From a virus, in IMG/VR virus record IMGVR_UViG_3300021420_000022, positions 28,393 through 92,392 of that record: a DNA stretch of 64,000 nucleotides; one strand, given 5' to 3'. Under the pieces are notes generated by a model. It ran no database searches. It was not told the origin of the DNA and was given only the letters and a program-made list of their open reading frames with translations. The translations under genes were made by a program, and so were the position numbers. Position 1 is the stretch's first letter. Every line of letters begins with the position of its first letter. This document shows, piece after piece, positions 1 through 64,000 of this stretch.

Positions 1-413
1 TCCGTCTCGCCACGGCCCTCGAAAACTTGCACGCCGGTGCCGTCGCCCAGATCGATCTCTCGACGAACGATATACTCGTTCGGCTCGCCGTCGTCTTCCT
101 CTTCGGTAGGTGTGACAGGTTCATCGACCTTTTCAGATTTCTTAAACCGACCGTGCTCGTCGCGCTCTTGCTCGGTCTTCTCGGCAGCCTCGCGCTCTTC
201 GATCTCTTCCGGAGTCTCTTTCGCTTCGGTCAGAGCCTTCTCGCGAGACGCTGCATCCGCCGCCAAAGTCTCAGCAGCGATTCGGTCCGCTTCTGCCGCT
301 TTCTCTGCAGCGGCCTTCTCTGCGGCTTCCTGCTCTTGCCCTTCCTGTATAGCCAGCTGACGCAATTCCTCTAGGGACAGTGCGTCCAGTTCGGCTTCCG
401 TTTTCGCTACCAT
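1..413 (-). CDS. Putative head scaffolding protein (truncated by window start)
   Basis: ATG at 413, frame open to base 1, absent from the ORF track. Acidic Ala/Glu-rich coiled coil (MVAKTEAELDALSLEELRQ...RDEHGRFKK); lies downstream of the portal gene. Confidence 0.55.
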   Translation of the reverse strand, partial: MVAKTEAELDALSLEELRQLAIQEGQEQEAAEKAAAEKAAEADRIAAETLAADAASREKALTEAKETPEEIEEREAAEKTEQERDEHGRFKKSEKVDEPVTPTEEEDDGEPNEYIVRREIDLGDGTGVQVFEGRGET

Positions 414-784
414 TGCGGTTCTCCTTGATTTTTCTGATCCTGCTCAAATGCGTTTAGTTGTGCGAACCATTCGGCTTCAGCTTCCGTGCCGAACGCTAAC
501 ACCGTTTCGATCACCGTGAAAAGCTGGCCAAAAATCTCTCGGGCGACTCGCGCCTTAACGCGGCACTGCTCGCTCTCGGTCTCGTCGGCAACATTCAATG
601 ATTGCTGCAGAGCCCCCTGAACAATATTATCCGCAATCTTTTTGATGTACGGCCAACCGGGAGTGCTCGAAGTTTGGGTTAGAATTACCTTAAGCGCTCT
701 CAGTCGTTCTTGCTCGGCTTGAAGGCGCGTTTGCTCTTGCTTCTCTAATACCTGTTCCTGCGTCAATACTTTTTCTTCAGCCAT
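407..784 (-). CDS. Hypothetical head-module protein
   Basis: Likely start MAEEKV at 784 after a GAGGAAG SD; helical; overlaps its neighbours. Confidence 0.6.
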   Translation of the reverse strand: MAEEKVLTQEQVLEKQEQTRLQAEQERLRALKVILTQTSSTPGWPYIKKIADNIVQGALQQSLNVADETESEQCRVKARVAREIFGQLFTVIETVLAFGTEAEAEWFAQLNAFEQDQKNQGEPQW

Positions 785-1079
785 TCTTCTTCCTCGACTT
801 CGGGACATATCCCAGACTAATAAGATTTTGAGGACCCTGCTCCGACTCTCTCTGCCAGACGCCCTCGTGCAGAACTTCATAGCATCGGGAGTCTAGATTC
901 CAGCGGCGCAGACCTTCCAGTCTCGTCGACTGATCCAGGCCGAACTGCCGGTTCGAACTCGTGTCTCGACGCTCGTCGGGGCGACGGTACGACGTACCGG
1001 GGTCATAAGTTTGCTCTTGCTCACCGAGAGCCTCGGCGGCGTCAGGTTTCCCTGCAGCCTCAAATTCTTCGTTAGTCAT
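777..1079 (-). CDS. Hypothetical protein
   Basis: ORF coupled to the portal stop (TAATG overlap). Confidence 0.6.
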   Translation of the reverse strand: MTNEEFEAAGKPDAAEALGEQEQTYDPGTSYRRPDERRDTSSNRQFGLDQSTRLEGLRRWNLDSRCYEVLHEGVWQRESEQGPQNLISLGYVPKSRKKNG

Positions 1080-3199
1080 TAGACTGTTCCTTGCGGCATT
1101 TCCGAATTTTCACCGTTCTGATTATCCTGCATGTTCTCTAGAGCGTTTTGAGCGACATCGATGTGAGACTCCATCGCTTTCTTTACAGCAGCGACTCCGG
1201 CCTGCACCGTGCCCTTCTCGTTGATCGCTTCCAGATTATTTTGATGCTTCTGGGCCTCGACAGCCTGATCTTGCTGACCTTTCGCGTACGCCGCGTTCTG
1301 CTCCTGCATACGCTTCAGATCGTCTGGCGTCATGTTCTGGAAGTACAGATCAACGTCGAAACCTTGAGCGTCGAGCATATCCGCCGCCCAGTTCGCGTAG
1401 TCAAACTTCTTGGCTTGAATCTGCAGCGAGGTCTGAACTGCCGGAGCGCTCAGCAACTGAATGATCATCGGAGCCAGTTGAGCTGACGCGGCTTTCGCGG
1501 TCAGATCGGCTCCGGCCAACACATCAATATCGATCTTGGCGTTATAGACTTCCTCGATGCTGCCCGACCACTCTTTTCCTTCCTCTTCCGTAAGAATCCG
1601 ATTGATATCTTCCGGCTGGAGGTTCTCCATGCAGAGCAGCATGAACTTCTCCAACGTCGGGAGGTAGATCATGTTGATGAAAATCTCAAGAAAATACTGC
1701 AGACGTTGAATAACGTCGCCCGTCAAAGCCTGCACGCCAGAGCCCGTACGTAGCGCCTGCGTCGGGAGGTTTACGCCGCCTTCCGCGCCAATACGCTTCG
1801 AGGCTCGCGCTTCGGAGTTCGCCATCGCCGCCGTAGCAGCGCCGCTAACATCCGGAGTTACCAGTGGCTTCAGTTCTGAAGTCTCGGTAATAACGCGACC
1901 GGGAGCCAACGGGATGTTCTGGGTGCCCGGGCCAACGCCCTTGAGAGCTTGGAACACAGGATTCAGAACGAGAGCTAGAGAGTCGATCCAGCTATTCGCC
2001 ACGCCGGATTGGAACCTCTGCTCGCCAGCCAGCAATCTCGCTACACCGAATCCCCATGCGCTGCCGAGAACGTCGATGAACGCGCAAGTCCGAGCTGGAG
2101 TTTCGTTGTACTCGTTCTCGCTGAGGCGAATACACAGCTTACGCTGCAAAATGCCGATGACGTGATCTTCGGTCCAATACTCGATGTACTCCAGAGGACG
2201 CATCAGCGGGTCTGCTGACCCGGCTTCGGTGTCTAACTGCGCCTGAAACTCGCGCCACACGGCGCGCTTCTGGCCCGAAAAAGTATCTTCGGTCTGTTCA
2301 CGGTCGGTAGTAAGAACCCGACGCAAAGTCTCGCGATCCGGAATACGGCTAACGCGCTTGCCGGTTTTCTTCCCATCCTCATCCAGTTCGGCGCGGCCAT
2401 ACGTATCCAAATCTTCGCGCCAGCCGTCTAGAGTATTCGCAGTGATCATCACCTGCTTAGCAACCCAGCGTGCGCCCTTCTGAACATCCTGACGCTTGCA
2501 CTGCGCGTCAAAAGAGAAATTCTTCAGGTCGACATTCTCAAATTTCGGCAAATTCAGCAGAATGTCTTTCCACTTTCCCTTTACGTGACCGCTCGCATTT
2601 TTCGTATAAACGCGCTCGCGGACATTCTTCTGTTCCCAGCCCCACCAGCCGCAGCAGAACCCGTAGCTCAGGCACTGCTTCAGCGTCAGGCGCATCTCTT
2701 CTTTGAGCCCGGCCTGCTTGATGGCCCACGCCAATACGGACGCCTTAGCGCGAGCCGCTTCCGCTGAAGTCTTCCCTACTGGGGAAACTACAAACGGGCG
2801 GCGCTTGCCGGTGCCAAACAAGCTCATGTAGAACACGGGCATCAACTTCTCGATGCCCTCCATGACAGCGTAGATCGGCAGATTGGCGCGGGGCTTGCCG
2901 TCGGCCCACACGCGGGGCTTCTGGAGCCCGAAAATCAAATCGTTCGAGGTGTCGACGAGAGCCGGGAGCAACGCTTTCGACTGCAGGAACGCTATGCCTG
3001 CCGAAACGTCAGTGAGCACGAGTCCCAGAGCCGTAGCATCATCATAAGGCTCATCACGGAACGCGGTATGCTCTTCGGTAAAGTTCGCTACCGCTGAGAA
3101 CGCAGCACTCGTATCGACCGACTCAGGTAGCGCGCCAAACCCACCGCTAGAAGCGGCCCCGCCTAAACCCGGGGAATTATCAATCGTGCCGCCAGACAT
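1079..3199 (-). CDS. Portal protein (P22/podovirus-like)
   Basis: 706 aa directly downstream of the large terminase; segments such as SAWGFGVARLL..EQ...DSLALVLNP; Gln-rich helical C-terminus typical of P22-type portals. Confidence 0.8.
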   Translation of the reverse strand: MSGGTIDNSPGLGGAASSGGFGALPESVDTSAAFSAVANFTEEHTAFRDEPYDDATALGLVLTDVSAGIAFLQSKALLPALVDTSNDLIFGLQKPRVWADGKPRANLPIYAVMEGIEKLMPVFYMSLFGTGKRRPFVVSPVGKTSAEAARAKASVLAWAIKQAGLKEEMRLTLKQCLSYGFCCGWWGWEQKNVRERVYTKNASGHVKGKWKDILLNLPKFENVDLKNFSFDAQCKRQDVQKGARWVAKQVMITANTLDGWREDLDTYGRAELDEDGKKTGKRVSRIPDRETLRRVLTTDREQTEDTFSGQKRAVWREFQAQLDTEAGSADPLMRPLEYIEYWTEDHVIGILQRKLCIRLSENEYNETPARTCAFIDVLGSAWGFGVARLLAGEQRFQSGVANSWIDSLALVLNPVFQALKGVGPGTQNIPLAPGRVITETSELKPLVTPDVSGAATAAMANSEARASKRIGAEGGVNLPTQALRTGSGVQALTGDVIQRLQYFLEIFINMIYLPTLEKFMLLCMENLQPEDINRILTEEEGKEWSGSIEEVYNAKIDIDVLAGADLTAKAASAQLAPMIIQLLSAPAVQTSLQIQAKKFDYANWAADMLDAQGFDVDLYFQNMTPDDLKRMQEQNAAYAKGQQDQAVEAQKHQNNLEAINEKGTVQAGVAAVKKAMESHIDVAQNALENMQDNQNGENSEMPQGTV

Positions 3200-3208
3200 T
3201 TAATCTCC

Positions 3209-4855
3209 TCAATCTATAATGCCAAATGATCCTTGCGCTGCAGACCAATCCGAATTGAACGCGTCGAAACCGTCACTCGGGTCCGCTGCTATTTTCTGGC
3301 GTTCGAGAATCTGATCGGCAAGAGTTACCGCTTCCTGCTGACGGACCATCTCAAAAATCGGATTTACTTTCGGCTTTATCGGTTGCGCGATCATCGTGCC
3401 GATCATATGCGTTGCGAACAGCGCGATAGTGTCGATGTAATCGTCGTGCTTGTGCTTGCCGCCAGGGAATATTTCAAACTGCGCCGCAATCTTGTCCCAA
3501 GCTGTGACCGTATCGAAAAACCGAAGACGCCGACCACTCATCAAACCTTGAAGGCTGCCGATGCGCGTGTACTTCGCGTCCTTCCGAACATCGAGCTTCA
3601 AGAATTCGAGCGGGAGAAAAACTTTCTTTTCAGAAGCCACAAGCCGAAGATAATCCATAAAAAAGATAGCACTACTAGATTTCTCAAAGTAGATTGTAAC
3701 CGGCCTGTATTCGAGTGCCGCAAGGATTATCTGCTCGGCGAGCAACGACGAGGGCCACTGTCCGCCGCGAGCCTCCACAACATACTGTGTCATCTGTAGA
3801 TCGTGCGCTCCGATTATTATACAAGAATCGTCTGCCGTGTCGGAGTTGGTGCTAGCGAGATCAACAAAGAAAACTTTCGGACTCAACTTCAAAACGTCGG
3901 CCTTCTTAACTCGGCACGACTCCAGCAAAGCCTTGGTAAACTTCTGACCGCCCTTCTGCATGGGCTGGTTCAGATACTGACTGGCGAACATCTCGGGATC
4001 GCTATCCCGCATGAAATCCAGTTGTGCTTTCGTGAACCCAATCAACTTCTTATCGACTACTGATCCATCTTCCAGTATCGTAGTACGGTTGACTTCTTGC
4101 TGCGGAAATAACGGCGTCAGTTGCTCTGCGTCCGCCCAGCAAGTCCGAAAGCTTACGCGCCACTCGCCCTTGATGTTGGCGCGCATGATGTTCTCGTAAA
4201 CATCGCCGAAAGCATAGCGCGTACCCGTCATGATCGCGTAGAACGGCGCGTCCATCAAAGGCATGCACGCGAAGAAGTCTTGCTGAACCCGAGCCAGCTT
4301 AATCTTCGACCGATAATTCTGGTCGTTTACCAAGTCATCGAAGAAGCCAATGTCATAGTGCGTACCAGTCTTGATCGAATTCGGCGACGCGACCGTAACT
4401 GTAGCTTGCGCTAAACCCATGTTCCGGCGAGCCGGGACTGTGAACGACATCGAGTTCCCGAGGTCGCCTTCGGTACAAAACTCAGGGAAGAAGTCCGCTA
4501 AATGTGAATTCGGATTCGTGCCCGTAAAGTGCGCCCGAATTTCATTCAGCCACGCCTTCGTAATCGCGATGCTACCACGCATGATCAAAATACGGATGTC
4601 GGGGAAGTTCAGAATCGCCTGAATGATGTCGACGACAACAGCCGTAGTCTTGTAGTGACCACGAGGCCACAAGATCAGGACCTTAGCTATGTCCGATTGC
4701 TTTGCCCACGCCTTGTGGTCGTCGTACTGGAAGAACTGACTCCACAACGGCGAGTGTACCGCAGGAACGAAGTCATAGCCCAGAACTTCGGCCAGCTTCT
4801 GCTTGTCCTTCTTCAATTCCCTGCGCATTCTTTCTATTTCTGATTGTAATGCCAC
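3209..4855 (-). CDS. terL: Terminase large subunit
   Basis: Walker A-like WPRGHYKTT, Walker B FFDDLV, coupling motif GTRY, FASQYLNQP; C-terminal RNase H-like nuclease FVDLA...FEK...HDDYID. Confidence 0.93.
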   Translation of the reverse strand: MALQSEIERMRRELKKDKQKLAEVLGYDFVPAVHSPLWSQFFQYDDHKAWAKQSDIAKVLILWPRGHYKTTAVVVDIIQAILNFPDIRILIMRGSIAITKAWLNEIRAHFTGTNPNSHLADFFPEFCTEGDLGNSMSFTVPARRNMGLAQATVTVASPNSIKTGTHYDIGFFDDLVNDQNYRSKIKLARVQQDFFACMPLMDAPFYAIMTGTRYAFGDVYENIMRANIKGEWRVSFRTCWADAEQLTPLFPQQEVNRTTILEDGSVVDKKLIGFTKAQLDFMRDSDPEMFASQYLNQPMQKGGQKFTKALLESCRVKKADVLKLSPKVFFVDLASTNSDTADDSCIIIGAHDLQMTQYVVEARGGQWPSSLLAEQIILAALEYRPVTIYFEKSSSAIFFMDYLRLVASEKKVFLPLEFLKLDVRKDAKYTRIGSLQGLMSGRRLRFFDTVTAWDKIAAQFEIFPGGKHKHDDYIDTIALFATHMIGTMIAQPIKPKVNPIFEMVRQQEAVTLADQILERQKIAADPSDGFDAFNSDWSAAQGSFGIID

Positions 4856-4894
4856 GCTGCCTAACCCACAGTAAAACTAAAACTAAAACAAAAA

Positions 4895-5788
4895 TTATGA
4901 AGATAGCCCGGGGATGAGAGGGTGTTGCTCGCACTCCCGATACTTTCGTGGCAACCGCGTTTGGTCTTTTGGGAGGTGCCCACCGATCCATGCTGACACC
5001 GAGTTCTTCCCGGGATTCAGCAACAGGTCCTCAATTACCGTCTCGGGTTCCGCGATCATCAACCGTGCTTCCCCGACCGACCCAACCATGACACCAATCA
5101 TCTTGTGCGTACGCGAATCAAATAGCGGGCTGCCGCTCGACCCGTGGCCGATAGTGATGTCCACCGGCATCGTGTTCTTCCACTGAGGATAGTCTTGAAG
5201 CATCCGAGAGAAGTGGGGGAACCGACGATCTACGTAAGTCCCGTGAAACTCGACTTTGCCCATATCCAGCGGAAACGAAACGTTCTCGACTGGATCACCC
5301 GGCTGCAAAAAATCCTCGTGTTCTAAAGTCTCAGGAATGATCGGATGCGCCGCTGATAGACCGTTAATGACCTTCAGTACAGCCAAGTCGTCGTCCTGCG
5401 AGATCGAATAAAGCTCCGTCTGGTAATAAGGCCCAGCAAGGTTGCCATTGAATGAGACAAACTCATTCGGAATGAACCCAGGAAGAACGTCGTTCTCCGG
5501 ATCGCCATCTTCCCAAACGCAGTGTTTCGCTGTGACAAACAAGGCCGACGTACCCTCGTATCCGATTACAGAGCCGCTGCAAATCATTGCATAAGGACCG
5601 TCGCCGTTAGCTGAATTCGGATTCGGAATCGAGATCGCGCCGACTGCCGCCACTTCGACATCGTGAGGATCGAACCCTTGGAACGGATCGTACTGCTTAT
5701 GCTTGGCGGCCATTGAGACAGGCAGTGCCAGCAGAAAGGCTAAGAACAATGCGAGAAAAACTTTCACTGGATTGTCCCAACAGCGCAT
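4895..5788 (-). CDS. Secreted trypsin-like (S1) serine protease
   Basis: N-terminal signal peptide; catalytic motifs TAKHC, DDLAVL, GSSGSP. Confidence 0.85.
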   Translation of the reverse strand: MRCWDNPVKVFLALFLAFLLALPVSMAAKHKQYDPFQGFDPHDVEVAAVGAISIPNPNSANGDGPYAMICSGSVIGYEGTSALFVTAKHCVWEDGDPENDVLPGFIPNEFVSFNGNLAGPYYQTELYSISQDDDLAVLKVINGLSAAHPIIPETLEHEDFLQPGDPVENVSFPLDMGKVEFHGTYVDRRFPHFSRMLQDYPQWKNTMPVDITIGHGSSGSPLFDSRTHKMIGVMVGSVGEARLMIAEPETVIEDLLLNPGKNSVSAWIGGHLPKDQTRLPRKYRECEQHPLIPGLSS

Positions 5789-5828
5789 GATTTATCGTCG
5801 CCCGCTCACTGCGGTCCGCTGCTCGACG

Positions 5829-6032
5829 TTAACGCTGATCTTGATCATCATCCTTCCGCGCCGGGCTAAATGCGTGACCGGCTATCCCACCGACTACGAC
5901 GCTAGTGAACGCTACGAAAGTGGGGTCCATGTGATGGAACCACTGAAGCGCCGCGCCGACTCCGAAAATGCTGCCGATAATTGGAAGGTGATAGTCTTTG
6001 ACGTTAGTCAAAATCTTATCTAAACTCATCAT
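5829..6032 (-). CDS. Small two-TM protein, holin candidate
   Basis: 67 aa, two hydrophobic helices, charged C-terminus. Confidence 0.5.
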   Translation of the reverse strand: MMSLDKILTNVKDYHLPIIGSIFGVGAALQWFHHMDPTFVAFTSVVVGGIAGHAFSPARKDDDQDQR

Positions 6033-6184
6033 TGCTGTTCCTACTGAGATCGCCGAGAGGGGAGCCTAGAACTCCCCTCCGGCCTAACCCGGCTTTAACG
6101 GGATGGCCCTGAGTTTCACAGGAGTTCATTCGAGAGCGTTGCAAATCAATGTGATGCAGACGGCAAAACTCGAATAGAAGTTTT

Positions 6185-6487
6185 TTATTTCAACGACGAC
6201 AAGAGCGCCGCGAGAATGAGGCCAACCTGATACATACTGAAATCAAGAAGACTGCTGCCTCGCTGTGCTGCGTTTTCGTATTTGTAGTCGAACCAAAATT
6301 CTTTTGGAACGGCCCACGCTTCAACTAAGATCACTCCAAACCACAGTGGACTCCCAAAGTACATCGCGGTCAATGCGATGCTGTAACCACCGAGGATGTG
6401 CGCGATCTGAATGAAGATTCTATCGGCTAGTTCTGCTGACGGCCACGGGGTTGCGAGCCAACTAGAAAGTTTCGAGTATAAACTCAT
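6185..6487 (-). CDS. Small membrane protein
   Basis: Hydrophobic segments with H..GG / KE..D / D pattern. Confidence 0.6.
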   Translation of the reverse strand: MSLYSKLSSWLATPWPSAELADRIFIQIAHILGGYSIALTAMYFGSPLWFGVILVEAWAVPKEFWFDYKYENAAQRGSSLLDFSMYQVGLILAALLSSLK

Positions 6488-6795
6488 TTCTTCCCCATAG
6501 CCATCAAGCCGATGGCTGCGCGAGACTGTCGTGCCGTTTCGCTGTTGCCTTTGCTATGACTGTGAGCGAACCCGCTGGTCGACTGCCCCGCTTTCTGTGC
6601 TTTAGCGCGGAGCGCGCCGGGCTTCGTGATCTTAAAGGACCCTTTCGAGCCCAAGTTGACCACTTTCGTTTTCTTGGCTGACTTGGACTTTCCGGTAAGA
6701 CCGTCATTGTTGAGCATTGCTTTCCTCGCTAGCGGCGAAAGCTTTCTTTTCGCGAGCTTCCTTCCGTAAAAGTTCTCGATGGACACCGGAGCCAT
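6484..6795 (-). CDS. Lys-rich basic protein (start uncertain)
   Basis: Highly basic; KPGALR motif. Confidence 0.5.
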   Translation of the reverse strand: MAPVSIENFYGRKLAKRKLSPLARKAMLNNDGLTGKSKSAKKTKVVNLGSKGSFKITKPGALRAKAQKAGQSTSGFAHSHSKGNSETARQSRAAIGLMAMGKK

Positions 6796-7033
6796 TGGGC
6801 ATACGCGGATGCCTCTTCAACTGATCTCGAAGTTCAGCCAACTGATGGCTAAGTGCGAGAAAATATTTAGTAGGCAGCTTCGGGTCGTGCAGCCTCTGTG
6901 AAATAAGTCGAATGTGCTCCCGCAACCCGATGGCCCGCTTCGGCAAGCTAGAAAAATCCGTTCGCGGACGACCGCCGTACGTCTTGCCCGGACTCATCCG
7001 TGCAGGAAGCTCTTGCTGAACCTCGTCGGCCAT
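6704..7033 (-). CDS. Hypothetical basic protein (possible small terminase)
   Basis: GGRP motif and location upstream of terL; the assignment is weak. Confidence 0.4.
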   Translation of the reverse strand: MADEVQQELPARMSPGKTYGGRPRTDFSSLPKRAIGLREHIRLISQRLHDPKLPTKYFLALSHQLAELRDQLKRHPRMPNGSGVHRELLRKEAREKKAFAASEESNAQQ

Positions 7034-7272
7034 CAGAGTTTTGACTTAATCCGGTCGACGACGGCCTTGACTTCATCGGAGATCGTCTTGCCCTCGGCAC
7101 TTGCCTCGGCCTCGATCTTCGCGACCTCGCCCTTGAGCTCTTCGGTGTACTGCTTGAGCAGGCCGTACAAGCGCTGAATCTCGGCTTGCGCTGCCTCTTG
7201 CTGAACAGTCAGGTAGCCGACTTTCGCGGCCAAGTGATCGACGGTTACGGGTGCTGCTGGTGTTATCTGCAT
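7033..7272 (-). CDS. Coiled-coil hypothetical protein
   Basis: GGAG SD; translationally coupled. Confidence 0.6.
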   Translation of the reverse strand: MQITPAAPVTVDHLAAKVGYLTVQQEAAQAEIQRLYGLLKQYTEELKGEVAKIEAEASAEGKTISDEVKAVVDRIKSKL

Positions 7273-7273
7273 T

Positions 7274-7513
7274 TCATTCTCCTTTTATTTCTTTCCAAGT
7301 TTCAACTTCGGCTAACAACTTCGCGACTGCTGCTTTCGCGACTTGCTGACGAACGACTTGATTAGTTCTCAGGTCTTCTTTCGCGGCTTCGCGAATTGCG
7401 ATGACCAGTTCGTCCTTCAAGGTCTCGATCAAAACTTTATCGAGGAACAGACTGACGGTCGCGGTAAGCGCTAACCGATCAGGATTGGTTGGGTCGACTG
7501 TCAAAGTTATCAT
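7274..7513 (-). CDS. Hypothetical protein
   Basis: SD AGGA; operon context. Confidence 0.55.
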   Translation of the reverse strand: MITLTVDPTNPDRLALTATVSLFLDKVLIETLKDELVIAIREAAKEDLRTNQVVRQQVAKAAVAKLLAEVETWKEIKGE

Positions 7514-7862
7514 ACTGTCCTTCCTGTTCTACGAGATCAATTACGTACGGATTTACTACGTCTGACTTTGGTCCAAAGATTCTCAAATCGGTAGCTTTCG
7601 AATCGATCTCCCAACGGAGGCCCGCAAAGAAAAATCTCGGCACCGCGCTATCGTCGATACGCTCGAAGCCCGCGTTCACCGCGTCGGCCTCGCTGAATGC
7701 ATCGATGAGCTTTTGAAACACAGCTGGGCTGAGCGTCACGTGATATCTGCCGTCATTGAAGCGCTGAACGTTCTGCGACATCAGATGGCCAACGCCCTGC
7801 CGAATCGCGGCAAGATGAAGAGGGCTCTTTCCGATCTTAATTACTACCATCGAGGACGACAT
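7479..7862 (-). CDS. Hypothetical protein
   Basis: SD GGAG; operon context. Confidence 0.55.
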   Translation of the reverse strand: MSSSMVVIKIGKSPLHLAAIRQGVGHLMSQNVQRFNDGRYHVTLSPAVFQKLIDAFSEADAVNAGFERIDDSAVPRFFFAGLRWEIDSKATDLRIFGPKSDVVNPYVIDLVEQEGQYDNFDSRPNQS

Positions 7863-7864
7863 GG

Positions 7865-8371
7865 TTACTCCTTCGACTGCCCCGCCTTACTGAACCCGAT
7901 AGCCCGAATCATTGCTTCTTTCGCCGCGCCGGTCTTACCGGTCTTCGTAACGCTCTTCGGAACGTTTTTGTGGACTTCACGCATCGCCGCGCCGAGTTTA
8001 TCCTGCTTCTTCGATTTGAACGTGACGTTCTTCTTCAAGCTCTGGACTTTGAGTTTCTTCCCGCCCGGCATAGTCTTCGGGGCCTTGCCAGTCAGAACTG
8101 CGGGCGACGGGAGGACGATCTCGTCCTTGTGCATCTTGTAAAGGCCGGTCTTTTTGATCAGGCCGCCCTTCTTCATGCTGCCGAGTACGGCCAGCTCGTT
8201 GCGCTTGTTGAAATCGCCTTGCTTCAGTTCTTTAGTTTGATCCATGCCTTTCGATTCCGCCTTACCTTGCGCAGCGATATAGTCGCGCTTCTCAGCGGCA
8301 TCCGGAATGTGCGCGGCGGTAACCCCTCGCGTTTTGGAGAGATCGGCTTTTTCTTGCTCGGTAGCTGGCAT
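7865..8371 (-). CDS. Lys-rich virion-associated protein candidate
   Basis: MKKGGLIKKTGLYKMHKDEIVLP segment; very basic. Confidence 0.55.
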   Translation of the reverse strand: MPATEQEKADLSKTRGVTAAHIPDAAEKRDYIAAQGKAESKGMDQTKELKQGDFNKRNELAVLGSMKKGGLIKKTGLYKMHKDEIVLPSPAVLTGKAPKTMPGGKKLKVQSLKKNVTFKSKKQDKLGAAMREVHKNVPKSVTKTGKTGAAKEAMIRAIGFSKAGQSKE

Positions 8372-8390
8372 GTTAGAGCTCCAATCGAAA

Positions 8391-8681
8391 TTACTGCATC
8401 AACGGAATCCACCACGTGGTTCCGCCCAAAATTATCTTTGCGAAATTAACTACAGTGCGCGGCGTTGTAGGTCCACCACCGGTTCCCTTCTGCGGTGCGC
8501 TCACAGTCTGGTTAGCGCCGTTGCCTACGCCTTGCACGCCGCACAGCACGGTCAGATTCCCGAGCGACGAGCCGATGTAGAGTTGCTCTTCGTCGGTTGC
8601 GAAGTACAGCTCCCCGAGGGCCAAGGCGGGAATATGGGCCTTAGCCCCTCGGAGAACTTGCAATGTCAAATTGCGAGCCAT
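8391..8681 (-). CDS. Mtd/hyaluronidase N-terminal-like fibre adaptor protein
   Basis: LQVLRG...LALGELYFATDEEQLYIG motif. Confidence 0.65.
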   Translation of the reverse strand: MARNLTLQVLRGAKAHIPALALGELYFATDEEQLYIGSSLGNLTVLCGVQGVGNGANQTVSAPQKGTGGGPTTPRTVVNFAKIILGGTTWWIPLMQ

Positions 8682-9190
8682 CAGAACGTCCCTGCGTCGA
8701 TAAGTGTTAACGACGACCCTGCCGCTATAGTAGCCGGAAGTTGCGTCTCTGCTAAAAACCCAGAGATGTCTGCAAAACTCGGTTGAGCCAAATGTTGAAC
8801 CCCATCTGAGCTTATGTAAGTCACAAACTCATGAACGACCGGCGCGCCCAACCATTGAACGTCCGTCATTGCGGGGTTTTGAGGTGTCACGGTGGCGATT
8901 GTGGTCCAATTCGCCGAGTTACTGGCCGGAAACGCCGTCAAAATGTAGGTTACACCATTGCTAGCGGAGACCGCGATATCACCGACGTTGGCCGCTAAAC
9001 CGGTCAACGCGGCGGGGTTCGCCACGTTAAAGACCGTATGTTTCTGTCCAAGTCGCTGAAAAGCTGTTCCGGTATCAATGAAAAGTTCGTTACTGTCCGT
9101 AGTCCACGCCAAAATGCCCGGCTGACCAGTGCTAGAGGGCAAGTTAGCGAGAAGACCGCGATACAGGGCCATCTTTACGTTGAGAGGCAT
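8681..9190 (-). CDS. Mtd N-terminal-like fibre protein
   Basis: YRGLLANLP...GILAWTTDSNELFIDTG; C-terminal IDAGTF. Confidence 0.65.
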   Translation of the reverse strand: MPLNVKMALYRGLLANLPSSTGQPGILAWTTDSNELFIDTGTAFQRLGQKHTVFNVANPAALTGLAANVGDIAVSASNGVTYILTAFPASNSANWTTIATVTPQNPAMTDVQWLGAPVVHEFVTYISSDGVQHLAQPSFADISGFLAETQLPATIAAGSSLTLIDAGTF

Positions 9191-9324
9191 CAGAATGTAC
9201 CCAAGTCAACGAAAATTGGCCGATGAGCTCTCTCGACAAACAGGTCGATGAACCATTGCAACGAGTTCAGGACGTTATCTGTGCGATAGATGTCATCTGC
9301 TTCAAAGGAAAATAGTCTGCTCAT
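9190..9324 (-). CDS. 44-aa protein ending VDLGTF
   Basis: Below the ORF-track cutoff; C-terminus resembles the IDAGTF of the next gene; TGATG coupling. Confidence 0.5.
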   Translation of the reverse strand: MSRLFSFEADDIYRTDNVLNSLQWFIDLFVERAHRPIFVDLGTF

Positions 9325-9330
9325 CGTATT

Positions 9331-9368
9331 TAAAATTGAGAAGCTCGGAATTTTTAGTTCCGAGCCTC
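9331..9368 (-). terminator. Probable intrinsic terminator after the ice-binding gene
   Basis: GCTCGGAA/TTCCGAGC stem followed by a T-rich tail on the minus strand. Confidence 0.55.
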
Positions 9369-9380
9369 ACAAATCTCAAA

Positions 9381-10778
9381 TTAGTCCTCGAAAGCAATAC
9401 GAGGATTCGATGGGGCCGCCGGAGGTGCCGGAGGAACGTTAGGCGGCGAGTCCGGTAGGTTCAACAGAATGATTTCAACTTGAACATTCTGCCAAACAAC
9501 TGAGCCGTCCGTCGTGTTTCCGTTCAAAACTGTCGAAAACGGTGGACGTACCGATCCGGAAATGCCCGAAGTCTTCACCAGCTGGAAATTCAGTCCGTCA
9601 AATATAATCTGACCAGCGGTATACTTCGTATTTGGCGTCCAAAGTCCAGCAAACGGGCTGGCGAGCATCATGACGACGGAATCTGTGTCCAACGTCACTG
9701 CGCCAGTGCGAGCCAGAGCTCGACCATTCAGGTCTACGCCTGTCGTAATCGTGATAGACGCCTGCGCGAGGATGTTTCCGGCGAACTGGGTGTTCGTTCC
9801 GAATGTAGCGGAACTCCCAACGATCCAGAAAACGTTATTCGCTTGCGCTCCGCCAACCAAAACGACCGCGCTGTTGTTCGTCGCGGTAGTAAGGGTGGAA
9901 CCGATCTGGAAAATCCAGACCGCGTTCGGATTTCCTTGAGCGTCGAGGGTCAACTGACCTGTGATCGCCAAAGAACTTGCGGAATTATAGACGCCCGGGG
10001 CCAGTCGCTGACCGCCGATGTCACCAGACAAGGTAACAGCGCCGGTGCGCGACATACCGTCAGCAAAAGCATTAGTCAATGCGTTCTGCGCGGCAGCGGC
10101 AACGAAGTCACCGGGATGGAAAACGCCCGAGATCGATGCCGGGAAACCAAATCCGGTGATCGACGTGCCGGGGAAAACGCCAACGTCGCCATTTACGACG
10201 GTAGCGCCCGTGTTCGTGACGGTCGATCCGGCCAAAACACCGAAGCTAGCCAACGCTGACATAGTCAACGGCGCGGGAGTTGGGGCAAACGGAACAGCCG
10301 GAGTGAAGACCTCGACTGAGTCCTTGCTCTCAACACCATTCAAAACAGTTGTTATTTCGTAGACATACGCTTGCCCGGGGACAACCGTGCTGTCGTAGAA
10401 ATACGGATTGAGCTGAGCCAAAGCGCTACTGCCTGTTTCAGCGGCACCGCTAGGATTCGTTACGGTAATCGACGTGGCCGTAGAAGAAATAACCTTAAAC
10501 GAACCGTTGTTTACCGAGTTAGAACAACCAGAAATCGTGATAAGCAAACCGACGTAAGCGTCATCTGACGCGCCGTTCGGAATCGTACCGTTGTAGGTTG
10601 TCTGCGAGCCGTTCAGGACCGCGTTAACCGAGGCCAACGAGAACGGCGGAAGCTGTGTTATCAAGGATGCGTTCAACGGAGTCGCTGACTCGTTGCCTGA
10701 CGCTGTACCTCGATAAATATTCCAGCCGGAGACCGGAGTTACGCTCGGGTCCCAAGTTAGAATGATCTCATTTTGCAT
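9381..10778 (-). CDS. DUF3494 ice-binding-family protein with FN3-like and small carbohydrate-binding-like modules
   Basis: FGVLAGSTVTNTG.TVVNGDVGV.PG, L.PGVY, LTLDAQGNPNAVWIFQIGSTLTT, AQANNVFW.VGSSAT.GT...F.GNILA..SIT, GRALA..GAVTLD. Confidence 0.9.
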   Translation of the reverse strand: MQNEIILTWDPSVTPVSGWNIYRGTASGNESATPLNASLITQLPPFSLASVNAVLNGSQTTYNGTIPNGASDDAYVGLLITISGCSNSVNNGSFKVISSTATSITVTNPSGAAETGSSALAQLNPYFYDSTVVPGQAYVYEITTVLNGVESKDSVEVFTPAVPFAPTPAPLTMSALASFGVLAGSTVTNTGATVVNGDVGVFPGTSITGFGFPASISGVFHPGDFVAAAAQNALTNAFADGMSRTGAVTLSGDIGGQRLAPGVYNSASSLAITGQLTLDAQGNPNAVWIFQIGSTLTTATNNSAVVLVGGAQANNVFWIVGSSATFGTNTQFAGNILAQASITITTGVDLNGRALARTGAVTLDTDSVVMMLASPFAGLWTPNTKYTAGQIIFDGLNFQLVKTSGISGSVRPPFSTVLNGNTTDGSVVWQNVQVEIILLNLPDSPPNVPPAPPAAPSNPRIAFED

Positions 10779-10980
10779 CTTATGTCTCCTTTGAATAGGG
10801 CCTCTTTCGTGAAAGGTGTCTTCTTTAAGACACCTTCCTCCGAAAAAAAAAAAAATCAGAGGTCTTACTTAATGCCACTTACTTGTAACGCCTGACCGAT
10901 GCGTTCGCCTGACTGATGCGAAAAGTAAATGATTCTTTTCAAAGGAGCCACTGCTTCTCAAATCATGATGCGAAAACAAA

Positions 10981-11715
10981 TTATTGCTCTAAAGCTTTTA
11001 AGTTCGATCCCTGAACAGGATATGAATCCATCGGCAATGTGTACATCTTGCCGTCCTGATCGAGGTGAACTGGAAGAACTCCTCCGTGCGCCAGAATCTT
11101 AAATCCGGCGTCGGTTACTTTCTTACAAAAATACAAGTCGTCGGTGCCTTCACGATGACCGAGAGACATATCCTCAGTGCCAACTCTGATCGTTTGATCG
11201 ATTGGCGTCTCGTGTGGCTCAAAAAACCAAGGCTGCGAGATAGATTTGAACACTTCCGTCTTAATCATCGTGCATCCGAGCCCCAATCCTTGGCACTCGA
11301 ACACATCGCCAATCTTCCACTGCCAGAAAGGTCCTCCGCCTATTTCCTTAAAGACTAACGGGCTCGGCATATCCTCTTTCGTGCAATAGATGCCGCCACA
11401 AATCATCGCGTTCAAATTGTTTGCTAACTGAAAGTGCAAATACTTGAGAGCAAAATTCGGGCAACAAGTATCGTCATCGATGAAACACAGGTACTCAAAA
11501 CCCGCCGAAATCGCTTTCTCGACAACCTTGGTTCGATTGTCTGCGCGATCTACGCCAACCGGCTTGGGGTTGTTTTTATCACTGACCGCAACGATCCAGC
11601 CTATGTTCATACCTACTGGACCATTAATCGAAAGCATTGGCAGCGTCAAGCTCCAACGAATATCTGTTTTTCTACCACTGCTTATAATGCCTACTGCCAA
11701 TCCTGCCATAATCAC
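10981..11715 (-). CDS. GT-A fold (family 2-like) glycosyltransferase
   Basis: FIDDD (DxD), G.GCTMIK..VF, PWF, TDDLYFC motifs. Confidence 0.8.
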   Translation of the reverse strand: MIMAGLAVGIISSGRKTDIRWSLTLPMLSINGPVGMNIGWIVAVSDKNNPKPVGVDRADNRTKVVEKAISAGFEYLCFIDDDTCCPNFALKYLHFQLANNLNAMICGGIYCTKEDMPSPLVFKEIGGGPFWQWKIGDVFECQGLGLGCTMIKTEVFKSISQPWFFEPHETPIDQTIRVGTEDMSLGHREGTDDLYFCKKVTDAGFKILAHGGVLPVHLDQDGKMYTLPMDSYPVQGSNLKALEQ

Positions 11716-11719
11716 CTAC

Positions 11720-14269
11720 TCAGACAAAGAAGACTCCGCCAGTAACTGCGACAGCGGTGGTTCCGTTCTCTACCGTCGTAGCTGCGAATCCGATTCCTGT
11801 AGAAAAGTTCATTAAAGCAAAAGCACCGATAGGTATGGTTAACGTCGCTGAAGCTGGGATTGCAAACGCCATGACGACCGCTGTCGTCCCCAAAACTGGT
11901 GTGCCCGACGTATTAAAAAATTCAGCAAACGTAACTGCGGCTGCGCTGTTCGTTAATACCACGCCGTACAAGTTCCCCGCTGTCGCTTTCAAATTAACAG
12001 CCGCGCCGCTGGCGTTTACAAATTTTGGAGTACAAGCTGCCGCCGCTGGAGACGCGGGAGCATGCTCTGTCCATACGGCATTCGTTGACGCTGCGCCCGT
12101 ATTGATCGCCGAGTCCAACGTCGCTGCTGCGTTGCCAACAATCCCAACGAGCTGCGTGCCAGCTGCCGCCGTATTCATGACGTGCGAGCCGACGAGGGGC
12201 TGGACAACCAACGATGTATCTGTCGCTGCCGCCGCAACTGACGCGGCCTTGACAGTCAGTACTGTAAAATTCGTGCCGCCTGCGACAGAGCCGCCACCAA
12301 CCATCAGACCGTTGGTCGGAACTGCTGAGCCATTAGCCTGATCGAGCGTTGCTGCTGCGTTGCCGACTATGCCGACAAGTTGTGTACCTGCAGCCGCCGT
12401 GTTCATCACGTGACTGCCGACTAGGGGCATCACTACGAGCGCGGTATCTGTGGCCGCTGCCGCTGTGGACGCCGCTTTAACGGTCAGGACAGTAAAGTTT
12501 GTGCCGCCCGCAACAGAACCTCCACCAACCATTAACCCGTTGGTGGGGACTGCGGAACCGTTCGCCTGATCTAAGGTCGCGTTCGCGTTGCCGGTGATAC
12601 CGACTTTCTGAACGCCCGCCGCTGCGGTAACTGTAGCTGTGCCTGCGACCGACGACAAATCCGTTTTCAGTGCGGTCGTTCCGACAATCACTCCAGCTTT
12701 CGTCGTGCCGTCAGTGATCGATGCAAAAAGTCCGTTCGTGACAGAACTCGTGACGCCGAGGACACCGACGACGTTCACATCCTGAACGCCAGCGGCTGTC
12801 GTCGTCTGATTACTGCGCGCCCGAGTTCCGGCAACGTAAATATCTGAACTGGTGCCGATGACAACGCCGGTCGGCGCTGTGCCGAATGACTGCGGAGTTC
12901 CGAGAACTGTGGACGCAACCTGAGTCAGGTTGTCAACCCACGGGCTCGTCGACTGTGTGACCGCTACCGTGCCGGTGATCGTCGTCGACGTTAAAGACAC
13001 AACCCAAGGTGAAGTACTCTGCGTAACTGCTAAGGTCGCGTTCCCAACTGTAACCGTGCCACCAATCGTGACTGTGGATTCGCACGCGGCAGCTTGGGCG
13101 ATGACGCCCACTGCAACTGTGCCAGTGCCTGAAATAACCGTACTCAAACGGACACGAAATTGAACCCAGCCTGAGACATCAAAACTATAGCCTTGATTAA
13201 CGCTCTGCTGTAGCGTGTACGTCGAACCACTAACAAAAGATTGTTCTTGAGCGCCCTGAATCGGATACCAGTTAGTGCCTGCGACCGTGTCACTAACTTC
13301 AAAAGTGACTACGCCGCCCGTGATCGTCGTGCCTTGGTTCAGGCTAACCGCTACAGTGTTATAACCGATGACCGTCAAAGCCAACGCGGTATTTACCGTG
13401 GTCGCGGAAGTCCATGACGCGGTCGTTTCGGCAAGTTGACCGCCAATGACTGGCCATCCTGCAGTAACTGCGGCTGCGGTGCCCTGATTCGCTGTAAGCG
13501 AACCAGAATCAACTATGACGTGCTGCGGAGCCGTGAAACTAATAACCCACGGCGAAGTCTGCTGCGTAACACCGACGTTTGCTGCAATACTAACCGGTTG
13601 CGTTGCCTGAAAGAATGTGCCGGTGACCGCTATCGAAGCATTCGATACGTCCACCAAAAGATTCTGAGAAGGATCAACCTTAAGCGCACGAATTTTTGAG
13701 TTGACGCTGTCCCAGCCGCTGGCGAGCGTGCCCGTGGGGGTTGCCCCGGAGGCCGCGTTGTCTGCGTACTGAACTCCACCGCCGCCACCGCTATCAACGA
13801 TGACGTGCTGGGGCGCTTGAAAGCTGACGACCCACGGAACAGTTCCCTGCGTAACGCTACCACCACCGCCACTGCCACCTGAGCCCTGCGGCATCGAGGA
13901 GGCGATAGAAGCGTAGACGTTAAAGGAGGTTCCGCCAACGAACGACGTGCAGTTCAGCCGGTATTGGCCGGTTGCCGAGCACGGGAAGTAGGTGACCGGA
14001 CTCGTTAACGGGGTCCACGTCCCGACAGTTTGAAACTGCGGCGTGCCGGAGAAAGTGATCGGAGACCACTCTAGATTGATCGCTAGGCCGGTAAAGACGC
14101 CAACAATATCTGTGATCGCGAGCTCGAAGACCGCCGGATACAACTGACCGGGGTAATTGTTCTCTCCTGCCGAGTCGTGCGCGAATGTTGTTGCACTTGC
14201 ACCGACGCCCGTCGAGGAAATTACCAGAATTGGATCGGCGTTGCCGGGAATCTGAACGATGCCTGACAT
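11720..14269 (-). CDS. Long Thr/Ala/Val/Gly-rich fibre or decoration protein
   Basis: 849 aa, beta-rich, repeated VTQ.TSPWV motifs and a tandem 76-aa duplication. Confidence 0.65.
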   Translation of the reverse strand: MSGIVQIPGNADPILVISSTGVGASATTFAHDSAGENNYPGQLYPAVFELAITDIVGVFTGLAINLEWSPITFSGTPQFQTVGTWTPLTSPVTYFPCSATGQYRLNCTSFVGGTSFNVYASIASSMPQGSGGSGGGGSVTQGTVPWVVSFQAPQHVIVDSGGGGGVQYADNAASGATPTGTLASGWDSVNSKIRALKVDPSQNLLVDVSNASIAVTGTFFQATQPVSIAANVGVTQQTSPWVISFTAPQHVIVDSGSLTANQGTAAAVTAGWPVIGGQLAETTASWTSATTVNTALALTVIGYNTVAVSLNQGTTITGGVVTFEVSDTVAGTNWYPIQGAQEQSFVSGSTYTLQQSVNQGYSFDVSGWVQFRVRLSTVISGTGTVAVGVIAQAAACESTVTIGGTVTVGNATLAVTQSTSPWVVSLTSTTITGTVAVTQSTSPWVDNLTQVASTVLGTPQSFGTAPTGVVIGTSSDIYVAGTRARSNQTTTAAGVQDVNVVGVLGVTSSVTNGLFASITDGTTKAGVIVGTTALKTDLSSVAGTATVTAAAGVQKVGITGNANATLDQANGSAVPTNGLMVGGGSVAGGTNFTVLTVKAASTAAAATDTALVVMPLVGSHVMNTAAAGTQLVGIVGNAAATLDQANGSAVPTNGLMVGGGSVAGGTNFTVLTVKAASVAAAATDTSLVVQPLVGSHVMNTAAAGTQLVGIVGNAAATLDSAINTGAASTNAVWTEHAPASPAAAACTPKFVNASGAAVNLKATAGNLYGVVLTNSAAAVTFAEFFNTSGTPVLGTTAVVMAFAIPASATLTIPIGAFALMNFSTGIGFAATTVENGTTAVAVTGGVFFV
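12132..12588 (-). repeat. Tandem 228-bp (76-aa) intragenic duplication
   Basis: NA.ATLDQANGSAVPTNGLMVGGG...AAAGTQLVGIVG occurs twice with 4 aa differences. Confidence 0.85.
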
Positions 14270-14272
14270 CGC

Positions 14273-14530
14273 TCACTTCCCCGCTAACTTAGCCCGTAGC
14301 GTACTCGCGTCGTAATGAATCATGTCCCGAAAAACTCGGGCGTCGTGCCGGATCATGATCTCGCTCTTGTTGACCATCTCATCGAGATGAATGATGACCA
14401 TTTTCCGAAGAGCTTGCGCATCTGCCGTCAACGGTAAAAACTTGAACACATTGAACTGACGAACTACGAAGCCGGAAATAAAGAATCCCAGCGCCCCAAT
14501 CGAGGCCATGATGTAGGGGAACATGATCAC
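14273..14530 (-). CDS. Hypothetical membrane-anchored protein
   Basis: N-terminal TM helix. Confidence 0.55.
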   Translation of the reverse strand: MIMFPYIMASIGALGFFISGFVVRQFNVFKFLPLTADAQALRKMVIIHLDEMVNKSEIMIRHDARVFRDMIHYDASTLRAKLAGK

Positions 14531-14778
14531 CCAATTGTTTCTTTGTATTCGTCCAGAACGCCAAGCATAAAATTCAGGGCGTCTTCGCGATTCGAGATCG
14601 AGACCCGAACCAGTTTAATGATTGCTTCCCTCAAATCTGCTTCGGTAGGAAAGACAACGTGGAGTCGATGCGCTGGACAAAAAGCGCCGTCGATCAAGAG
14701 CTCTACCTTCGACCCCAGAAATTTGTTGAGCGTTATTGCGCGGTCAGGATATTCCGCGATGCGGCTGTCTTTGATCAT
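14527..14778 (-). CDS. Hypothetical protein
   Basis: Likely start MIKDSRI, ATGA overlap. Confidence 0.5.
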   Translation of the reverse strand: MIKDSRIAEYPDRAITLNKFLGSKVELLIDGAFCPAHRLHVVFPTEADLREAIIKLVRVSISNREDALNFMLGVLDEYKETIG

Positions 14779-15053
14779 TTGACGAGCTCCGCGAGCGCCG
14801 CTTTCTTCTCGTCGAAAGCTTGCGTCCGTGTGGTCAACTCTACTTTCGCCGCGTTCCAATCTTCTTCGATTTGAGCGATGCGATCTTTCGCCGTATTGAG
14901 CGCCGCTTCAGCGTCGACGAAATTCTTAGACGCGATCAGCATCGGATGAACGGTGGCTCCGATTACGACGGCTTCAGCGACTTTAGAGACGGGACTTGAG
15001 GATCGAAATCCAGCGATAAGACTCTCGACTGCGTCAGATGCGACTGCTGACAT
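14775..15053 (-). CDS. Coiled-coil hypothetical protein
   Basis: Start MSAVASD after AGGAGG. Confidence 0.6.
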   Translation of the reverse strand: MSAVASDAVESLIAGFRSSSPVSKVAEAVVIGATVHPMLIASKNFVDAEAALNTAKDRIAQIEEDWNAAKVELTTRTQAFDEKKAALAELVK

Positions 15054-15067
15054 GCTGCCTCCTAACT

Positions 15068-15388
15068 TCAGAAAAATTGTCGTCCGTATTTCGTTTGTGC
15101 TGCTTTGAAAAAGCACTTGTAAAATTTGTCGCCGTGACCATGCGATCCGGAAACCAAATGTGCGATCTCGTGAATCAAACACGCGCCGGTTAGAGTGCGC
15201 GAAAATATCATGCCATTGTGCATGCGCATTGTCGCGCCTTCGGAGCCATACCTGTTGCCGTACGGGCGGACCCAGCCAAGGTCTTTCTTCATGCGCTTAA
15301 AGCGAAGGCGAATGCGTCTTGGCGGAGTCCAGTGAAATGCTTTCTTGCAAATCTCGTCACACAAGCCCCGAAGTTCGTTGTTTTTCAT
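15068..15388 (-). CDS. SprT-like zinc metalloprotease-domain protein
   Basis: LIHEIAHL...HGHG..F motif. Confidence 0.7.
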   Translation of the reverse strand: MKNNELRGLCDEICKKAFHWTPPRRIRLRFKRMKKDLGWVRPYGNRYGSEGATMRMHNGMIFSRTLTGACLIHEIAHLVSGSHGHGDKFYKCFFKAAQTKYGRQFF

Positions 15389-15512
15389 TAGGCCGCCTCG
15401 GGTGCGCGCCAGCGGCGCAATACTTCACGTGACGCTTGCAAGCCGACCAGTGCGGGAAATCTGTGCGCCCGCAATGCGGACACTTGGGCGCGATGGGCTG
15501 CGGAGGAGTCAT
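15357..15512 (-). CDS. Small zinc-finger protein
   Basis: CPHCG...RHVKYC; 51 aa, below the track cutoff. Confidence 0.45.
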   Translation of the reverse strand: MTPPQPIAPKCPHCGRTDFPHWSACKRHVKYCAAGAHPRRPNEKQRTSGLV

Positions 15513-15739
15513 TAAGCGCCGGGATTTTTCCCAAACATCGTTGAGAATTTATTCACTCCGTACGGACCGAGAATAAATGTCGACGCCCCGCCCATCACAG
15601 TTACGTCGGGCATCGTATGAGTCGGCCAATACGAATGCATCATTAACGATATCACTGCGCCAGCGTGGATGTACGTCAAAATCCGAGCGGAAGAGATCGA
15701 GCCGTCCGTCTCGCTAAACATATTTTTTAGAAAACCCAT
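15512..15739 (-). CDS. Two-TM holin-like protein
   Basis: SISSARI motif, two TMs, PYGVNK end. Confidence 0.55.
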   Translation of the reverse strand: MGFLKNMFSETDGSISSARILTYIHAGAVISLMMHSYWPTHTMPDVTVMGGASTFILGPYGVNKFSTMFGKNPGA

Positions 15740-15796
15740 AGCGAACTCCCCGAAGCACGTATCGGATAAGGTGTCGACACGGTCGTCACTTCTGAA

Positions 15797-16216
15797 TCAA
15801 TTTACTGTCGCCACAGGCTCGGTAGCGGAAGCGCCGGGAGGCGTGGGTCCGGCGGCCTCGATGCGGTACACGTTATAGATTGCACCCGGCGTAAGCGAAG
15901 CTATCCAACTAAGCGTGACTGTGTGTATCTTCCCGTCATTTGGGATGTCTGCGGGATTACTCACGAGGGGCGCGGATTCTCCAATGATCGGTTGACCCGA
16001 CGTATTTAACCCGCACGGTCCAGCGGTGGCTGGCGCTACTGGCTGCGCGCAAAACGAGGTAATCTGATATTCGTAGACCGCGCCGTCCGTTACCGCCGTG
16101 TCGATCTGCGAAAGACCGTTGGTGGATGCAATCTTGGTATAGCCTGTGGTGGCTTGCGCGAACACACGCCACGGAAAAAACAGAAGCAGCCCGATAAAGA
16201 GAGCGCGTTTCATCAC
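15797..16216 (-). CDS. Secreted FN3-like protein
   Basis: Signal peptide; VTLSW.AS...YNVYR and DTAV..G..YEYQIT motifs. Confidence 0.6.
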   Translation of the reverse strand: MMKRALFIGLLLFFPWRVFAQATTGYTKIASTNGLSQIDTAVTDGAVYEYQITSFCAQPVAPATAGPCGLNTSGQPIIGESAPLVSNPADIPNDGKIHTVTLSWIASLTPGAIYNVYRIEAAGPTPPGASATEPVATVN

Positions 16217-18303
16217 AGTCTCGGCTGGCGGCCGGGAACCAGACCGTTGCCGCCGCCTGTTACAAACTCTAAAGCTCCGTCGCTGGGAGGGCTGTGGTAC
16301 GGCAGTCCGTTGTAGTCGTTCGTTAGTCCGCCGATGGCAACGCCTGCATATTTGGCGGGACTGCTAGAAGTTATGTTGAAGTTGAAATTATCCAGTAACG
16401 ATTCTTGTAAAAAACTCTGCAACGGCTCGTTTGTGAACAGAGGGTCACTTACAGTCTCACCAGCAAAATCCCCCGCACCACAGGCAACGCCCTCGTTCGA
16501 TTGCGGGGAACATGATGCGGCCGTGAATCCATAATAAACATTATTAGTGCGTGTGGTCCAATAGGAATCGTGAGTCACGCCAAAGCTTAGATTGCACGAC
16601 GTATAGCAAAAGACTCCTATTTGCTGGCCTGCCACGACTGGATTGTTGGGGTCGGTATAGCCCAAGAAAATGTTGTTCCGCATGATGCGCGGACCGCCGT
16701 TGCAGGTGTTCCCAGCTTGGGTAATGTTCACCGTTAGCCCAGTACCGTGCCCTCCACTGGTGGTCTGATTGGTTGTACCGCTAGTGAAAAAGTAATTGCC
16801 TCCAGTTGTCAGCGACAAACCTGTAACAACGCCGCCGCTCACCGAAGTCACCGTGAACGTGTCTCCCAACGCGGCATTGGTGAACAGATAGACCACATCG
16901 TTGACTTGGTAGCCGGTGCCCCCGTTATTAATGGCAACCGTCGCTATTTGATTGCCACAGGAAAAGTCCCCTCCAGTTTTTGTACTAGCCATCACGAAGG
17001 AGTTATTGTCCATCTCTATGGAGCCGGCGACTGGCCAGTAAAACTGCATGGCGGCTCCGTCTGCTCGGCACGGGTCAGCGAAATACTGGTTGTAGTTTGC
17101 TGGCGCTCCAGTGAACGCAACGGCTAGCCGATAGCAGTTGGACATTATCAGGTTGTTCTGCATCAGCACAGAGCCAGAAGGTTGCGATGAAAGTTTGATT
17201 GCCACCCCTCCATTTCCGTACCAAATCGAATTTCTAATCGTGTGAGAGGCAACGTAGGTATGAGGCCCAAGATAGCCATCTTTGGTGTTGTAGCGCACGA
17301 TGCAGTAATTGCAGATGAACGAAGAAAGAGCGGCATCCTGACCGCTCCACGAATCCCCGAATCCACCCGTACTCTGGCTGTAGCAAGACACTGCGGGATA
17401 GGTGTCTACAATGGGATATTCTTCGTTGCAACCATTCCACTCCATTGTGACGTACTCGTTGTCTACACTGGCGCTGGTGTCGTTCAGATGGTTGTCGCCA
17501 TTGTCAAAGTCCCAACCGGCAAAACCGTTGAACGCGATTCGAACACGATTCAGAGTGATATTCGGTCCAACGAATCCTCCAATACCGGTTTCGACCAGGC
17601 CGTGAATGTTCATGTCCTGAAGCAAGATGTCGTGTGGAATGATAACTATGCAACAGCCTTGGCCCAATAGGATGCCTTTAACAGCGTAGTCGTCATAGGG
17701 GATAAAGTTTTGGCAACCCGAAGGGAACGCAGGCGAACCAGTGAGGACGCAATTTGAGTGATCGGTTATCTCGATGCACTCCATGTCCACAAAAGCAGTG
17801 TTTGAAAGACTCCAAACATAATTTTGGCCGAAGCCACCGTAGAGTTGTGTCTCGGCCGAACTATTTGTGCAGTTGGCGTAATTCTCCCCGAGAAAGCGCG
17901 TATGCTGACCAGAGGTTCCGGCTGGAGGGCTTGGGGAATAGCATAGATAGGGCACGCCACCGCCACATCCCCAGTTGTTGAACTTCCCAGTGAGAGTTCC
18001 GTTGGTGGCCCCTGTTCTCCAAGGGCCGCCACGAATGATGACGGTATCTCCGCCCGAAATAGCCCAACTGCCAGCGTCGCTCCCATCCGCCCACAAATAA
18101 CGCACATCGCCAAAGGCGCACGGTTGGTTCGTCCCGCTACCAGGATCGGCGGCGTCGTGTTGACCATCGCATCGTCCGGCAGGTGAGTTCGCGGCGTTGT
18201 AGCGAGAACCTCCGTCGTTGCGAACATACCAAGTGGTTGCGTGCGTCGAGATTGGGATTACAACCAGCAAAGACAGCGAAAGCACTCGCACAATCGTTCT
18301 CAC
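16213..18303 (-). CDS. Secreted Cys-rich right-handed beta-helix (pectin lyase-like) protein
   Basis: Signal peptide then ATTWYVR; Asn/Gly-rich beta-helix repeats; C-terminal DPLF...SPA..AG...D.GALE. Confidence 0.7.
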   Translation of the reverse strand: MRTIVRVLSLSLLVVIPISTHATTWYVRNDGGSRYNAANSPAGRCDGQHDAADPGSGTNQPCAFGDVRYLWADGSDAGSWAISGGDTVIIRGGPWRTGATNGTLTGKFNNWGCGGGVPYLCYSPSPPAGTSGQHTRFLGENYANCTNSSAETQLYGGFGQNYVWSLSNTAFVDMECIEITDHSNCVLTGSPAFPSGCQNFIPYDDYAVKGILLGQGCCIVIIPHDILLQDMNIHGLVETGIGGFVGPNITLNRVRIAFNGFAGWDFDNGDNHLNDTSASVDNEYVTMEWNGCNEEYPIVDTYPAVSCYSQSTGGFGDSWSGQDAALSSFICNYCIVRYNTKDGYLGPHTYVASHTIRNSIWYGNGGVAIKLSSQPSGSVLMQNNLIMSNCYRLAVAFTGAPANYNQYFADPCRADGAAMQFYWPVAGSIEMDNNSFVMASTKTGGDFSCGNQIATVAINNGGTGYQVNDVVYLFTNAALGDTFTVTSVSGGVVTGLSLTTGGNYFFTSGTTNQTTSGGHGTGLTVNITQAGNTCNGGPRIMRNNIFLGYTDPNNPVVAGQQIGVFCYTSCNLSFGVTHDSYWTTRTNNVYYGFTAASCSPQSNEGVACGAGDFAGETVSDPLFTNEPLQSFLQESLLDNFNFNITSSSPAKYAGVAIGGLTNDYNGLPYHSPPSDGALEFVTGGGNGLVPGRQPRL

Positions 18304-20381
18304 TGGGTTAGCTCCGTGCAGGAACCGGGAATAATGGTGATCGTCCCTGTTCCCGTGGCCGCTGCCTGTAATTGCAGCGTCCCGGCATTCGCTCCGTTGA
18401 TAAGCGTCAATGAAGTTCGTAAAGGCAAATTGGCGGCGATCGTTGGAGTTCCGGTTCCGGCTAAAGACGTAGCGAAGGCAGTTGCGACCGAATCGGTTGC
18501 GCTGGTAGTAGCTGTCAGGTCCGCTTTGAAGTCATAAGTCACCGCTGTCGGTGAGGCTGGGCCTGTCCACTCGATCTTTATGTCTGCCGTGGTCGCACTG
18601 GTTTGGTAATCCAGATCGCAAGTAACCTTATAATTTGTCGTTGCGTTTACGGCAAAGGAAACGCCTGTCACAGGAGTGAATGAAGTCGTTGCGTTCGTAT
18701 AGTTGCCGGTTACATAAACCGTTTGTGGAGGTAGGGCGGCTTGGTATGAAACGGTGTAATAGGTGTAATGTGCTCCATTTACACCAAGCGACCATGTTCC
18801 CGTTCCAGTGAACGACCCGGCGCTGACGTTAAGTTGCTCCTCCATCATGAGGGACGAGTTTGCCATGGCCGAAAAATTAGCTACCATCGTCCAGCCACTT
18901 CCAGCACCCCACACTCCACCACCAAGTTTTTCTCCCGCCCCCGAAAGAACCAGATTCCCGTAGGCGGCGGTGTATGCACCATTCGTCCACGTGTTCGTGT
19001 TCACAGCCCCGCTCGAACCGACCACGGCTGTATTGACCGGGGTAGCTGTAGGGGATACTCCGCGATATTCCGCTGCACACAAACCGACGATAGAACCATT
19101 CGAGCCTGTAAAATTAACGGTCACGGACGACACGCTTCCAGTGTTGGCTAAGCGCATTAACGCTGTGGTGTTGGCACTCCCATCAGTGACCGTTGCGTCC
19201 TGCGTCATGGTTGCACCGCTCGCAGTCGCACTCGTAATAGTTATGGACAGGCCCGCAACTTGTAACACAAGGAAATCACCGCTCGCGGTAGTCCAACCAA
19301 GAGATTGGGTAACGACACCGCCTGAAACATTGAGATTGCCGAAGCAACCTTGATTCACGCGACTAATAGCGCCACCTATAGGCGACGGTACGGCTACGGT
19401 TCCACACGCAGTCGCCTGCGGATTGAGCAACTGAAATTCGGTGCCGTCGTAGAGAATGATCGCGATGGCGGTCGTGGTCAGGTCGTTAGCGACGAGCGCC
19501 GTCGTGCCGCATTTCGTGATGTTCTTCGTGCCTAGCCCACTAATCGCGATGTTCGTCGCCCCGGTATTCGCAACCCCTGGCGTGAAGTTGAACACAGCCC
19601 CAGTGATATAAGCCGTGATCGCCGGGGAGACGGTCAGCGTTTGCGCGTTCGCGGTTCCTGCACTTGTCGGCAATCCGCCTTCGGAGCAGCCAAACTGCAC
19701 CGGATTCTGCAAGACCCATTCGGTGCCGTCATACTGCGCCACAGCCCAAACAGTTGAGAGCAGATCGCCAGCAACCAGAGCGACCGTGCCGCATTTAGTG
19801 ATCGCGGTTGCTGCGGTCGTCCCTGCCGCAAGCGTGGGAGCCGCCGCCGTATTTGCCGCTGTGGGCAGCCAAGTAACGTAAGTGCCAGTGGTCAGCGCGG
19901 TGATATTCGGTGTCGTGGTAACCGTCTGCGCCTGCGCCGTGCCCCCGCCAGTGCCGTAAGGGATACCGGAGCTTGGTCCGCCTCCAGTTGCGGAACTGAC
20001 ATAACCTCTCAGCTGAATATTGACGCCTCCTTGAACGAGCGCGGTGACATTCACTCTGATAAACTTTTTTGTGAAAGAGCCGGAAGCCGACCCGGTATTA
20101 AGGCACGACTGAGGAGCAACAACATCGCCACTCCCCCACGACACATTGTCGTTAGAAGAGTCAACCTGAAAGGTGCAGGACGTGGCGGTCGGAGATTCCC
20201 ATTGAACCCAGAAAAAAGAAATTCCGGTGTTCGTAAAATCACGGCCGGGACCTTGCGTTCCCGGCGAGGTAAATTGATACGAGTTGCTAATATCCTGAGC
20301 AGAAGTCGACAAAGAAAAACTCGTCAACAGCAGAGCACACGCTAGAAAAACTCCAAGAATACATTTGTTTAAGATTCTCAT
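18300..20381 (-). CDS. Signal-peptide-bearing fibre-like protein with a duplicated domain
   Basis: Two copies of GTA.AQT.T..P.ITA...ANT.A...ITKCGT.ALVA.DL...YDGTE..L.NP. Confidence 0.65.
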   Translation of the reverse strand: MRILNKCILGVFLACALLLTSFSLSTSAQDISNSYQFTSPGTQGPGRDFTNTGISFFWVQWESPTATSCTFQVDSSNDNVSWGSGDVVAPQSCLNTGSASGSFTKKFIRVNVTALVQGGVNIQLRGYVSSATGGGPSSGIPYGTGGGTAQAQTVTTTPNITALTTGTYVTWLPTAANTAAAPTLAAGTTAATAITKCGTVALVAGDLLSTVWAVAQYDGTEWVLQNPVQFGCSEGGLPTSAGTANAQTLTVSPAITAYITGAVFNFTPGVANTGATNIAISGLGTKNITKCGTTALVANDLTTTAIAIILYDGTEFQLLNPQATACGTVAVPSPIGGAISRVNQGCFGNLNVSGGVVTQSLGWTTASGDFLVLQVAGLSITITSATASGATMTQDATVTDGSANTTALMRLANTGSVSSVTVNFTGSNGSIVGLCAAEYRGVSPTATPVNTAVVGSSGAVNTNTWTNGAYTAAYGNLVLSGAGEKLGGGVWGAGSGWTMVANFSAMANSSLMMEEQLNVSAGSFTGTGTWSLGVNGAHYTYYTVSYQAALPPQTVYVTGNYTNATTSFTPVTGVSFAVNATTNYKVTCDLDYQTSATTADIKIEWTGPASPTAVTYDFKADLTATTSATDSVATAFATSLAGTGTPTIAANLPLRTSLTLINGANAGTLQLQAAATGTGTITIIPGSCTELTQ

Positions 20382-20836
20382 TGATTTGCCTTAAAAAATT
20401 GAATGAGTGCCTGGACCTCGTTTTTGGCCTGCTCGGCCTTTTGTATTGTATTTCCCAAAACGGCTGCGGTGTCGTGAGCGCCTTTAATCGCTGCGCTCAT
20501 TTCCGCTTCGACTTCTTGCAAAAAATCATAAGTGGATGTGACCGCGTCGCTCTTGCCGAAATCGAAGACCGCTGTTTTAGAAATCGAAATTCCTTCTTTC
20601 GAAGTCACTACAATGTCGAGAACTGGATTGCTAGGCCAAGCGTAGAAAAGTTGAGTGAAAAAATCGGAATGAGGATTTAATTCGTTGGCCCCGTTGACCC
20701 AAATAAGAGGAACGACGTTTACGCCCGCACTCTTAATCTCGATACTCCACGGTTCCCGGCCAGATCGCGCCATCAATTCCCGAAGAACCACAAACAAGCG
20801 GCGCTCAATTACGAGCTTAATTAAATTCGAGATCAT
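20378..20836 (-). CDS. Hypothetical protein
   Basis: SD AGGA; ATGA coupling. Confidence 0.55.
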   Translation of the reverse strand: MISNLIKLVIERRLFVVLRELMARSGREPWSIEIKSAGVNVVPLIWVNGANELNPHSDFFTQLFYAWPSNPVLDIVVTSKEGISISKTAVFDFGKSDAVTSTYDFLQEVEAEMSAAIKGAHDTAAVLGNTIQKAEQAKNEVQALIQFFKANQ

Positions 20837-21384
20837 GAGATTCCTTCTTCGGAAAAGATGCTCCTCAAAAATTTTGGTCTAGCTCTGCCCTGCGGCGGCG
20901 GCTCATGGGGGACCCCCCGCCCCGTCATAATCTATTGAAAAGAATGCTTTTAAAGCCGCGCCTTATCTATAGCTTACATCGAGCGGCTTATTCTAAAGCA
21001 CTTAAAACTTTCCGATATGGCTGCCGACTTGCGTGGGGGCAGCGGGATATGCGAGGGCTGCGTCGACAAACGCAACAGCTGCAACGGTTTGCAGGAAAGA
21101 TGCAGGCCGACCGTGCTGCGACCGTGCGGATCGACGACGGTAAACTCTTTGGATTCAGTCAGTACAACGAACAGGCTATTGATTGTACTCGCGATAAGTG
21201 CTTTGTTTGCCGGCATTTATGATTTTTCATATATTTCTATGAGAAATCATAGTGAAATCGTCACGGTCCGTCGCGGGCTAGACCTTTCGAAACTCACGAT
21301 GACATTTGAGGCACAAATAATTGTCAGTGTAATACGGATTCAATTTGTGGCCGACGGGAAAGAACAAAAGCTTATGGTTGCATT

Positions 21385-21654
21385 TCATTTCGTTCCATTC
21401 TCCCACCAAATTGAACAATACGAATTGATCTCACCGGGAATTTTGTTGCTGCCTGCTGGTTTGTCTGGTCCTTCCCATGCAATGAAACTTTTGTTTCGAC
21501 AAATCTTATTGTCGCGGTCGATCAAGTATTTGCAATTCGCACACATTGATCCACCAATCGGAACGCGCTCACCATACCTATCGTGCGGTGGCATCTCAAC
21601 GTTGTGATCACGCGCCGATCTAATCTCTTCGAGCGTTTGAATCTTCACCATCAT
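21385..21654 (-). CDS. Cys-containing hypothetical protein
   Basis: CANC...C...YCSIW. Confidence 0.55.
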   Translation of the reverse strand: MMVKIQTLEEIRSARDHNVEMPPHDRYGERVPIGGSMCANCKYLIDRDNKICRNKSFIAWEGPDKPAGSNKIPGEINSYCSIWWENGTK

Positions 21655-22070
21655 CGTTCCAATTGATAAGCAATCGCCTCGGCTTTCTCTTCACTCGTGC
21701 AATTACAAATCATGTGACCGGCCTCATGCGCCAACGTGTGGCGAACACGACGATCATCCGCGTACGTCAAATAAAATTCGTTGAGATACGTTTGGTTTTG
21801 CGGCATGAATGTGAAAGCTGAGTCCGTGTCGAGATGGTATCGCCGCTTTGCAATTTCAAATTGCTCAACAGGAATGATGTGAACGCCCCACGTGTCAGGC
21901 ATCGGTTCTTTCGTGAAGTTCAACTGATGTTCAAGTCGCTCAATGCGTGCGCGCTCCCAACTCGTTGAGCCATCAACAAACAATTGCGTTGGTGCAGCGG
22001 CTTGGCCAATCACAATCAAGAAGGCTAGCACAGCCCATAGCAGCAACAAACCTATCACAAACTTTCTCAT
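21651..22070 (-). CDS. Secreted HExxH metallopeptidase-like protein
   Basis: Signal peptide; TLAHEAGH...EEKA. Confidence 0.65.
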   Translation of the reverse strand: MRKFVIGLLLLWAVLAFLIVIGQAAAPTQLFVDGSTSWERARIERLEHQLNFTKEPMPDTWGVHIIPVEQFEIAKRRYHLDTDSAFTFMPQNQTYLNEFYLTYADDRRVRHTLAHEAGHMICNCTSEEKAEAIAYQLER

Positions 22071-22073
22071 TGC

Positions 22074-22403
22074 TTACGCAATCGCAAGATTGAATCGATA
22101 GGTCGCGCTATTGACCGCTTGCAACTGATAAAAATTAACAATCAGTTGCAACTGATTCAAAATTCGCTCAGCCATCAACTGATTACCAGCCATAGTGCCG
22201 GTCATCACAGCTTGGATATCCGCTAGCAAACGCGTCGGATTATCCAACACATCAAGCATGCCATACGTGGTCGCACTCTGCGTTCCGTGCGTAAAGCTCG
22301 CGTTTGAAATCGTGCTACCAGCCGGATTCGTCAACCACGTCACTGTAATAGTGATCGCGGCATCGCCGCTGATTGTAAAAGAGGCCGGTGCGTTAAGTGA
22401 CAT
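22074..22403 (-). CDS. Hypothetical protein
   Basis: SD GAGGAG. Confidence 0.6.
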   Translation of the reverse strand: MSLNAPASFTISGDAAITITVTWLTNPAGSTISNASFTHGTQSATTYGMLDVLDNPTRLLADIQAVMTGTMAGNQLMAERILNQLQLIVNFYQLQAVNSATYRFNLAIA

Positions 22404-22609
22404 TGGAAAATCTCCTCAAAATTTATTCAGGCCCAGAATGCGCGACGCCGAAGTTCATCTTCGAGCACCGCTTTAAACATGCGCACGTGACGCCGATATG
22501 TGAGATAGCGCTCGATGCGGCATGACACAAACACTAGCGCTGAAAATAACCCCAGCGCTAGCGCGGCACCAATTAAACCCGGAATGAAGACCATCGACTG
22601 GCCTCAATT

Positions 22610-22879
22610 TCAGAAATCGTCAGACTTGTCCGTGTGCATCGCTTCAGAAGGACCCACAGGACCTTCGTGCGCGCTGTGAGTCTGCCTTGCCCCAGACCTC
22701 CGATTCAGCACATCCGCGTCCATCGGATTCAAATCTGTGTACGTCGCCCAGCCACGCGTGATATCAGAATCAGCCGACAACTCTTCCGTTGGTGAACCAT
22801 TCACCAAAAGATCGGATTGCGGCGCGCCCGGAAAATCCCGAACGCCCTGATCGTGCGACTTATGTGTAGTCTTCGACAT
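22610..22879 (-). CDS. Hypothetical protein
   Basis: SD AGGAG. Confidence 0.6.
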   Translation of the reverse strand: MSKTTHKSHDQGVRDFPGAPQSDLLVNGSPTEELSADSDITRGWATYTDLNPMDADVLNRRSGARQTHSAHEGPVGPSEAMHTDKSDDF

Positions 22880-22917
22880 TGTGTTTCTCCTAAAAACATT
22901 TTCCGAAAGAAACGAAA

Positions 22918-23183
22918 TTATTCGTCATCTTCCGGAGTCACTACTTTCAAAATCGATCCGCTGTGTTCTGGCAATGTGGCCGGAACACTGGCAACATGAT
23001 ATTCAACGGGCCAGCTCGAAACAAAATCCTCGTGATCGCTAAATTCTTCCTCGATATCCAGCACCGCGTCAACGCCGTCGCCAAATTCTTCTTTCAAATC
23101 GTGAATCACTGCGAGCGCTTCGTCCGAAATTTTGTAATCCGTTTCGACACGGACGGTCCATTCATAAACGAATTGCGCCATTT
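22918..23183 (-). CDS. Acidic hypothetical protein, first gene of the leftward arm
   Basis: Start MAQFVY after AGGAG. Confidence 0.6.
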
Positions 23184-23354
23184 GACTCTCCTGAAATTCA
23201 GAACTGCCTGCGGATTTTAAATTGTGGCTACTCGGTCTACCCGTGGGGCTTCGAGACACCGGCCACAGCGATGTTGTGATCCTTCCGCTTGCGCGCCGGA
23301 TCGCTCTTGTTATGCCGAGATATCACGGAAGAGTACACTACTCCTTCACTCCTC

Positions 23355-23384
23355 CTAATAGATGCCGGAGTTACAACGCGAATT
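23355..23384 (-). promoter_or_regulatory. 30-bp conserved element, copy 1 (candidate late promoter)
   Basis: AATTCGCGTTGTAACTCCGGCATCTATTAG on the minus strand, pointing into the structural arm. Confidence 0.65.
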
Positions 23385-23490
23385 CCAAAAATCATAACCG
23401 TGTAAAAATGGGAGGTGTCTATATTATATAAGTATATAGTTGGTTACATACACTATATCGGCGCGCTGATTCTAAAGGACTTACCTCGGT

Positions 23491-23676
23491 ATGCCGCCAC
23501 AATGTCAGCCTCGACAGAGAATTTCGGAATTGAGGCCATTACACCTAACCTTTTTCTTTAATATTTTAATAGAACCTTAGTCTTTCATGAAGAGAGTATT
23601 TCTCTGCTGAACCCGACATTGTGGCACCATACTTTTATGCCGCCGCAAATGTCTCAGTCATGCCGCCGCAAATGTC
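23491..23676. repeat. Four ATG(C/G)(C/T)GCCRCAA(A)TGTC motifs (operator or iteron candidates)
   Basis: Copies at 23491 (+), 23615 (-), 23637 (+) and 23660 (+) in the divergent AT-rich intergenic region. Confidence 0.6.
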
Positions 23677-23939
23677 CTCACAGTTACTCCTATGTCACTA
23701 CGAAGTACTATTCTCAGCCTTGACGTTCGCGCTTCGCTCCGCCAGTCAAACCGCACTTTCTACGCCCGCCCACCATCTTACACTGTTACACTCTAATGCT
23801 GTATACTATATAAGGTGTCGACCGCCGCCGTCGCCCGTTCGGGATAGAAGTTACCCAACCTATGAGATTTCATATAATGTCCGAATTTTGAGGTCTTTCG
23901 GACTTTGCCTACAAATTCGAACATATATGTCAATTCCTG

Positions 23940-23968
23940 TTGACAAGCCGGTCGAATTCTGCTAATCT
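23940..23968 (+). promoter_or_regulatory. Sigma70-type early promoter
   Basis: TTGACA-17-TAATCT with TG extension, then GGAGGCAACCATG. Confidence 0.8.
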
Positions 23969-23985
23969 CAGGTCCGGAGGCAACC

Positions 23986-24261
23986 ATGTCCTATAAAATC
24001 GAAGTTTCCCCGGTGTCCGCCGATCTCACGCTCCGCGATCTACCAGACGGCGCGCTAGCTATCGTGCTGGACGGCGAATTCAAGGGCGAGCTCTTCTATA
24101 AGAACGTCGCAGGCCTGCACAGCATCTCTGGCAACCGTTACTGGCCGTCAGCGTACGCTGAACGGTCCCAGGGCGGCCTGAACCACTACCAAGGGCCGCT
24201 AGACGCCCGTTGCCGCCAAGTTGTGGCCGGTGACGTTCTGGCGGTGCTGGGTAACGCCTGA
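23986..24261 (+). CDS. Early hypothetical protein
   Basis: Strong promoter and SD. Confidence 0.7.
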   Translation: MSYKIEVSPVSADLTLRDLPDGALAIVLDGEFKGELFYKNVAGLHSISGNRYWPSAYAERSQGGLNHYQGPLDARCRQVVAGDVLAVLGNA

Positions 24262-24296
24262 AAGACTCGGGCTGTCAAGTTTTGTATCGAAATTAC

Positions 24297-24326
24297 TTGA
24301 CAGCCCTAACCGTTTTCAGGTAGCAT
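24297..24326 (+). promoter_or_regulatory. Sigma70-type early promoter
   Basis: TTGACA-18-TAGCAT then CTAGATATGGAGGCAACAATG. Confidence 0.75.
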
Positions 24327-24344
24327 CTAGATATGGAGGCAACA

Positions 24345-24725
24345 ATGACACCCGAACAGATCGAAAAGCAGGCCATCAACACCGAAGATCGCATCAAGGA
24401 AATTCTCCACAACTGGCATGAGGCTGGCCGGGCCGAATTCGAGCACGACTATCCCGGTCTGGCAGCGTCCCCGAATCTCAATTACGACTCCGCCCAGCAA
24501 GCCAAGCACTATCACATTGGCGCAAAGTACATCCGGCTGGATGTCGGCGGCTCCGGCGCTTTCATGCTCGATTCACACACCGGCCTGATCTACGGAATTA
24601 AGGCCTACGGCGTCCCAGACAAGAAGAAGATCGCTGGCGATGTCTCAGACCCCAACTTCACCGGCGCGTCGCTCCACCCTCTGCGCTTTCGTCGCGGAGC
24701 GTTCAATTTTGCAGGGAGGAACTAA
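24345..24725 (+). CDS. Early hypothetical protein
   Basis: GGAGG SD before MTPEQ. Confidence 0.7.
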   Translation: MTPEQIEKQAINTEDRIKEILHNWHEAGRAEFEHDYPGLAASPNLNYDSAQQAKHYHIGAKYIRLDVGGSGAFMLDSHTGLIYGIKAYGVPDKKKIAGDVSDPNFTGASLHPLRFRRGAFNFAGRN

Positions 24726-25327
24726 TGAGCAAAGCCAACAAGGCCGTTGCAGCGGGCTCCTGCCAAGCCTGCGGTCGCGTTCAGAAACTCCCGAACGATC
24801 TGCTGGCATTGCACGGCTACTCAGTGCAATGGAATACCTTCGTCGGCCAGTGCCCCGGCTCGAAGCACCTATCATACGAACAATCGTGCACTCTGATCAA
24901 GCGATTCATTGCCAGCGCGAGGGAGAGCCGCGCAGCTATTCAGGCGCGCATCGATGAACTCAACCAACCGGCCACGCAGCCGAAAGCATGGGTTAGCGAA
25001 TACATACCAGCGACCTGGCAGAATCGTCACAGTCGCTATCAGGACCGCGAAGTCTCCCTGTTCTCACATCGCGAGCAATACGTCAATAGCGACGACACCT
25101 ATCTCAACATCTGGTATCTAAATCTCGAAGGCAAACAGGAGCGAATGAGCACGCGTGGAATATATTCCAGCACAGTTCTCGACGCGGCCACTGAACTGAA
25201 CAAAAAGTTTGCCGAACAGCAGCTCGCGCCACGTGTCAAGCAACTCGATGAGTACATCCGCTGGCAACAGAAGCGTGTAATCGACTGGAAACTAAGGCCC
25301 TTACGGGACCTGAAAGAAGTGAGATAG
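24725..25327 (+). CDS. Early hypothetical protein with Zn-binding N-terminus
   Basis: GSCQACG...HGY...CPGS. Confidence 0.7.
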   Translation: MSKANKAVAAGSCQACGRVQKLPNDLLALHGYSVQWNTFVGQCPGSKHLSYEQSCTLIKRFIASARESRAAIQARIDELNQPATQPKAWVSEYIPATWQNRHSRYQDREVSLFSHREQYVNSDDTYLNIWYLNLEGKQERMSTRGIYSSTVLDAATELNKKFAEQQLAPRVKQLDEYIRWQQKRVIDWKLRPLRDLKEVR

Positions 25328-25330
25328 GGC

Positions 25331-25361
25331 TTGACAGCTCGGCCTGGTTTCAAGGTATCAT
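25331..25361 (+). promoter_or_regulatory. Sigma70-type early promoter
   Basis: TTGACA-19-TATCAT then CTAGGCATGGAGG. Confidence 0.6.
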
Positions 25362-25379
25362 CTAGGCATGGAGGACACG

Positions 25380-26795
25380 ATGCCAATCTATAAAGTTCCC
25401 GAAGAGAATTTGCCGAAACTCACTGCACAGATCGAGAAGTTGCAAAAGCGCGCCGCGAAGCTGAATGTCGGCGAGATCACTTTCACGTTGCTAGACTACA
25501 AAGAAGTCGAATATATGAAGAACGGCTTTCCGCGAATTCGCCGAATTCATGATGTCGAGATCGATGGCGCAGCACCGAAGATTGCTGGCTGGACTTTCGC
25601 CGCCACGATTCAACCGATGGTCGACGAGGACGGCAATGTCCTCGGCAACATCCTCCGCGTTGTTCCGGGCACCGAATTCACGATTCCCGCGAAGTACCGC
25701 GACGCCGTAAACAACTGCGACCACTGCCACACTGATCGACGCCGCAACGACACTTTCGTGCTGCGTTATGAGTCACGAGACTCTCAGGACCGCTGGCAGT
25801 GGAAGCAGGTAGGCCGGAACTGCCTGCGCGACTTCCTCGGCCACCAGTCGCCGGAAGCGTACGCCACAATGGCGCAAATTCTGATCGACGCGGCGACGCT
25901 GGGCGAGCTGGCCGGAGACGATGGTTATGACGGAGCGGGCAGCGGTCACCGCATCGAACGCTTCGCGGCGGAGGAGTTTTTGACCATAGCTGCCGCGATG
26001 ATTCGCACGTACGGGTTTCGCAGCAACAAGACGGCTCGTGAATTCGGCGGTCAGTCCACCTCTGGTTCTATCGACGAATTCGTGAACTGCGGTCCTGAGG
26101 CACGCAAGAAGAACTTCAAAGCGTACACCGTCACGGATGCCGACAAGCAGCAGGCCGCTGATGTTTACGCGTGGCTGCAAGGCCTCCAGAACGATGCGCG
26201 CATCGAGTCGAACGATTACCTCTACAACCTGTCATTGTTGGGGCGCGGTGCAACGTTCACCACACGCAACTTTGGTCTCGCCACCTCGGCTATCGCAACG
26301 TGGGCGAAAGAGCAAGAGCGCGAGATCAACCGCCGCAAGCGCTTCGAGGACGATGCAAAATCTCAGTATGTCGGAACGATAGGCGAGCGCATCGTGTTCA
26401 CCGCGACCGTGGTCTACACCAACAAATATGAATCGGATTTTGGTATCTCTCACTTCTGCAAATTCAAGACGGACGACGGCAACATCCTCGCCTACTTCGC
26501 GTCTAACGACATGGGCTGGGCGACAGAGCGGAAGGTTACACTCAAGGGCACCGTCAAGAAGCAAGAAGAGCGCAAGGGCGTCAAGACGACCACAGTGACC
26601 CGATGCTCGCTGTTCGTTCCGAAAGACGCGGAGAAAGCAATCAAGAAGTTACAGCACGCGATCTCGAAAGGTATCTGGTATGGCGACGGGCCTCACCGCG
26701 ATGACTACGATGAGTGTCGCGAAGCCGAGAAATTAATTCTGAAGTTGATCGACGAACTAACTCAAAGCGGTCAGCCCCAACTGGAGGTGAAATGA
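25380..26795 (+). CDS. Phage protein with a Zn site and C-terminal OB-fold (putative nucleic-acid binding)
   Basis: CDHC..DRRRN..F...QVGRNC.RDF; SQYVG..GER...TLKGTVK...T.VTRC. Confidence 0.65.
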   Translation: MPIYKVPEENLPKLTAQIEKLQKRAAKLNVGEITFTLLDYKEVEYMKNGFPRIRRIHDVEIDGAAPKIAGWTFAATIQPMVDEDGNVLGNILRVVPGTEFTIPAKYRDAVNNCDHCHTDRRRNDTFVLRYESRDSQDRWQWKQVGRNCLRDFLGHQSPEAYATMAQILIDAATLGELAGDDGYDGAGSGHRIERFAAEEFLTIAAAMIRTYGFRSNKTAREFGGQSTSGSIDEFVNCGPEARKKNFKAYTVTDADKQQAADVYAWLQGLQNDARIESNDYLYNLSLLGRGATFTTRNFGLATSAIATWAKEQEREINRRKRFEDDAKSQYVGTIGERIVFTATVVYTNKYESDFGISHFCKFKTDDGNILAYFASNDMGWATERKVTLKGTVKKQEERKGVKTTTVTRCSLFVPKDAEKAIKKLQHAISKGIWYGDGPHRDDYDECREAEKLILKLIDELTQSGQPQLEVK

Positions 26796-26998
26796 GAATT
26801 CATCCGAGCATCACGATTGACCAAGTTGTAGAAGCTGTTGAAAGGCGGATGACCAGTTTGGACAATCCCGGCTTCTGCATTGTTTGCGGCGCGGAGGCCG
26901 ACGGCTGCGAGCCTGACGCCCGAAAGTACGAATGCGAATCTTGCGGCAAACGCGGCGTCTATGGTGCTGAAGAACTACTTCTAATAATGGCGGCATAA
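26792..26998 (+). CDS. Small zinc-ribbon protein
   Basis: GFCIVCG...CEPDARKYECESCG..VYGAEE. Confidence 0.7.
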   Translation: MRIHPSITIDQVVEAVERRMTSLDNPGFCIVCGAEADGCEPDARKYECESCGKRGVYGAEELLLIMAA

Positions 26999-27008
26999 TG
27001 GGGGCAAA

Positions 27009-27590
27009 ATGAGAACACTTCTGATCGCTCTATTTCTCTCGACACTAGGTGGCGGTCTTGTAATCTCACAGGCCGCCTATGAGCCCGGCCCACGCTCAAC
27101 CACGAGGCTAGCGCGAGCACAAACACCCGACACTATCAAGTCGGGGATTCGGTCCGAACGTATCGAAAAGTTTCTCAAGCAGCAGGCTCGCGTTGCACGC
27201 ATGCTTTACCTGTCACATGGCTGCAGCGACGCTTACGCGGACCTGACCGCACGCACGGCCTACGAATACGGACTACCAGTTCGACTGGTCGCTAGCGTGG
27301 TGATTGTCGAATCGACCTGCCGCCCACGGGTCGTATCGAGCGAGGGCGCGGTGGGGCTGATGCAGGTCAGCCTGATCTGGCATATTGGCCGCCATCAGCT
27401 GGAGGACCCAGCGTTCAATCTGAGGAAAGGATCGGAGATTTTGGCGCGGTACACTCGGCAGTATGGCCTACGTGAAGGTCTGCATCACTACAATGGCATG
27501 GGAATGGGGTGTCCGGCCTGTGACGCGGGATATACAGACAAGGTGCTGCTAGTCGCTGGCCTTGCGCCCTACAGTGCAGGCACGCGTTAG
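27009..27590 (+). CDS. Lytic transglycosylase (SLT family) with N-terminal signal or anchor
   Basis: VIVES (catalytic Glu), S..GAVGLMQV, DP..N...G...L, HYNG. Confidence 0.88.
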   Translation: MRTLLIALFLSTLGGGLVISQAAYEPGPRSTTRLARAQTPDTIKSGIRSERIEKFLKQQARVARMLYLSHGCSDAYADLTARTAYEYGLPVRLVASVVIVESTCRPRVVSSEGAVGLMQVSLIWHIGRHQLEDPAFNLRKGSEILARYTRQYGLREGLHHYNGMGMGCPACDAGYTDKVLLVAGLAPYSAGTR

Positions 27591-27659
27591 CGCCTATGGA
27601 ACGGTGTACCCGAATAGGGTACGCTAGTCCCCGAAAAGGGTACGGCCTAAAAATAGGTG

Positions 27660-27688
27660 TTGACACGGTTTCGGCATTCTGGTAGCAT
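27660..27688 (+). promoter_or_regulatory. Sigma70-type early promoter
   Basis: TTGACA-17-TAGCAT then TTAGACATGGAGGCAACCATG. Confidence 0.8.
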
Positions 27689-27706
27689 TTAGACATGGAG
27701 GCAACC

Positions 27707-27895
27707 ATGCAAAGGATAATAGCTCAGCGCGTAGTCAACACGAAGGCGCATCTTCAAGAAGTTCTCGACCAATTTGTTCAGGACGAGGCAGACGCGATCT
27801 ACATCACGAATGCGGACGGCGAGCCAGTGCTGATCAAGCTGTTTGAGGAGACCCTCACGGACGGCTCGATCGTCTACAATCTGGTGATAAGCTAA
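27707..27895 (+). CDS. Early hypothetical protein
   Basis: GGAGG SD before MQRII. Confidence 0.6.
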   Translation: MQRIIAQRVVNTKAHLQEVLDQFVQDEADAIYITNADGEPVLIKLFEETLTDGSIVYNLVIS

Positions 27896-28134
27896 TGACA
27901 AACCGCGAAACGTTTCTCGCAACCTATCACGAGCAGTTGCGCAACGCCATCCTGACCCACCCGGAAGAGTACGCTTACCCGGTCAGCGAGCTGGAATTCG
28001 TGTTTGCGCGCATGACCGCCGCTATCGAGCGGGGCTCGTTTAGCAAAGACTCTCCGGCCTTCCGGGCGACGTGCAAGGCCCTCGGCATCAACCACACTTA
28101 TAAGGCGATCAAGGCCTACTTGGAGGCACAATGA
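27895..28134 (+). CDS. Early hypothetical protein
   Basis: TAATG coupling. Confidence 0.6.
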   Translation: MTNRETFLATYHEQLRNAILTHPEEYAYPVSELEFVFARMTAAIERGSFSKDSPAFRATCKALGINHTYKAIKAYLEAQ

Positions 28135-28364
28135 TCGACTTCACGATAGGCGATCTAGTCACGGTACGATTCACTAACTCTCACCGCCAATTCGAGTTTG
28201 TTGGCCGGGTTGTCGGTAAGACCAAAAATTACTGGAAGATCGAGGCGGTCACCTCGCCGTACCCGCAGGAGCAACCCGGGCGGGTCTTCCATATCCCAAC
28301 GTCAGAGTCGCGGACCTACTCTGCTAACAATTGCATCGCAGGGTTCGCGCCGGAGGCACAATGA
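28131..28364 (+). CDS. SH3-like hypothetical protein
   Basis: FTIGDLVTVRF...GRVVGKTK. Confidence 0.55.
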   Translation: MIDFTIGDLVTVRFTNSHRQFEFVGRVVGKTKNYWKIEAVTSPYPQEQPGRVFHIPTSESRTYSANNCIAGFAPEAQ

Positions 28365-28627
28365 AAGTTCGCGCTGGATCGAAGTACATCTTCTACCCGA
28401 ACATGCTCGACCGCATAGACGGTCGCACCGAGCTCGTACCCGGCTCCATCGTGACTGTAGTCCGGATGCCTGGCTGCCCGCCGCCGAACACGATGAATCA
28501 CGCGCATGTGAACTACAACGGCAGGTTCGCTGGGCTCGTCCACACTAACTCGCTCCACTCACTGAAGGACAAACAGCTCGTGATCGACGCTATTAAGCGC
28601 GATCTCGCGAAGGTGAAGCATGAATAG
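28361..28627 (+). CDS. Early hypothetical protein
   Basis: GGAGG SD, ATGA overlap. Confidence 0.6.
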   Translation: MKVRAGSKYIFYPNMLDRIDGRTELVPGSIVTVVRMPGCPPPNTMNHAHVNYNGRFAGLVHTNSLHSLKDKQLVIDAIKRDLAKVKHE

Positions 28628-29048
28628 GCGAGCGCCATTTCAGTACATCAGCTCGCGGAAGTTGCGAGCGAAAGGCGGACATCCGGACGAGTCCAACGAT
28701 TGCAGCGTTCGTGCGTTAGTGAGTGCCACGGGGTTGCCCTATTCAACAGCGCATGACATTATGACAGCATCCGGACGGCCCCCAAGAAAAGGTTGGCATA
28801 CAGATAAGGGCCTCAAAGTTCTCGCTGAATTGGGCGCAATCAAGTTTTCAGAAATTGATCTGGTTAATCATTGGCCGCTTAAACCCATTACGCTCAGCAC
28901 TCTGTTGCGGCGTTTGCCAGTCGGTCGCTATGTCTGCCATACTTGTGGTCATGCTTTTGCCTTGATTGATGGGGTGGTTCACGATAACCGCGCTCCCGGC
29001 CTTAATACTCGGATTGAGCAATGCTGGAGAATCGAGGAGGTAAAATGA
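28620..29048 (+). CDS. Conserved phage protein with Cys/His peptidase-like motifs
   Basis: NDCSVRAL...GHAFALIDGVVHD. Confidence 0.6.
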   Translation: MNRRAPFQYISSRKLRAKGGHPDESNDCSVRALVSATGLPYSTAHDIMTASGRPPRKGWHTDKGLKVLAELGAIKFSEIDLVNHWPLKPITLSTLLRRLPVGRYVCHTCGHAFALIDGVVHDNRAPGLNTRIEQCWRIEEVK

Positions 29049-29698
29049 TAGCTTGGCTTTTGTCAAAACTGTTTCCGCCGAAGGAACCGATCTATCACGT
29101 GTACCGGCGCGAGACCAAAAAGATTCCGATCCGCAACCCGTGGGTCGAGGGATTCCACGCCGACGACTTCAAGGACGCGGACTCCTTTGGTCTGGAGTTA
29201 TTCAAATGAAATGCACAGCGGCGGATATGCGCGGGCAGGAATGCAAGCCGGTCGAAGGTAAGTACGATGGGAAGCCGCAGATGTATTGTGCGCGCTGCGG
29301 GAGGAAGGTAAACGATGCGACGAAGTGAGCCGTTGCCTGAGTGGCCGGAGCGAAAACATCATCTGAATCGCAAGAAGCACACCGTCCGATGGTGCAAGGG
29401 TGTCGTTGGCCGTGAGCATATCACGAAACAAGTCCCGTGGCCTGCAGCTCCGAGGTCAGGGTGGATTGTTGATCTATGTTTGCGATGCGGTAAGCAGTTA
29501 AATTTACGGAGACCGAAATGAAGTCGTGGTATAAACCCGAGCGCCGAATATTTTTCTTCTGGCGTCGTTGTTTCTGCGGCGGCCTCATCTGGCCGCTCAC
29601 TAGGTATCACTGGAACTCGCAAGGCGAATTGAAACCAAATAAACCCCGGCCCGATGTCTTCAGCAAGCACGACAGCGGATCGGACCCAAGGAGGCAGT

Positions 29699-29953
29699 AT
29701 GATTTTTGATTTGCATCTGACAGAAGGATTTCGTGGCGTCACGGTACGACCTTTAACGAGCAAAGGTTTCTCTTTCGTATTCAACGAAATTGAAACAACG
29801 ATAGTCGGCGCTCGAAATCTGTACGATGAGGCTATCGAACGAGACCTGCACGTCTCATTTGAGACCGCCGCAACGCGAGACTTGATCACTGGAGGTGGGC
29901 GATACAAGCAAGCGTTGCAGGACCCCCACGCTGACCCGGAGGCTGCGGTATGA
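29699..29953 (+). CDS. Hypothetical protein
   Basis: AGGAGG SD before MIFDL. Confidence 0.55.
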   Translation: MIFDLHLTEGFRGVTVRPLTSKGFSFVFNEIETTIVGARNLYDEAIERDLHVSFETAATRDLITGGGRYKQALQDPHADPEAAV

Positions 29954-30159
29954 AACATCTCAAAGCAAAGTCGGTCGACATCACAATCCCGACTTGTAAG
30001 CCTGTCGATTATCAAATTGAGCAGGCCGTTGAAGCAATCGGACAGCTCGCACTTCGAGGTAAACTGGACTACTGCGCGAAGTGCGGGCATCGTCAGGGAT
30101 ACATTTTCTATGCCGCCGAAGTGCGAGAAGTCCTTCGAAAGTTGGTGAGTCATGAGTGA
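29950..30159 (+). CDS. Hypothetical protein
   Basis: GGAGG SD; ATGA overlap. Confidence 0.5.
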   Translation: MKHLKAKSVDITIPTCKPVDYQIEQAVEAIGQLALRGKLDYCAKCGHRQGYIFYAAEVREVLRKLVSHE

Positions 30160-30461
30160 AGACAGTATCAAGCCGGGCTACAGCGACCACGTCTGCCACT
30201 TCTGCGGTAAGCGTGACGCGGGCTACCTCCGCCCTGTGGATGTCACGAAGCCGCACGGAAAATATTTCGACGCGTGCGAGAAGTGTGCGCGCAAAGCTTT
30301 TGAAGGAGAAAAGAAATGACACGTCCACTGTTTGAAATTTGGCAGGACGGCGAGAACTGGCACGCACAAATGAAGAACTATGTCGCAACATTCGGATCGA
30401 AAGGCATGGCGGAGCGTTACGTCGCCGCCATAAAGAAAATGGCAGAACAGAATAAAAAAGC

Positions 30462-30490
30462 TTGACAAACTTTTCGGATTCTGATACAGA
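30462..30490 (+). promoter_or_regulatory. Sigma70-type promoter upstream of the structured RNA
   Basis: TTGACA-17-TACAGA with TG extension and A-rich UP element; the -10 match is imperfect. Confidence 0.55.
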
Positions 30491-30492
30491 AT

Positions 30493-30873
30493 CCGGTCTC
30501 GGGGTCGCCGCGACCTAATAGGTCGACCGTTTAATCCGAGAAAACCAAGACGCGGCCACGGCGGAGAGCGGTAAGTCGGCAACCAGCGAAAACAATCAGC
30601 TGCTCCCGACACCGTGGATCAAAGCGAAGGGCCGCGCAGAACCGGCGATGAAACCTTAACTGGGGTTAAAAGTCCCTCAGACGTTGCTAGAGGTACCCCG
30701 CTTACGTGGCGGAATGGCGCAACGTTGGATGCAGGTTAGAACCCTGCCTTCGCCTTATTTTTGGCAGTCATGCACTTGCTACGCGAACAGCACCCACGTA
30801 AGTCCGAGCGCGGTGGGGCGCGTAGCGGGCCAAAGGACTAGGGTCTGATCAACCCTTGGTGCGTGATTGCCAA
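30493..30873 (+). ncRNA. Unidentified multi-domain structured RNA containing a tRNA-like minihelix
   Basis: No credible ORF; nested stems CCGGT/ACCGG, TCTCGG/CCGAGA, CGCGGCC/GGCCGCG, CCACGG/CCGTGG; a 15-bp stem 30761-30775/30859-30873. Confidence 0.6.
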
Positions 30874-30907
30874 ACGATTTGGGCCTAAAAATTCATGGGG
30901 TAAACTG

Positions 30908-31375
30908 ATGGATCGTCGCGCATCGCATCTGAAACTTTATAATCTCACGGTTACTGAGTGGGACCTTATTGACGCCTTCCAGAACCATGTCTGCGCAATC
31001 TGTCATCGGCCTAACAAATCTGGCAAACGCCTCAGTACAGACCATTCTCACATCACCGGCATAATTCGCGGATTGCTGTGTCAACGTTGCAATCGAATTC
31101 TTGGAAAGATCGAAGACCCTCGATTTTGGCGTGAAAATACGATAGCGTTGTTGCGCGCCGCCGCTGACTTTCTGGAGCACTTCCCGGCAGTTCTGGCTCT
31201 GGGCCGAGAAATTTTTACTTACCCCGGTAGGTTGGGGACTAAAACCCACCGAGCTTGGCTGCGAAAGAAAATTCGCGTTGTAACTCCGGCATCTATTAGG
31301 ACGGAGAGGGATGGAAGAAACCTTAAAAGCACTACTTCCCACAGGCGGTCTGCCTTACCCGGGCGAAGACTTTAA
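30908..31375 (+). CDS. Endonuclease VII-family (HNH) protein
   Basis: Q...CAIC...LSTDHSH.TG.IRGLLC..CN..LG. Confidence 0.85.
   Translation: MDRRASHLKLYNLTVTEWDLIDAFQNHVCAICHRPNKSGKRLSTDHSHITGIIRGLLCQRCNRILGKIEDPRFWRENTIALLRAAADFLEHFPAVLALGREIFTYPGRLGTKTHRAWLRKKIRVVTPASIRTERDGRNLKSTTSHRRSALPGRRL
31270..31299 (+). promoter_or_regulatory. 30-bp conserved element, copy 2
   Basis: Identical to copy 1; followed by an SD and ATG at 31311. Confidence 0.65.
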
Positions 31376-31481
31376 GGTAAAATGCCCAGATTGTCTACAG
31401 TTACCAGAGGGACGAAAATTGTGTCCTAAGCATTCGGAAGCATTCCGAAAGACGAGGAAGCATGATATTGCCAAGTCTTGA
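31311..31481 (+). CDS. 56-aa zinc-finger protein
   Basis: CPDC...LCPKH; below the track cutoff; GGAGAGG SD. Confidence 0.5.
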   Translation: MEETLKALLPTGGLPYPGEDFKVKCPDCLQLPEGRKLCPKHSEAFRKTRKHDIAKS

Positions 31482-32163
31482 CAGCTACATCAAATGGGTT
31501 AAGGCCCATGAGAAGTTAGTTATCATTGCTGTTTTAGTTCTTTTCGGTCTCCATGTTTACGACTCAGCGCGCCGAGCGTACGTCGATCACCTCAAACGTC
31601 AGGACGATGTCGCCGCTATGACGGCGCAGGCGTCCAGCCTTCAAAACGTTCAAACCCAAGAACAGCTGGTCGATCTAAAGAAGACGGTCGACGCCCAGAT
31701 AGCCAGCCTGAAAGCCGCTGACGCTCAGCGCGCTATCGATACCCAGAAACAGAAACAAGCCGACGATGTCCTCGGCGGGCAACAACTTGCTGCGCGATTG
31801 CAGTCTTTGCTCAATGTTAATCCCGGTGACGTAACGTGGTCCCCAACTCCGGGCACTGTTGTATTCAGTTTGCCAGCAGCGCACGATGTTGCGGATGTCG
31901 TTGACGACAAGAACAAACTCACTGCGGACGTTCAAAGTTTGCAGACGCAACTGAACGATGAGAATTCGGTGCTTGTGAAGCAGACTGACGCGATAGTTTC
32001 GGCGAATCTCGCTCTCGCTGATGAGAAGAAGTATCACGCTGCCGACGTGAAGTTGTTGAATGAAGAAATGAAAAATAAGTGGCGCAAAGGATTCAAGTGG
32101 GGAGTCATCGCAGGAACGGTAGGGACCGTAGTCGTGGAAAAGATTTTTCACGTCAACCTGTGA
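31462..32163 (+). CDS. Membrane-anchored coiled-coil protein (spanin-like)
   Basis: N-terminal TM, long coiled coil, C-terminal hydrophobic segment. Confidence 0.5.
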   Translation: MILPSLDSYIKWVKAHEKLVIIAVLVLFGLHVYDSARRAYVDHLKRQDDVAAMTAQASSLQNVQTQEQLVDLKKTVDAQIASLKAADAQRAIDTQKQKQADDVLGGQQLAARLQSLLNVNPGDVTWSPTPGTVVFSLPAAHDVADVVDDKNKLTADVQSLQTQLNDENSVLVKQTDAIVSANLALADEKKYHAADVKLLNEEMKNKWRKGFKWGVIAGTVGTVVVEKIFHVNL

Positions 32164-32174
32164 TGGGGGCTCCT

Positions 32175-33800
32175 ATGAGCGCTCGAACGAATGAGGAGCG
32201 AGTCACTCCTGAAGTGATTCTCGCTACCTATGAGAAGAACGCCGGAAACGTGCGTGCGACGGCGAAAGAACTAGGGATAGGTCGGTGGACAGTGTTGAGA
32301 AACGTTCGCAAACTCGGTCAGGGCAAGAAGCCAATCGCAGCGGGTTCGATCACTGGGGTCGAAGCTAAACCTGCCAAGCTCCCAAAGAACGGACAGATCA
32401 AGCGATATATTCTCACCTCTGCACAAAACAATACTTACGTCTATGATAAAGTCTGGGATAACATTCTCGCGCTTGCAAAGTTTTATGATGCCGAGATTCT
32501 CGTCGGCACTTACTCCTACAACCAAAACGCGTTCGGCGAGCTCGCCGTCAAGCGCGGTAAAGCGAAAAAGCAAGAAAAAGAACTCTGGTACGACCCGAAG
32601 TTAAAGGATTATTTTTGTGATCACCGCAAACAACTGGCGAACGGTCTCGTATGGTGTGGGGAGTATAACGCGCTGCCCACAGCAGTCAACCCCCTCGCCG
32701 GTCTCGAATCGTACAGCGGACGCCAGTCAGCCATCTTTCCGCATGCCAAGCTGGCGATGCGGTCTATCGCTACGATGCAAGACGCCGGAACGAAGCTGAA
32801 CTACACCACAGGCACTGTGACCGAGAAGAACTATATTCAGAAACGCGCCGGAACCATTGCAGAGTTTCACCACGTGTACGGCGGTCTCCTAGTCGAAGTC
32901 GATCACGAGGGTCACTGGTGGGTGCGGCAGTTGAACGCTGACACGGACACCGCCGACATTCAGGATTTGGACGTACTTGTTCACGACGGCGTCGTTACGA
33001 CCGGCAATCGAGTCGAAGCCATCACGTGGGGCGACATTCACGCGACGATTATCGATGAGAAGGTTGTGGACGCGTCGCTCAGTATGTTGGACACTCTCAA
33101 GCCAAAGTATCAGTTCTTCCACGACGTTCTTGAGGGCTCCTCGATCAATCACCACGTCAAAGACAATCCGCACTTCAAATTCTATAACTGGCTTCGAGGT
33201 CTCCATCGTGTCGAGGAAGAACTGAAGCGCACGGCAGCGGTGCTCGACCGTTACGCCCGTCCGAATACGAAAGCCGTAGCCGTCGATTCGAACCATGACG
33301 ACCCGTGGATTCAGCGCTGGCTTCGTGATCATGATTTCAGGAAGGACCCAGCGAACGCGGAGTTATATCTTGAGGCGCAGCGGTACATGTACCGGCAGCT
33401 TCGTGAAGGAAAAAATTCTGGAAAGCTGCCTCGCGATATCAACATGGCGGCGTGGGCCTTGCAACATTTCGGCGGGCTCAAGTCTGATATTCAGTTTCTC
33501 ATCGCCGATCAGAGCTTCTTTATTTGCGGTGACAAGATCGAATGTGGTATGCACGGGCACCTCGGGCCGAACGGACGTTATGGTTCGCCTGAGAATTTGT
33601 CGAAGATGGGACGCCGGTCGAATACCGCGCACACTCACTACGCTGGAATCTACGACGGCCTGTATGTGGCCGGAACGTCGACAAAGTTTCGCTGGGACTA
33701 CAATCGAGGGCCGTCGAACTGGACACACAGTCACATAGTAACCTACCCGAACGGTAAGCGAGCGATTGTCACAATTTATGCAGATAAGTGGAGGGCTTAA
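32175..33800 (+). CDS. T5 A1-like protein (N-terminal HTH + calcineurin-like phosphoesterase/nuclease)
   Basis: RYILTSAQNNT, LPTAVNPL.G, TTGTVT.KNYIQK.AG..AEFHH, WGDIH, KPKYQFFHD, SNHD, ECG.HGH, AHTH, W.HSH.VTY.NG.R, as I recall from phage T5 A1. Confidence 0.8.
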   Translation: MSARTNEERVTPEVILATYEKNAGNVRATAKELGIGRWTVLRNVRKLGQGKKPIAAGSITGVEAKPAKLPKNGQIKRYILTSAQNNTYVYDKVWDNILALAKFYDAEILVGTYSYNQNAFGELAVKRGKAKKQEKELWYDPKLKDYFCDHRKQLANGLVWCGEYNALPTAVNPLAGLESYSGRQSAIFPHAKLAMRSIATMQDAGTKLNYTTGTVTEKNYIQKRAGTIAEFHHVYGGLLVEVDHEGHWWVRQLNADTDTADIQDLDVLVHDGVVTTGNRVEAITWGDIHATIIDEKVVDASLSMLDTLKPKYQFFHDVLEGSSINHHVKDNPHFKFYNWLRGLHRVEEELKRTAAVLDRYARPNTKAVAVDSNHDDPWIQRWLRDHDFRKDPANAELYLEAQRYMYRQLREGKNSGKLPRDINMAAWALQHFGGLKSDIQFLIADQSFFICGDKIECGMHGHLGPNGRYGSPENLSKMGRRSNTAHTHYAGIYDGLYVAGTSTKFRWDYNRGPSNWTHSHIVTYPNGKRAIVTIYADKWRA

Positions 33801-34285
33801 TGTCTGAGGGAGCGCTGAACCCATATTCTGATATTATTGAGAAGCTACGTAACGTTGCGGCTGATGCGGACGGTGCTGACCTCCGGGCCTTGGCAGCACA
33901 GATCAGAACTCAAGTGCCGGAGAGCAATAATCCGAAGGATCGTATTGGGCAAGCTAAGGTATCTCTCACAAAGATACCGGGTGTAGCGTTACTTCATGAA
34001 GCAAAAGCCATGATGAATGGCGCGAGTCGTTACGGAGCGTTCAATTGGAGGGATCACAGCGTACTTGCTTCAATCTACGTTGACGCTGCGCTTCGTCATT
34101 TGTACTCATGGTTTGAAGGGGAAGAAGAAGCTCAGGACAGCGGAGTCCATCATCTCGGGCATTTGCGGGCGTGTACAGCAATTCTTCTTGACGCGCAGGC
34201 AACGGGAAATCTAGTTGATGATCGCCCGAAAAAAGGAACTTTTATTTCGGTGCTATCGCAGTTGAATGAGCAGGTTAAGAAATGA
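33800..34285 (+). CDS. dATP/dGTP diphosphohydrolase-domain protein (DUF5664)
   Basis: NPKD.IG..K, GA.RYG.FNWR, Y.DAA.RHL..W.EGEE...DSG.HHL.H. Confidence 0.85.
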   Translation: MSEGALNPYSDIIEKLRNVAADADGADLRALAAQIRTQVPESNNPKDRIGQAKVSLTKIPGVALLHEAKAMMNGASRYGAFNWRDHSVLASIYVDAALRHLYSWFEGEEEAQDSGVHHLGHLRACTAILLDAQATGNLVDDRPKKGTFISVLSQLNEQVKK

Positions 34286-34779
34286 ATCGTTTGCGTCGCT
34301 GTCGGGAATGCAAGAAGAGGAAATCTCTGCGAAGCTTTAGTCTTGATCGTGGGAAGCCGAGACGAATTTGTAAAAAGTGTGCGTCTGACAAACAATCCGA
34401 GCGATACGCTGGTCAGGGCGCTGCTGGGCGAAAAAGAGTTTTGAAAAATTGGAACGCATTTTTTCGGAGAGACCCAGCTCGTGCGCGATTTAATCTTTCA
34501 AAGTCGGCGGCAAAGCAATCTGGTCATCAGTGGCAGTTGACTCTTGAGCAGTACCGTCGTTTGAACGCTCTTCCTTGCTATTATTGCGGCGGTGTTTTAC
34601 CGGAGAAGGGCCGAGGTCTTGATCGGAAGAACAATGCCGAAGGTTATACTTTGAGAAATGTTTTGCCATGCTGTACGGTTTGCAACACCCTTCGTTCGGA
34701 TAACTTTACAGTTGAAGAAACTAAAGTAGCAGTTGACGCTATTCAACAACTGAGGAAACAGAAAGGATTATCAAAGTGA
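34282..34779 (+). CDS. HNH endonuclease
   Basis: PCYYCG...GLDR.NN..GY...NV.PCC..CN. Confidence 0.85.
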   Translation: MNRLRRCRECKKRKSLRSFSLDRGKPRRICKKCASDKQSERYAGQGAAGRKRVLKNWNAFFRRDPARARFNLSKSAAKQSGHQWQLTLEQYRRLNALPCYYCGGVLPEKGRGLDRKNNAEGYTLRNVLPCCTVCNTLRSDNFTVEETKVAVDAIQQLRKQKGLSK

Positions 34780-35294
34780 ACATCTATCTTGCAGCAGCAT
34801 GGTCTCGTCGCGGAGAAATGAAGGACCTCGCTGCAGTTTTGGAGAAGATAATCCCCGATCTGATTGTAAATTGCCGCTGGATCAAAGAAGACCCGACACC
34901 GGCAGGAAATCTTTTGTTTCTTCACAAAAATATGGACGCGATTAGGTCTATTCGAGCGAAGCAAGATCGCGAAGACATCTATGCGTCCGACCTTCTGGTG
35001 AGATTTACGGACGATCTAAGTTCAAAAATGGTGTCGGCTCGCTTGGCGACCGGTTCCCGCATGGCGGAGATGGGGATGGCTCTCACGCGAGGTATTCCGG
35101 TCATCGTGGTAGGCGGCAAGCAATGCATCTTTGACTACTTGCCGGAAGTTCAGCATGTTAAGAACGTGGCCTCCCTGAAGCGACTTCTACGAAAGATTCA
35201 AAAAGCAGACGGAGGTGACGTACGCCATACATCACGCAAACGGCTAGAGAAATTGTTGAGGAAGATGGGCTCATCGAAAATAGTGGTGAACTGA
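34776..35294 (+). CDS. Nucleoside 2-deoxyribosyltransferase-like protein
   Basis: IYLAA, D..DI..SD..V, EMG.AL..G.PV. Confidence 0.7.
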   Translation: MNIYLAAAWSRRGEMKDLAAVLEKIIPDLIVNCRWIKEDPTPAGNLLFLHKNMDAIRSIRAKQDREDIYASDLLVRFTDDLSSKMVSARLATGSRMAEMGMALTRGIPVIVVGGKQCIFDYLPEVQHVKNVASLKRLLRKIQKADGGDVRHTSRKRLEKLLRKMGSSKIVVN

Positions 35295-35464
35295 ACTACG
35301 CGTTCACCCAAGTGATCCGGAAGTACCTTGAGTTACACGGGACGAGTTACAGCCGATTCAATGATGTGATCGGAGCTCTTGAAGGCGCGAAGCTAGAATT
35401 CTATCGTCGTGTGGTAACCCCATACGAAGATGAAAAAATCAAACAAAATGGAGACGTGTACTAA
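35222..35464 (+). CDS. Conserved phage protein (MPYI...NGDVY type), apparent ACG start
   Basis: GGAGG-6nt-ACG CCA TAC ATC; GELNY, Y..FNDVIGALE.AKLEFYRR...PYED.K...NGDVY; in-frame TGA two codons upstream. Confidence 0.7.
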   Translation, partial: TPYITQTAREIVEEDGLIENSGELNYAFTQVIRKYLELHGTSYSRFNDVIGALEGAKLEFYRRVVTPYEDEKIKQNGDVY

Positions 35465-35841
35465 TGTCGACACAGAATACAACATTTCAAACGGTAGCGT
35501 GCGACGGGCCGAACTGTAAGAACAGTGCGGTGATCGAAGCCACGGATCAAGCGGCAGTGGCGAAAGCTTTGACGGAGAATCCGTGGTTAAAGGTTCTGCG
35601 CACGGTGATCTCTGCCGAGAAGCGCGGCCCGGACGGCCAGCCGATTCAGTACAACTTCTGCTCCGACGTTTGCATGGTCAACGGCGCGACAGCTCGGATG
35701 TTTGACGAGCAGAAGATTCTGACCCCAGCGGCGGGCAGCGCGAACGCTCAGATCAAAGCAGCGCTCGAAGCGAAAGCGAAAGAGAACGCGGCAGACGCAG
35801 CACTCCGCGCTGGCGCTCCGGTCAACATTAGTCCAAAATGA
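35464..35841 (+). CDS. Hypothetical Zn-binding protein
   Basis: CDGPNC...FCSDVC. Confidence 0.65.
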   Translation: MSTQNTTFQTVACDGPNCKNSAVIEATDQAAVAKALTENPWLKVLRTVISAEKRGPDGQPIQYNFCSDVCMVNGATARMFDEQKILTPAAGSANAQIKAALEAKAKENAADAALRAGAPVNISPK

Positions 35842-35914
35842 AGTGGTCGAAAGCCGAAGGGCTAGCCGACTTCGACCGGCCCTGTAAGCGGCAGTTCTAC
35901 GCTTGGAGGAAATC

Positions 35915-36221
35915 TATGGGTAGGTATGAGGTAATACACAAAATTCTGGCCGACATTCATCTTGAGGTAGAACGAGCCCGTCAAACGTGGGGCGAGGAAT
36001 TTGACCGTAAGAACACGTTGAACGACTGGGTCACCTATGCTATGTCGTTTGCTACAGACGCAACGTTGATGGAGTCAACGACAGAACAGCAAGAAAGATA
36101 TCTTCGTAAGGCAGCCGGACTGCTTGTGTCCGCTATGGTGATGTTGAAGACCGAAGGTTTCGCGCCACGTCATTACGAAGGGCAGACCGGCCCGAAGTCA
36201 TTGCCGGAGATCGATAGTTAA
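35915..36221 (+). CDS. Hypothetical helical protein (possibly MazG-like)
   Basis: GGAGG SD before MGRYE; E.ER....WG.E.D pattern. Confidence 0.5.
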
Positions 36222-36229
36222 GGAGCCTC

Positions 36230-36631
36230 ATGAAATACTTCATCCGTTTCGTTGGACACATCATTCAGCAGCCCGGCCTCAAGCTGCCGCATAAGGTGTA
36301 CCACGACGTAATTTCGGCGTTCGACAAAGAGGATATGGACCCGGTCGAGACTCCGGACGGCGTAAAGATGGGGCTCAAACAGTTTTGCAACATCATGGTG
36401 GCTCACTTGATGGAGCACGGCATGGTGGTCCCGCAAAAGCCGAACAAAATGCAGGACGGCACAAAAATCCGCTTTGATCAACGCATGGGGATTCCGAAAC
36501 ACGTGATCGGAAAGATCACCCTGATCGTTCGAGTGTTGCAAGAGCCGAAGCGGGCGATCCCCGAAATTGAGGCCTTTGATTTGGACGGAGACGCCCCGGC
36601 TATGCCCGGCCTGACCGGATCGGTGAACTAA
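36230..36631 (+). CDS. Hypothetical protein
   Basis: AAGGAG SD. Confidence 0.65.
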   Translation: MKYFIRFVGHIIQQPGLKLPHKVYHDVISAFDKEDMDPVETPDGVKMGLKQFCNIMVAHLMEHGMVVPQKPNKMQDGTKIRFDQRMGIPKHVIGKITLIVRVLQEPKRAIPEIEAFDLDGDAPAMPGLTGSVN

Positions 36632-37027
36632 TGATTGGAAAGATTTGCGTTCGCTGCCATCGGGAAAAGCAATTACAGAATCGCCGTATCCGAATGGCGT
36701 CGAGCTAACCCCGAAAAGATTCATGCGAAGCAGGCTAAATACCGTCGTCTTCGTCCGAGAGATGAGCTAGAGCATCGGGTCCGTTACGAGTATCAGTTTA
36801 CAGAACCCGAAATCGAATACATTCTTCGTTGGCGGGGCGGAAAGTGTCCTTGTTGCGGAAAAATGATCAAGCGACTGGGCGTAGGACTTTCGGATGGCTG
36901 CATCGAACACGATCATAAAACGAAACGATTTCGAGGAATTGTTTGCGGCTCGTGTAATCGGGCTCTCGGATACGTACAGGATAAAATTTCTGTCTTACGC
37001 GGACTGATTAAATACTTGCGAGGGTAG
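36631..37027 (+). pseudogene. Endonuclease VII-family gene with an N-terminal frameshift
   Basis: ATG 36631 gives MIGKICVRCHREK...stop; the catalytic part CPCCG...EHDH...RGIVC..CN.ALG is in the +1 frame. Confidence 0.55.
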
Positions 37028-37031
37028 CTAT

Positions 37032-37781
37032 ATTATTCTTGGAGTGCTGGACTTTGAGACCACGGGTACGGACTTGCTTCAGGACGAAGTCACTGAAGTC
37101 GGTCAGATTACATACAGCACCGGTCAGCGGCGAATTTTCGAGAGCAGCAGTTTTCTTGTTGCTGGTACGCGTCCGATTCCGAAGCTGATTGAAGAGCGAA
37201 CCGGTATCTTGAATGCGGCGCGAAATAAGAAGGGATACGATTCGCACGACTCGTTAGAGACCATACTTAACTGGTTGAAGACGGTTGACGCTGTCGCTGG
37301 TCAGAACATTAATCAGTTCGACTGGGAGCTACTCCGGATTTGGGCTTCGCACTACAGCCAAGTTCTCCCGCCGATGCTACTGATTGACACCATGTGGGAC
37401 CTGCCGGGCGTGCAGGGCCGGAAGCTCCTGCACATGGCGGCAGAGGACGGCTTTCTACCGATGGGGGAGCACGGCGCATTGGTGGACTGTCTGACGACGC
37501 TGAAGCTTATCGAGAATCGGCTAGACAACCTTGACAAGATCGTCGAGCGCTCCAAGTCACCGCTCGTGATCCTCCAGAGTTTACAAGATTTCGATCACAA
37601 CGAACAGGCCAAGGATCGTGACGCGCTATGGAATCAGATTGGCGGCGCGTTTCACTGGAATGGGGATTACAAAATTTGGTGGAAGGCGACAAAGGAATGT
37701 GATGTACCGGAAATCGCGAAAGACGCGCCGTTCGATGTCACGATTCGGCGGGATTTGAATCTCAGGGAGTTGTGGAGCTAG
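37032..37781 (+). CDS. DEDDh 3'-5' exonuclease (DnaQ-like), possible ATT start
   Basis: LDFETTG, QN..FD, IDT, HGAL.D motifs. Confidence 0.85.
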   Translation: MILGVLDFETTGTDLLQDEVTEVGQITYSTGQRRIFESSSFLVAGTRPIPKLIEERTGILNAARNKKGYDSHDSLETILNWLKTVDAVAGQNINQFDWELLRIWASHYSQVLPPMLLIDTMWDLPGVQGRKLLHMAAEDGFLPMGEHGALVDCLTTLKLIENRLDNLDKIVERSKSPLVILQSLQDFDHNEQAKDRDALWNQIGGAFHWNGDYKIWWKATKECDVPEIAKDAPFDVTIRRDLNLRELWS

Positions 37782-37782
37782 T

Positions 37783-37956
37783 ATGCTGATCTGTAAACTC
37801 GATAGCACCGAATTCGCCGACCCGCAGGACGCCATGAAACACGTTCGCAACAAGCACGGTGAGACGATTTTCGACAATTGGTTGTATAAGTACAGCCCTG
37901 ATCCGCAGAGGGCGGCGGAAGAACGAGCTTTTGAATCTCTAATCAAGGAGGAGTAA
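37783..37956 (+). CDS. Small zinc-finger-like protein
   Basis: ICKLD...F......KHVRNKH; GGAG SD; below the track cutoff. Confidence 0.5.
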   Translation: MLICKLDSTEFADPQDAMKHVRNKHGETIFDNWLYKYSPDPQRAAEERAFESLIKEE

Positions 37957-38273
37957 TGATCACGTTAGGAGCAAAGCAGTCTGAAGCAGCACGGGACGCA
38001 GGTATCGAGTCGGCGGCAGCCGCTAGGGCGAAAGTTCTCGGGTTCGCTCGTGGCGTCGCTCGGGAGTTAGCAGCAACGTACGGCCAGACGGACGCTGACG
38101 CGGTGATAACTTCCCTTGAGTTGCAGGGCTTCGACACCACGGCAGAACTCGGCAACGCAGCGGGAGCGATCTTCCGTGGAGCAGGCTGGACGTTTGTCGG
38201 GTACAAGAAGTCGGTCAGGTTGTCGCGTCACGCCAACAAGATCGGAATTTGGAAGTTCAATCCACAAGCCTAA
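37956..38273 (+). CDS. Hypothetical protein
   Basis: GGAGG SD. Confidence 0.65.
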   Translation: MITLGAKQSEAARDAGIESAAAARAKVLGFARGVARELAATYGQTDADAVITSLELQGFDTTAELGNAAGAIFRGAGWTFVGYKKSVRLSRHANKIGIWKFNPQA

Positions 38274-38294
38274 ATTTAGGCAAAGGAATAAATC

Positions 38295-38933
38295 ATGATC
38301 GTTGAATCAGGCGGTAGAAAGTTCGATAAGACTCCGGGCAAGTTCATCGCTCGCATCATTGATGTCGAGAACCTCGGCGTCAAGGCGTCATCGAACCCGT
38401 TGTATAAGCCGGTGAATAAGACGGCCATATACTGGGTTCTGAATGCGGTCGACAAGTACAGCACCACAGGCGAGCTTCGGACGCATCGAGAAGAGATGCC
38501 GACGAAGATGACGCCACAAACAAAATTCAAGCCTTCGCGTATGTACGAGATCGCGGAGCAAGTTTTCGGCGGCGCGCAGAACATCCCGATGCCGTTCGAC
38601 GACGAGTTCTTCATTGGCCGCTGCAACGAGGTGATCCTGATCCCGAACGGCGAATTCCTGAAGGCCGCTGCCTTCTTGCCGGTTCCGGCAGGCGTTACAC
38701 CCCCAGCAGTTCCGGCAACTTACGTTCGTCGACGCAACCGCGCTCAACAGGGCCAAGCGACCACGGTACAAGGTCAGGCGACCACGGTACAAGGTCAGGC
38801 GACCACGGTACAAGGTCAGGCGACCACGGTACAAGGTCAGGCGACCACGACGGCACAACAGACGTACGTTGCTCCCGGTTCGGTCGCTGCTCCGGCTACG
38901 CAGCATATCGACGACGAAGACATTCCGTTTTAG
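38295..38933 (+). CDS. Single-stranded DNA-binding protein-like
   Basis: Acidic C-terminal tail DDEDIPF, disordered Gln-rich linker, position upstream of the primase. Confidence 0.7.
   Translation: MIVESGGRKFDKTPGKFIARIIDVENLGVKASSNPLYKPVNKTAIYWVLNAVDKYSTTGELRTHREEMPTKMTPQTKFKPSRMYEIAEQVFGGAQNIPMPFDDEFFIGRCNEVILIPNGEFLKAAAFLPVPAGVTPPAVPATYVRRRNRAQQGQATTVQGQATTVQGQATTVQGQATTVQGQATTTAQQTYVAPGSVAAPATQHIDDEDIPF
38748..38849 (+). repeat. 21-bp tandem repeat (QGQATTV, about 5 copies)
   Basis: CAAGGTCAGGCGACCACGGTA x3 exact, plus a variant first copy and a partial last copy. Confidence 0.95.
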
Positions 38934-39043
38934 TCCACTAGCACTGGTGGAAGGAATACTGTAAAGCTAAGGCGAGAAGCTACAGCGTTGTCCGGTGCAA
39001 CGGGCAATGGTGGCAAGCTCGTCATTTTCCTTCGAGGCTAACT

Positions 39044-41122
39044 TTGTCCTTTAAAGATATTGCTCAGCCATTAATCGAACGCGGCGTTCCGGTCTTCCCT
39101 CTAGCGCCTCGTACCAAAATTCCCGTCGATAAATCTATGTCTGAGTGGCCGATCCTAGCCACGACCGACTCTGCACAAATACTGCGCTGGGATTCCGCAT
39201 ACCCAAATGCAAATTGCGCCGCAGTTGCGAAAGCTGAGCCTAACGGAATTTGGATTCTAGACATCGACAGTCCTGCGGCAGCGCGAATCCTCAGTCTTCC
39301 GCACCTGCCTAAAACTTTTCAAGTCCGAAGTTCCCCTAGCAAGGGTCATACGTATTTTCGGCACAATGCGGCCAGCTTGGCTCTCGCTGGTAAGAAGGCT
39401 TACTACAGTATCAAGAACCCGGAAGGCAAAGAGATCGTCTCTGCGCGCTTGAATAACGCGTACGTGGTGGGCGCAGGCTCGATCCATCCGGTTACGCTAG
39501 AGCCTTACGAAGTCATTCGCAACGTGCCGCTGGTCGAGGCTCCGCAGGAACTGCTCGACTGGATTGCGCAGCACGCCGAATCGGACAAGATTCCGGTAAC
39601 GGCTAACCTTGAAGGCCCGAAGATTCCTCGTGGGTCGCACGACAACGAGTTGACACGCATCGCTGGCAAGTTGCGGCAGGCCGGAATGGAACCAGAGACG
39701 ATGGCCGTCGCGTTGATCGAAATCTGCGAGAAGCGCTGTGAGGACTACGGCCCCGACTATCAGGAAATGTGCCAGAAGATCGCGCACTCTATCGGCAAGA
39801 AGCCGATTGTAGACAACCGCGTGTACCACAATGGCGTGCCGGTCGATTTTATGTCACAACAGACGCAGGCCGCGCCAGTAGTTGTTGACCCCAATGCCGT
39901 GCCAGTGAATATCGACGACTCCGGCGTGATCGACTACCCGAAATTCCCTGAGTCCGTGATGTGGGGCACGTCGCTGTACGAGAATTTGGTTAAGCCGGTG
40001 ATCGCGAGCTCAGACAAGTACGCCGAGTTAATCTACATGCCTGCCGTGCTGATGTTAATCAATGCAATAGCCCTTCGCGTTCATTTAAAGTCACAGGCAG
40101 CGAGAGTGCCCAATCTATTTGTTGGTGTGATCGCGCCATACGGGCATTTCTATAAGTCGTCAAGCTGCGAGCTGGCGCAGAACTTTTTCATGCGAATGGG
40201 GATGGCCGTTAAGGACGTTCAGACCGCCGGAGAGAAGACCGTCATCCTATCACCGGGCAGCCCGGAGGGGCTGGGGTTGCGTCTGAAAGACAAGCATGCG
40301 ACGCGAGCCGTACTTTATTACGACGAGCTCGGAAAGTTTGTCGCTAAGGGCAAGATCGATCATTCGTCATTCCTAGAAGATATTTGTTCAATCTATGACA
40401 GCCGCGACTTTGCGAATGAAATTAAGTCCAACAAGGACTCCTATCGGTTCTCCGCTGGAACGTACTGCTTCTCGTGGCTCTGGTGTACGACCGACCGAAA
40501 GTTCCCGCAGCTTTGGGCGAACCTCGCGAATGAGGACTCCGGCCTGAACGACCGCATGTTCTTCTTGCTAGCGCCGCAGAAAGAACGGGAGCACGGGCTA
40601 TATTCCGAGATCGCGGTCGACACCGAGCCCACGCGGCATTTGATTGAGGCAGCGATAACAAAAGCCGAATTCGACTACGAGGATCGTATTGACGCACAAT
40701 CAAAAGTCAAAGGTATCGATCCTCGAAGTATTGCGATGTTTGAGAACCTCGCGCTCTACTTCGCTATTGATTTAGGTTTAGATTGTATCGACAGAGATTG
40801 TTGCGAGAGAGCGAAGCTCCTTGTTGAGTATCGAAATAAGACGCAAGAGTATCTCGATCCAGTGCAAGCGGAAAACAACCAAGCGAAAGATCAAACACTA
40901 ATCGTTCGAGAGCTCCAGAAGCATCAAGGACAGATGGCGACGCGCCTGTTGAAGAAGGCGCTACACGTGAACGAGCTCGGGACTCGACGATGGAACGACG
41001 CTTATCGAGGGTTGCTCGATGAGGGCGTGATCGCGCATCGCGAGGGCGTCGGCGCTTCGGCAGGCCGAAAGCCGGAAGAGCAGCGGCCAGCAATGACATA
41101 TCTATTAAAGCAGGAGGAGTAA
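39044..41122 (+). CDS. Bifunctional primase-polymerase with PriCT and DUF3987-like helicase region
   Basis: VFPL...K.P, LDID, GH.YF, YVVG.GS.HP; G.....L...AG.L; SPEGL, YDELG. Confidence 0.85.
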   Translation: MSFKDIAQPLIERGVPVFPLAPRTKIPVDKSMSEWPILATTDSAQILRWDSAYPNANCAAVAKAEPNGIWILDIDSPAAARILSLPHLPKTFQVRSSPSKGHTYFRHNAASLALAGKKAYYSIKNPEGKEIVSARLNNAYVVGAGSIHPVTLEPYEVIRNVPLVEAPQELLDWIAQHAESDKIPVTANLEGPKIPRGSHDNELTRIAGKLRQAGMEPETMAVALIEICEKRCEDYGPDYQEMCQKIAHSIGKKPIVDNRVYHNGVPVDFMSQQTQAAPVVVDPNAVPVNIDDSGVIDYPKFPESVMWGTSLYENLVKPVIASSDKYAELIYMPAVLMLINAIALRVHLKSQAARVPNLFVGVIAPYGHFYKSSSCELAQNFFMRMGMAVKDVQTAGEKTVILSPGSPEGLGLRLKDKHATRAVLYYDELGKFVAKGKIDHSSFLEDICSIYDSRDFANEIKSNKDSYRFSAGTYCFSWLWCTTDRKFPQLWANLANEDSGLNDRMFFLLAPQKEREHGLYSEIAVDTEPTRHLIEAAITKAEFDYEDRIDAQSKVKGIDPRSIAMFENLALYFAIDLGLDCIDRDCCERAKLLVEYRNKTQEYLDPVQAENNQAKDQTLIVRELQKHQGQMATRLLKKALHVNELGTRRWNDAYRGLLDEGVIAHREGVGASAGRKPEEQRPAMTYLLKQEE

Positions 41123-41123
41123 A

Positions 41124-41648
41124 ATGGCGCATCCAGATAATACAACATGGCATCCAGGCGCAGTAGTTCCGTGCGGCACCGGACACAGTCAAGACTTGCA
41201 GGTTCATTACTACCCGTTGTTCCATATCGAGCCACTGTTCAAAGTGAAGTTGCTCAACCCGAAAGCCAAGGTGCCGACGAAAGCGTACGAAGGCGACCTC
41301 GGCTGGGATTTGTATTCAGTCGGTCCGTATTGTCTCTGGAAAGGTGTTATCACCATGATCCAGACCGGCATCGCGATTCAACCGCGCACGGGATACGGCT
41401 GGATCGTCAAGGATCGGTCGAGCATGGCGAAAGCCCAAGTGTTCACGCACGGCGGCGTTGGCGACAACGGCTACCGTGGCGAGATCACGGTTGGCCTTAC
41501 ATGCGAGGACCCGCAATATTACATCAACGAGGGCGACAAGATCGCCCAGATCGTTTTCGTTCCGATAGTTGAAGGAAAGCCGGAAGTTGTCGAAGAGCTG
41601 GACCCAAGTGAACGCGGCGCACGTAAGTGGGGATCAAGCGGACGATGA
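41124..41648 (+). CDS. dut: dUTPase (trimeric)
   Basis: GWDL, RSSMA, GVGDNGYRGEI, GDKIAQ, RG...WGSSG. Confidence 0.92.
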   Translation: MAHPDNTTWHPGAVVPCGTGHSQDLQVHYYPLFHIEPLFKVKLLNPKAKVPTKAYEGDLGWDLYSVGPYCLWKGVITMIQTGIAIQPRTGYGWIVKDRSSMAKAQVFTHGGVGDNGYRGEITVGLTCEDPQYYINEGDKIAQIVFVPIVEGKPEVVEELDPSERGARKWGSSGR

Positions 41649-43918
41649 ATCCTGAGATCATAAAGCAACTCCGGAAGAAGCGTCTCTTCCTAGACTTTGA
41701 GTCACGGAGCTACGCGCCAATCAATGGGAAGTATTCCGTTGGTTTGTACAACTACATGGCGCATCCGACGACCGAGTTGCTGATGTGTGCGTACGCTTAT
41801 GGGGATTGTGACGACAAGCCGTTAGACGTAAAGCTGTGGCGCATGTGGACCGACGAGCCGATGCCCGACGATTTGCACGGCTGGCTCGAAGACGAGGGGG
41901 TAGACCTTGTTTCATTTAATTCTTCCTTTGAGAGATTCGGACTTTCCAAATCTGGCGTTACCTGCCCCACAGCTAGGTTCCAAGACCCCCAACCATCGGC
42001 TCGTATGCTCAGCCTACCAGCAGATTTGGATTTGGTCTCCGATATTCTTGGTCTGGACCGCGATCTGGGTAAAGATAAGCGAGGTGCGGCCTTAATCAAT
42101 CTGTTCTGCAAGCCTGTCATCAAGAAAGCTAAGAAGCCTACCAAGAAGAACCCTGCCGGAATTCCCGAACGAACATACTATAACGATTGGAACTCTCACC
42201 CGAAAGAGTGGGCCGAGTTTGCGGAGTACTGCAAGCAAGACGTGCGGGCCGAGCGTGAGGTTGCGCGCCGCGAGATTTTGTTAGGCGTGTTCCCGCTGCC
42301 CGAATTCGAGCGCGCCGTATGGTTATTCGATCAGAAAGTCAACGATCGTGGCATTCATGTCGACCGGCAGTTTGTTACGAACGGTCTCGCTCTCGGCATT
42401 CGCGCTAAGACTGAAACGAAGCGCGTGATGAATCAGTTGACCGGTCTGGAGAACTCGAATAGCCACGATCAACTTTTGCCGTGGGTGACAGCTCGCGGCT
42501 ATGATGATGATTCGTTGGAGAAGGACGCTGTAAAAACCGCGTTGAAGTTCAACACGAAGTTGACGCCTGAATGTCGAAAAATTCTGGAGCTAAGACTAAA
42601 TGCAAGTTCTACTACGTACACAAAATTGGCTGCTGTACTTCGGCAGCTTTGCGACGATGACAGGCTTCGAGGACAGTTTATTTATATGGGGTCGGCTCGT
42701 TGCGGGAGATGGTCGGGGAATGCTGTACAGATGCACAATATGGCCCGTCCCGAGCCTCTCTTCGAAGATGAGGAGATTGTTGATGAGGCCCGCGCACTCA
42801 TATTTCAGATGGGCTTTGACGGAATCATCAAGCGATTTGGAAAAGTTCTTCCGGGCGAAACAGATTACGGCTCTGTCCTTTCGACGATAAAGAACACGAT
42901 CCGAACGATGTTCGATGCGCCAGTCGGGAAACGCCTGAATGTATGCGATCTGAACGCTATCGAAACGCGTAACGCGGCGTACCTTTGTCAGTGCGAGCCG
43001 TTAAATCAGGTCTTCGTGCCTCGGCCCGGTAAGCCGAACGGCAACTGCCCATACTTGAGTTTCGCGGGCACGATGAACGGCATTCCGTACGACGTGCTTG
43101 AAACGGACTACCATAGCAAGGATAAAGCTATAAAGGCCGAAGCAAAGCGCAAGCGTCAAGTCGCGAAGCCAGCCGTGCTGGGTTGCGTGTATGAACTGGG
43201 TGGCGGGCGCGTCGAAACTGATCCGAAGACTAAGCGATTGCACAAGACCGGCCTGCTTGCTTACGCCGAGAAGATGGGGATCGATCTGAGTGAGAAGTTG
43301 TCTAACGACTCGGTGCGCGCCTTTCGAGAAGTCTACAAAGAGATCAAACAATCTTGGTACGATCTGAACAAAATCATTGAAGAGGTTCTTGCGGAAGGAA
43401 CTACTCGCGTCAAGCGTGAGTGGGGGCCGGGCGGCATCATCAAATTCGACAAGATTGTAATTCGAAAAGAAGGCTCTGTTCCAAAAGTCATTCTTCGCAT
43501 TCAGTTGCCATCTGGGCGCTACCTTCACTACTTCGATGCTCGCATCGAGATAATGAAGAAGCCGTGGAAGAACCACGAGACCGGCGAGGATGTCTACGGC
43601 CCAACGTTTGTGTATTCTGGGACGAATCAGGATACGCATCAATGGGGCAATCACATCACTAGCCACGGCGGAAAGGTTCTGGAGAACATAGATCAGGGCT
43701 GGTCGAGGGACGTTCTAGCCATCAAGTTGCTGTTGTTTGAAGCGTCCAACCTTTTCGTTGTCGGGCACGTACATGACGAGGGTATCGCCGAGACAGAGGA
43801 CGATCCGATAGCGCCCGGTCTGGCCGATATGGACGCGATCATGCGAATGCCGATAGATTGCGCGCCGGGTTTGTTGCTAGGTTGTGACGGATTCGAAGAC
43901 AAGTATTACCACAAATAA
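41645..43918 (+). CDS. DNA polymerase family A (APSE/SPO2-like)
   Basis: Exonuclease LDFESRS, FN..FER, YC.QDV; GRWSG..VQ.HN; motif A DLNAIE.R; motif B RQ.AK...LG..Y; motif C HVHDE. Confidence 0.93.
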   Translation: MNPEIIKQLRKKRLFLDFESRSYAPINGKYSVGLYNYMAHPTTELLMCAYAYGDCDDKPLDVKLWRMWTDEPMPDDLHGWLEDEGVDLVSFNSSFERFGLSKSGVTCPTARFQDPQPSARMLSLPADLDLVSDILGLDRDLGKDKRGAALINLFCKPVIKKAKKPTKKNPAGIPERTYYNDWNSHPKEWAEFAEYCKQDVRAEREVARREILLGVFPLPEFERAVWLFDQKVNDRGIHVDRQFVTNGLALGIRAKTETKRVMNQLTGLENSNSHDQLLPWVTARGYDDDSLEKDAVKTALKFNTKLTPECRKILELRLNASSTTYTKLAAVLRQLCDDDRLRGQFIYMGSARCGRWSGNAVQMHNMARPEPLFEDEEIVDEARALIFQMGFDGIIKRFGKVLPGETDYGSVLSTIKNTIRTMFDAPVGKRLNVCDLNAIETRNAAYLCQCEPLNQVFVPRPGKPNGNCPYLSFAGTMNGIPYDVLETDYHSKDKAIKAEAKRKRQVAKPAVLGCVYELGGGRVETDPKTKRLHKTGLLAYAEKMGIDLSEKLSNDSVRAFREVYKEIKQSWYDLNKIIEEVLAEGTTRVKREWGPGGIIKFDKIVIRKEGSVPKVILRIQLPSGRYLHYFDARIEIMKKPWKNHETGEDVYGPTFVYSGTNQDTHQWGNHITSHGGKVLENIDQGWSRDVLAIKLLLFEASNLFVVGHVHDEGIAETEDDPIAPGLADMDAIMRMPIDCAPGLLLGCDGFEDKYYHK

Positions 43919-43929
43919 TTGGAGGGAGT

Positions 43930-45093
43930 ATGTTTAAAAAGGTAAAACCTGTACAGTTGGAGTGGAGCAGCATCCTTGAGCAATTTCCGCACTGTGATCC
44001 GCGTATCTTGCATGCGCCGAGCGAGTGCAAATACTGCGACATGCATCTGGATTGGCAAGCTCTGCGGCAAGCGTGGGGAATTGCTTTCACGAATTACGAA
44101 CCTGAGGGAAATGAACTTCCCTGCCCAGCAAATCATGCTCGTGGGGAGAAAGGTGATTTTTGGCAGGGAAATGTTGCGAAGCCCAATAATTCTTTTGAAT
44201 TTGATATACCCGCTAACGCAACAATCACTGGTGTATCAGTCTCTGCAACAGTAAATCCGACAGAATTCGCAAATCCCGCGCTTGACGCAATCACGACGCA
44301 GCCGGTCGTGCTGCCGAATCCGGAGCCGTCCACGATTCTGCCATGTATCCAGAAGGATGCCCACCCACCGTTAACTGTTAGTCCTGAAACAGTACAGGAG
44401 CTACTAACAACGGAATTGAAATGCTTTCATAAATCTTCGAATGATCTGACTCCGGCCCAGATTTCCGCACAGGCCGCACTTACCGCAGTCAAACCAGCGG
44501 CTCTTGCGAGCGCCGCAAACGAAGCGTTTGTTGATATGGCCGCCCTCGCTGCAACGTTGCCGCCAGAGCATCCGTTAAACGCTATCGTGCCGCCGCCAGC
44601 TGAAGCACCAAAGAAACGCGCACGTAAGCCAAGTGAAGCTCAACAAACGGCGGGTAGCTCAATGGTAGAGCACTCGGTCGATAACCGAGAGGTTGCAGGT
44701 TCGATGCCTGCCCCGCCGACCACTTCTGTGTCGCCGAGCGCCGTCATTCCGGAAAGTCAGCCATCGACGACACTGCCTGCGCAGCCTGTTGAGCCGCCAA
44801 AAGTCGAGAAGTTGTTGAACCCGGAGCAAGAGAAAGAGATAAAGGAACGACTGGCGAAGTACCGCAATGAGATTCTGCCAACCGGGGGGATGGTCCCAGT
44901 TGATCAGGTTGGCGGCGTCGAAATTCAGCTTCGCAAATACGTCGCGCAGTTCTGTCCGGCCAAGCCGAGCAGCAAAACATGGGGATACGATGACTGGAAG
45001 AACTTCGTAGGCTTCTTTGACAACATGGTTGCGACAGTTGGCGCTGCTGGACTCGTGCAGCATATTCAACGGAAGATTGGGATAGCAAAATAA
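43930..45093 (+). CDS. Hypothetical protein: Cys/His N-domain, Pro/Ala linker, C-domain
   Basis: GGAGG SD; FPHCD.RILHAP..C.YCD; stop coupled to the helicase start (TAATG). Confidence 0.7.
   Translation: MFKKVKPVQLEWSSILEQFPHCDPRILHAPSECKYCDMHLDWQALRQAWGIAFTNYEPEGNELPCPANHARGEKGDFWQGNVAKPNNSFEFDIPANATITGVSVSATVNPTEFANPALDAITTQPVVLPNPEPSTILPCIQKDAHPPLTVSPETVQELLTTELKCFHKSSNDLTPAQISAQAALTAVKPAALASAANEAFVDMAALAATLPPEHPLNAIVPPPAEAPKKRARKPSEAQQTAGSSMVEHSVDNREVAGSMPAPPTTSVSPSAVIPESQPSTTLPAQPVEPPKVEKLLNPEQEKEIKERLAKYRNEILPTGGMVPVDQVGGVEIQLRKYVAQFCPAKPSSKTWGYDDWKNFVGFFDNMVATVGAAGLVQHIQRKIGIAK
44648..44722 (+). tRNA. tRNA-Ile(GAU) embedded in a CDS
   Basis: Acceptor CGGCGGG/CCCGCCG + ACCA; D-arm GCTC/GAGC; anticodon stem CTCGG/CCGAG with loop TCGATAA; T-arm GCAGG-TTCGATG-CCTGC. 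Confidence 0.85.
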
Positions 45094-46769
45094 TGGCTAA
45101 CTGCTTCATCGGAAACTACGGCCCGGATGCCGATCAACTCGTCTGCATAAACGCAGTCGAGGGGACTTATAATGTGGTCGCCGGGCCGGGGTCGGGAAAG
45201 ACCGCGACGTTGCTCCAGCGCTGGGTCAACATGCTGATGAATGGCATCGACCCCAAGAATACGCTAAATGTGACGTTCACTCACGAGGCGGCGGAAGAGA
45301 TGGTAAAGCGCCTCGGTTTCGCGGACACGGCGTCGATCTTCCGGACGTTCCACAGTTACGCTCTGGAGATCGTTCGCAAAGAGCGCGCCTGTCTGCCGTT
45401 CAAGACAACCGACGATGTCCTGCCGTTCTCTGGTGAGGACTATCAACTTTTGTTCGAGCTGGTCAAGACCTACCGCGCTGGAGTCAAAAATTTCCGCACC
45501 CTCAAGGACCATATCGTGGAGTGGAAGTGCGCGGACGTTTCCCCAGAGCAGGCTATAGACGAGACCCTTGGCTTAGAGCGATACTATGGGATGGCGTACC
45601 GCGATTACGAACGAAAGTGCCGCGAGCAAGGCTGGCTCGACTTCGACTCGCTGATGCATGAGACCGTTAATTTACTCGAACGCAATGACGACGTGAGGCA
45701 ACGATGGCAACGAGAATACATAGCCGTGGACGAGTGCCAGGACACGAATACCCTTCAATTTCGTTTCTTGCAGCTGTTATTCAAGAAGAACATCTTCGCG
45801 GTCGGCGACGAAAATCAGCTCGTGTACGAGTGGCGAAACGCGCAGGCCGGAAGTCTGTCAAATTTCGAGCAAAAGTTTCCCGGCTCGCAGAAGTTGTACT
45901 TAGGCCGGAATTATCGGAGCACCGGGGCGATAGTAAAATTCTTAAAGCGGATTCTGCCTGTAGACAACGGCCTCGGTTCACGTATGATGACAACGAACCC
46001 GTATGGCGAGGACCCGGTTATCACACGATATAGCGACGAGCTCGAAGAGGCTCAGCAAGTTATCGCATCGATCAAAGAGCCCGGCAAGACGGCGATACTG
46101 GCGCGCACGAACCGTCAGCTTTTCGAGTACCAGAAGATACTGACGAAGCAGGGCCAGAAGTACCGTATTCTCGGGAAGAAAGACTACTGGGAGCAGAACG
46201 AAGTGCGAGCCCTCCTCCGGCTGGCGAAAGACGATCTGAGCCTCCGGCCTGCTCACGAGGTGCTCGCTAGGATCATTGAGCGGGAGAGATTCTTCGATAA
46301 GTATCGCTACGCGCAGAACCCGATGGAGTCGAGCCCGGTCGAGAACCTGAACGACATCGTCAAGATGGCGGCGACCGAATCCCGGTCGAAGACGGGTGAA
46401 GTCAAATGGTCTGGGCGCGGATCGATCAGCGAATTCTTGGCTTATCTACGGCGTCTGACTTACGGGCGCAAAGGTAAGAACGGAGAGGCTGTCACGCTCG
46501 CTACAGTCCATCAGGCCAAAGGCCACGAGTGGGATTACGTCTACGTGATCGGTGTGAATCAGAAGAAAATGCCACACAAAGACGGAGAACTTCCGGAAGA
46601 GCGACGCATCTTCTACGTCGCGGCATCCCGCCCAGCGAAGGAGTTGCATTTCAGCTATACTGGTCAGCGCAGTCAGTTCTGGCCGGAAGAATACCCGAGT
46701 CGGATGTACGTCGGCCCAGCAATGGGGAACACGGAGGAGACAGATGGCGTTTCTCTACATCAACAGTAA
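45093..46769 (+). CDS. UvrD/Rep-family SF1 helicase
   Basis: AGPGSGKT, VTFT, TFHS, VDECQD, VGDENQ, NYRS, TVHQAKGHE, EERRIFYVA.SR. Confidence 0.93.
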   Translation: MANCFIGNYGPDADQLVCINAVEGTYNVVAGPGSGKTATLLQRWVNMLMNGIDPKNTLNVTFTHEAAEEMVKRLGFADTASIFRTFHSYALEIVRKERACLPFKTTDDVLPFSGEDYQLLFELVKTYRAGVKNFRTLKDHIVEWKCADVSPEQAIDETLGLERYYGMAYRDYERKCREQGWLDFDSLMHETVNLLERNDDVRQRWQREYIAVDECQDTNTLQFRFLQLLFKKNIFAVGDENQLVYEWRNAQAGSLSNFEQKFPGSQKLYLGRNYRSTGAIVKFLKRILPVDNGLGSRMMTTNPYGEDPVITRYSDELEEAQQVIASIKEPGKTAILARTNRQLFEYQKILTKQGQKYRILGKKDYWEQNEVRALLRLAKDDLSLRPAHEVLARIIERERFFDKYRYAQNPMESSPVENLNDIVKMAATESRSKTGEVKWSGRGSISEFLAYLRRLTYGRKGKNGEAVTLATVHQAKGHEWDYVYVIGVNQKKMPHKDGELPEERRIFYVAASRPAKELHFSYTGQRSQFWPEEYPSRMYVGPAMGNTEETDGVSLHQQ

Positions 46770-47958
46770 GGGCACACCGTGGCGGAAGCATTCATACAGT
46801 GCAGGCACCGACTTCGATGCGTGCCCCTACAAGTACTTCCTACGTCGTGTGCAAGGTTGGAAAGAGCGGGATAATAAGGCGCGACTGCTATTTGGTAAGG
46901 CTCTTGAACTTGCTGTTCAGTTCTATCACGAGCACGACGGGCAGGGCGCTCGCGATGAGTTTCATCGGCTCTGGTCGATTTTCAAGGAGCGAAATGATAT
47001 CCAATACACAAAAACTGAAAAGGATTGGGCCACGCTCGACATGGATGGGGACGACTTGCTTCGACTGTATGCAATTAAACTTCCCTCCCTGCCGATACCA
47101 CTTAGAGGCCAAATTGTCTTTCAACGAGAAGTCAAAAAAGAAGTCTTCCCTGGCGACCCCAACTACGGCGATATAGTCGACGCCGGAATCTGCGACATGA
47201 TATGCTGGGTCGACCCGCATCATCCGAAGTTGCCGCGTATCGACTGGAAGCCAGAGTACGGCTTGCTACGCCCGTTGATTGTCGACATGAAGACTTCCGG
47301 TCGTCCGTATCCTGAGGAGCAAGGCATGGCGGCGTTCGACGAACAGCTGCGGCGGTATAGCTGGCTCAGCGGGATTCACGATGTGGCCTTCTCAGTCTTC
47401 GTCAAAGCTGGACGAAAGCTGCAGAAAGGTTCGCGCTTGACATTGCTCGAAGATTGTGGTACATTTAAAGCAGGAGATGAGGCTATAGTCGCCAAGACTG
47501 ATGGTGAGCACTGCTGGATCGTGGCGCACGAATTTATGCTCGATCAGATGGACGCCGCGCAAGGCGAGAAAAAGGACAAAAATGGCACGCTCAAAACCGA
47601 TCAAACAAACGCGGCTAAAGACCGTGCAATGGACTGGCTTCAGCATAACGGATGCCGTGTTCCAAATACAGCAACTACTCGACAACGAGTACAATTTAAT
47701 GCAGGATTGGTCACGACTGAATCTCAACTCGATGCTGGGCAAGCATGCGCGAACCAAATCGTCGGAATAGTCAACGCATGGAAGACCAAGAAGTGGCCGA
47801 ACAAGTTTGGCGTGCGGTTCCCTCACGACAACCGGTCCGACCCATATTTTCAGGCTTTTGTTCTGAAGGACGAAGTATTTCGGAATGCGAATTTTGTAAA
47901 AACCGACGAGGAGACAATGGAAGACCTTTTCGCGGACGAAAGTGAGGCCGAGGAATGA
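46744..47958 (+). CDS. PD-(D/E)XK nuclease (AddB/Cas4-like)
   Basis: SYS......CP.KY, FG..LE, G..D, IVDMKTS, QL..Y. Confidence 0.8.
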   Translation: MAFLYINSKGTPWRKHSYSAGTDFDACPYKYFLRRVQGWKERDNKARLLFGKALELAVQFYHEHDGQGARDEFHRLWSIFKERNDIQYTKTEKDWATLDMDGDDLLRLYAIKLPSLPIPLRGQIVFQREVKKEVFPGDPNYGDIVDAGICDMICWVDPHHPKLPRIDWKPEYGLLRPLIVDMKTSGRPYPEEQGMAAFDEQLRRYSWLSGIHDVAFSVFVKAGRKLQKGSRLTLLEDCGTFKAGDEAIVAKTDGEHCWIVAHEFMLDQMDAAQGEKKDKNGTLKTDQTNAAKDRAMDWLQHNGCRVPNTATTRQRVQFNAGLVTTESQLDAGQACANQIVGIVNAWKTKKWPNKFGVRFPHDNRSDPYFQAFVLKDEVFRNANFVKTDEETMEDLFADESEAEE

Positions 47959-48215
47959 GTGACTCAATGAGCAATCCGGACGTGACGAATACGAGCAAGG
48001 CATACTGGGAGAAAGTTCTCAGAAACCATAACCTTGACATGAGCCGAGGTCGCCGTCGCATCGATGAAATTGCTGAGCAAGCGTACTGCGCGGAAATGGC
48101 GGATCGACTAAGGGATGAGGGGCGAGAACTGCCTACCATAATTGAACTCCGCAATCGCGACGGTTTTCGTCTTGACAATCTCGACGAAATCGACGGCGTA
48201 GTTGACGATGAGTAA
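47955..48215 (+). CDS. Hypothetical protein
   Basis: ATGA overlap. Confidence 0.55.
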   Translation: MSDSMSNPDVTNTSKAYWEKVLRNHNLDMSRGRRRIDEIAEQAYCAEMADRLRDEGRELPTIIELRNRDGFRLDNLDEIDGVVDDE

Positions 48216-48705
48216 AGACGGCGGAAGCTATAACAAACTCAAAGAAAATCTTCCGGCCATCAATACGAAACTCGCGAAGTTCTTTGATAGTGACGATCCG
48301 ATTCGCATGGGTCTAGCGTATCACGGACTGCCGCGTAGCGGCGGGAAACGAGGGAGCCGTCAACGACCCGCATGGACAAATAGCACTAAGACAATTCAAA
48401 AGGTTATTCGGCAAGCATTTCCGCATTTTGAAACTAACAATGAACAGAGGATACTGGCCGCTCGCTGGGCGCGGGTCATTTACCTTTATTTTTTAGCCGG
48501 GCACACTTACGGTCAAATTTCGGAAGAGATGGGCTTGCATTCAAACTCAAAAACTCGACCGTACGCCATCGTCGAAGGGATTATCGAGCGTATTTATCGC
48601 GTAGGTAACGGATTTAACGGTGAAGGACAATTGAGAAAAAAGCGCGGTCGTCGATTAAAAATTCGCGTTGTAACTCCCGCATCTATTAGTGAGACCAAAC
48701 CATGA
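48208..48705 (+). CDS. HTH protein resembling sigma region 4 (candidate late transcription regulator)
   Basis: RVIYLYFLAGHTYGQISEEMGL pattern. Confidence 0.5.
   Translation: MSKDGGSYNKLKENLPAINTKLAKFFDSDDPIRMGLAYHGLPRSGGKRGSRQRPAWTNSTKTIQKVIRQAFPHFETNNEQRILAARWARVIYLYFLAGHTYGQISEEMGLHSNSKTRPYAIVEGIIERIYRVGNGFNGEGQLRKKRGRRLKIRVVTPASISETKP
48660..48689 (+). promoter_or_regulatory. 30-bp conserved element, copy 3
   Basis: 29/30 match; 12 nt upstream of ATG 48702. Confidence 0.65.
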
Positions 48706-49649
48706 TCGATTTGTCCCAGGACGAAGTAAGTCGTGACCAGACGGTCAAGCTGCACTATTGCTTTAAGCAGCACCTCGGGGAGCAGTTAGACCCAGCTAAG
48801 TGCAGCTGCCGCAAGTGGGTTACGTACGAAGAGGCCGAGCAGAAGATTGCTGACGGGGAGGCCGACTGGTTGATCCTTAGTCGAACTCGGGTCGACACCC
48901 CAGAGGACGCGAAGCGGTTCAGCCTCGAACGCGGTCGGTTTAATCCTGACTTGCTCGCCCTTAGCAACAAGAACTTCATGAAAGTCTGCCCGGTTTGCGT
49001 TAAGCTGACCGAGACCGGTCGACAGCTCTGTAAGAACTGCCACGGGCGCGGCCTCGAAGCGGTTGAGGTTTTCTGGGAAGAACTGAGCCGCTGGCAGCTC
49101 CCCGAGCCCGGCGGCACTATCGTCATGGTCGCTAATGCTGACGATGAGGGGAAGTTTAACCTCGCGTTGCACAAGAAGACTCCGCGAGTCGCCACTTTGG
49201 AGGGTCCGAATCCGCGCTCGGGGCCGGATCGGCTAGGTCAGATATTTCGCGCAGCAGCCTCGTGGCATCATGATGCGAAAGGACAATGGGCTCAAAGTTC
49301 GGACAGCTACGACGCGGGCCGTGTTGAGGACTATGGCCTGATCAATCTGCTGGAACTGTTTGGGAAGCCGCAAAATGCAGCTCTGAAAGATAAGACTATC
49401 GAGCTGACTGACTCGAAGACGAAGATTTCGTCAGTCTACAGGCTGGCAGCAACTAAGCAAGGAAAGTGGTACTGGAAAAAAGTTGTCGACGGCGAAGGCC
49501 GAACTTCCGAGCCTGACGTTCATCTAACTGTTCGTGATGACGGAAGGGTGTTTCACAAAGGCGAGCAAGCATGGTGGCTCAAGGGCAGGAGGATTCACGA
49601 TAAGGACTGCCAGTGTCGAGCATGCGACTGGGGATGCGCAATTGTATAG
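48702..49649 (+). CDS. Hypothetical Cys-rich protein
   Basis: CPVC...CKNCHG (DnaJ-type CxxCxG) and a C-terminal Cys cluster. Confidence 0.65.
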   Translation: MIDLSQDEVSRDQTVKLHYCFKQHLGEQLDPAKCSCRKWVTYEEAEQKIADGEADWLILSRTRVDTPEDAKRFSLERGRFNPDLLALSNKNFMKVCPVCVKLTETGRQLCKNCHGRGLEAVEVFWEELSRWQLPEPGGTIVMVANADDEGKFNLALHKKTPRVATLEGPNPRSGPDRLGQIFRAAASWHHDAKGQWAQSSDSYDAGRVEDYGLINLLELFGKPQNAALKDKTIELTDSKTKISSVYRLAATKQGKWYWKKVVDGEGRTSEPDVHLTVRDDGRVFHKGEQAWWLKGRRIHDKDCQCRACDWGCAIV

Positions 49650-49853
49650 CCAAACGAAATGCCCGTTCACCGGGTTGCGGAAGTTTGAATGCGCCCATTG
49701 CCGTCCGTCAACGTCGCTAGCTGAGGCCGCCGCGTACGACGCCGCCCATCCAGAATTTTTGGATGTTTTAGTTGACGAAGACGGTCAAGAATACGTAGAA
49801 TATTATACGTACGACAATATGTCTGGAATTTCATGCAGCAAGAAAGGATTACA

Positions 49854-50396
49854 ATGATCGAGACACCATTTGACGATGTCGTGAATGATCAGAATTCTGT
49901 AGCCCCAGAAGCAGTTGAGAAGTTGAACCAACAGTTCGAACTTGCTGAAGCCGCCGAGAGATTTCGGAAGGAATTTGCTGAGCGCAGTTTTAGTGAGCGC
50001 CACGAAGAGTTCGGCAAGATGATCAACTGCCGTTTGTGTGGCCGTCGCCATCGTGAAGACGATCCTCTCTTTAAAGAGAGCACCGCTCACGGTCCGCAGA
50101 AGTTTGTCACCTTTCCGTCGCGCCATATCGCGTTCAAAAAGCAGCGCGTCAACCCCCACCACAATGATCGGATTCGCCGATTCGCATACCTAACTACTAA
50201 AATTTTCACCGAAGATATCGCCCCGTACTTCAACCCGTCGACCGATGAGGAGAAGGACTACTTGGTGCGTCGGGCTCAACGTAAGGCCGCGCACATTCTG
50301 CGCAAATTCTGGATCGCGCCTCGGTTGGCGCGCAAGCATATGCAGGATGTCTCTCGCCGCATCAATCGCGGTCTGCTGCCGGGAGGATCACGATGA
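49854..50396 (+). CDS. Hypothetical protein
   Basis: AAGGA SD; CRLCGRRH. Confidence 0.6.
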   Translation: MIETPFDDVVNDQNSVAPEAVEKLNQQFELAEAAERFRKEFAERSFSERHEEFGKMINCRLCGRRHREDDPLFKESTAHGPQKFVTFPSRHIAFKKQRVNPHHNDRIRRFAYLTTKIFTEDIAPYFNPSTDEEKDYLVRRAQRKAAHILRKFWIAPRLARKHMQDVSRRINRGLLPGGSR

Positions 50397-50632
50397 ACTG
50401 GATATTGCTCAGCCGTCATTTATTTTTTCTGGCCGTGATCTTGGATGCGGTCGCGTTCGGACTCTGGTACGGGGTCAATTACTACGGACCTCGAATCGCC
50501 AAGAAACAGCTCGCCCGAATGAGCGGCATCGGGAACTGCAAGCGGTGGAGGATCAATCGCGGTAAGGTCTGCGCGTGCGGCAAGCATATTACCGTGCGTT
50601 CTGTCAACGGCGTACCGCTGGGAGAAAACTGA
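50393..50632 (+). CDS. Small membrane protein
   Basis: N-terminal TM; GGAGG SD. Confidence 0.55.
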   Translation: MNWILLSRHLFFLAVILDAVAFGLWYGVNYYGPRIAKKQLARMSGIGNCKRWRINRGKVCACGKHITVRSVNGVPLGEN

Positions 50633-51603
50633 TGGACTTAATCATTTATCATAACGGTTGCCCTGACGGGTTTTGCGCGGCCTACGTGGCGAAGCAACGC
50701 TATCCCGAAGCGCAGTTGATGGCTCGTGATCACGGCCTAGAGCCGCCCTATGACGAAGTAAAGGGCAAAGATGTTTTGGTTGTAGACTTTAGTTGGAGAA
50801 CTCGTGAACAGAATCTGGAACTTGCTGAACTCTCGAAGTCATTTCGCATTCTAGATCACCACAAAACTGCTCAAGCCACTCTGGAGGGACTCGGTTTTGC
50901 CACGTTCGATATGACGCGCAGCGGTGCCGGTCTCGCGTGGGATTATCTTTTCGGCAAAGACGCGCATGAGAAAATCGGCAGCATGTATATCCCGCCGTCT
51001 CCGCGTCGATGGTTCGTCGATTACGTTGAGGATCGGGACTTGTGGCGGAACAACGGTCAGGGAACTCTGCCGAACAGCAAAGCTGTCAACGCCTACATCA
51101 TGACATTGCCATTCACGCTCGAAGCTTGGGAAGAATTAAAGTGGATAGACACGGAGACCGCAGCTCGCCTTGGAACGGGAGCGTTGGCGCACGTCGCTCA
51201 TTACGTGCGTGAGGGCGTTAAGCAAGCGCAAACAGGCGACTTATTTTTTGTCGACGCCGTCGGATTCGTTCACAAATACACCGTGCGAATTGTGAACGCG
51301 CTCTACATGAACATCAGCGAACTCGCCGGAGCTCTTAGCGAAGAGCAAGGTATCGACATCGGCATGGGTTGGTTTGAACGCGGCGACGGACGGATGCAAT
51401 TCAGTTTGCGGAACCATACCGGCGCGGTCGACGTAAGTCAGATAGCGCAAGCAAAAGGTGGCGGCGGCCATAAAGCAGCAGCCGGGTTTACGCTGAGTAT
51501 TGATGAGGGTCGAATGCTGATCGACGCAATTCTCGGTCGCAAAAGTACGGACTCAGATAAAGTTTTCTATGCACCAATGAAAGTGCTTGACAAACAGAAT
51601 TAA
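50632..51603 (+). CDS. DHH/DHHA1 phosphoesterase (NrnB/nanoRNase-like)
   Basis: YH..C.DG, VDFS, LDHH, D.DLW, FSLR, GGGH..AAG. Confidence 0.9.
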   Translation: MDLIIYHNGCPDGFCAAYVAKQRYPEAQLMARDHGLEPPYDEVKGKDVLVVDFSWRTREQNLELAELSKSFRILDHHKTAQATLEGLGFATFDMTRSGAGLAWDYLFGKDAHEKIGSMYIPPSPRRWFVDYVEDRDLWRNNGQGTLPNSKAVNAYIMTLPFTLEAWEELKWIDTETAARLGTGALAHVAHYVREGVKQAQTGDLFFVDAVGFVHKYTVRIVNALYMNISELAGALSEEQGIDIGMGWFERGDGRMQFSLRNHTGAVDVSQIAQAKGGGGHKAAAGFTLSIDEGRMLIDAILGRKSTDSDKVFYAPMKVLDKQN

Positions 51604-51615
51604 TTATGGTAGGGT
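51587..51615 (+). promoter_or_regulatory. Sigma70-type promoter
   Basis: TTGACA-17-TAGGGT with TG extension. Confidence 0.6.
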
Positions 51616-52613
51616 GACGGTATGAAACTTCACATTGATGTTGCGGAGCACGGCACAGCAATTACCGTCAGTGAGATGCGTAAACTCCTCGCCCGTACGC
51701 TCTCGAAACTGAAGGGCGAAAACAACGTGACGTTTTCTTTCCACTGTCAGGTTGAACTCAAAGATCGTGACATCCTTCAACCACCGGTCGAATCATGAGA
51801 ATCGCTATCGAAATGCCGAGCGGTGCGCAGTCGAAAGGGTACGAACGTGGTAAAGATTGGGAAGTCTGGTTTGAAAAAGTCTTTGCAGAAGTGAAACGTC
51901 TCGCTCTTTTCGACACTAGCGTTATCGCCGAGGAGATCGGGATCGAGGTACGTCGAGAAATTTACAGAAAGGAAAGTTGATGAAAACGCATTTGACAGAA
52001 GAGGAAGCACGGCACAGCAAGTTGACGGTCGATCCGCTGAAGTATCGCGGTGTGTTCGACTATCCCCAGAACCAGAGCGCTAACTTGTTGGGCGCGTCTG
52101 GGACGGGCTCTTCGTTGCACGTTACGCGATTCATGGGTTGGACGGGTCGCGGCAGTAGCACACGATATTCCGGCGAACCATCAACGGCAAGTATTCTCGA
52201 TCAGAAAGCAGCATGGATGTCGGAATGGCTGCAGAAGGGACAGTATGCAGGAAGCCGTCAGCAATAAGAAAAAGCGCTCGTACGAACGCAAGAACGAGCG
52301 CAGCGCGGAGCAGCAGCACGAGCAGCGGCACGCGAAAAATGCAGCTAGGCCCAAACAAACGTTTGTGGCCGGAAAGTGGGTGCGGTAATGGCAGAACTGA
52401 GCAAGACAGCAAAGCAAAGCATGGTGAAGGAAGTTAAGAAGGCCGAAGTCGAAACTCCCGAAGTGTCTATCCGAAAACTTCGCAATGACTCGGCTGCGGG
52501 TTTGTACGTCCCCAGCCACCGTATCAAAGTGCTGTTGGACGCCTACGATGCGGCGATTGATAAAATTGAACTACTCGAAAACGAATTGCTCGAAGTGGGC
52601 GAAGGAGAATAGC

Positions 52614-53000
52614 ATGAGACCTTTCGTAATTGTATTCGCGTTGACGTTGCTCATCGGCGGAACTTTTCAGCTCGGGAGAGCTGCCGGTCGTGAGGATCGG
52701 ACTCAGAACGGCCCGGTTCAGGTAGTTTCTACCGACGAGAGCGATCAGGATATTCAAGCTGCCCTCGATGATTTCGAAAAATTCGTCGAAGAGCATGAAG
52801 AGGACATAGATTACGTCGCTATCGGTCGAGAAACTCCGGATGACCCGTGGTTCGCTCGCCTTTACAAAGTGAAAGATGATAACTCGGCCATCGGCTGGAA
52901 CGACGAGGGGTTCCCGACGGCCACAAGCGTTGTTGCCGCCATCGAGAAGAATTTCCTGACGCATCCGGACGGCCACGACGAGACGTACGACGGAAAGTAA
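52614..53000 (+). CDS. Secreted acidic hypothetical protein
   Basis: Start MRPFVIV after GGAG; signal peptide. Confidence 0.6.
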   Translation: MRPFVIVFALTLLIGGTFQLGRAAGREDRTQNGPVQVVSTDESDQDIQAALDDFEKFVEEHEEDIDYVAIGRETPDDPWFARLYKVKDDNSAIGWNDEGFPTATSVVAAIEKNFLTHPDGHDETYDGK

Positions 53001-53531
53001 AATGAAACGGCTCTGTGTGTTCTACAAGAACGCGGCACCTTACGCAGGCAAGCGCATAGACTGGATTGTCTGCAAAAGATGCCGCGCAGAGCTTCTCAAA
53101 GGGTGTCCGCCTCGGGTGTTGATGGCCGAAGGGTGCCCGAAGAAAAAATGAAGATTCGGCACAATGACGGCGAGTGCGACGGCGAGATCGTAATGATTAA
53201 CGAAACCTACGGCAAAAGTAAGCCTCAGATCGAATTTGAGTGCTCGAAGTGCCATCAGCATGTCGGCAACTTGCCGGATTGCAAAGCGGAAGACGACTTG
53301 GAGGATTTGTTCGAATGAGTATTTTTAGTCTTATCTGGCAGGGCATCTGGACCGGCATAGGCGTCGAGCTGACCTTGTTCGTGCTTTGGGTCATCTGGAG
53401 AGCGGCGCACTCGAAGTACATTTCAAAGTTGCACCCGGAGCACTGGCTGCATGCCATAGGGGAGTACTTCGAATGAGTGCTTATGTTCGGTGGCATGTAA
53501 ATCGAGGAATTGTAAAAGAGGGATGCGCTCT

Positions 53532-53972
53532 ATGCCAACACCAGAAATGAAGTATTCGCAAACCGGCATTGCCTTGACAGAAGATTTCGAGGGTCTTCGG
53601 CTTGTCGCCTATCAAGATCAAGTAGGACGTTGGTCTTTGGGGTATGGGCACACCGCAGGCGTTAAACCCGGTGATTGCTGCACACGAGAGCAAGCCGAAG
53701 CAATGCTCCATGCGGACATCGCGTGGGCTGAGGCTTTCGTCAACCATATCGTGACGGTGACATTGACGCAGGGCGAATTCGACGCGCTGGTCGACTTCAC
53801 GTTTAATCTCGGCTCCGGCAATTTCCAGTCGAGCACGCTGCTGAAGCTGGTCAACGAAGGCGACATGGAAGACGCGGCCAAGCAGTTTGAGCAGTGGGAT
53901 CATGCAGGCGGTCAGGTTGTCGCCGGGCTGTTACGTCGGCGGCAAGCAGAAGAGCAGGAGTTTAAATCGTGA
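53532..53972 (+). CDS. Endolysin (GH24 phage lysozyme)
   Basis: FEGLRL.AYQD..G.W..GYGHT, Q..FDALV.F.FN.G, GL.RRR..E. Confidence 0.92.
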   Translation: MPTPEMKYSQTGIALTEDFEGLRLVAYQDQVGRWSLGYGHTAGVKPGDCCTREQAEAMLHADIAWAEAFVNHIVTVTLTQGEFDALVDFTFNLGSGNFQSSTLLKLVNEGDMEDAAKQFEQWDHAGGQVVAGLLRRRQAEEQEFKS

Positions 53973-54160
53973 GCTTCGACCCGCAAGAAGTTTTTGACGT
54001 GTTCAACGGGAAGCCGACTCGGCTGCTATTGAGGCATACGGTGAATACGCTCCCGACAAATTTCGATCCCGAATCCGGAGTCGGTCGAATGTTTTGTTTG
54101 TGAAAGTAAAATCAATGCACGATTGATTGTACTCAGACGGAAAACAAAGGAGATACAAAA

Positions 54161-54373
54161 ATGAAGATTCTTACGGTAGTTTCTTTATCGTTTCTGTTAT
54201 TGGGGTGCTCCACTGCTACCCAGAAGGCCATTCGTAAGTCGATAGAGAATTGCACGCCCGGTTTGGTATGCGGAGCACCCGCCCCCAACGTGCCGGATTG
54301 TAAAGCCGAGCCGAATAAACCGCAGTGCAAGCACGGCGATGAGCCGACGAAGACAGGGACGCCGGAGAAATAG
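54161..54373 (+). CDS. Small lipoprotein (o-spanin candidate)
   Basis: Lipobox LLGC, Pro-rich, near the endolysin. Confidence 0.5.
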   Translation: MKILTVVSLSFLLLGCSTATQKAIRKSIENCTPGLVCGAPAPNVPDCKAEPNKPQCKHGDEPTKTGTPEK

Positions 54374-54423
54374 TGCAATCAAGAGCGTATTCGTTGTACT
54401 CGGAACGCAAACAAAGGATTTAG

Positions 54424-54777
54424 ATGAGCGAGCAAGTTGCGAAGTGGCGGCAGAAACATCCAGAACAAGCGGCCTTGCAAGGAATCCGACAGGGAGCAAA
54501 AGAGCGGGGTCTTTCATACACGATCACGATGAAGAATCTCCCGAAAGTGCCGAAGTTCTGTCCCGTGTTTCCGTGGATTAGGTTAAAATGGCACAAGAAC
54601 GAAGGGAGTAAACAACGACACGATGATTCGCCATCGTTAGATCGCATTCATAATCGGCAGGGCTACAAACCAAGAAATGTGCGATGGGTTTCTTGGAGAG
54701 CAAACTCATTGAGAAATGACGCTTCGTTTCGAGAGCTAGAAGCACTTTTCAAAGATGCAAGGCGGCTCAAAAAGTAA
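54424..54777 (+). CDS. HNH endonuclease-like protein
   Basis: P.FCPV...SPSLDRI....GY...NV..VSWRAN. Confidence 0.8.
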   Translation: MSEQVAKWRQKHPEQAALQGIRQGAKERGLSYTITMKNLPKVPKFCPVFPWIRLKWHKNEGSKQRHDDSPSLDRIHNRQGYKPRNVRWVSWRANSLRNDASFRELEALFKDARRLKK

Positions 54778-54811
54778 AACGAACACGCAGTTGATTTTAC
54801 CCGGAGGGGAC

Positions 54812-55228
54812 GTGAAGAACGATAAGCAGGCCGCCTTCGATCAGTGGGTGCAAAGGCTAGAGGCCCGTTGCAACTTTCCGTCGCTGCGCCTGACCGTTGA
54901 CTGCTCGTCCGATTTTGAGCGGCCTTTGACGGAGGAGGAGCACCGGATTATTCGGGCCAACATCAAATCGTACGAGACCCAGTTTCGCGGCAAGAAATTG
55001 TGCTCGGCCTGCCGGTATCCTCTGGAGGACGACGCCGGGTTCTGCACTGCCGAGTACGGTCCGTGCTGCTGGTTGTGCCATATAATGGACAACGCGCTGC
55101 GCCAGACTACCCGAGGGCACTTTTTCGGAACGGTCTTCGAGTGGTTTAACACGGCGCACAAGCAGTGGCAGGCCGACGAGGAAAAAGCCAAGAAAATTAA
55201 GGATCACGAGGACGGTAAAATCTGGTAA
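54812..55228 (+). CDS. Hypothetical Zn-binding protein
   Basis: GGAGG SD; CSAC...CWLC. Confidence 0.55.
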   Translation: MKNDKQAAFDQWVQRLEARCNFPSLRLTVDCSSDFERPLTEEEHRIIRANIKSYETQFRGKKLCSACRYPLEDDAGFCTAEYGPCCWLCHIMDNALRQTTRGHFFGTVFEWFNTAHKQWQADEEKAKKIKDHEDGKIW

Positions 55229-55458
55229 TGGGGGAAGAAATGATCACTACTGGCGAATGCAAGTTGTTTCCGACTAAGCTAGGATTTCCAGACAAGGATG
55301 CGGCGCTGACGTTCGCGTTTCGGCTCATGTTCTCCCCGAGGCCGCCTACGGACACGAACTCGCTGTATGTTTACCGCTGCCCGTCGTGTGGGCTCGTTCA
55401 CTTGACGAAGAAATACCAAGACGCGAATTGTGAGGCAGTCTATGGGATCGCGGGTTAA
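55228..55458 (+). CDS. Small Zn-binding protein
   Basis: YVYRCPSCGLVHLT. Confidence 0.6.
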   Translation: MGEEMITTGECKLFPTKLGFPDKDAALTFAFRLMFSPRPPTDTNSLYVYRCPSCGLVHLTKKYQDANCEAVYGIAG

Positions 55459-55553
55459 GCGATCCGGAGCAGCGCTTTTATTCTGGATTTTGTACATCAA
55501 GGTTCGGAATCTGGTGCTCTACCCGTATTGTTGGTTGATTTGGAAACGAATAC

Positions 55554-56162
55554 ATGCGCATCACGTGGAACGAAAATGAAAACCGCTTCGAAGCGCAGTT
55601 TAGCAAAGGCGACCAGTGGCGAAATGAGCAGCAACTTGCTTCGTCCGCTGGATTCCATACTGACGGCGCTCCGGCGTGGTGCTGGTTCACGGCGAAAGCT
55701 GCAGTTCTCACGAAACTCAAGGATAAAGTTGCAGCCGATAAATTACCAATTTCGCTTAGCGTCACCCGCTCGGCTCTCGACGCCTACAATCGTTTACGAG
55801 AAGCCGAAGAACAAGTCGAAGAACTCAAAAAGTACGCCAAAGAGCAAAAGAAACTTCAAAAGAAAGCGCAGGAACGCGTCCGTATCGAAGCTGACGGCGG
55901 CGATGATTCGGGATATACATCGAGCCATTACCACCCAGTTCCCGCCTATTGGGAGGGGAAGCAAGAAATTACGCGGGCTGATCTGCCCGCCGACGTTATG
56001 GCACGACTTGATAAGCGCGAACCCATTCCCCAACGGAGAGCGGAGCCGATAGGAAAATGCAGAGTCTGTGGAGATGCAACGTATGATCCGGACGAATTTG
56101 ATTTTTGTCTCTGGTGCAGCGGACGCGGTGAAGAACAATTTCTCGATGAATTATTGTCTTGA
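55554..56162 (+). CDS. Hypothetical protein
   Basis: AGF.....W motif; coiled coil; CRVCG...CLWC. Confidence 0.6.
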   Translation: MRITWNENENRFEAQFSKGDQWRNEQQLASSAGFHTDGAPAWCWFTAKAAVLTKLKDKVAADKLPISLSVTRSALDAYNRLREAEEQVEELKKYAKEQKKLQKKAQERVRIEADGGDDSGYTSSHYHPVPAYWEGKQEITRADLPADVMARLDKREPIPQRRAEPIGKCRVCGDATYDPDEFDFCLWCSGRGEEQFLDELLS

Positions 56163-56187
56163 CAAGCTTTTCGAATTTTGCTAGTCT
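56159..56187 (+). promoter_or_regulatory. Sigma70-type promoter for the EndoVII-tmRNA unit
   Basis: TTGACA-17-TAGTCT with TG extension. Confidence 0.75.
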
Positions 56188-56242
56188 GAAGTTGTAAGCA
56201 TCTCTTGTCGGGCTCCTATCGGAACCGACTGGTGGAGGCGTA

Positions 56243-56605
56243 ATGCACGGAAAGCTTTATTATGACCAGCGCAAATCACTCGGCTTATGCCCACGATGCG
56301 GAAATTCAGTTGACGGTCGAGTGATTTGCCTTCCGTGTCTTGCAAAGCAAAAGTTGTCTAAGTTAGACCTATCACCCGAGGAAACCGAAAAAGCGAGAAC
56401 CTCCTTTCTGAATTTTGACGGAACATGTCAATGCTGCGGTTCGAGTGATCCCGGTGGAAAGAAGGGTTGGTGTATTGACCACGATCACATTCGAAGAGTT
56501 TTTCGAGGAATCATATGCCAACACTGTAACATAATGCTAGGTCGGGCTCACGATCAAATTGAATGGCTCTTCGCGGGCATCAAATATTTGAGAAAATTTT
56601 TATGA
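56243..56605 (+). CDS. Endonuclease VII-family (HNH) protein
   Basis: CQCCG...IDHDH....RGIIC..CN.MLG..D; stop overlaps the tmRNA acceptor piece. Confidence 0.85.
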   Translation: MHGKLYYDQRKSLGLCPRCGNSVDGRVICLPCLAKQKLSKLDLSPEETEKARTSFLNFDGTCQCCGSSDPGGKKGWCIDHDHIRRVFRGIICQHCNIMLGRAHDQIEWLFAGIKYLRKFL

Positions 56606-56935
56606 GTTACGCACGTCAATGTCTCATGGTCACTCACGCGGACGCGGGTTCGATCCCCGCTAGGTCCACCAATCCTATCACGGCCTTGTTAATTCACATG
56701 GCCGAGATAACTTCTGCGGGCCTAAATTGGTTTCGACGGGTGAGATTGATGGTGGGAAGCTCGTGCCGTAAGTGGACACTGTCGATATCAGTGTACCAAA
56801 CTAAAAATGCCATGCGAATGCTGGCGAAGGCTGTAAGCTTTGTGAAGTCGCTGTTCACCATGCCGAATTTTGGTATGGAAGCAGCCGCTTCCATGGCCTA
56901 GAGCCGGGAGGGGCTGTCCGAAAGATGGCCCCTTC
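56602..56935 (+). ncRNA. ssrA: Circularly permuted (two-piece) tmRNA
   Basis: Acceptor piece ends GGAC-GCGGG-TTCGATC-CCCGC-TAGGTCC-ACCA (56671); 46-nt intervening segment; coding piece starts GGGCCTA-AATTGGTTTCGAC (56718); G3-U70 pair; tag ORF 56809-56901; 3' hairpin. Confidence 0.9.
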
Positions 56936-56958
56936 ACTTTCAAAAATAGGAGACGACA

Positions 56959-57339
56959 ATGGCAGTGAAAAAGAAGGGCAAGAAAAAGAGCAGGAAATCA
57001 CCGAAGAAAGTAACAGGAGAGAAAATGATCAAGCTGACTGACAAGAACGGCGAGGCACTCAACCTGCTCGCGACTCGGGCGTCTGATGAATCGCATTACG
57101 CTACGCGGAGTGCGATCCGTAAGGCCCTGGACGAAACCGTAGAGTACAACGGCGGCGGATATTCTCAGATTACCCGCGAGCCGCTTGTCGAACTTCAGAT
57201 CCGACGAAATGACCGCGACGATGTCACCTACACTGAGTCGCTGACGGTCGGCGTCATATTCAAGCGCGGGATTCTTCAGTTCGGCTGCCACACTTTCAAC
57301 CGGGCGACCTCGAAGCAGATCGTTCAATGGGCGCGATGA
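56959..57339 (+). CDS. Hypothetical protein between the two tag cassettes
   Basis: AGGAG SD; Lys-rich N-terminus. Confidence 0.65.
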   Translation: MAVKKKGKKKSRKSPKKVTGEKMIKLTDKNGEALNLLATRASDESHYATRSAIRKALDETVEYNGGGYSQITREPLVELQIRRNDRDDVTYTESLTVGVIFKRGILQFGCHTFNRATSKQIVQWAR

Positions 57340-57419
57340 TCGGCAAGACACAGGAAGACATCATTCGCGTTCGGGAATTGCTGGGACCGGTCAACGATCT
57401 TGTGCCGGACTCGGTAATT

Positions 57420-57607
57420 ATTGATGGTGGGAAGCTCGTGCCGAGAATGGACACCTCGTATAAAAGCGTACCAAACCACAAAAGCCAAGTCTATTCTGGC
57501 TAAGGTGGCTAGCTTCTTGAAGTCGCTGGTTCCTGCTCTCCCGAGCATGGACTTCGCGCCTCAGGCGGCCTAGTCGCTGGGTGGGGTCGCCCGAAAGGTG
57601 GCCCCAC
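57420..57607 (+). ncRNA. Second tmRNA mRNA-like cassette (pairing segment, PK1-like element, tag ORF, hairpin), no tRNA-like 5' strand
   Basis: 24-nt identity to 56745-56768; tag ORF 57484-57573 AKSILAKVASFLKSLVPALPSMDFAPQAA; homologous CGAAA-loop hairpin. Confidence 0.8.
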
Positions 57608-57629
57608 TTATTTCAAAAAGGAGAACTAG

Positions 57630-57857
57630 ATGAGCGCAAAAGTTATGGGGTCGACGCCACGCGAACATGTTACGCCGAGAGAAATGCGATGCGGTCAGAT
57701 CGGAACGTTCAGATATGACGGTCAACAAATTCTCGCGCTACGGACTTTCTCCGAGATCGTTGATCTGAACGATGCCGCGTCAACATGGGGCCTTGACGCG
57801 TCCTATGATATCGAGTTGCTTCCGGCGGGGACCAAAATCGAAGTTGAGGCCGAGTAG
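57630..57857 (+). CDS. Hypothetical protein
   Basis: AAGGAG SD. Confidence 0.65.
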   Translation: MSAKVMGSTPREHVTPREMRCGQIGTFRYDGQQILALRTFSEIVDLNDAASTWGLDASYDIELLPAGTKIEVEAE

Positions 57858-57884
57858 AAGTAAAATCATGACGGGAGGAAACAA

Positions 57885-58439
57885 ATGAAGGGCAGAATCA
57901 AAGCAGTAGTTTTGGGGCTCGTGCTTGCTCTTGCAGTACTCGTCGCAGTTCCGTCGTACGCGCAGACCGTTGCGTTGTCCGCCGCATTTACATTCAACAG
58001 CAGTTCGCAAATCGTGTCATGGAATGGGAGTGACCCGTCTAACCCGCCATTTCCGTATGAAATGGGCGCGATTAGCCTCAACTCCAGCTTCGGTGGCGGC
58101 TACGGTTCCGGACTTGACGTTCCGTTTCAACTCGGGTTCCTGAACAACGGATTTCTCTCACCGTGTAATCCGATAGCGTTCGGAGCCAAAGTTTGGACTA
58201 ACGGCACCGGTACTCGCACCGGAGACACGTTCACAGTATCGGGCAGCACGACGTGCCCATACTTCACGGGCGAATGGGGCACCTATGAGAACAGCAACAA
58301 TCGGTTGGACGGCTTTAGCGTGACGGCCAGCTACGTTCGCACTTCGCACACGGCGTGCCGCTACGGTCGTTGCACCACGTACTACACCGATACGCTGCAA
58401 GGCGGCAGCGGGGTGGTTACAGACAGCACGATCAACTAA
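57885..58439 (+). CDS. Secreted hypothetical protein
   Basis: Signal peptide ending SYA-Q; beta-rich. Confidence 0.65.
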   Translation: MKGRIKAVVLGLVLALAVLVAVPSYAQTVALSAAFTFNSSSQIVSWNGSDPSNPPFPYEMGAISLNSSFGGGYGSGLDVPFQLGFLNNGFLSPCNPIAFGAKVWTNGTGTRTGDTFTVSGSTTCPYFTGEWGTYENSNNRLDGFSVTASYVRTSHTACRYGRCTTYYTDTLQGGSGVVTDSTIN

Positions 58440-58496
58440 CTTGGATCGGCCCGGCCCTCCGCATGGGGCTGGGCTAACCTTAAAAAGGAGACGAAC

Positions 58497-58748
58497 ATGG
58501 CAGCGAAAACTAAGAAGGCTAAGAAGGCCACGAAAACGAAAGTAAAGAAAGCAAAGACTGTGAAGAAGACCTCGGCGGTCGATCCGATCTCAGAAGTTTC
58601 GGACACGGCATTCGTCAGTGACTACGAGGATCGACAGCTGGAGCAACAGTTCATCGAAGGCCTCGACGACCTTGATTTGAACGACGAGACCGATCCCTAT
58701 GATCATGAATATGATTATGAGATCAATGAAGATGAGGACGAGCTCTAA
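58497..58748 (+). CDS. Bipolar basic/acidic small protein
   Basis: Lys-rich N-half, Asp/Glu-rich C-half; AAGGAG SD. Confidence 0.65.
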   Translation: MAAKTKKAKKATKTKVKKAKTVKKTSAVDPISEVSDTAFVSDYEDRQLEQQFIEGLDDLDLNDETDPYDHEYDYEINEDEDEL

Positions 58749-59188
58749 TGTGCGACGCGTGCAGACGGTCTAACTCGTCATCGATTGAGCAGCCGGAGCC
58801 AGCGATAACGAAACTTATTGTTGACTCCGTAGCCATCGAAAAGGATCGCGACCGCTGGCGGCGAGCCCTGAACGATTGCACTCCGGGCGGCAGTGAGTTT
58901 GCCCGAGACCCGGACTATTGCAAGAAGTACGTTCAAGAGCGCCGCGATTCTCTGTGGAAGTTAAACGTGAAGTTCGTTATGGAGAACCGCGATCTCCGCG
59001 AGGCTCTTGACGACGCGATCAAGACTTTGCGGCTCGTGCGCAACGGTGCCGAAGGGAAAGAGATTCAGACTCTAGCCCGAGACGTGGTCGACAAATTGGA
59101 GGAAATTCGTGTCGGAAGAGCAAAGCAAACGGAAGACCCCGGACCCGGGGAAGCATTTAATGCTATCGCTAGGAAAGAGTGTCTTTAG
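58748..59188 (+). CDS. Hypothetical protein
   Basis: TPGGSEF..DP..C motif. Confidence 0.6.
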   Translation: MCDACRRSNSSSIEQPEPAITKLIVDSVAIEKDRDRWRRALNDCTPGGSEFARDPDYCKKYVQERRDSLWKLNVKFVMENRDLREALDDAIKTLRLVRNGAEGKEIQTLARDVVDKLEEIRVGRAKQTEDPGPGEAFNAIARKECL

Positions 59189-59284
59189 AATTGTTGGGTG
59201 CAGCTTGCTTCCGTTCAGTTTACCTGCGGCGGCTGCGCTGCTTGTTGAGGCGGAAATTCTCGGCATCGTGGAGGAGTTAGTTTA

Positions 59285-59683
59285 ATGAAGCCAACGGTCA
59301 TTCAGATTCGTAAGCACGCTCGCGTCTATATCGTCGAAGACAACGAGGAGCGCCTGAAGTGGTTCTTCGCTAAACTTCCCAGCGCGCTAATCTGGTACGA
59401 GAAGGACCCGAAGCTAGCGGTCGAGCAACTTTCATGGTTGATGCCCGAAAGCATGGACTGCATCTTTCTCGACTTCGACCTCGGGCCGGGGAATGTCAAG
59501 CATTCGACAATCAATGCGATACCGGTTGTCGATTTTTTGAACAGTAAGCTCACGTCGCGACGTGCGCAACGTAACATCGTGATTCACAGTCAGAACGCTC
59601 CGGGCGCATTCTGGATGAACACGATGCTACCCGGCGCAGCACGGTTGCCGTTCGGCGAATTTGATATTCAAGAGGTGCCCTGA
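59285..59683 (+). CDS. Cyclic-phosphate-processing receiver-like domain protein
   Basis: IVEDNEER..WF, IFLDFDLG, IVIHSQN..GA..M. Confidence 0.7.
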   Translation: MKPTVIQIRKHARVYIVEDNEERLKWFFAKLPSALIWYEKDPKLAVEQLSWLMPESMDCIFLDFDLGPGNVKHSTINAIPVVDFLNSKLTSRRAQRNIVIHSQNAPGAFWMNTMLPGAARLPFGEFDIQEVP

Positions 59684-60082
59684 TGGCCGATCTTAGCTGG
59701 CCGTACGTCAAGGATGTCCATCCGACGCCAGACGAACGCGCTGAACGAGCGCTCAATTTGATTTTTGGACGGGATATGTGGAGTCCGTTCGCTAAATCTG
59801 TTATCGCAACCGAGATTCGCAACGCGATTCATGAAACTTTGAAACCGTACACGAAGGAGGAAGTATGAAGAACTTGAAAATACTGTTGTTGAAAGTTGGC
59901 GCAAATGTCGGCTCGGCGGATTCTGTGGTCAACGAAGAGCAGTATGAGGCGGCCATAAAGGAGTTTGACGCTCTTGAGGCCGCAGGCATCGAAGTGAAGA
60001 TCGAGCAGGTTGAAACGGTCACTGTCGTCAAACCGAAGTCGAAGCGTGGACGCAAAGCAAAGAAAGCATTAAAGGAGCAATC

Positions 60083-60472
60083 ATGAGACGTAAGAAAACA
60101 GAAGTAGACGTAACAAAACAGACGTTGGCAGCAGAAGAGCAGGGTATAACTCTTACTCCAAAGCACGGCGGCGCGGAGCCTACGCATTTCGATGACACAT
60201 CGCGCCACACTGACGGCGTGATCGATCTGGACCCGGTGCAGCGTACGCAGTTCATTGCCGAGACATTGACCGACAAACCGAAGCGCAAGTACACGAAGCG
60301 CGCCAAGAAAGTCGTTGTCACGCCAACTTTCATTGACGGCGAAGCGATTCTCAGTGCTCGCATTCAGGAATTCACCAACTACGCTCTCGGGAAAGTGACG
60401 TTTGAGGACTTTTCGAAGCGTGACGACAAGTTCCGGCAGCTTGCGGAGCTCGCCGCCGAGATCAACAAATAG
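60083..60472 (+). CDS. Hypothetical protein
   Basis: AAGGAG SD. Confidence 0.55.
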   Translation: MRRKKTEVDVTKQTLAAEEQGITLTPKHGGAEPTHFDDTSRHTDGVIDLDPVQRTQFIAETLTDKPKRKYTKRAKKVVVTPTFIDGEAILSARIQEFTNYALGKVTFEDFSKRDDKFRQLAELAAEINK

Positions 60473-60473
60473 C

Positions 60474-60502
60474 TTGACAAGCGCCTCGCGTTCTGATAAG
60501 GT
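60474..60502 (+). promoter_or_regulatory. Sigma70-type promoter upstream of the integrase
   Basis: TTGACA-17-TAAGGT with TG extension. Confidence 0.7.
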
Positions 60503-60618
60503 TGGAGCATGAAAATCGTACACGCACTAGCGATCATCGCCGTTCTCACGATACTGGCGTGGTCTAAAGCGCACGGACAAACGGTCATGCTCCCCTATCT
60601 TCCGCGAAGGAGTCGATC

Positions 60619-61524
60619 ATGCAAATAACTTTCGCCGATCAGAGCGTCGAGTACATCCGGCAGCTTCGGACAAGCCGCAATCCGGCCAGCCCGAACACCC
60701 TGAAGCGCTACCAGAGCTACCTAGACGCCCGTTTGGTTCCCCAGATCGGTTCTAGGCAGCTTTCCGAGCTGACTGGGGCCGCCTGCAAGGCGTTTTTCGA
60801 CCCGATAGCCGATAAACTCAGCGCGTCCTCCCTGAACGGTATCTATAACGTTCTTATAGGGGTTATCGACTCCGCCGTGGACGCCAACGGCAACCAACTC
60901 TACCCCCGACTCTGGAAAAAGTCGTTTTTGGACCTCCCTGAGCTGGTTCCAGGCGAGCAAAACACCCCTGAGATACCCCAAAAAACGCTAACGGAGGCGA
61001 TTCTAGGGGGGTCTCCTGAGGATAAGCGCCTGTGGGCCTTCCTCGCAGGCTCCGGCCTCAGGATCGCGGAATGCTTGGCAGTACGGACCACGCCAGACGG
61101 ACTCGGTAACTACTGGGATCGAGCTGCCGCGACCGTTACGGTCGAGGTTCAGCGCGATCTACGGGACCCCGACGCGCATCGGACGACAAAGACCGCCGCA
61201 GGGCGTCGCATCGTCGACCTGCCCCGCGACCTGAACGCGTTCCTCATTCGGACGACTCCGGAGGGAGCGTTTCTGTTCACCAGCAAGTACGACGGCCTCT
61301 ACAAACGTCTCAAGAAGGCGATACCTGACGCCGGGTTTCACTCTTTCCGCCGTTTTCGGCTGACCCAGATCGCTGCCAAGAATGCGCCGATCACTTTGGA
61401 GCACTTCTGGTCCGGGCACGCGGCGGACGGCGTTCACGAGCGTTACGCCAAGTGGGCCACGAAGAACGAAGAGCGCCGTGAGTGGGCCGACAAGATTGGT
61501 CTCGGATTCGAGCTGCCGCAATGA
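60619..61524 (+). CDS. Tyrosine recombinase/integrase
   Basis: GLRIAE (R), KT.AG.R (K), FHSFRR (HxxR), SGH, RY (Tyr). Confidence 0.9.
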   Translation: MQITFADQSVEYIRQLRTSRNPASPNTLKRYQSYLDARLVPQIGSRQLSELTGAACKAFFDPIADKLSASSLNGIYNVLIGVIDSAVDANGNQLYPRLWKKSFLDLPELVPGEQNTPEIPQKTLTEAILGGSPEDKRLWAFLAGSGLRIAECLAVRTTPDGLGNYWDRAAATVTVEVQRDLRDPDAHRTTKTAAGRRIVDLPRDLNAFLIRTTPEGAFLFTSKYDGLYKRLKKAIPDAGFHSFRRFRLTQIAAKNAPITLEHFWSGHAADGVHERYAKWATKNEERREWADKIGLGFELPQ

Positions 61525-61609
61525 TAGGTACGATTGGCGCGCTCATCGTAATCGTGATTCTGGTTTTCCTGATCGTGACCGGGCCGGTTCGAAAAGACTA
61601 GGAGGAGCA

Positions 61610-61906
61610 ATGACCGAAGACGAAAAGTGGTACGCTCAGCAGTACCCGTGGGAACTGGCCGATTGCGGGATGTGCCTCACCATGCATGCCGACTTTCAGT
61701 GCGAACATCACCCAGACTTATCGACGGCGGCGAGCACCGCTGAAATCCCGTATCCTGCTGAAAAAGTGTGGGGCAAACCAACGTTGGAAGACAAACGCGA
61801 GGAAGCTGTCGTGATCCGCGAGCAGTTCGCGCAGTACTACACGAAGACGAAAGCGAAGGAGCCGAAAGTCGTATTCGGGGAACTCGCAGAGCCGTCTAAC
61901 GATTAA
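61610..61906 (+). CDS. Hypothetical protein
   Basis: AGGAGG SD before MTEDEK. Confidence 0.55.
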   Translation: MTEDEKWYAQQYPWELADCGMCLTMHADFQCEHHPDLSTAASTAEIPYPAEKVWGKPTLEDKREEAVVIREQFAQYYTKTKAKEPKVVFGELAEPSND

Positions 61907-62898
61907 GGAGGACTGATGCTCAACCCAGCGCAAGCTAAACGACTGGCCGATCTTGAGAAGGAGTCCGTCAGGATCAGTTTTGAGCGGACTAAATATTCGT
62001 TCGCGAGCGACCCCAAAGGTTCCGCAGAGTGGGACCGACTCTGGACGGAGAGGATCGTTCTTGAGAAAGAGATCGAGCAGCTTCGAGCACTCAATACCGT
62101 TCGAACTGTATTTCCGACGATACCGTTAGAGATTTAAGGAGGAAGTATGAAGGAGAAAATCCGAGACGCGGTCGCCGACATTGCCGCCGATCTTGCGGAT
62201 CGAAGGGGCCTCGGCGACGAATGGGATCAACTTGACGCCCAAATGCAGCACGACATCATGGATGAATGGGTCGAAATCATCGAGAGAGCTTTGGAGGAAC
62301 AATGAAAGTCAAAATAACGTTTGAACCCGAAACTGTAGCCGAGTCCGCTGCCCTAAAACTTTTCAGCGGCATTCACGCTGGCGATATCTTCGAAAGCAAC
62401 CTTGACCGGGCGCACAGACTGCTTGAAGCGCTCATCGGGGTTCTGAAACTGGCTATCGTACCATGAAAAACTGGTACAAACTTCGATACTCGTTGTCCGT
62501 TACAGGCTACGGCGTCATCGTCAGAGCGATAGATGTCGATGTTCTTGGCGACGATCTTGAGGACGCTATCTTTAACGCTCGGTTCCAACTGACGAAAATG
62601 TTTCAACTCGCCGAAACCAAACACGAACTCACACTTACCGGCGTCCGCCAATAGGAGGCGACATGGCAGTAAAATACGAATGCGACCGTTGTAAAAAGCT
62701 TCAAAACCAGCCCTTGCACCCACTCAGTCCTCGGGGCATCGATTACGAGGACGACTTCAGCGACTGGCGGCTTAACCAAATGTCGTGCCGCTACGATCTT
62801 TGCGAAAGTTGTCTCGTTCTGATTGCGGAAATTCTCAGCAACCCGAAGGCTATCGTGACGGTGCCGTCAATCGTCAAAACTGGAAATGACTACGACAT

Positions 62899-63657
62899 AT
62901 GATCACAACTACTAGCGCGACGGCCCAAGGAAACCGCACGTATCAAGAAGACCGTATCGTCATTGCCAAAGTTCCGTTCGGGACTCTTCTGGCCGTCGCG
63001 GACGGGCATGGCGGGTCTGAGACCAGCCATCATTTGGCGGATATTCTTGCTTCGACATGGACCGGCCTGTACACAAAGTGGGCCGGTGACCCTGTCGAAA
63101 TGTTCCTCAAGAAAGTTTTCGTCGACCTCGATGCGGAAACTCGGTTTCGAGACGCGGGGTCGACCCTCAGCGTAGTGTTTGTTGACGAGATCGGTTCCAA
63201 GGCGGCTGTAGCGGTTTTAGGCGATAGCCCGGTGATAATTCGACAGACCCGTGTTCCGGACCCTCATAAAACTTGGGTTTCACCGGAGCATAATGTCCGC
63301 ACCAACATGGTCGAGAGAGCAGCAGTACAACAGCGCGGTGGCTTCTGTTCAGGAGGGTATTGTTTCGCTCACTATTCCGAAAAAGGGCTGCAAATGACCC
63401 GCGCTTTCGGCGACATTGAGCTCGGCGGCATCCTAAGTCGCGAACCGGAGATTTTCGTTCACGAACTGAACAAACCGGCTTGTATTTTGGTCGCTAGCGA
63501 CGGGTTGATCGACCCGACTCACGTCAACGGTGAACTTAATTACGAAACAATCGTGGATATGCTCGACGCCGGTGCGGAAGCTAAAGAACTGGTGAGCCGC
63601 GCAGTCAAAATGCAAACTAACGACAACGCATCGGCTATCGTTTGGAGAAATAAGTGA
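62899..63657 (+). CDS. PP2C-family Ser/Thr phosphatase
   Basis: G.R.YQED, VADGHGG, GSTL, LGDS, TRAFGD, VASDGL.D, DNAS. Confidence 0.92.
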   Translation: MITTTSATAQGNRTYQEDRIVIAKVPFGTLLAVADGHGGSETSHHLADILASTWTGLYTKWAGDPVEMFLKKVFVDLDAETRFRDAGSTLSVVFVDEIGSKAAVAVLGDSPVIIRQTRVPDPHKTWVSPEHNVRTNMVERAAVQQRGGFCSGGYCFAHYSEKGLQMTRAFGDIELGGILSREPEIFVHELNKPACILVASDGLIDPTHVNGELNYETIVDMLDAGAEAKELVSRAVKMQTNDNASAIVWRNK

Positions 63658-63760
63658 GCCACTTCGATCCACAATCGTTTGTCACAGGGCTGCTGCTGGG
63701 CGCAGGCGCGTTCGCTCTGCTCTCGGTTTACTTCACACTGGTGGGACCGCCGGAGATAAA

Positions 63761-64000
63761 ATGAGATTACCGAACGGAAAAGAGACAATGTCAGTCGGCG
63801 ACCTTCAAAAAGTTATGGAGGGCCTAGACGACTCTCTGCCTGTCGAAATTTTCCCGGTCGAGTGCAACGGCGACGAGCCCCACGGCGACGAGCCCCACGG
63901 CGACGAGCCCCACGGCGACGAGCCCCACGGCGACGAGCCCCACGGCGACGAGCCCCACGGCGACGAGCCCCACGGCGACGACCCCCACGGCGATTACGGG
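63761..64000 (+). CDS. Hypothetical protein with GDEPH repeats (runs off the window)
   Basis: GGAG SD, ATG 63761, frame open to the end. Confidence 0.55.
   Translation, partial: MRLPNGKETMSVGDLQKVMEGLDDSLPVEIFPVECNGDEPHGDEPHGDEPHGDEPHGDEPHGDEPHGDEPHGDDPHGDYG
63869..63988 (+). repeat. 15-bp tandem repeat (GDEPH)
   Basis: GGCGACGAGCCCCAC x7 exact plus one GGCGACGACCCCCAC. Confidence 0.95.

What the first reader, a model, noticed from the sequence alone, without database searches (positions are those of the whole stretch)
44648..44722. Complete tRNA-Ile(GAU) hidden within a protein-coding gene on the same strand
Seen: a 75-nt cloverleaf with all four stems perfectly paired and an encoded CCA lies in the Pro/Ala linker of the 387-aa ORF 43930-45093. 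It reads through as TAGSSMVEHSVDNREVAGSMPAPPT with no stop. It deviates from consensus with C at the near-invariant U33 (loop UCGAUAA) and T-loop TTCGATG. Inference: it may be a dual-coding tRNA, an anticodon-nuclease-resistant or decoy tRNA, or an RNase P cleavage device in the polymerase-helicase transcript. Cleavage would leave a nonstop mRNA for the N-terminal ~240 aa, which is the kind of substrate the phage tmRNA could tag.
Basis: partly seen in the sequence, partly recalled or inferred. Interest (0 to 1): 0.82.

Follow-up and report, generated by a model that had tools for sequence, protein, structure and literature searches.

The report
tRNA gene nested inside phage gene
A complete, healthy-looking isoleucine tRNA gene lies in frame inside the flexible linker of a replication-module protein gene of an uncultured phage, and a few diverged relatives keep the same insert, so this DNA appears to serve as both tRNA and protein code.

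Summary
Window 44648-44722 (+) is a full tRNA-Ile(GAU): ARAGORN calls it, Rfam scores it 68 bits, all 21 stem pairs are standard and CCA is encoded. It sits in frame in the 387-aa ORF 43930-45093.

That ORF is a real gene. It has 26 close homologs, and related loci keep the order polymerase, this gene, UvrD helicase, PD-(D/E)XK nuclease. Most homologs are one continuous protein without the insert, so this is not two genes flanking a free tRNA.

The 25 tRNA codons fall in a predicted disordered linker and use the only open frame of the three. Four other family members carry the same insert at the same site and frame. These insert peptides are 79-88% identical, against 42-66% for the best protein domain. 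Their differences concentrate at unpaired tRNA positions (p=0.017). The carriers are scattered on the gene tree. A sixth member seems to carry a different nested tRNA.

Cautions: C33 replaces the near-universal U33, one relative has C55, no homolog DNA could be fetched, and no RNA data were available.

Best reading (about 55%): a working tRNA gene nested in a tolerant linker. Main rival: a young relic. This scan has already found similar nested tRNAs in other phage DNA; the only published precedent I found is bacterial selC inside selB.

The parts
44648..44722 (+). Complete tRNA-Ile(GAU) gene, 75 nt. Stems of 7/4/5/5 bp are all standard pairs, the discriminator is A73 and CCA is encoded. C33 stands in place of U33.
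   Evidence: ARAGORN. Rfam RF00005 68 bits, E 1.1e-12. MFE cloverleaf z -4.5. Fold persists in context. C33 is 1 of 120 among comparable phage tRNAs.
43930..45093 (+). Host gene, 387 aa, no Pfam or PHROG family. It has a Cys-rich N-terminal part, conserved short motifs, a long disordered linker and a helical C-terminal domain.
   Evidence: ORF list. 26 homologs with E 4e-84 to 1e-43. Alignment A1. More than 5000 distant relatives. No family hit.
44647..44724 (+). The 26 codons (residues 240-265, TAGSS...PAPPTT) that read through the tRNA. The anticodon GAT is itself codon Asp251.
   Evidence: Translation in three frames; only the ORF's frame is open.
44584..44820 (+). Predicted disordered linker (about residues 219-297) that holds the insert.
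   Evidence: AlphaFold2 with alignment A1: no secondary structure from 219 to 297, and 10-residue pLDDT means of 45-53 over residues 221-280. This region is hypervariable in length and sequence among homologs.
44800..45090 (+). Conserved helical C-terminal domain of the host protein (residues 291-387).
   Evidence: pLDDT 81-95. It is the best conserved block of the family.
44705..45093 (+). The source database's own 129-aa gene call (P0028), which starts at the ATG inside the tRNA T-loop. It is most likely an artefact of calling genes around a masked tRNA.
   Evidence: Cluster look-up and sequence. The Met is Ile in P0011 and Thr in P0018, so the start is not conserved.
41627..43918 (+). DNA polymerase gene directly upstream (context; same operon by spacing).
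   Evidence: PHROG 17 DNA polymerase, E 3e-71. An 11-nt gap holding GGAGG lies before the host ORF.
45093..46769 (+). UvrD-type helicase gene. Its ATG overlaps the host ORF's TAA (ATAATG), which suggests translational coupling.
   Evidence: Pfam UvrD-helicase, E 1.3e-52. Sequence.
46744..47958 (+). PD-(D/E)XK nuclease gene (context).
   Evidence: Pfam PDDEXK_1, E 1.7e-6. The same gene order occurs in homologous locus L003.

Best explanation
A genuine tRNA-Ile(GAU) gene is nested, on the sense strand and in frame, in the disordered interdomain linker of a phage replication/recombination-module gene. The 75 nt (25 codons) entered the linker as one block, by insertion or by recombination with another phage. 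They survive there because the linker tolerates extra residues and because the one open frame of the tRNA is the frame used. The stretch is transcribed as part of the polymerase-X-helicase mRNA. Transcripts that stay intact are translated through it, giving the full-length protein with a tRNA-encoded linker peptide. Transcripts, or their decay intermediates, in which the cloverleaf folds are cut by RNase P and 3'-end nucleases to release the phage's only tRNA. That tRNA would supplement or replace host tRNA-Ile(GAU) during infection. Selection therefore acts on the same DNA as tRNA and as readable code. Shown here: the tRNA's quality, the single continuous gene, the in-frame placement in a disordered linker, the recurrence in relatives, and the loop-biased variation. 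Inferred: transcription within the operon, processing, aminoacylation and the benefit to the phage.
For: (1) tRNA quality. The Rfam score of 68 bits lies within the 56-78 bits of free-standing phage tRNA-Ile(GAU) of the same type and above most of the roughly 150 phage tRNAs scored alongside. All 21 pairs are standard. U8, A14, G18G19, A21, R37, T54-T55-C56-R57-A58 and the A15-U48 pair are present by direct reading. The anticodon stem is identical to that of more than 100 free-standing phage tRNA-Ile.
(2) The host ORF is one gene. It has 26 close homologs, and 22 of the aligned family members are continuous without the insert. The gene order is conserved.
(3) The insert lies in a coil region with pLDDT 45-48 and in the only open frame.
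(4) The same insert occurs at the same site and frame in P0011, P0023, P0018 and P0021. Insert peptides are 79-88% identical to the window's, against 42-66% for the best conserved domain and about 20-30% for the upstream flank.
(5) Among sites visible at codon positions 1-2, the four distinct copies vary at 3 of 29 paired and 9 of 21 unpaired tRNA positions (Fisher p=0.017). All 21 pairs remain possible in every copy. Two of the three stem changes keep a wobble pair, and the third can be compensated by a synonymous third-position change.
(6) A sixth family member, P0066, has a different tRNA-like insert (anticodon GUN) at another linker site and in another phase, with 21 of 21 pairs possible. 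Nesting therefore recurs in this family.
(7) It is the only tRNA in the 92-kb record.
(8) The cloverleaf folds independently in mRNA context.
Against: C33 replaces U33, and the change is synonymous (GTT to GTC), so protein coding did not force it; 118 of 120 comparable phage tRNAs keep U33. One relative (P0018) must carry C55 in place of the invariant U55 (Ser to Pro). Both are what relaxed constraint would produce. The high similarity of the insert relative to its flanks could also reflect recent spread by recombination rather than purifying selection: the carriers are scattered on the core tree (4 changes, at least 3 forced). No DNA of the other carriers was obtained, so no compensatory base change was observed directly. 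No dedicated promoter or terminator was found. No RNA evidence of processing or charging exists. The insert is rare in the family: 5-6 of 170 proteins, and 0 of 80 IMG/VR loci of the wider family.
Confidence: 0.55

Rival explanations
1. Young relic. A tRNA gene was captured in the linker, or spread by recombination between phages, and now survives only as tolerated linker codons. It no longer works as a tRNA and is starting to decay.
For: C33 arose by a synonymous change at a near-invariant position. C55 is required in P0018. The carriers are scattered on the tree, consistent with recent lateral spread, which would also explain the high similarity. The insert is rare in the family.
Against: The score of 68 bits is undiminished relative to free-standing phage tRNAs. 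Not one of 21 pairs is broken in the window, and none is necessarily broken in three diverged copies. Variation is biased to unpaired positions (p=0.017), which protein-level or neutral evolution does not predict.
Confidence: 0.27
2. Cis-acting processing or regulatory element. The tRNA shape is kept mainly as an RNase P/RNase Z cleavage signal. It would cut the operon mRNA inside gene X and so set the ratio of full-length X to truncated X, or uncouple polymerase from helicase expression. The non-stop 5' fragment would then be handled by trans-translation, possibly by the phage's own permuted tmRNA at 56579-57132.
For: The element sits inside a tightly packed, translationally coupled operon. 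The phage encodes a tmRNA. Mukai proposed the same logic for selC inside selB (PMC8124441).
Against: A cleavage signal needs only the acceptor and T arms. Here the D arm, the anticodon arm and the GAU anticodon are conserved in all four copies (Asp-Asn codons invariant). Most family members do without the element. Nothing links tmRNA to this gene.
Confidence: 0.1
3. Two separate genes flank a free-standing tRNA, as the source database's gene call implies (a 129-aa product starting in the T-loop). The continuous frame would then be accidental.
For: The database call P0028. Short calls P0170 and P0074 from other samples begin just after the insert site.
Against: Homologs without the insert are single proteins that join the same upstream motifs to the same C-terminal domain. 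The frame is open in all five carriers. The T-loop ATG is not conserved: it is Ile in P0011 and Thr in P0018. There is no stop before the tRNA and no start codon with a ribosome-binding site just after it.
Confidence: 0.03
4. Phage attachment site (attP): a tRNA copy used for integration into a host tRNA-Ile gene.
For: Many temperate phages integrate into tRNA genes (general knowledge).
Against: No tyrosine or serine recombinase is found in the 92-kb record, which is 72% complete. The tRNA lies inside a replication operon, not beside an integrase. The whole tRNA is present, not only its 3' part. No cellular genome in the GTDB set matched the extended pattern.
Confidence: 0.01

Closest known systems
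selC (tRNA-Sec) nested inside the selB ORF of Alphaproteobacteria (Mukai 2021, Int J Mol Sci 22:4605, PMC8124441; read)
   Same: An entire tRNA gene lies on the sense strand inside a protein ORF and is translated without a stop. The tRNA length is a multiple of three, which keeps the frame. The ORF's stop overlaps the start of the next gene. The trait is patchily distributed, with remnant copies in some lineages. The paper proposes that tRNA processing competes with full-length protein expression. That paper is also a purely bioinformatic prediction.
   Different: There the tRNA forms a C-terminal extension; here it is an internal interdomain linker with a conserved domain downstream. There the tRNA and the protein are functional partners (SelB carries Sec-tRNA); here no link between tRNA-Ile and the host protein is evident. 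That case is cellular and this one is phage. In this family the insert is rare and scattered, rather than conserved across an order.
Free-standing phage-encoded tRNA genes (T4, T5, cyanophage tRNA arrays), including the hypothesis that they replace host tRNAs depleted by anticodon nucleases (van den Berg et al. 2023, eLife, PMC10264068; read)
   Same: It is a phage-borne elongator tRNA of a type common in phages: at least 119 IMG/VR contigs carry tRNA-Ile(GAU) with the same D arm and anticodon stem. An anticodon-loop change (C33) is the kind of change that paper discusses.
   Different: All 119 comparators are intergenic or sit in tRNA arrays, and their longest spanning frames are 149 aa or less. 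This one lies inside a 387-aa conserved gene. The paper does not mention position 33 or tRNA-Ile, so the nuclease-escape reading of C33 is only an analogy.
tRNA integrated in the cox1 coding region of the Armadillidium vulgare mitochondrial genome (Doublet et al. 2015, as cited by Mukai), and mitochondrial tRNA punctuation in general
   Same: A tRNA sequence overlaps protein-coding sequence in direct orientation, and processing competes with the mRNA.
   Different: That arrangement is driven by extreme genome compaction in an organelle. Here the tRNA is an addition to a linker that most relatives lack.
Other nested in-frame tRNAs found earlier by this scan in unrelated phage genes (notes e1-3294985/e1-3294340 primase-helicase; e1-5827392, e1-5337812, e1-5903734 small marine-phage genes; e1-5349390 HldE)
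   Same: The layout is the same: a complete tRNA, on the sense strand, in frame, in a flexible linker of a phage protein. Some relatives carry it and others do not, and different tRNAs occur at such sites.
   Different: The host gene family and the tRNA (Ile-GAU) differ. Here the insert is rarer and no homolog DNA was available. Those notes are unchecked AI notes, not publications.

Membership tests
tRNA (Rfam RF00005) | Score above the curated gathering threshold over the full-length model | tested here: met
   68.0 bits against a 29-bit cut-off, model positions 1-71 of 71, E 1.1e-12. ARAGORN agrees.
tRNA (Rfam RF00005) | Cloverleaf with 7/4/5/5-bp stems made of standard pairs | tested here: met
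   No non-standard pair is flagged in the cmscan alignment. The MFE and centroid structures are the cloverleaf.
tRNA (Rfam RF00005) | Near-invariant nucleotides U8, A14, G18G19, A21, U33, R37, T54-Psi55-C56, A58 | tested here: inconclusive
   All are present except U33, which is C. C33 occurs in 2 of 120 comparable phage tRNAs.
tRNA (Rfam RF00005) | Expressed, processed at both ends and aminoacylated | not testable with these tools
tRNA-Ile(GAU) isoacceptor | Anticodon GAU with A37 and A38 | tested here: met
   The loop reads U-C-G-A-U-A-A. The Asp-Asn codons that spell GAUAAC are invariant in all five carriers.
tRNA-Ile(GAU) isoacceptor | E. coli IleRS identity set: A73, C4-G69, U12-A23, C29-G41 (recalled from memory, Nureki et al. 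1994; the definition was not checked here) | tested here: met
   All four are present by direct reading of the sequence. The list itself rests on recall, and the host's IleRS is unknown.
Nested tRNA-in-ORF of the selB-selC kind (Mukai 2021) | The whole tRNA lies inside an ORF on the sense strand and is read through without a stop | tested here: met
   The ORF is validated by homologs.
Nested tRNA-in-ORF of the selB-selC kind (Mukai 2021) | tRNA length is a multiple of three, and the ORF's stop overlaps the next start | tested here: met
   75 nt equals 25 codons. ATAATG at 45090-45095 joins the ORF to the helicase gene.
Nested tRNA-in-ORF of the selB-selC kind (Mukai 2021) | The tRNA forms the C-terminal extension of a protein that functionally partners it | tested here: not met
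   The insert is internal (residues 240-265 of 387) with a conserved domain downstream. No link between tRNA-Ile and the host protein is evident.
Phage attP in a tRNA gene | An integrase gene in the genome, usually adjacent | tested here: not met
   No PF00589 or PF00239 match in the 92-kb record, while the controls were positive. The record is only 72% complete.
Single-strand annealing protein (Rad52/Sak/RecT-like) as identity of the host gene | N-terminal annealing domain | tested here: not met
   The commonest family form has an N-domain whose nearest named Atlas clusters are Rad52 (0.91), RecT (0.88) and Sak (0.87), which are leads only. The window's protein lacks that domain and has a Cys-rich N-terminus instead. 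Pfam, PHROGs, PDB sequence search and Foldseek gave nothing significant.

The most novel reading that the evidence does not exclude
The nested tRNA is a built-in switch. Each transcript of the replication operon is either translated through, giving full-length protein X and coupled helicase translation, or cut by RNase P to give tRNA-Ile plus a non-stop mRNA. The truncated N-terminal product of that mRNA would be tagged by the phage's own permuted tmRNA. The phage would thereby tie the dosage of a replication/recombination factor to the translational state of the cell. C33 would additionally make the tRNA resistant to a host anticodon nuclease.
Probability: 0.08. Interest if true: 0.85.

Novelty: new variant of a known kind. 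Interest (0 to 1): 0.6.

Why it matters
Gene finders mask tRNAs before calling proteins. Nested tRNAs are therefore mis-annotated systematically: here the source database splits a 387-aa gene and reports a 129-aa fragment. If the tRNA works, one stretch of DNA is under two kinds of selection at once, as RNA fold and as readable codons, and one transcript must choose between being mRNA and being pre-tRNA. Apart from the bioinformatic selB-selC report, I found no paper describing this layout in bacteria or phages. This scan now sees it repeatedly in unrelated phage genes, which suggests that flexible protein linkers are a general landing site for phage tRNA genes. That is directly testable by tRNA sequencing and proteomics once a host-phage pair or a clone is in hand.

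Tried and rejected
- GenBank phages. There is no protein homolog of the ORF. At the DNA level only the tRNA part matches, at 76-82% identity to tRNA-Asn or tRNA-Met genes of unrelated phages.
- More carriers through a region-restricted protein search: nothing new.
- 80 IMG/VR loci of the wider family: no nested tRNA.
- A dedicated promoter or terminator for the tRNA: none convincing. There is one 9-of-12 promoter-like site 200 nt upstream, at background frequency.
- Function of the host protein. Pfam, PHROGs, a PDB profile search and Foldseek gave nothing significant. Weak Red-beta C-terminal-domain rows (probability 0.12) and the Atlas Rad52/RecT/Sak rows are leads only.
- attP reading: rejected, because no integrase or resolvase was found.
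- 'Two genes' reading: rejected on the homolog alignment.
- Target-site duplication around the insert: none seen by eye.

Full report
**1. The observation**

ARAGORN reports one tRNA in the window, tRNA-Ile with anticodon GAT at 44648-44722 (+). It also reports a permuted tmRNA at 56579-57132. Rfam's tRNA model matches 44648-44719 end to end at 68.0 bits (gathering score 29, E 1.1e-12) with no non-standard pair flagged.

The 75 nt fold into the cloverleaf at -36.8 kcal/mol, z = -4.5, and none of 200 shuffles folds as well. The same cloverleaf appears as a separate domain in both the MFE and centroid structures of a 275-nt stretch of the surrounding mRNA.

The ORF 43930-45093 (387 aa) reads through the tRNA as TAGSSMVEHSVDNREVAGSMPAPPTT. 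The other two forward frames each hit stop codons (TAG in the D arm or TAA in the anticodon loop), so the gene uses the only open frame. The anticodon GAT is itself one in-frame codon (Asp).

In 120 phage tRNA-Ile(GAU) with the same D arm, positions 32-33 are CT in 110, TT in 8, CC in 1, and TC only here. The remark about the T-loop is not correct. TTCGATG has T54, T55, C56, R57 and A58, and only the variable positions 59-60 differ from the commonest loop.

**2. The host ORF is one real gene**

The window is part of a 92,392-base IMG/VR virus record, estimated 72% complete. Upstream lies a DNA polymerase gene (PHROG 17, E 3e-71). Downstream lie a UvrD-type helicase and a PD-(D/E)XK nuclease. 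The genes are packed: an 11-nt gap with GGAGG precedes the ORF, and its TAA overlaps the helicase ATG.

The ORF has no Pfam or PHROG family. It does have 26 clear homologs in metagenomes (E 4e-84 to 1e-43) and more than 5000 distant ones. A homologous locus shows the same order of polymerase, X, UvrD and nuclease (L003).

In the alignment (A1) the family has four parts:
- a swappable N-terminal domain;
- conserved short motifs;
- a linker that is hypervariable in length and sequence;
- a well conserved C-terminal domain.

Of the 26 aligned proteins, 22 are continuous without any tRNA-like insert. This refutes 'two genes flanking a free tRNA'. The source database does call a 129-aa protein that starts at the ATG inside the T-loop (P0028). 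That Met is Ile or Thr in relatives, so the call looks like an artefact of masking the tRNA before gene calling.

An AlphaFold2 model built on A1 gives coil from residue 219 to 297, with pLDDT 45-48 over the insert. The C-terminal domain is a confident helical fold (pLDDT 81-95).

**3. The insert recurs in relatives**

Four other family members carry the same peptide at the same place and in the same frame. It sits immediately upstream of the (S/P)VSxSA.IP.SQ motif where that motif is present.
- P0011 and the fragment P0023: AGSSAVEHSADNRATAGSIPAPPT
- P0018: AGSSTVEHSVDNREVAGPTPAPPT
- P0021: AGSSEVEHPADNREIAGSMPASPT

They are 79-88% identical to the window's insert. For the same protein pairs, the best conserved domain is 42-66% identical and the upstream flank about 20-30%.

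Back-translating the peptides shows that all 21 base pairs remain possible in every copy. Among nucleotides visible at codon positions 1 and 2, the four distinct copies vary at 3 of 29 paired positions and 9 of 21 unpaired ones (Fisher p = 0.017). The unpaired variation falls in the D-loop, position 32, the variable loop, T-loop positions 59-60 and the last base of CCA.

Of the three stem changes, two turn C-G into U-G. The third (U28 to C in P0021) faces a third codon position and can be compensated silently. This pattern is what selection on an RNA fold predicts. Selection on a linker peptide, or neutral drift, does not predict it.

A generic scan of 170 family proteins for peptides compatible with a cloverleaf recovered these copies. 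It also found one more, in P0066: a different insert with anticodon GUN, at another linker site and in another phase, with 21 of 21 pairs possible. Two short database proteins from other samples (P0170, P0074) begin just after the insert site. They may be further split calls around masked tRNAs, but this is unverified.

**4. Distribution**

On a maximum-likelihood tree of the conserved blocks, with the insert and linker left out, the four carriers are scattered. Four changes are needed, and at least three are forced by well supported branches. The window sits in a 99/99 clade with five insert-less proteins.

P0002 has an 'empty site' that differs from the window essentially by the 25 codons. 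The insert has therefore either been lost precisely several times or moved between phages by recombination within this mosaic linker.

It is rare. It occurs in 5-6 of 170 sampled proteins, and in none of 80 IMG/VR loci of the wider family.

**5. How good is the tRNA compared with free-standing ones?**

At least 119 IMG/VR contigs carry tRNA-Ile(GAU) with the same D arm and the same anticodon stem. All are intergenic or sit in tRNA arrays, and the longest frames spanning them are 149 aa or less. A sample of them scores 56-78 bits on the Rfam model, and about 150 neighbouring phage tRNAs score 46-78 bits. The nested copy, at 68 bits, is in the upper half.

By direct reading it also has A73, C4-G69, U12-A23 and C29-G41. 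I recall these as the E. coli IleRS identity set (Nureki et al. 1994); this is from memory and was not checked here.

It is the only tRNA in the record. Of the Ile codons in the phage's long ORFs, 84% are AUC or AUU, which is unremarkable.

**6. What argues for caution**

C33 arose by a change that is silent in the protein (GTT to GTC), so coding did not force it. P0018 must carry C55.

Either change may mean relaxed constraint. C33 could instead be adaptive: anticodon-loop changes in phage tRNAs have been proposed to evade host anticodon nucleases (PMC10264068). That paper does not treat position 33 or tRNA-Ile.

High similarity of the insert relative to its flanks could come from recent lateral spread rather than purifying selection.

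I could not obtain RNA reads either.

No promoter or terminator specific to the tRNA is apparent, so transcription must be from the operon.

**7. Explanation and rivals**

Most likely (about 0.55): a working tRNA-Ile gene nested in a tolerant linker. It would be transcribed with the replication operon. Each transcript would be either translated through or processed by RNase P and 3' nucleases.

Main rival (about 0.27): a young relic that now only encodes linker residues.

Lesser rivals:
- A processing or regulatory device, possibly linked to the phage tmRNA (about 0.1). The conserved anticodon arm argues against a pure cleavage signal.
- Two separate genes (about 0.03).
- attP (about 0.01). 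No integrase or resolvase is found in the record.

**8. Comparison with what is known**

The one published precedent I could find and read is Mukai 2021 (PMC8124441). [quoted passage not shown]

Shared features are a whole tRNA translated in frame, a length that is a multiple of three, a stop overlapping the next start, a patchy distribution with remnants, and a proposed competition between processing and translation. The differences are that the tRNA here is internal rather than C-terminal, has no evident functional tie to the host protein, and is in a phage.

Full-text searches for phage cases found none.

This scan has noted the same layout before on other DNA, in primase-helicase, small marine-phage genes and HldE. 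Those are unchecked AI notes. They make this a further member of a recurring but apparently unpublished pattern, not a first sighting.

**9. Verdict**

Against the literature this is a new variant of a known kind. Interest is moderate to high (0.6). It is limited by the lack of DNA-level covariation and RNA evidence for this particular case, and by the two off-consensus bases.

Noticed in passing
window 56579-57132 (+): A phage-encoded circularly permuted tmRNA. ARAGORN calls tmRNA* with a 29-aa tag, and Rfam tmRNA_permuted scores 66.7 bits at 56611-56812.
   Followed up: partly
window 43930-44290 (+), residues 1-120 of the host protein: The family's N-terminal domain is swappable. Most members carry a roughly 170-aa domain whose nearest named Atlas clusters are Rad52, RecT and Sak annealing proteins (leads only). 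The window has a Cys/His-rich N-terminus instead, P0018 has a DUF2158-like one, and P0001, P0003 and P0005 have almost none.
   Followed up: partly
P0066, residues 176-201 (no DNA held): A distant family member has a second, different tRNA-like peptide in its linker: NGASSNSVGHLTVNQDGEGSNPSAPVQ. All 21 pairs are possible, the anticodon is GUN, and both the phase and the site differ from the Ile insert.
   Followed up: partly
P0170 and P0074 (no DNA held): Two short JGI gene calls (121 and 125 aa) begin right after the position where the tRNA insert sits in relatives. They may mark further loci where a masked tRNA split the gene call.
   Followed up: no
L015:3094-3165, also L019, L032, L099, L113, L118: A group of phage contigs carries a tRNA-Ile(GAU)-like gene with an odd T-loop (GGTCAGCACC in place of GGTTCGANNCC). 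It scores 56 bits, and a 111-codon open frame spans it symmetrically inside a tRNA array. Whether that frame is a gene was not examined.
   Followed up: no
L014:1705-1955 and 2452-2659; L010:482-518; L119:2054-2090: The free-standing comparators sit in large phage tRNA arrays. These arrays also hold a cyanobacterial-type tmRNA, a manA RNA motif and abiF RNA motifs.
   Followed up: no
window 41627-43918 (+): The 763-aa DNA polymerase has no Pfam hit at E 0.01 or better and is recognised only by PHROG 17. It is a divergent polymerase.
   Followed up: no
window 45090-45095 and 46744-46769: Gene overlaps occur in the operon. The host ORF's stop and the helicase start share ATAATG, and the helicase and PD-(D/E)XK nuclease genes overlap by 26 nt.
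   Followed up: no

Follow-up and report, generated by a model that had tools for sequence, protein, structure and literature searches.

The closest described relatives of the locus analysed here are the two-piece tmRNAs (RF04321 and RF01850), of which OM43 phage Melnitz provides a phage-encoded example (PMC9004378; PMC11915505). In these molecules the intervening segment is cut out in processing and ten residues is the most frequent tag length (PMC11915505), while most of the known phage representatives are marine (PMC9004378). Two further bodies of work are relevant. Integration of genomic islands and prophages leaves displaced fragments of tRNA and tmRNA genes behind (Islander database, PMC4383910; tmRNA fragments, PMC4131195), and laboratory work on tmRNA, cited in PMC4236655, found that PK1 can be cut down to a mere hairpin and that the tag template, too, tolerates replacement.

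Set beside these systems, a soil phage contig of 92 kb carries one permuted (two-piece) tmRNA and, 675 nt downstream, a second copy of its tag-coding part. The stretch of this contig that was analysed, 64,000 nt in length, is referred to as the window, and all features described below lie on its + strand. The Rfam covariance model RF04321 matches 56611-56812 with 66.7 bits against a gathering threshold of 47; neither a second RF04321 match nor a second tRNA-like domain was found on the whole 92-kb contig, as the initial annotation had anticipated in describing one tRNA-like domain with two tag cassettes. The duplication it described was borne out by alignment and by blastn (E 1.5e-17 between the copies). 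Its first block pairs 56745-56853 with 57420-57528 (109 nt, 76% identity, spacing 675) and its second pairs 56903-56946 with 57576-57619 (44 nt, 75% identity, spacing 673). The opening 24 nt of both copies are identical and the remainder about 76% so; by our own estimate, an exact pair of 24-mers would be expected by chance in 64 kb at about 1e-5. A Logan contig of the source run, an independent assembly, spans 56715-58000 unbroken at an even depth of about 22 and agrees with the IMG/VR contig on the double-cassette layout. This arrangement had been proposed as a candidate switchable ribosome-rescue system. The anatomy and the existence of a form lacking the 675 nt agree with that proposal, while a programmed switch finds no support. 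The downstream cassette is probably the original 3' half of the coding piece, displaced by a 675-bp mosaic insert, and not a built-in switch.

Public phage genomes gave no match to the tmRNA locus, and the exact 24-mer is absent from IMG/VR outside the phage's own record. A pattern of the cassette found 28 matches in 185,579 species genomes against about 35 estimated by chance, none of them locus-like by blastn, so that no clue to a prophage or host emerges. No RNA run is listed as containing the stretch. Comparisons below are made with relatives denoted L002, L008, L009 and L005/L006/L011 and with X2, a run from the soil metagenome of another study that holds a near-identical strain.

Upstream of the tmRNA, a promoter-like site at 56159-56187 (TTGACA, 17 nt, TAGTCT) was read from the sequence and was not called by a consensus scan. 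It sits after a 202-aa gene, the same place as in the relatives, and TTGACA-N17-TAGATT/TATATT occurs at the matching place in L008, L009 and L005. The site is the likely start of a transcript that would include a nuclease gene, the tmRNA precursor and downstream genes. The nuclease gene (56243-56605) encodes a 120-aa protein of the endonuclease VII / HNH type (Pfam PF02945, 2.7e-15; PHROG endonuclease VII). L002, L008 and L005 have no such gene between promoter and tmRNA, whereas the X2 strain does, its contigs covering 56205-56579 in this region. No SmpB gene was found in the 72% of the phage genome examined.

The tRNA-like half begins with the acceptor piece (56611-56671), which the RF04321 alignment and the sequence resolve into P2 5' strands, a T-arm, the 3' acceptor strand (56661-56667), a discriminator and an encoded CCA (56669-56671). 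An intervening segment (56672-56717), placed by alignment, differs among relatives in both length and sequence. The 5' end of the coding piece (56718-56744) supplies the acceptor 5' strand (56718-56724), the D-loop analogue and the P2a strand, and the position of the CCA upstream of this acceptor strand confirms the permuted order. The G3-U70 pair for alanyl-tRNA synthetase is present (GGGCCUA against UAGGUCC, the third pair being G-U), from which charging is predicted. Segment 56718-56744 is single copy and common to whichever cassette comes next; in X2 it is joined straight to the equivalent of cassette 2.

The attached cassette, cassette 1, opens with copy 1 of the 24-nt repeat (56745-56768), which forms the distal P2 strand of the coding piece. 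Its partner had been placed at 56602-56620, a position that the pairing in the covariance model alignment moves to 56611-56641. The PK1 that follows (56769-56808, allele A) is an extended 8-bp hairpin with one bulge and a weak S1 (-10.6 kcal/mol). Allele A is also found in L002, there with a compensatory A-U to G-C change, and the PK1 of cassette 1 is identical to that of L002 at 36/40 positions compared with 26/40 for cassette 2. Tag frame 1 (56809-56901) runs for 30 codons from a GCC (Ala) resume codon to a TAG, but has an atypical ...SMA end instead of ...AA; measured against the translated variants, tag 1 is the most divergent of the tag family. The end hairpin (56907-56935) has 12 bp by pair counts and a CGAAA loop (-24.2 kcal/mol, z -2.6) and is not followed by a U-tract. 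The odd ...SMA end means that the attached cassette is not obviously the better one, an observation that counts against displacement. A back-translated search of IMG/VR for the donor of this tag gave one chance match and no donor phage, which likewise weighs against displacement.

Cassette 2, the orphan, begins abruptly with copy 2 of the repeat (57420-57443), and the skip junction of X2 falls within these 24 nt. Its PK1 (57444-57483, allele B) is an H-type pseudoknot by pair counts, with S1 CGAG/CUCG and S2 GGACAC with GCGU-A-CC, and fits the Rfam PK1 stem better than does the PK1 of cassette 1. Allele B is shared with L008 and the distant L005 (identity 36/40 and 37/40). Tag frame 2 (57484-57573) has a GCC resume codon, 29 codons and a TAG; its tag ends in ...QAA, lies near the family consensus and is identical in the X2 strain. 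The end hairpin (57578-57610; 14 bp by pair counts, CGAAA loop, -25.5 kcal/mol, z -3.3) shows one U-A to C-G compensatory change. Considered as a coding piece, the cassette thus holds the P2 strand, PK1, a tag frame and a strong terminal hairpin, an anatomy that the initial annotation had read correctly. Frame, PK1 and hairpin are all intact, and this freedom from decay would also fit retention by selection, which counts against displacement. Behind it lies ORF75 (57630-57857), the gene found directly behind the single cassette in L002 and L008, which marks cassette 2 as the resident copy. This conserved neighbor, together with the PK1 allele of L008 and L005, favors displacement. In the protein database ORF75 matched only itself, and IMG/VR single-protein searches with ORF75 and with ORF126 returned no result.

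What cassette 2 lacks had also been noted rightly: it has no 5' acceptor strand and no D-loop analogue, nor a P2a strand, and no such motifs occur in 57340-57419. The only candidate for a second acceptor strand upstream is a 5-nt GGACC in which A-U would replace G-U, and it was rejected by eye. Rfam matches to the cassette (GP20-b at E 0.068 and others) stayed below threshold. Because an acceptor strand with the G3-U pair and a D-loop analogue are both missing, pairing of cassette 2 with the acceptor piece is predicted to yield nothing that could be charged.

The 675-nt insert between the repeats is a mosaic of unrelated pieces: cassette 1, the opening of a lysine-rich gene (about 22 codons), then ORF104, and lastly 84 nt with no traced origin. 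That no source was traced for 57340-57419 counts against displacement. The 5' remnant of the lysine-rich gene (56959-57024), delimited by DNA alignment, comprises the ~22 codons plus the upstream ribosome-binding site and is fused in frame to ORF104; in L005 the intact gene directly follows the tmRNA. The cassette 1 hairpin and the start of this gene align contiguously to L005:5989-6076 (77% over 93 nt), and this L005-type order, hairpin then lysine-rich gene, is a further observation in favor of displacement. ORF104 (57025-57339) is a small phage gene carried as cargo and belongs to no Pfam or PHROG family. Its homologues, 19 representatives of ~90-110 aa, begin at an internal Met; one of 99 aa is about 71-75% identical (71% by BLASTP, 75% by alignment), and the L005 phage has a copy at 36% identity, located ~6.6 kb downstream of its tmRNA. 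An alignment search with ORF104 found no IMG/VR locus. An ORF of 55 codons (57336-57503) starts in an ATGA that overlaps the end of ORF104 and runs past the 57419/57420 junction, reading cassette 2 in a different frame. It is probably chimeric or truncated; nothing related to its 28 N-terminal residues occurs in the DNA compared, and it has no family match. With neither ORF104 nor the 55-codon frame matching a Pfam or PHROG family, no recombinase or integrase was found in the insert.

The relatives bear directly on how the double form arose. L002, L008 and L005/L006/L011 each have one cassette with the next gene directly behind, and the whole records of L002, L005 and L006 contain one cassette only. 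Their RF04321 scores are 77.7-79.5 bits. Tag frames have 29-32 codons in all members compared. Among the four single-cassette relatives, the resume codon is Ala (GCC) in three and Val (GTC) in L005, and all four tags end in ...ALAA or ...AMAA. L002 and L008 agree at just 28/40 positions in PK1, yet their P2 strands match at 23/24 and their end hairpins almost throughout. PK1 alleles have therefore been shuffled between otherwise near-identical cassettes, which shows that recombination occurs inside the tmRNA gene.

The X2 strain supplies the insert-less counterpart. Its contig joins 56633-56744 to 57420-57641, so that exactly 675 nt are skipped with 24 ambiguous letters at the junction, and differs from the window at one position left of the junction and at none to the right. 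Nothing in X2 covers 56749-57419. Cassette 2 is 100% identical to the sole cassette of this strain, in which it is predicted to work as the only module. X2 and the window thus differ by a strain-level insertion or deletion, and no switch was seen within one population. The identity also bears on a claim that the tags differ mainly at synonymous sites and are both under selection. The first 15 codons hold about 5 synonymous and 7 non-synonymous differences, and the dN/dS ratios below 1 come from only 15 alignable codons whose divergence is older than the duplication. Selection on both tags is not inferable, as their divergence predates the joining and cassette 2 equals the working copy of X2. 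In the source run (X1), contigs, which drop rare variants, hold one form only and no deletion joint. The source sample also contains, at lower depth, an L008-like relative, which means that recombination partners were at hand.

In the displacement scenario, the working gene would consist of the acceptor piece and a coding piece ending in cassette 1. The 675-bp mosaic segment would have entered by recombination with the tmRNA locus of a related phage, the left crossover presumably lying in conserved tRNA-like/P2 sequence and the right joint, at 57419/57420, appearing illegitimate. The incoming foreign cassette 1 would regenerate the gene as the resident cassette 2 was pushed aside. The orphan would probably still be transcribed within the operon mRNA, and it is judged inert since it could be neither charged nor assembled into a tmRNA. 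Its intactness would then reflect only a very recent displacement. Were the insert to be lost through the 24-nt repeat, helped by 76% homology over ~200 nt, a working tRNA-like domain joined to cassette 2 would be regained, which is exactly the form of the X2 strain; such a loss is possible as a one-way event. X2 could also have arisen from the window form by deletion instead of preceding it, a point that counts against displacement.

An unlikely but serious alternative takes the double form as the parent. Homologous recombination across the 24-nt repeat would delete 675 nt and leave the one tRNA-like domain with tag 2 and PK1 allele B where it had tag 1 and allele A, so that the orphan would be a spare and the population would hold two tmRNA versions. 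Such a change would be one-way and unprogrammed and would not amount to a reversible switch. The exact product predicted exists in the near-identical X2 background, the repeat is perfect over 24 nt with 76% homology continuing for about 200 nt beyond it, and cassette 2 is fully intact. However, that product comes from another sample and study, its joint is not seen in the source run contigs with their loss of rare variants, no recombinase adjoins the repeats, and the deletion would be irreversible without a second genome. Moreover, since all relatives are single, the double form must go back to an insertion into a phage with one cassette, and X2 could equally well be that ancestor. The first mechanism offered in the initial annotation, DNA recombination across the repeat that swaps tag 1 for tag 2, therefore holds in part: a form lacking the 675 nt with its junction in the repeat exists as predicted, but as a strain-level difference only, possibly a pre-insertion ancestor, and the insert has no recombinase. 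A programmed DNA switch of the invertase, shufflon or cassette-type phase variation kind finds no support: no recombinase is present, the neighboring gene is that of the endonuclease VII/HNH nuclease, and the source contigs, as qualified above, show one form.

A broader reading, which we regard as doubtful, is that tag modules are exchangeable, that the phage keeps a silent spare, that recombination in P2 moves the population between two tags and PK1 forms, and that the diversity is adaptive. If so, tag diversity might change, for example, which host protease or adaptor sees the tagged proteins, and the X1/X2 strain pair would be a snapshot of exchange between ...SMA and ...QAA tags.

It is improbable to a much greater degree that cassette 2 acts as RNA, either by pairing in trans through P2 to give a three-piece tmRNA with tag 2 or by titrating or regulating the acceptor piece. 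Its P2 strand is identical over 24 nt to that of the working coding piece, and it lies on the transcribed strand of the operon, where read-through is likely given that hairpin 1 has no U-tract. Yet a complex lacking the G3-U acceptor strand, the D-loop analogue and P2a would not be chargeable by AlaRS, and no known processing yields a third piece consisting only of the missing parts. In addition, the working coding piece is made in cis and pairs with the acceptor piece through 14 further base pairs, the double layout is a singleton among the relatives, and the first part of cassette 2 is overlapped by an ORF. Both of the RNA-level roles that had been suggested, the three-piece tmRNA and the decoy or regulator of the acceptor piece, thus go without support.

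That the assembly fused the differing cassettes of two strains from one sample at the shared 24-mer is scarcely credible, despite the second related tmRNA allele at low depth in the source sample: the double-cassette layout is not an assembly artefact, because the Logan contig continues to 58000 across both junctions at even depth and the repeat is shorter than the Logan word, which we take to be 31 letters.

In comparison with known systems, the locus follows the two-piece tmRNAs in the order of acceptor piece, spacer and coding piece, in a T-arm with CCA, the G3-U pair, the D-loop analogue, P2, PK1 and an Ala resume codon, in the ...ALAA or ...AMAA tag ends of the relatives and in a score over the curated threshold. 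Unlike the known examples, its tags have about 30 residues, one long hairpin stands in place of PK2-PK4, the source is soil whereas most known phage cases are marine, and a second partial coding piece lies downstream. Annotation of this locus calls for caution: the ARAGORN tag call at this gene is wrong, gene callers list the tmRNA as a hypothetical protein, and an orphan cassette should not be counted as a second tmRNA.

Island insertion offers a second likeness. The insert completes the gene anew with a 3' part of its own, while the 3' part that was there before ends up at the far side in direct orientation; an identical 24-nt core lies at both ends and an empty-site form exists in X2. What sets the locus apart from islands is the small size of the insert (675 bp), a target that belongs to a phage and not to a chromosome, and a right joint that looks illegitimate, not site-specific; an island of the integrase type was rejected, the insert having no integrase. 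The displaced piece also differs, being a whole tag-coding module and not a T-arm or acceptor end, as follows from the permutation of the gene; insertion behind a permuted tmRNA would displace an entire tag cassette and not a short gene end. Phage mosaicism (morons, cassette exchange) is a third parallel, with a small cargo gene behind the tmRNA, 3' structure duplicated on both sides and relatives of which some carry the cargo and others do not. In this phage the duplication extends as far upstream as the P2 strand and takes in PK1 together with the complete tag frame, which leaves the locus with two different tags.

The laboratory variants provide the last comparison. Where those were engineered, the present ones are natural and occur in uncultured phages. 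They supply matched variants for probing unusually long, amphipathic phage tags and contrast a hairpin-type with a pseudoknot-type PK1 and an ...SMA with an ...AA tag end. In agreement with the tolerance seen in the laboratory, tRNA-like domains that are nearly identical are found with either allele, A or B, and with very different tags, in each case in a single cassette. The window and X2 present a natural case of two near-identical strains whose common tRNA-like domain is joined to different message modules, in which the mRNA-like half of a permuted tmRNA is shown to evolve as a swappable module.

The window forms the final 64 kb of a 92,392-nt IMG/VR phage contig with an estimated completeness of 72%, and the runs containing its sequence are soil metagenomes. 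The Rfam search proposed in the initial annotation recovers one permuted tmRNA at 56611-56812 (RF04321, 66.7 bits against a threshold of 47) and no second one in the window or the whole contig, relaxed thresholds included. By sequence and model alignment, the acceptor piece ends in CCA at 56669-56671, and the coding piece starts at 56718 with the 5' acceptor strand giving the G3-U pair. The D-loop analogue and P2a lie between this strand and the distal P2 strand of 24 nt (56745-56768), which begins cassette 1 and is followed by its PK1 element (56769-56808), tag frame 1 (56809-56901; 30 codons, GCC at 56809, TAG at 56899-56901) and a 12-bp end hairpin (56907-56935), all on the plus strand. ARAGORN recognises the permuted tmRNA, calling it at 56579-57132, and miscalls the tag, which it puts out of frame and out of place in the region of a lysine-rich stub and ORF104, a small gene between the cassettes. 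The tmRNA gene sits inside an open frame (99-186 codons) extending from T-arm through spacer and PK1 to tag (window 56563-56901; L002:5603-6028 in a relative), and gene callers have entered the RNA gene in the protein database as a hypothetical protein in six variants (P0023-P0028). Spacers of these frames vary in length and keep the frame, discovery by protein search being biased toward open frames. Elsewhere in the window, a 387-codon open frame (43930-45093) encloses, in the same orientation, a tRNA-Ile(GAU) (44648-44722, 68 bits in Rfam).

Everything from the 24-mer through the hairpin is present again at 57420-57619 (blastn E 1.5e-17), bearing out the second tag module that the initial annotation had placed 675 nt on. 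The initial 24 nt of the two cassettes are identical and the remainder shares 75-76% identity. Cassette 2 contains tag frame 2 (57484-57573, plus strand, 29 codons) and a 14-bp hairpin predicted by folding (57578-57610, plus strand), but neither an acceptor strand nor a D-loop analogue. Its PK1 region (57403-57470) gives a weak, sub-threshold match to the Rfam GP20-b RNA (RF03003, 21.8 bits against 36.2, E 0.068), prompting the question of a relationship between this phage motif and the PK1 elements of tmRNAs.

Public reads contain a sister strain. In X2, a soil metagenome from a study other than that of the source run, a 334-nt contig joins 56633-56744 directly to 57420-57641; the first segment carries a single difference, and the second is identical. 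Since the join skips 675 nt and no assembled X2 contig covers 56749-57419, a near-identical strain there uses cassette 2 as the sole cassette on the same tRNA-like domain. The 675-nt junction predicted by the initial annotation does exist, and it distinguishes two strains; 24 of its letters can be assigned to either flank, and source-run contigs show the double form only. An L008-like allele at about a tenth of the depth in these contigs indicates that related phages co-occur in the source run. The X2 form may equally be the pre-insertion state or the product of a later deletion between the repeat copies, as the two forms are one event, and almost no point changes, apart. By the same token, the perfect state of the orphan cassette reflects youth and is no evidence of selection. 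The selection on both tags that had been proposed is not upheld either by dN/dS, which spans only 15 codons whose divergence predates the event.

Relatives were located by DNA patterns and the conserved neighbouring 202-aa protein; L002/L004 and L008 are close, and L005/L006/L011, at 52% identity in that protein, are further removed. Every one of them carries one permuted tmRNA (77.7-79.5 bits) and, in it, a single cassette. With cassette 2 as query, the whole records of three relatives yielded one copy each and only the window's contig two, so the double architecture, which the initial annotation proposed to look for in related phages, was not found in these records. Three further variants among protein-database translations each have a single tRNA-like domain and cassette. 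Directly after the cassette, L002 and L008 encode a homologue of ORF75, the gene following cassette 2 in the window, and L005 a lysine-rich acidic gene. Tags of the family (window 56809-56898, 57484-57570, and relatives) have 29-32 residues, far more than the usual 10; the first half is cationic, amphipathic and conserved, and the second is variable, with A(L/M)AA at its end. As AMAA and ALAA are classical tmRNA tag endings, the reading frame is supported. The tag of cassette 1 is the outlier, ending in SMA, while that of cassette 2 is near the consensus.

Two alleles of PK1 circulate in this family. The PK1 of cassette 2, L008 and L005 (allele B) takes the form of an H-type pseudoknot, and that of cassette 1, L002 and two database variants (allele A) the form of an extended hairpin whose first stem is only weak. 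Identity is 36-37/40 within an allele and 24-28/40 between alleles (window 56769-56808 and 57444-57483; L002, L008, L005). In a five-sequence alignment, 91% of positions in the proposed stems are paired as against ~40% with partners slid, and in five pairs both partners have changed; among these, the hairpin of each cassette has one compensatory change of its own. L002 and L008 differ at 12 of 40 PK1 positions (28/40 identical), yet their flanks are 96-97% identical, with P2 strands matching at 23/24, tags one residue apart and end hairpins nearly identical; recombination thus shuffles the tmRNA gene internally.

Judged by its alignments, the 675-nt interval is a patchwork. The cassette 1 hairpin, a ribosome-binding site and the first ~22 codons align contiguously with the hairpin-then-lysine-rich-gene order of L005 (77% over 93 nt). 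This stub, similar also to the beginning of the lysine-rich gene that the window itself carries at 58497, continues in frame into ORF104 (57025-57339, plus strand), one of a small family of 90-110-aa proteins whose members begin at the internal Met. The L005 phage encodes its ORF104 homologue ~6.6 kb downstream of the tmRNA, beside an integrase-like gene, a 298-aa frame (L014:69-965) that by eye resembles a tyrosine recombinase. The last 84 nt of the interval match none of the DNA compared, and a 55-codon frame begins there and crosses into cassette 2, which retains its ORF75 neighbour and the common PK1 allele. Cassette 2 is a genuine module of the coding piece. The sister strain works with it, and in the window it is severed from the parts that would make a tmRNA chargeable. 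Given single cassettes in every relative and an interval of mosaic make-up, an insertion must have produced the double form; recombination with the tmRNA locus of a related phage is the simplest route. The conserved promoter-like site and the tmRNA are separated by an endonuclease VII/HNH nuclease gene (56243-56605). L002, L008 and L005 lack it at this place; the X2 strain has it, X2 covering it at about 100%. Speculatively, such a nuclease, as a free-standing homing enzyme next to the tmRNA, could stimulate the recombination and the shuffling of alleles observed in this gene. A leader element (G-rich box and small hairpin) is conserved ahead of the relatives' tmRNA (L002:5640-5720, L008:2195-2260, L005:5650-5712, L007:1445-1510), and the window has kept just the final portion (56228-56240), which forms the nuclease gene's ribosome-binding region.

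The double cassette is therefore best read as the fresh scar of a mosaic insertion in a phage tmRNA gene. The switchable rescue system first suggested fits less well with the single-cassette relatives and the mosaic interval, in whose encoded proteins family searches found no recombinase and no other match. From the sequence and published knowledge of two-piece tmRNAs, we infer a single transcript, probably started at a conserved promoter-like site (56159-56187), that takes in the nuclease gene, tmRNA precursor and downstream genes; the cassette hairpins lack a U-tract, and the next genes begin within about 20 nt. Processing would free the acceptor piece and a coding piece carrying cassette 1, which with host SmpB would add tag 1; no SmpB gene was found in the phage contig (~72% of the genome). 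Cassette 2 would exist solely as part of an mRNA. Of the proposed three-piece tmRNA, the pairing survives, as the P2 strand could pair with the acceptor piece, but the product would not be chargeable because cassette 2 lacks P1, the D-loop analogue and P2a. An assembly artefact is very unlikely, as a source-run Logan contig spans 56715-58000 at even depth and the Logan word length, taken to be 31, exceeds the 24-nt repeat. The double-cassette feature is real and unusual.

Available portions of the phage two-piece tmRNA literature describe such tmRNAs and tmRNA gene fragments, without mention of interchangeable tag modules. On a different phage contig (IMGVR_UViG_3300012942_000004), a candidate mini tmRNA consisting of the tRNA-like domain only (L003:11474-11560) fits 5' acceptor strand, D-loop analogue, short stem, T-arm and 3' acceptor strand within ~90 nt, with no tag frame and no Rfam call at the gathering score; it recalls mycobacteriophage DS6A (PMC4131195). 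An island that inserts in a tRNA or tmRNA gene regenerates the gene, displaces its 3' fragment and leaves an identical core (PMC4383910, PMC4131195); the window shares all three features, but its insert has no integrase. In laboratory work (PMC4236655), a PK1 cut down to a hairpin and an exchanged tag template were both tolerated, and natural alleles A and B, each the sole PK1 in some tmRNA, fit this tolerance.

What the first reader, a model, noticed from the sequence alone, without database searches (positions are those of the whole stretch)
56809..56901. Unusually long tmRNA tags resembling amphipathic membrane-targeting helices
Seen: tag 1 is AMRMLAKAVSFVKSLFTMPNFGMEAAASMA (30 aa) and tag 2 (57484-57573) is AKSILAKVASFLKSLVPALPSMDFAPQAA (29 aa), assuming GCC is the resume codon. 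Typical tags are about 10 aa with a polar, acidic N-half. Here the conserved half is a cationic amphipathic helix like the MinD membrane-targeting sequence (E. coli GFLKRLF), followed by a Pro linker and an Ala-rich end. Only tag 2 ends in the ClpX-type AA; tag 1 ends SMA. Inference: the tags may send rescued chains to the membrane (FtsH degradation, sequestration or toxicity), and the two cassettes may specify different fates.
Basis: partly seen in the sequence, partly recalled or inferred. Interest (0 to 1): 0.8.

Follow-up and report, generated by a model that had tools for sequence, protein, structure and literature searches.

The report
Phage tmRNA tags with amphipathic helix
A soil-type phage carries its own "back-to-front" ribosome-rescue RNA (tmRNA) whose peptide tag is three times the usual length and starts with a conserved, positively charged amphipathic helix, so proteins rescued during infection probably meet a different fate from host-tagged ones; the second "tag cassette" nearby is a displaced gene fragment, not a second tmRNA.

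Summary
Observation confirmed. 56809-56901 is the tag frame of a real phage-encoded, circularly permuted (two-piece) tmRNA (gene about 56602-56937; Rfam RF04321, 66.7 bits). Three things support GCC 56809 as the resume codon. The Rfam alignment places it there. An 11-nt spacer follows PK1, with A at -4, in all six DNA copies. The peptide is conserved from codon 1.

A profile search found 15 metagenomic ORFs that read through related tmRNA genes. That gives 19 distinct tags of 26-33 residues. All have a cationic amphipathic helix at residues 1-16 (net +2/+3, hydrophobic moment about 0.4-0.6), usually then Pro, a variable spacer, and an Ala-rich end (mostly MAA). The family was found only on phage or metagenome DNA.

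Membrane targeting is plausible but untested. A protease or adaptor signal fits equally well.

The idea of two cassettes with two fates is not supported. Cassette 2 has no acceptor 5' strand, D-loop or P2a. It is the original 3' part of the gene, displaced by a 675-bp insertion flanked by a 24-nt direct repeat. In three syntenic relatives one intact tmRNA is followed directly by the gene that follows cassette 2 here.

Phage two-piece tmRNAs are known. Earlier notes of this scan also describe long, conserved phage tags on other DNA. This is a new variant of a known kind.

The parts
56602..56671 (+). Acceptor piece of the permuted tmRNA. It holds the return strands of P2c (56611-15), P2b (56624-27) and P2a (56634-40), the T-arm (56644-60), the acceptor 3' strand (56661-67) and ACCA (56668-71).
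   Evidence: Rfam RF04321 alignment. Helix-by-helix pair table with compensatory changes in L126.
56672..56717 (+). Intervening sequence between the CCA end and the 5' end of the coding piece. It is removed in mature two-piece tmRNAs.
   Evidence: It is the unaligned insert in the Rfam alignment. Its length and sequence vary among relatives.
56718..56808 (+). 5' part of the coding piece. It holds the acceptor 5' strand with G3.U70 (56718-24), the D-loop (56725-36), the P2a/b/c forward strands (56737-66), the PK1 hairpin/pseudoknot (56767-97) and the 11-nt A-rich spacer (56798-56808).
   Evidence: The PK1 hairpin folds at -10.6 kcal/mol (z -2.35) and shows an A-U to G-C compensatory change in L007.
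56809..56901 (+). Tag 1 reading frame: resume codon GCC, 30 codons, stop TAG.
   Evidence: The closest tags elsewhere are P0012 (67% identical) and P0014 (63%).
56907..56935 (+). P5-type terminal hairpin of the coding piece (12 bp).
   Evidence: Fold at -21.7 kcal/mol, z -2.4. Compensatory changes in L007, L126 and cassette 2.
56745..56768 (+). Left copy of the 24-nt exact direct repeat (P2b/P2c forward strand). It is the left limit of the homology between the two cassettes.
56959..57339 (+). Cargo ORF of the 675-bp insertion (126 aa). The probable true start is at 57022. It is absent from the syntenic relatives L007, L123 and L124.
   Evidence: No Pfam or PHROG match.
57420..57443 (+). Right copy of the 24-nt direct repeat and start of cassette 2.
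   Evidence: It pairs 9 of 9 with the acceptor arm at P2b/P2c, but the sequence upstream gives only 2 of 6 pairs at P2a.
57444..57483 (+). Cassette 2 PK1 (stems CGAG/CUCG and GGAC/GUaCC) plus the 11-nt spacer. This is the majority PK1 type in complete relatives.
   Evidence: The same type is in the intact tmRNAs of L123 and L124.
57484..57573 (+). Tag 2 reading frame (29 codons plus stop) in a displaced gene fragment that has no tRNA-like domain.
   Evidence: The closest tags are P0013 (70% identical) and P0002 (68%).
57578..57610 (+). Cassette 2 P5-type hairpin (14 bp).
   Evidence: Fold at -24.9 kcal/mol, z -3.3.
57630..57857 (+). 75-aa gene that follows the tmRNA hairpin directly in L007, L123 and L124. 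It marks cassette 2 as the original gene end.
56243..56605 (+). Endonuclease VII/HNH-type gene that abuts the tmRNA gene. It is absent from L007 and L124.
   Evidence: Pfam PF02945 at 56.5 bits and PHROG endonuclease VII. Synteny.

Best explanation
56809-56901 is the tag template of a functional-looking, phage-encoded two-piece tmRNA.

How it should work, by analogy with known tmRNAs (inferred):
1. The transcript is cut into an acceptor piece and a coding piece, held together by helix P2.
2. Host AlaRS charges the piece (G3.U70 is present).
3. Host SmpB and EF-Tu deliver it to stalled ribosomes. No SmpB gene is in the phage record.
4. Translation resumes at GCC 56809 and adds 30 residues.

The tag belongs to a family seen only in phages and metagenomes (19 distinct tags). 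It has two parts. The first is a 16-residue cationic amphipathic helix kept under peptide-level selection. The second, after a Pro or break and a variable spacer, is an Ala-rich hydrophobic C-terminus of the degron type.

My reading is that the C-terminal part keeps the usual protease signal and the helix adds a second instruction that changes where or by what the tagged chain is handled. My rough odds for that instruction are:
- peripheral membrane binding, which would favour FtsH or sequestration: about 0.3;
- a recognition surface for a protease or adaptor such as Lon or an SspB-like factor: about 0.3;
- something else: the remainder.

Cassette 2 (57420-57610) is not a second tmRNA. It is the original 3' part of the gene. 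It was pushed aside when a 675-bp segment inserted by recombination in the 24-nt P2 strand. That segment brought a replacement 3' part of another tag subtype plus a small cargo gene.

Shown here: the RNA anatomy, the reading frame, the family, the amphipathicity and the insertion. Inferred: processing, charging, translation and the fate of tagged proteins.
For: tmRNA identity:
- RF04321 scores 66.7 bits here, 79.5 bits in L007's record and 91.9 bits in L126's record.
- The acceptor stem has an invariant G3.U70. The T-stem, P2b, acceptor stem and P5 show compensatory changes.

Resume codon:
- The Rfam alignment places it on GCC 56809.
- An 11-nt spacer follows PK1, with A at -4, in all six copies. 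This matches the E. coli rule in PMC2481249.
- ARAGORN independently calls the homologous tags in L007, L123 and L124.

Peptide-level selection:
- Variable columns in codons 1-16 fall 8/6/12 by codon position.
- Cassette 2 against L124 has 5 synonymous and 1 non-synonymous codon change.
- Replacements are conservative (I/M, L/M, F/W, S/G), whereas the upstream pseudo-frame changes radically.

Family: 15 metagenomic read-through ORFs match with E-values from 1e-27 to 1e-6.

Helix:
- Net charge of residues 1-16 is +2 or +3.
- The best 14-residue hydrophobic moment is 0.38-0.63.
- Hydrophobic residues sit at positions 4, 5, 8, 11, 12, 15 and 16, and Lys at 2, 7 and 13.
- The periodicity peaks at 100 degrees.
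- AlphaFold2 predicts a helix at residues 2-17/18 with pLDDT about 76-89 over the first 20 residues.

Contrast set: 47 other phage permuted-tmRNA tags have a median of 13 aa and median net charge -2, and none has a moment above 0.42.

Cassette 2 as a displaced fragment:
- There is no homology to the tRNA-like domain upstream of 57420.
- L007, L123 and L124 each have one intact tmRNA followed directly by the 75-aa gene.
- The two tags are 43% identical to each other but 67-70% identical to tags elsewhere.
Against: - No expression, processing or tagging data exist.
- The host is unknown, and no SmpB was found in a record estimated 72% complete.
- Family members were found through a protein search, which can only return copies that are open in this frame. 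The constancy of frame is therefore partly a selection effect.
- Only six DNA copies were available for the codon test, so its numbers are small.
- The helix lies 13-17 residues from the C-terminus, unlike MinD-type anchors.
- Tag 1 has Met in place of the near-invariant Lys2 and ends SMA. It may be a weaker or altered version.
- Cassette 2 is fully intact (PK1, frame, stop, hairpin, 24 of 24 identity in P2). This fits a recent event but also some retained role.
- The insertion carries no recombinase, so its mechanism is open.
Confidence: 0.75

Rival explanations
1. The helix is a membrane-targeting sequence. Tagged chains bind the inner face of the cytoplasmic membrane and are handed to FtsH, sequestered, or perturb the membrane.
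For: - The family has high moment, high hydrophobicity and +2/+3 charge in all 19 members.
- The HeliQuest-type discriminant (formula recalled from memory) exceeds 0.68 in 19 of 19 members and 1.34 in 11 of 19.
- The motif G/S-F-L/V-K-S-L resembles the E. coli MinD sequence KGFLKRLFGG, which tethers fusion proteins to the membrane (PMC5471200).
Against: - Amphipathic helices of this kind also serve as protein-protein interfaces.
- The helix is not at the extreme C-terminus.
- There are no localisation data and the host is unknown.
Confidence: 0.3
2. The helix is a recognition element for a soluble protease or adaptor (Lon-type hydrophobic degron, ClpA, or an SspB-like adaptor, host or phage). 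The long tag is simply a stronger or re-addressed degradation tag.
For: - The C-terminus is degron-like in most members: MAA in 8, VAA, QAA and LAA in 5.
- From textbook knowledge, the N-half of the E. coli tag binds SspB, and the long Mycoplasma tag is read by Lon.
- Conserved polar positions (N/S at 3, S/G at 10 and 14) suggest a specific surface.
Against: - No partner was identified.
- No protease or adaptor gene was seen next to the locus.
- The cationic character is not needed for known Lon or ClpX signals.
Confidence: 0.3
3. Both cassettes are used, giving a switchable system. Recombination between the 24-nt repeats could excise the 675-bp segment and restore a tag-2 tmRNA. Alternatively, on a long transcript the acceptor arm could pair with the P2b/P2c strand of cassette 2.
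For: - The repeat is 24 of 24 identical.
- Cassette 2 pairs 9 of 9 with the arm at P2b/P2c.
- Its PK1 type, frame, stop and hairpin are intact and match those of working relatives.
- Earlier scan notes report tRNA-domain-less coding halves in other phages. I did not check them.
Against: - Cassette 2 has no acceptor 5' strand, D-loop or P2a.
- The arrangement is unique among the five related DNA loci.
- Intactness is expected after a recent insertion.
Confidence: 0.12
4. The true tag is short. Translation resumes far downstream, and the N-terminal half is conserved only as RNA.
For: The last 6-9 residues alone look like an ordinary tag end.
Against: - The 11-nt spacer and A at -4 fix GCC/GCG at the proposed site in all copies.
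- There is an excess of synonymous and third-position changes in codons 1-16.
- No conserved helix was found or sought within the first 16 codons. I did not fold the tag-coding stretch itself.
Confidence: 0.05
5. The frames are ordinary small-protein genes (about 50 aa, starting at ATG 56749 / 57424) and not tmRNA tags.
For: - The frame is open from 56563 to 56901.
- ATG/GTG/TTG codons lie at the start of the shared 24-mer.
- Gene callers deposited such ORFs.
Against: - No Shine-Dalgarno sequence lies upstream.
- The upstream part is constrained as RNA helices with compensatory changes and radical 'amino-acid' changes.
- ORF starts differ widely among relatives.
Confidence: 0.03

Closest known systems
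Phage-encoded two-piece (circularly permuted) tmRNAs, e.g. OM43 phage Melnitz and pelagimyophages (PMC9004378)
   Same: A complete permuted ssrA lies on a lytic-type phage genome with no phage SmpB. The gene order is acceptor piece, intervening sequence, coding piece. It passes the same Rfam model, RF04321.
   Different: Those are marine, alphaproteobacterial-type genes, and the paper does not discuss tag content. This one is closest to the beta-type model but falls below its threshold. It has a minimal coding piece (PK1 plus one terminal hairpin) and a private cationic amphipathic tag family.
Betaproteobacterial two-piece tmRNA (Rfam RF01850)
   Same: Overall layout, including a single terminal hairpin after the tag, and the same upstream context of the resume codon (UAAAUGCC-like).
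   Different: It scores 46.3 bits against a gathering score of 84. The tag is about three times longer and basic rather than acidic. No bacterial genome among 185,579 species representatives carries this P2 strand or tag.
E. coli SsrA tag (ANDENYALAA encoded part; PMC2481249) and its ClpXP/SspB/FtsH handling
   Same: It is added by trans-translation from a resume codon 11 nt after PK1 with A at -4. Most family members have an Ala-rich hydrophobic C-terminus.
   Different: The tags are 26-33 residues against 10. The N-half is cationic and helical rather than polar and acidic. Tag 1 ends SMA, not AA.
MinD-type C-terminal membrane-targeting sequence (E. coli KGFLKRLFGG; PMC5471200)
   Same: A short cationic amphipathic helix that shares a five-residue pattern (G-F-L-K-x-L) with family members.
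   Different: This is an analogy only. It is not at the extreme C-terminus, is about 16 residues long and has no shown membrane binding.
Genomic islands integrated in tmRNA genes, with a regenerated target and a displaced fragment (Islander, PMC4383910; PMC12595487)
   Same: The insert is flanked by a direct repeat inside the gene. The insert supplies a new 3' part that restores the gene, and the old 3' part is left at the far end.
   Different: The target is a phage's own permuted tmRNA. The insert is only 675 bp and has no integrase, and the restored part changes the tag subtype.

Membership tests
tmRNA, permuted two-piece form (Rfam RF04321) | Covariance-model score at or above the curated threshold | tested here: met
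   66.7 bits against a gathering score of 47. Relatives score 79.5 and 91.9 bits.
tmRNA, permuted two-piece form (Rfam RF04321) | tRNA-like domain: T-arm, 7-bp acceptor stem with G3.U70, encoded CCA, in permuted order (3' half upstream of 5' half) | tested here: met
   Pair table. G3.U70 is invariant in five genes, the acceptor stem co-varies in L126, and ACCA lies at 56668-71.
tmRNA, permuted two-piece form (Rfam RF04321) | Helix P2 joining the acceptor piece and the coding piece | tested here: met
   P2a, P2b and P2c are paired in all five genes, with compensatory changes in P2b of L126.
tmRNA, permuted two-piece form (Rfam RF04321) | PK1, a short A-rich spacer with A at -4, a resume codon, an open tag frame and a stop near a hairpin | tested here: met
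   An 11-nt spacer and A at -4 in six of six copies. The rule comes from PMC2481249. The P5 hairpin was folded.
tmRNA, permuted two-piece form (Rfam RF04321) | Works with SmpB; processed into two pieces; charged with Ala | not testable with these tools
   No SmpB (PF01668) in the 92-kb record, estimated 72% complete. It is presumably supplied by the host.
tmRNA, permuted two-piece form: cassette 2 as an independent member | Own acceptor 5' strand, D-loop and P2a | tested here: not met
   Nothing alignable to the tRNA-like domain lies upstream of 57420. P2a gives 2 of 6 pairs. Rfam finds no tmRNA match there even at E up to 10.
Betaproteobacterial tmRNA (Rfam RF01850) | Score at or above the gathering threshold | tested here: not met
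   46.3 bits against 84.
ClpX-type SsrA degron | C-terminal Ala-Ala with a hydrophobic residue before it | tested here: inconclusive
   Tag 1 ends SMA (not met). Tag 2 ends QAA (AA only). In the family, 13 of 19 tags end in AA, 8 of them MAA. Recognition by a protease cannot be tested here.
MinD/FtsA-type membrane-targeting amphipathic helix | Cationic amphipathic helix able to lie in the membrane interface | tested here: inconclusive
   Moment, charge, periodicity and the predicted helix fit. Lipid binding was not tested.
MinD/FtsA-type membrane-targeting amphipathic helix | Position at the extreme C-terminus of the protein | tested here: not met
   The helix is followed by 10-17 further tag residues.
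Island integrated in a tmRNA gene (Islander-type) | Direct repeat, a regenerated gene and a displaced fragment bracketing the insert | tested here: met
   24-nt exact repeat at 56745-68 and 57420-43, with a restored gene on the left and a fragment on the right.
Island integrated in a tmRNA gene (Islander-type) | Tyrosine integrase inside the element | tested here: not met
   The 675-bp insert holds only ORF 56959-57339 and a short ORF. An integrase-like ORF lies outside it at 60619-61524.

The most novel reading that the evidence does not exclude
Phages of this lineage use a private tmRNA to give every chain released from a stalled ribosome a membrane-seeking helix. Trans-translation products are then re-routed to the membrane (FtsH or sequestration) instead of the host's cytosolic ClpXP route. 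The tag module itself is exchangeable, because whole 3' gene parts can be swapped by insertion at the conserved P2 strand, as caught in this genome.
Probability: 0.22. Interest if true: 0.8.

Novelty: new variant of a known kind. Interest (0 to 1): 0.55.

Why it matters
tmRNA tags are normally treated as short degradation signals. Here a conserved, phage-only tag family has a second, helical module. That argues that phages reprogram what happens to rescued proteins, not only whether ribosomes are rescued. It also gives a concrete peptide of about 16 residues to test for membrane binding or protease addressing.

The split gene shows that a tag can be replaced as a unit.

On the practical side, read-throughs of these tmRNA genes sit in protein databases as 'hypothetical proteins'. 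At least one isolated phage (Tunturi_3) has an unannotated permuted tmRNA.

Tried and rejected
Searches for relatives that found little or nothing:
- blastn of the locus against GenBank phages: no match.
- An exact 20-mer and the ORF126 protein in IMG/VR: nothing.
- Tag and tRNA-like-domain DNA patterns in IMG/VR: only L007.
- A generalised P2 pattern: only L007 and L126.
- Protein-pattern and P2-pattern scans of 185,579 species genomes: nothing. I therefore found no host-type ssrA and no prophage copy, and I dropped the idea that cassette 2 is an attP for a host ssrA.

I could not inspect the contigs of P0003-P0015, including the 45.3-kb contig that holds both P0021 and the ORF126 homologue P0023.
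- 'relatives' is not available for virus records.

Other dead ends:
- Host inference failed. TerL and DNA polymerase hit only distant phages of many hosts. The Tunturi_3 (Acidobacteria phage) link is weak.
- A PDB sequence search with a tag gave nothing.
- A full-text search of the papers held here for tmRNA with 'amphipathic helix' and 'tag' found no description of such tags.
- The supplement of the 2025 tmRNA database paper held none of these tag motifs, but only 13.7 kb of text is held.

Ideas rejected:
- Cassette 2 has a decayed PK1. Its MFE fold is weak, but the same PK1 type is the majority in intact relatives and forms a pseudoknot with compensatory changes.
- The two cassettes arose by in-situ duplication and divergence. 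Each tag has closer relatives elsewhere than its neighbour.

Caveats on numbers:
- The HeliQuest-type discriminant formula is also from memory.

Full report
**Origin of the window.** The window is part of a 92.4-kb IMG/VR virus record, estimated 72% complete. It has a terminase, a family-A DNA polymerase, a helicase, a T5 A1-like protein and a lysozyme. It is therefore phage DNA.

**Observation.**
- window:56809-56898:+ gives the 30-residue tag 1, with stop at 56899-56901.
- window:57484-57570:+ gives the 29-residue tag 2, with stop at 57571-57573.
- Rfam RF04321 (tmRNA_permuted) matches 56611-56812 at 66.7 bits (threshold 47). Its alignment places the consensus resume codon on GCC 56809.
- The older beta-type model RF01850 spans the gene but scores 46.3 bits against a threshold of 84.
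- ARAGORN finds the gene but picks a spurious tag inside the next ORF.

**Anatomy of the RNA.**
- The acceptor piece (56602-56671) carries the return strands of P2, the T-arm, the acceptor 3' strand and ACCA.
- A 46-nt intervening sequence follows.
- The coding piece starts at 56718 with the acceptor 5' strand (G3.U70), the D-loop and the forward strands of P2a/b/c.
- Next come a PK1 element, an 11-nt A-rich spacer, the tag frame and one 12-bp terminal hairpin (56907-56935).
- There are no further pseudoknots.

I aligned this gene with four related genes (L007, L123, L124, L126). Every helix is kept, and the acceptor stem, T-stem, P2b, PK1 and P5 show compensatory changes.

**Resume codon.** Four lines agree.
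1. The Rfam alignment places it on GCC 56809.
2. All six copies (two here, four elsewhere) have exactly 11 nt between PK1 and the GCC/GCG codon, with A at -4. In E. coli the same 11-nt spacer exists, and A86, four nucleotides before the resume codon, sets the frame (PMC2481249).
3. ARAGORN independently calls the homologous long tags in L007, L123 and L124.
4. The peptide is conserved from its first residue. Variable columns in codons 1-16 fall 8/6/12 by codon position. Cassette 2 differs from L124 by 5 synonymous and 1 non-synonymous codon.

**The tag family.** The whole gene happens to be open in the tag frame, so gene callers have deposited read-through 'proteins'. A profile of three such 50-residue stretches, searched against 1.84 billion representatives, returned 15 credible hits with E-values from 1e-27 to 1e-6. 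Together with the loci, this gives 19 distinct tags of 26-33 residues.
- Position 1 is always Ala.
- Lys dominates positions 2, 7 and 13.
- Hydrophobic residues occupy positions 4, 5, 8, 11, 12, 15 and 16.
- Small polar residues occupy positions 3, 10 and 14.
- Pro is at position 17 in 10 of 19 tags.
- A variable stretch with Phe follows.
- The ends are MAA (8), SLA (3), VAA (2), QAA (2), and LAA, ELA, MEA and SMA (1 each).
- Tag 1 is of a minority subtype, closest to P0012 and P0014 at 63-67% identity. P0012's ORF also contains the tRNA-like-domain read-through.
- Tag 2 is of the majority subtype, 66-70% identical to P0013, P0002 and P0006.

**Where the family occurs.** DNA-level relatives were found only in IMG/VR and soil-type metagenome contigs. 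None appeared among 185,579 species genomes or by blastn in GenBank phages.

**Amphipathic helix.**
- Residues 1-16 carry net +2 or +3 in every member.
- The best 14-residue hydrophobic moment (Fauchere-Pliska scale) is 0.38-0.63.
- For the two window tags and L007, the moment of residues 1-16 is reached by 0.4-1.3% of shuffles.
- The family's mean hydrophobicity profile peaks at 100 degrees per residue.
- Single-sequence AlphaFold2 predicts a helix at residues 2-17/18 with pLDDT about 76-89 over the first 20 residues. Confidence is low for the rest.

**Comparison with other tags.**
- 47 other distinct tags from phage permuted tmRNAs in IMG/VR have a median length of 13 and a median net charge of -2.
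- Twelve of those are 20 residues or longer, but none has a moment above 0.42.
- So long tags are not rare in phage two-piece tmRNAs. The cationic amphipathic type is particular to this family.
- The most frequent tag length overall is 10 (PMC11915505).
- The motif shared with the E. coli MinD membrane-targeting sequence (KGFLKRLFGG; PMC5471200) is a resemblance, not homology.

**Cassette 2.** Homology between the two cassettes starts sharply at a 24-nt exact repeat (56745-68 and 57420-43), which is the forward strand of P2b/P2c. It runs through PK1, the tag and the hairpin to the ribosome-binding site of the next gene.
- Upstream of 57420 there is no acceptor 5' strand, D-loop or P2a. Only 2 of 6 P2a pairs are possible.
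- Rfam finds no tmRNA match there even at E up to 10.
- Its PK1 looked weak in an MFE fold. However, it is the majority type in intact relatives and forms a two-stem pseudoknot with compensatory changes in L126.

**Synteny settles its origin.** In L007, L123 and L124 a single intact tmRNA is followed directly by the homologue of the 75-aa gene 57630-57857. The same 202-aa gene lies upstream in L007 and L124. The window differs in two ways.
- An endonuclease VII/HNH gene (56243-56605) lies just before the tmRNA.
- A 675-bp segment lies between the repeats. It holds the tag-1 3' part, its hairpin, ORF 56959-57339 and a short ORF.

This is the pattern left by a single-crossover insertion into a tRNA or tmRNA gene: a regenerated gene, an insert and a displaced fragment (compare PMC4383910 and PMC12595487). 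Here, though, it happened in a phage's own gene and the insert has no integrase. ORF126 has one homologue, P0023 (71% identical). Its longest-contig length (45,301 bp) equals that listed for P0021, an HNH ORF that reads into a related tmRNA, so both may lie on one 45.3-kb contig. I could not fetch that contig.

**Mechanism.**
- Shown: a complete, covarying two-piece tmRNA; the reading frame; peptide-level conservation; the amphipathic design; and the insertion history.
- Inferred from established tmRNA biology: processing into two pieces, charging by AlaRS, delivery by host SmpB (none is in the record), and addition of the 30 residues to stalled nascent chains.
- Open: the role of the helix.
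- Unlikely (about 0.12): both cassettes are used. This would need excision between the repeats or alternative P2 pairing on a long transcript.

**Novelty.** Phage-encoded two-piece tmRNAs are published (PMC9004378; PMC11915505 lists 79 unique phage sequences). A full-text search of the papers held here for tmRNA with 'amphipathic helix' and 'tag' found no description of tags of this kind. Earlier notes of this scan describe several other phage tmRNAs with long conserved tags, some with helices, and tRNA-domain-less coding halves in Salmonella phages. Those are unchecked notes on other DNA. They suggest that private long tags are a general phage habit, which lowers the surprise of this single case but raises the interest of the class. 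I class this as a new variant of a known kind.

**Limits.**
- The host is unknown. The best terminase hit is Tunturiibacter phage Tunturi_3 at 21.7% identity.
- The codon-level test rests on six copies.
- Family members were retrieved through their open frame, which biases towards intact frames.

Noticed in passing
L131 / PP885686.1 88172-88396 (- strand): The isolated Acidobacteria phage Tunturiibacter phage Tunturi_3 has a permuted tmRNA (RF04321, 63.3 bits) in a stretch with no annotated feature. Its tag frame ends in a motif (VAQFA.M.AA) close to that of family member P0015. Its terminase is the best GenBank-phage hit by E-value (5e-18) of the window's terminase.
   Followed up: partly
window 56243-56605: An endonuclease VII/HNH-type gene abuts the 5' end of the tmRNA gene and is absent from the syntenic relatives. 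In another metagenomic relative (P0021) an HNH ORF also runs straight into the tmRNA. This suggests homing-endonuclease traffic at this locus.
   Followed up: partly
window 56563-56901; proteins P0001-P0015: The whole tmRNA gene is open in the tag frame, so gene callers have deposited 42-263-aa 'hypothetical proteins' that are read-throughs of tmRNA genes. This annotation artefact is also a handy way to find tag families.
   Followed up: yes
window 56579-57132: ARAGORN detects the permuted tmRNA but reports a wrong, acidic 29-residue tag taken from another frame of the downstream ORF.
   Followed up: yes
window 57403-57470: The Rfam GP20-b motif (RF03003) gives a weak match (21.8 bits, threshold 36.2, E 0.068) on the PK1 hairpin and A-rich stretch of cassette 2. 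It may be chance, or a hint that this phage motif is related to tmRNA coding pieces.
   Followed up: no
loci L003-L121 (IMG/VR): A generic pattern for permuted tmRNAs hit more than 119 viral contigs. Of 47 other distinct ARAGORN-called tags, 12 are 20-33 residues long, and several recur in many contigs.
   Followed up: partly
window 56959-57339: The cargo ORF of the insertion probably starts at 57022 (AGGAGA lies 6 nt upstream, and the homologue P0023 starts there). The Lys-rich 21-residue leader before it resembles the start of a different small gene in L007 (6371 onward).
   Followed up: no
window 60619-61524: A tyrosine-integrase-like ORF (PHROG integrase, E 2e-24) lies 3 kb downstream of the split tmRNA gene in an otherwise lytic-looking genome.
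   Followed up: no
window 44648-44722: tRNA-Ile(GAU) (Rfam 68 bits) lies inside the long ORF 43930-45093 on the same strand.
   Followed up: no
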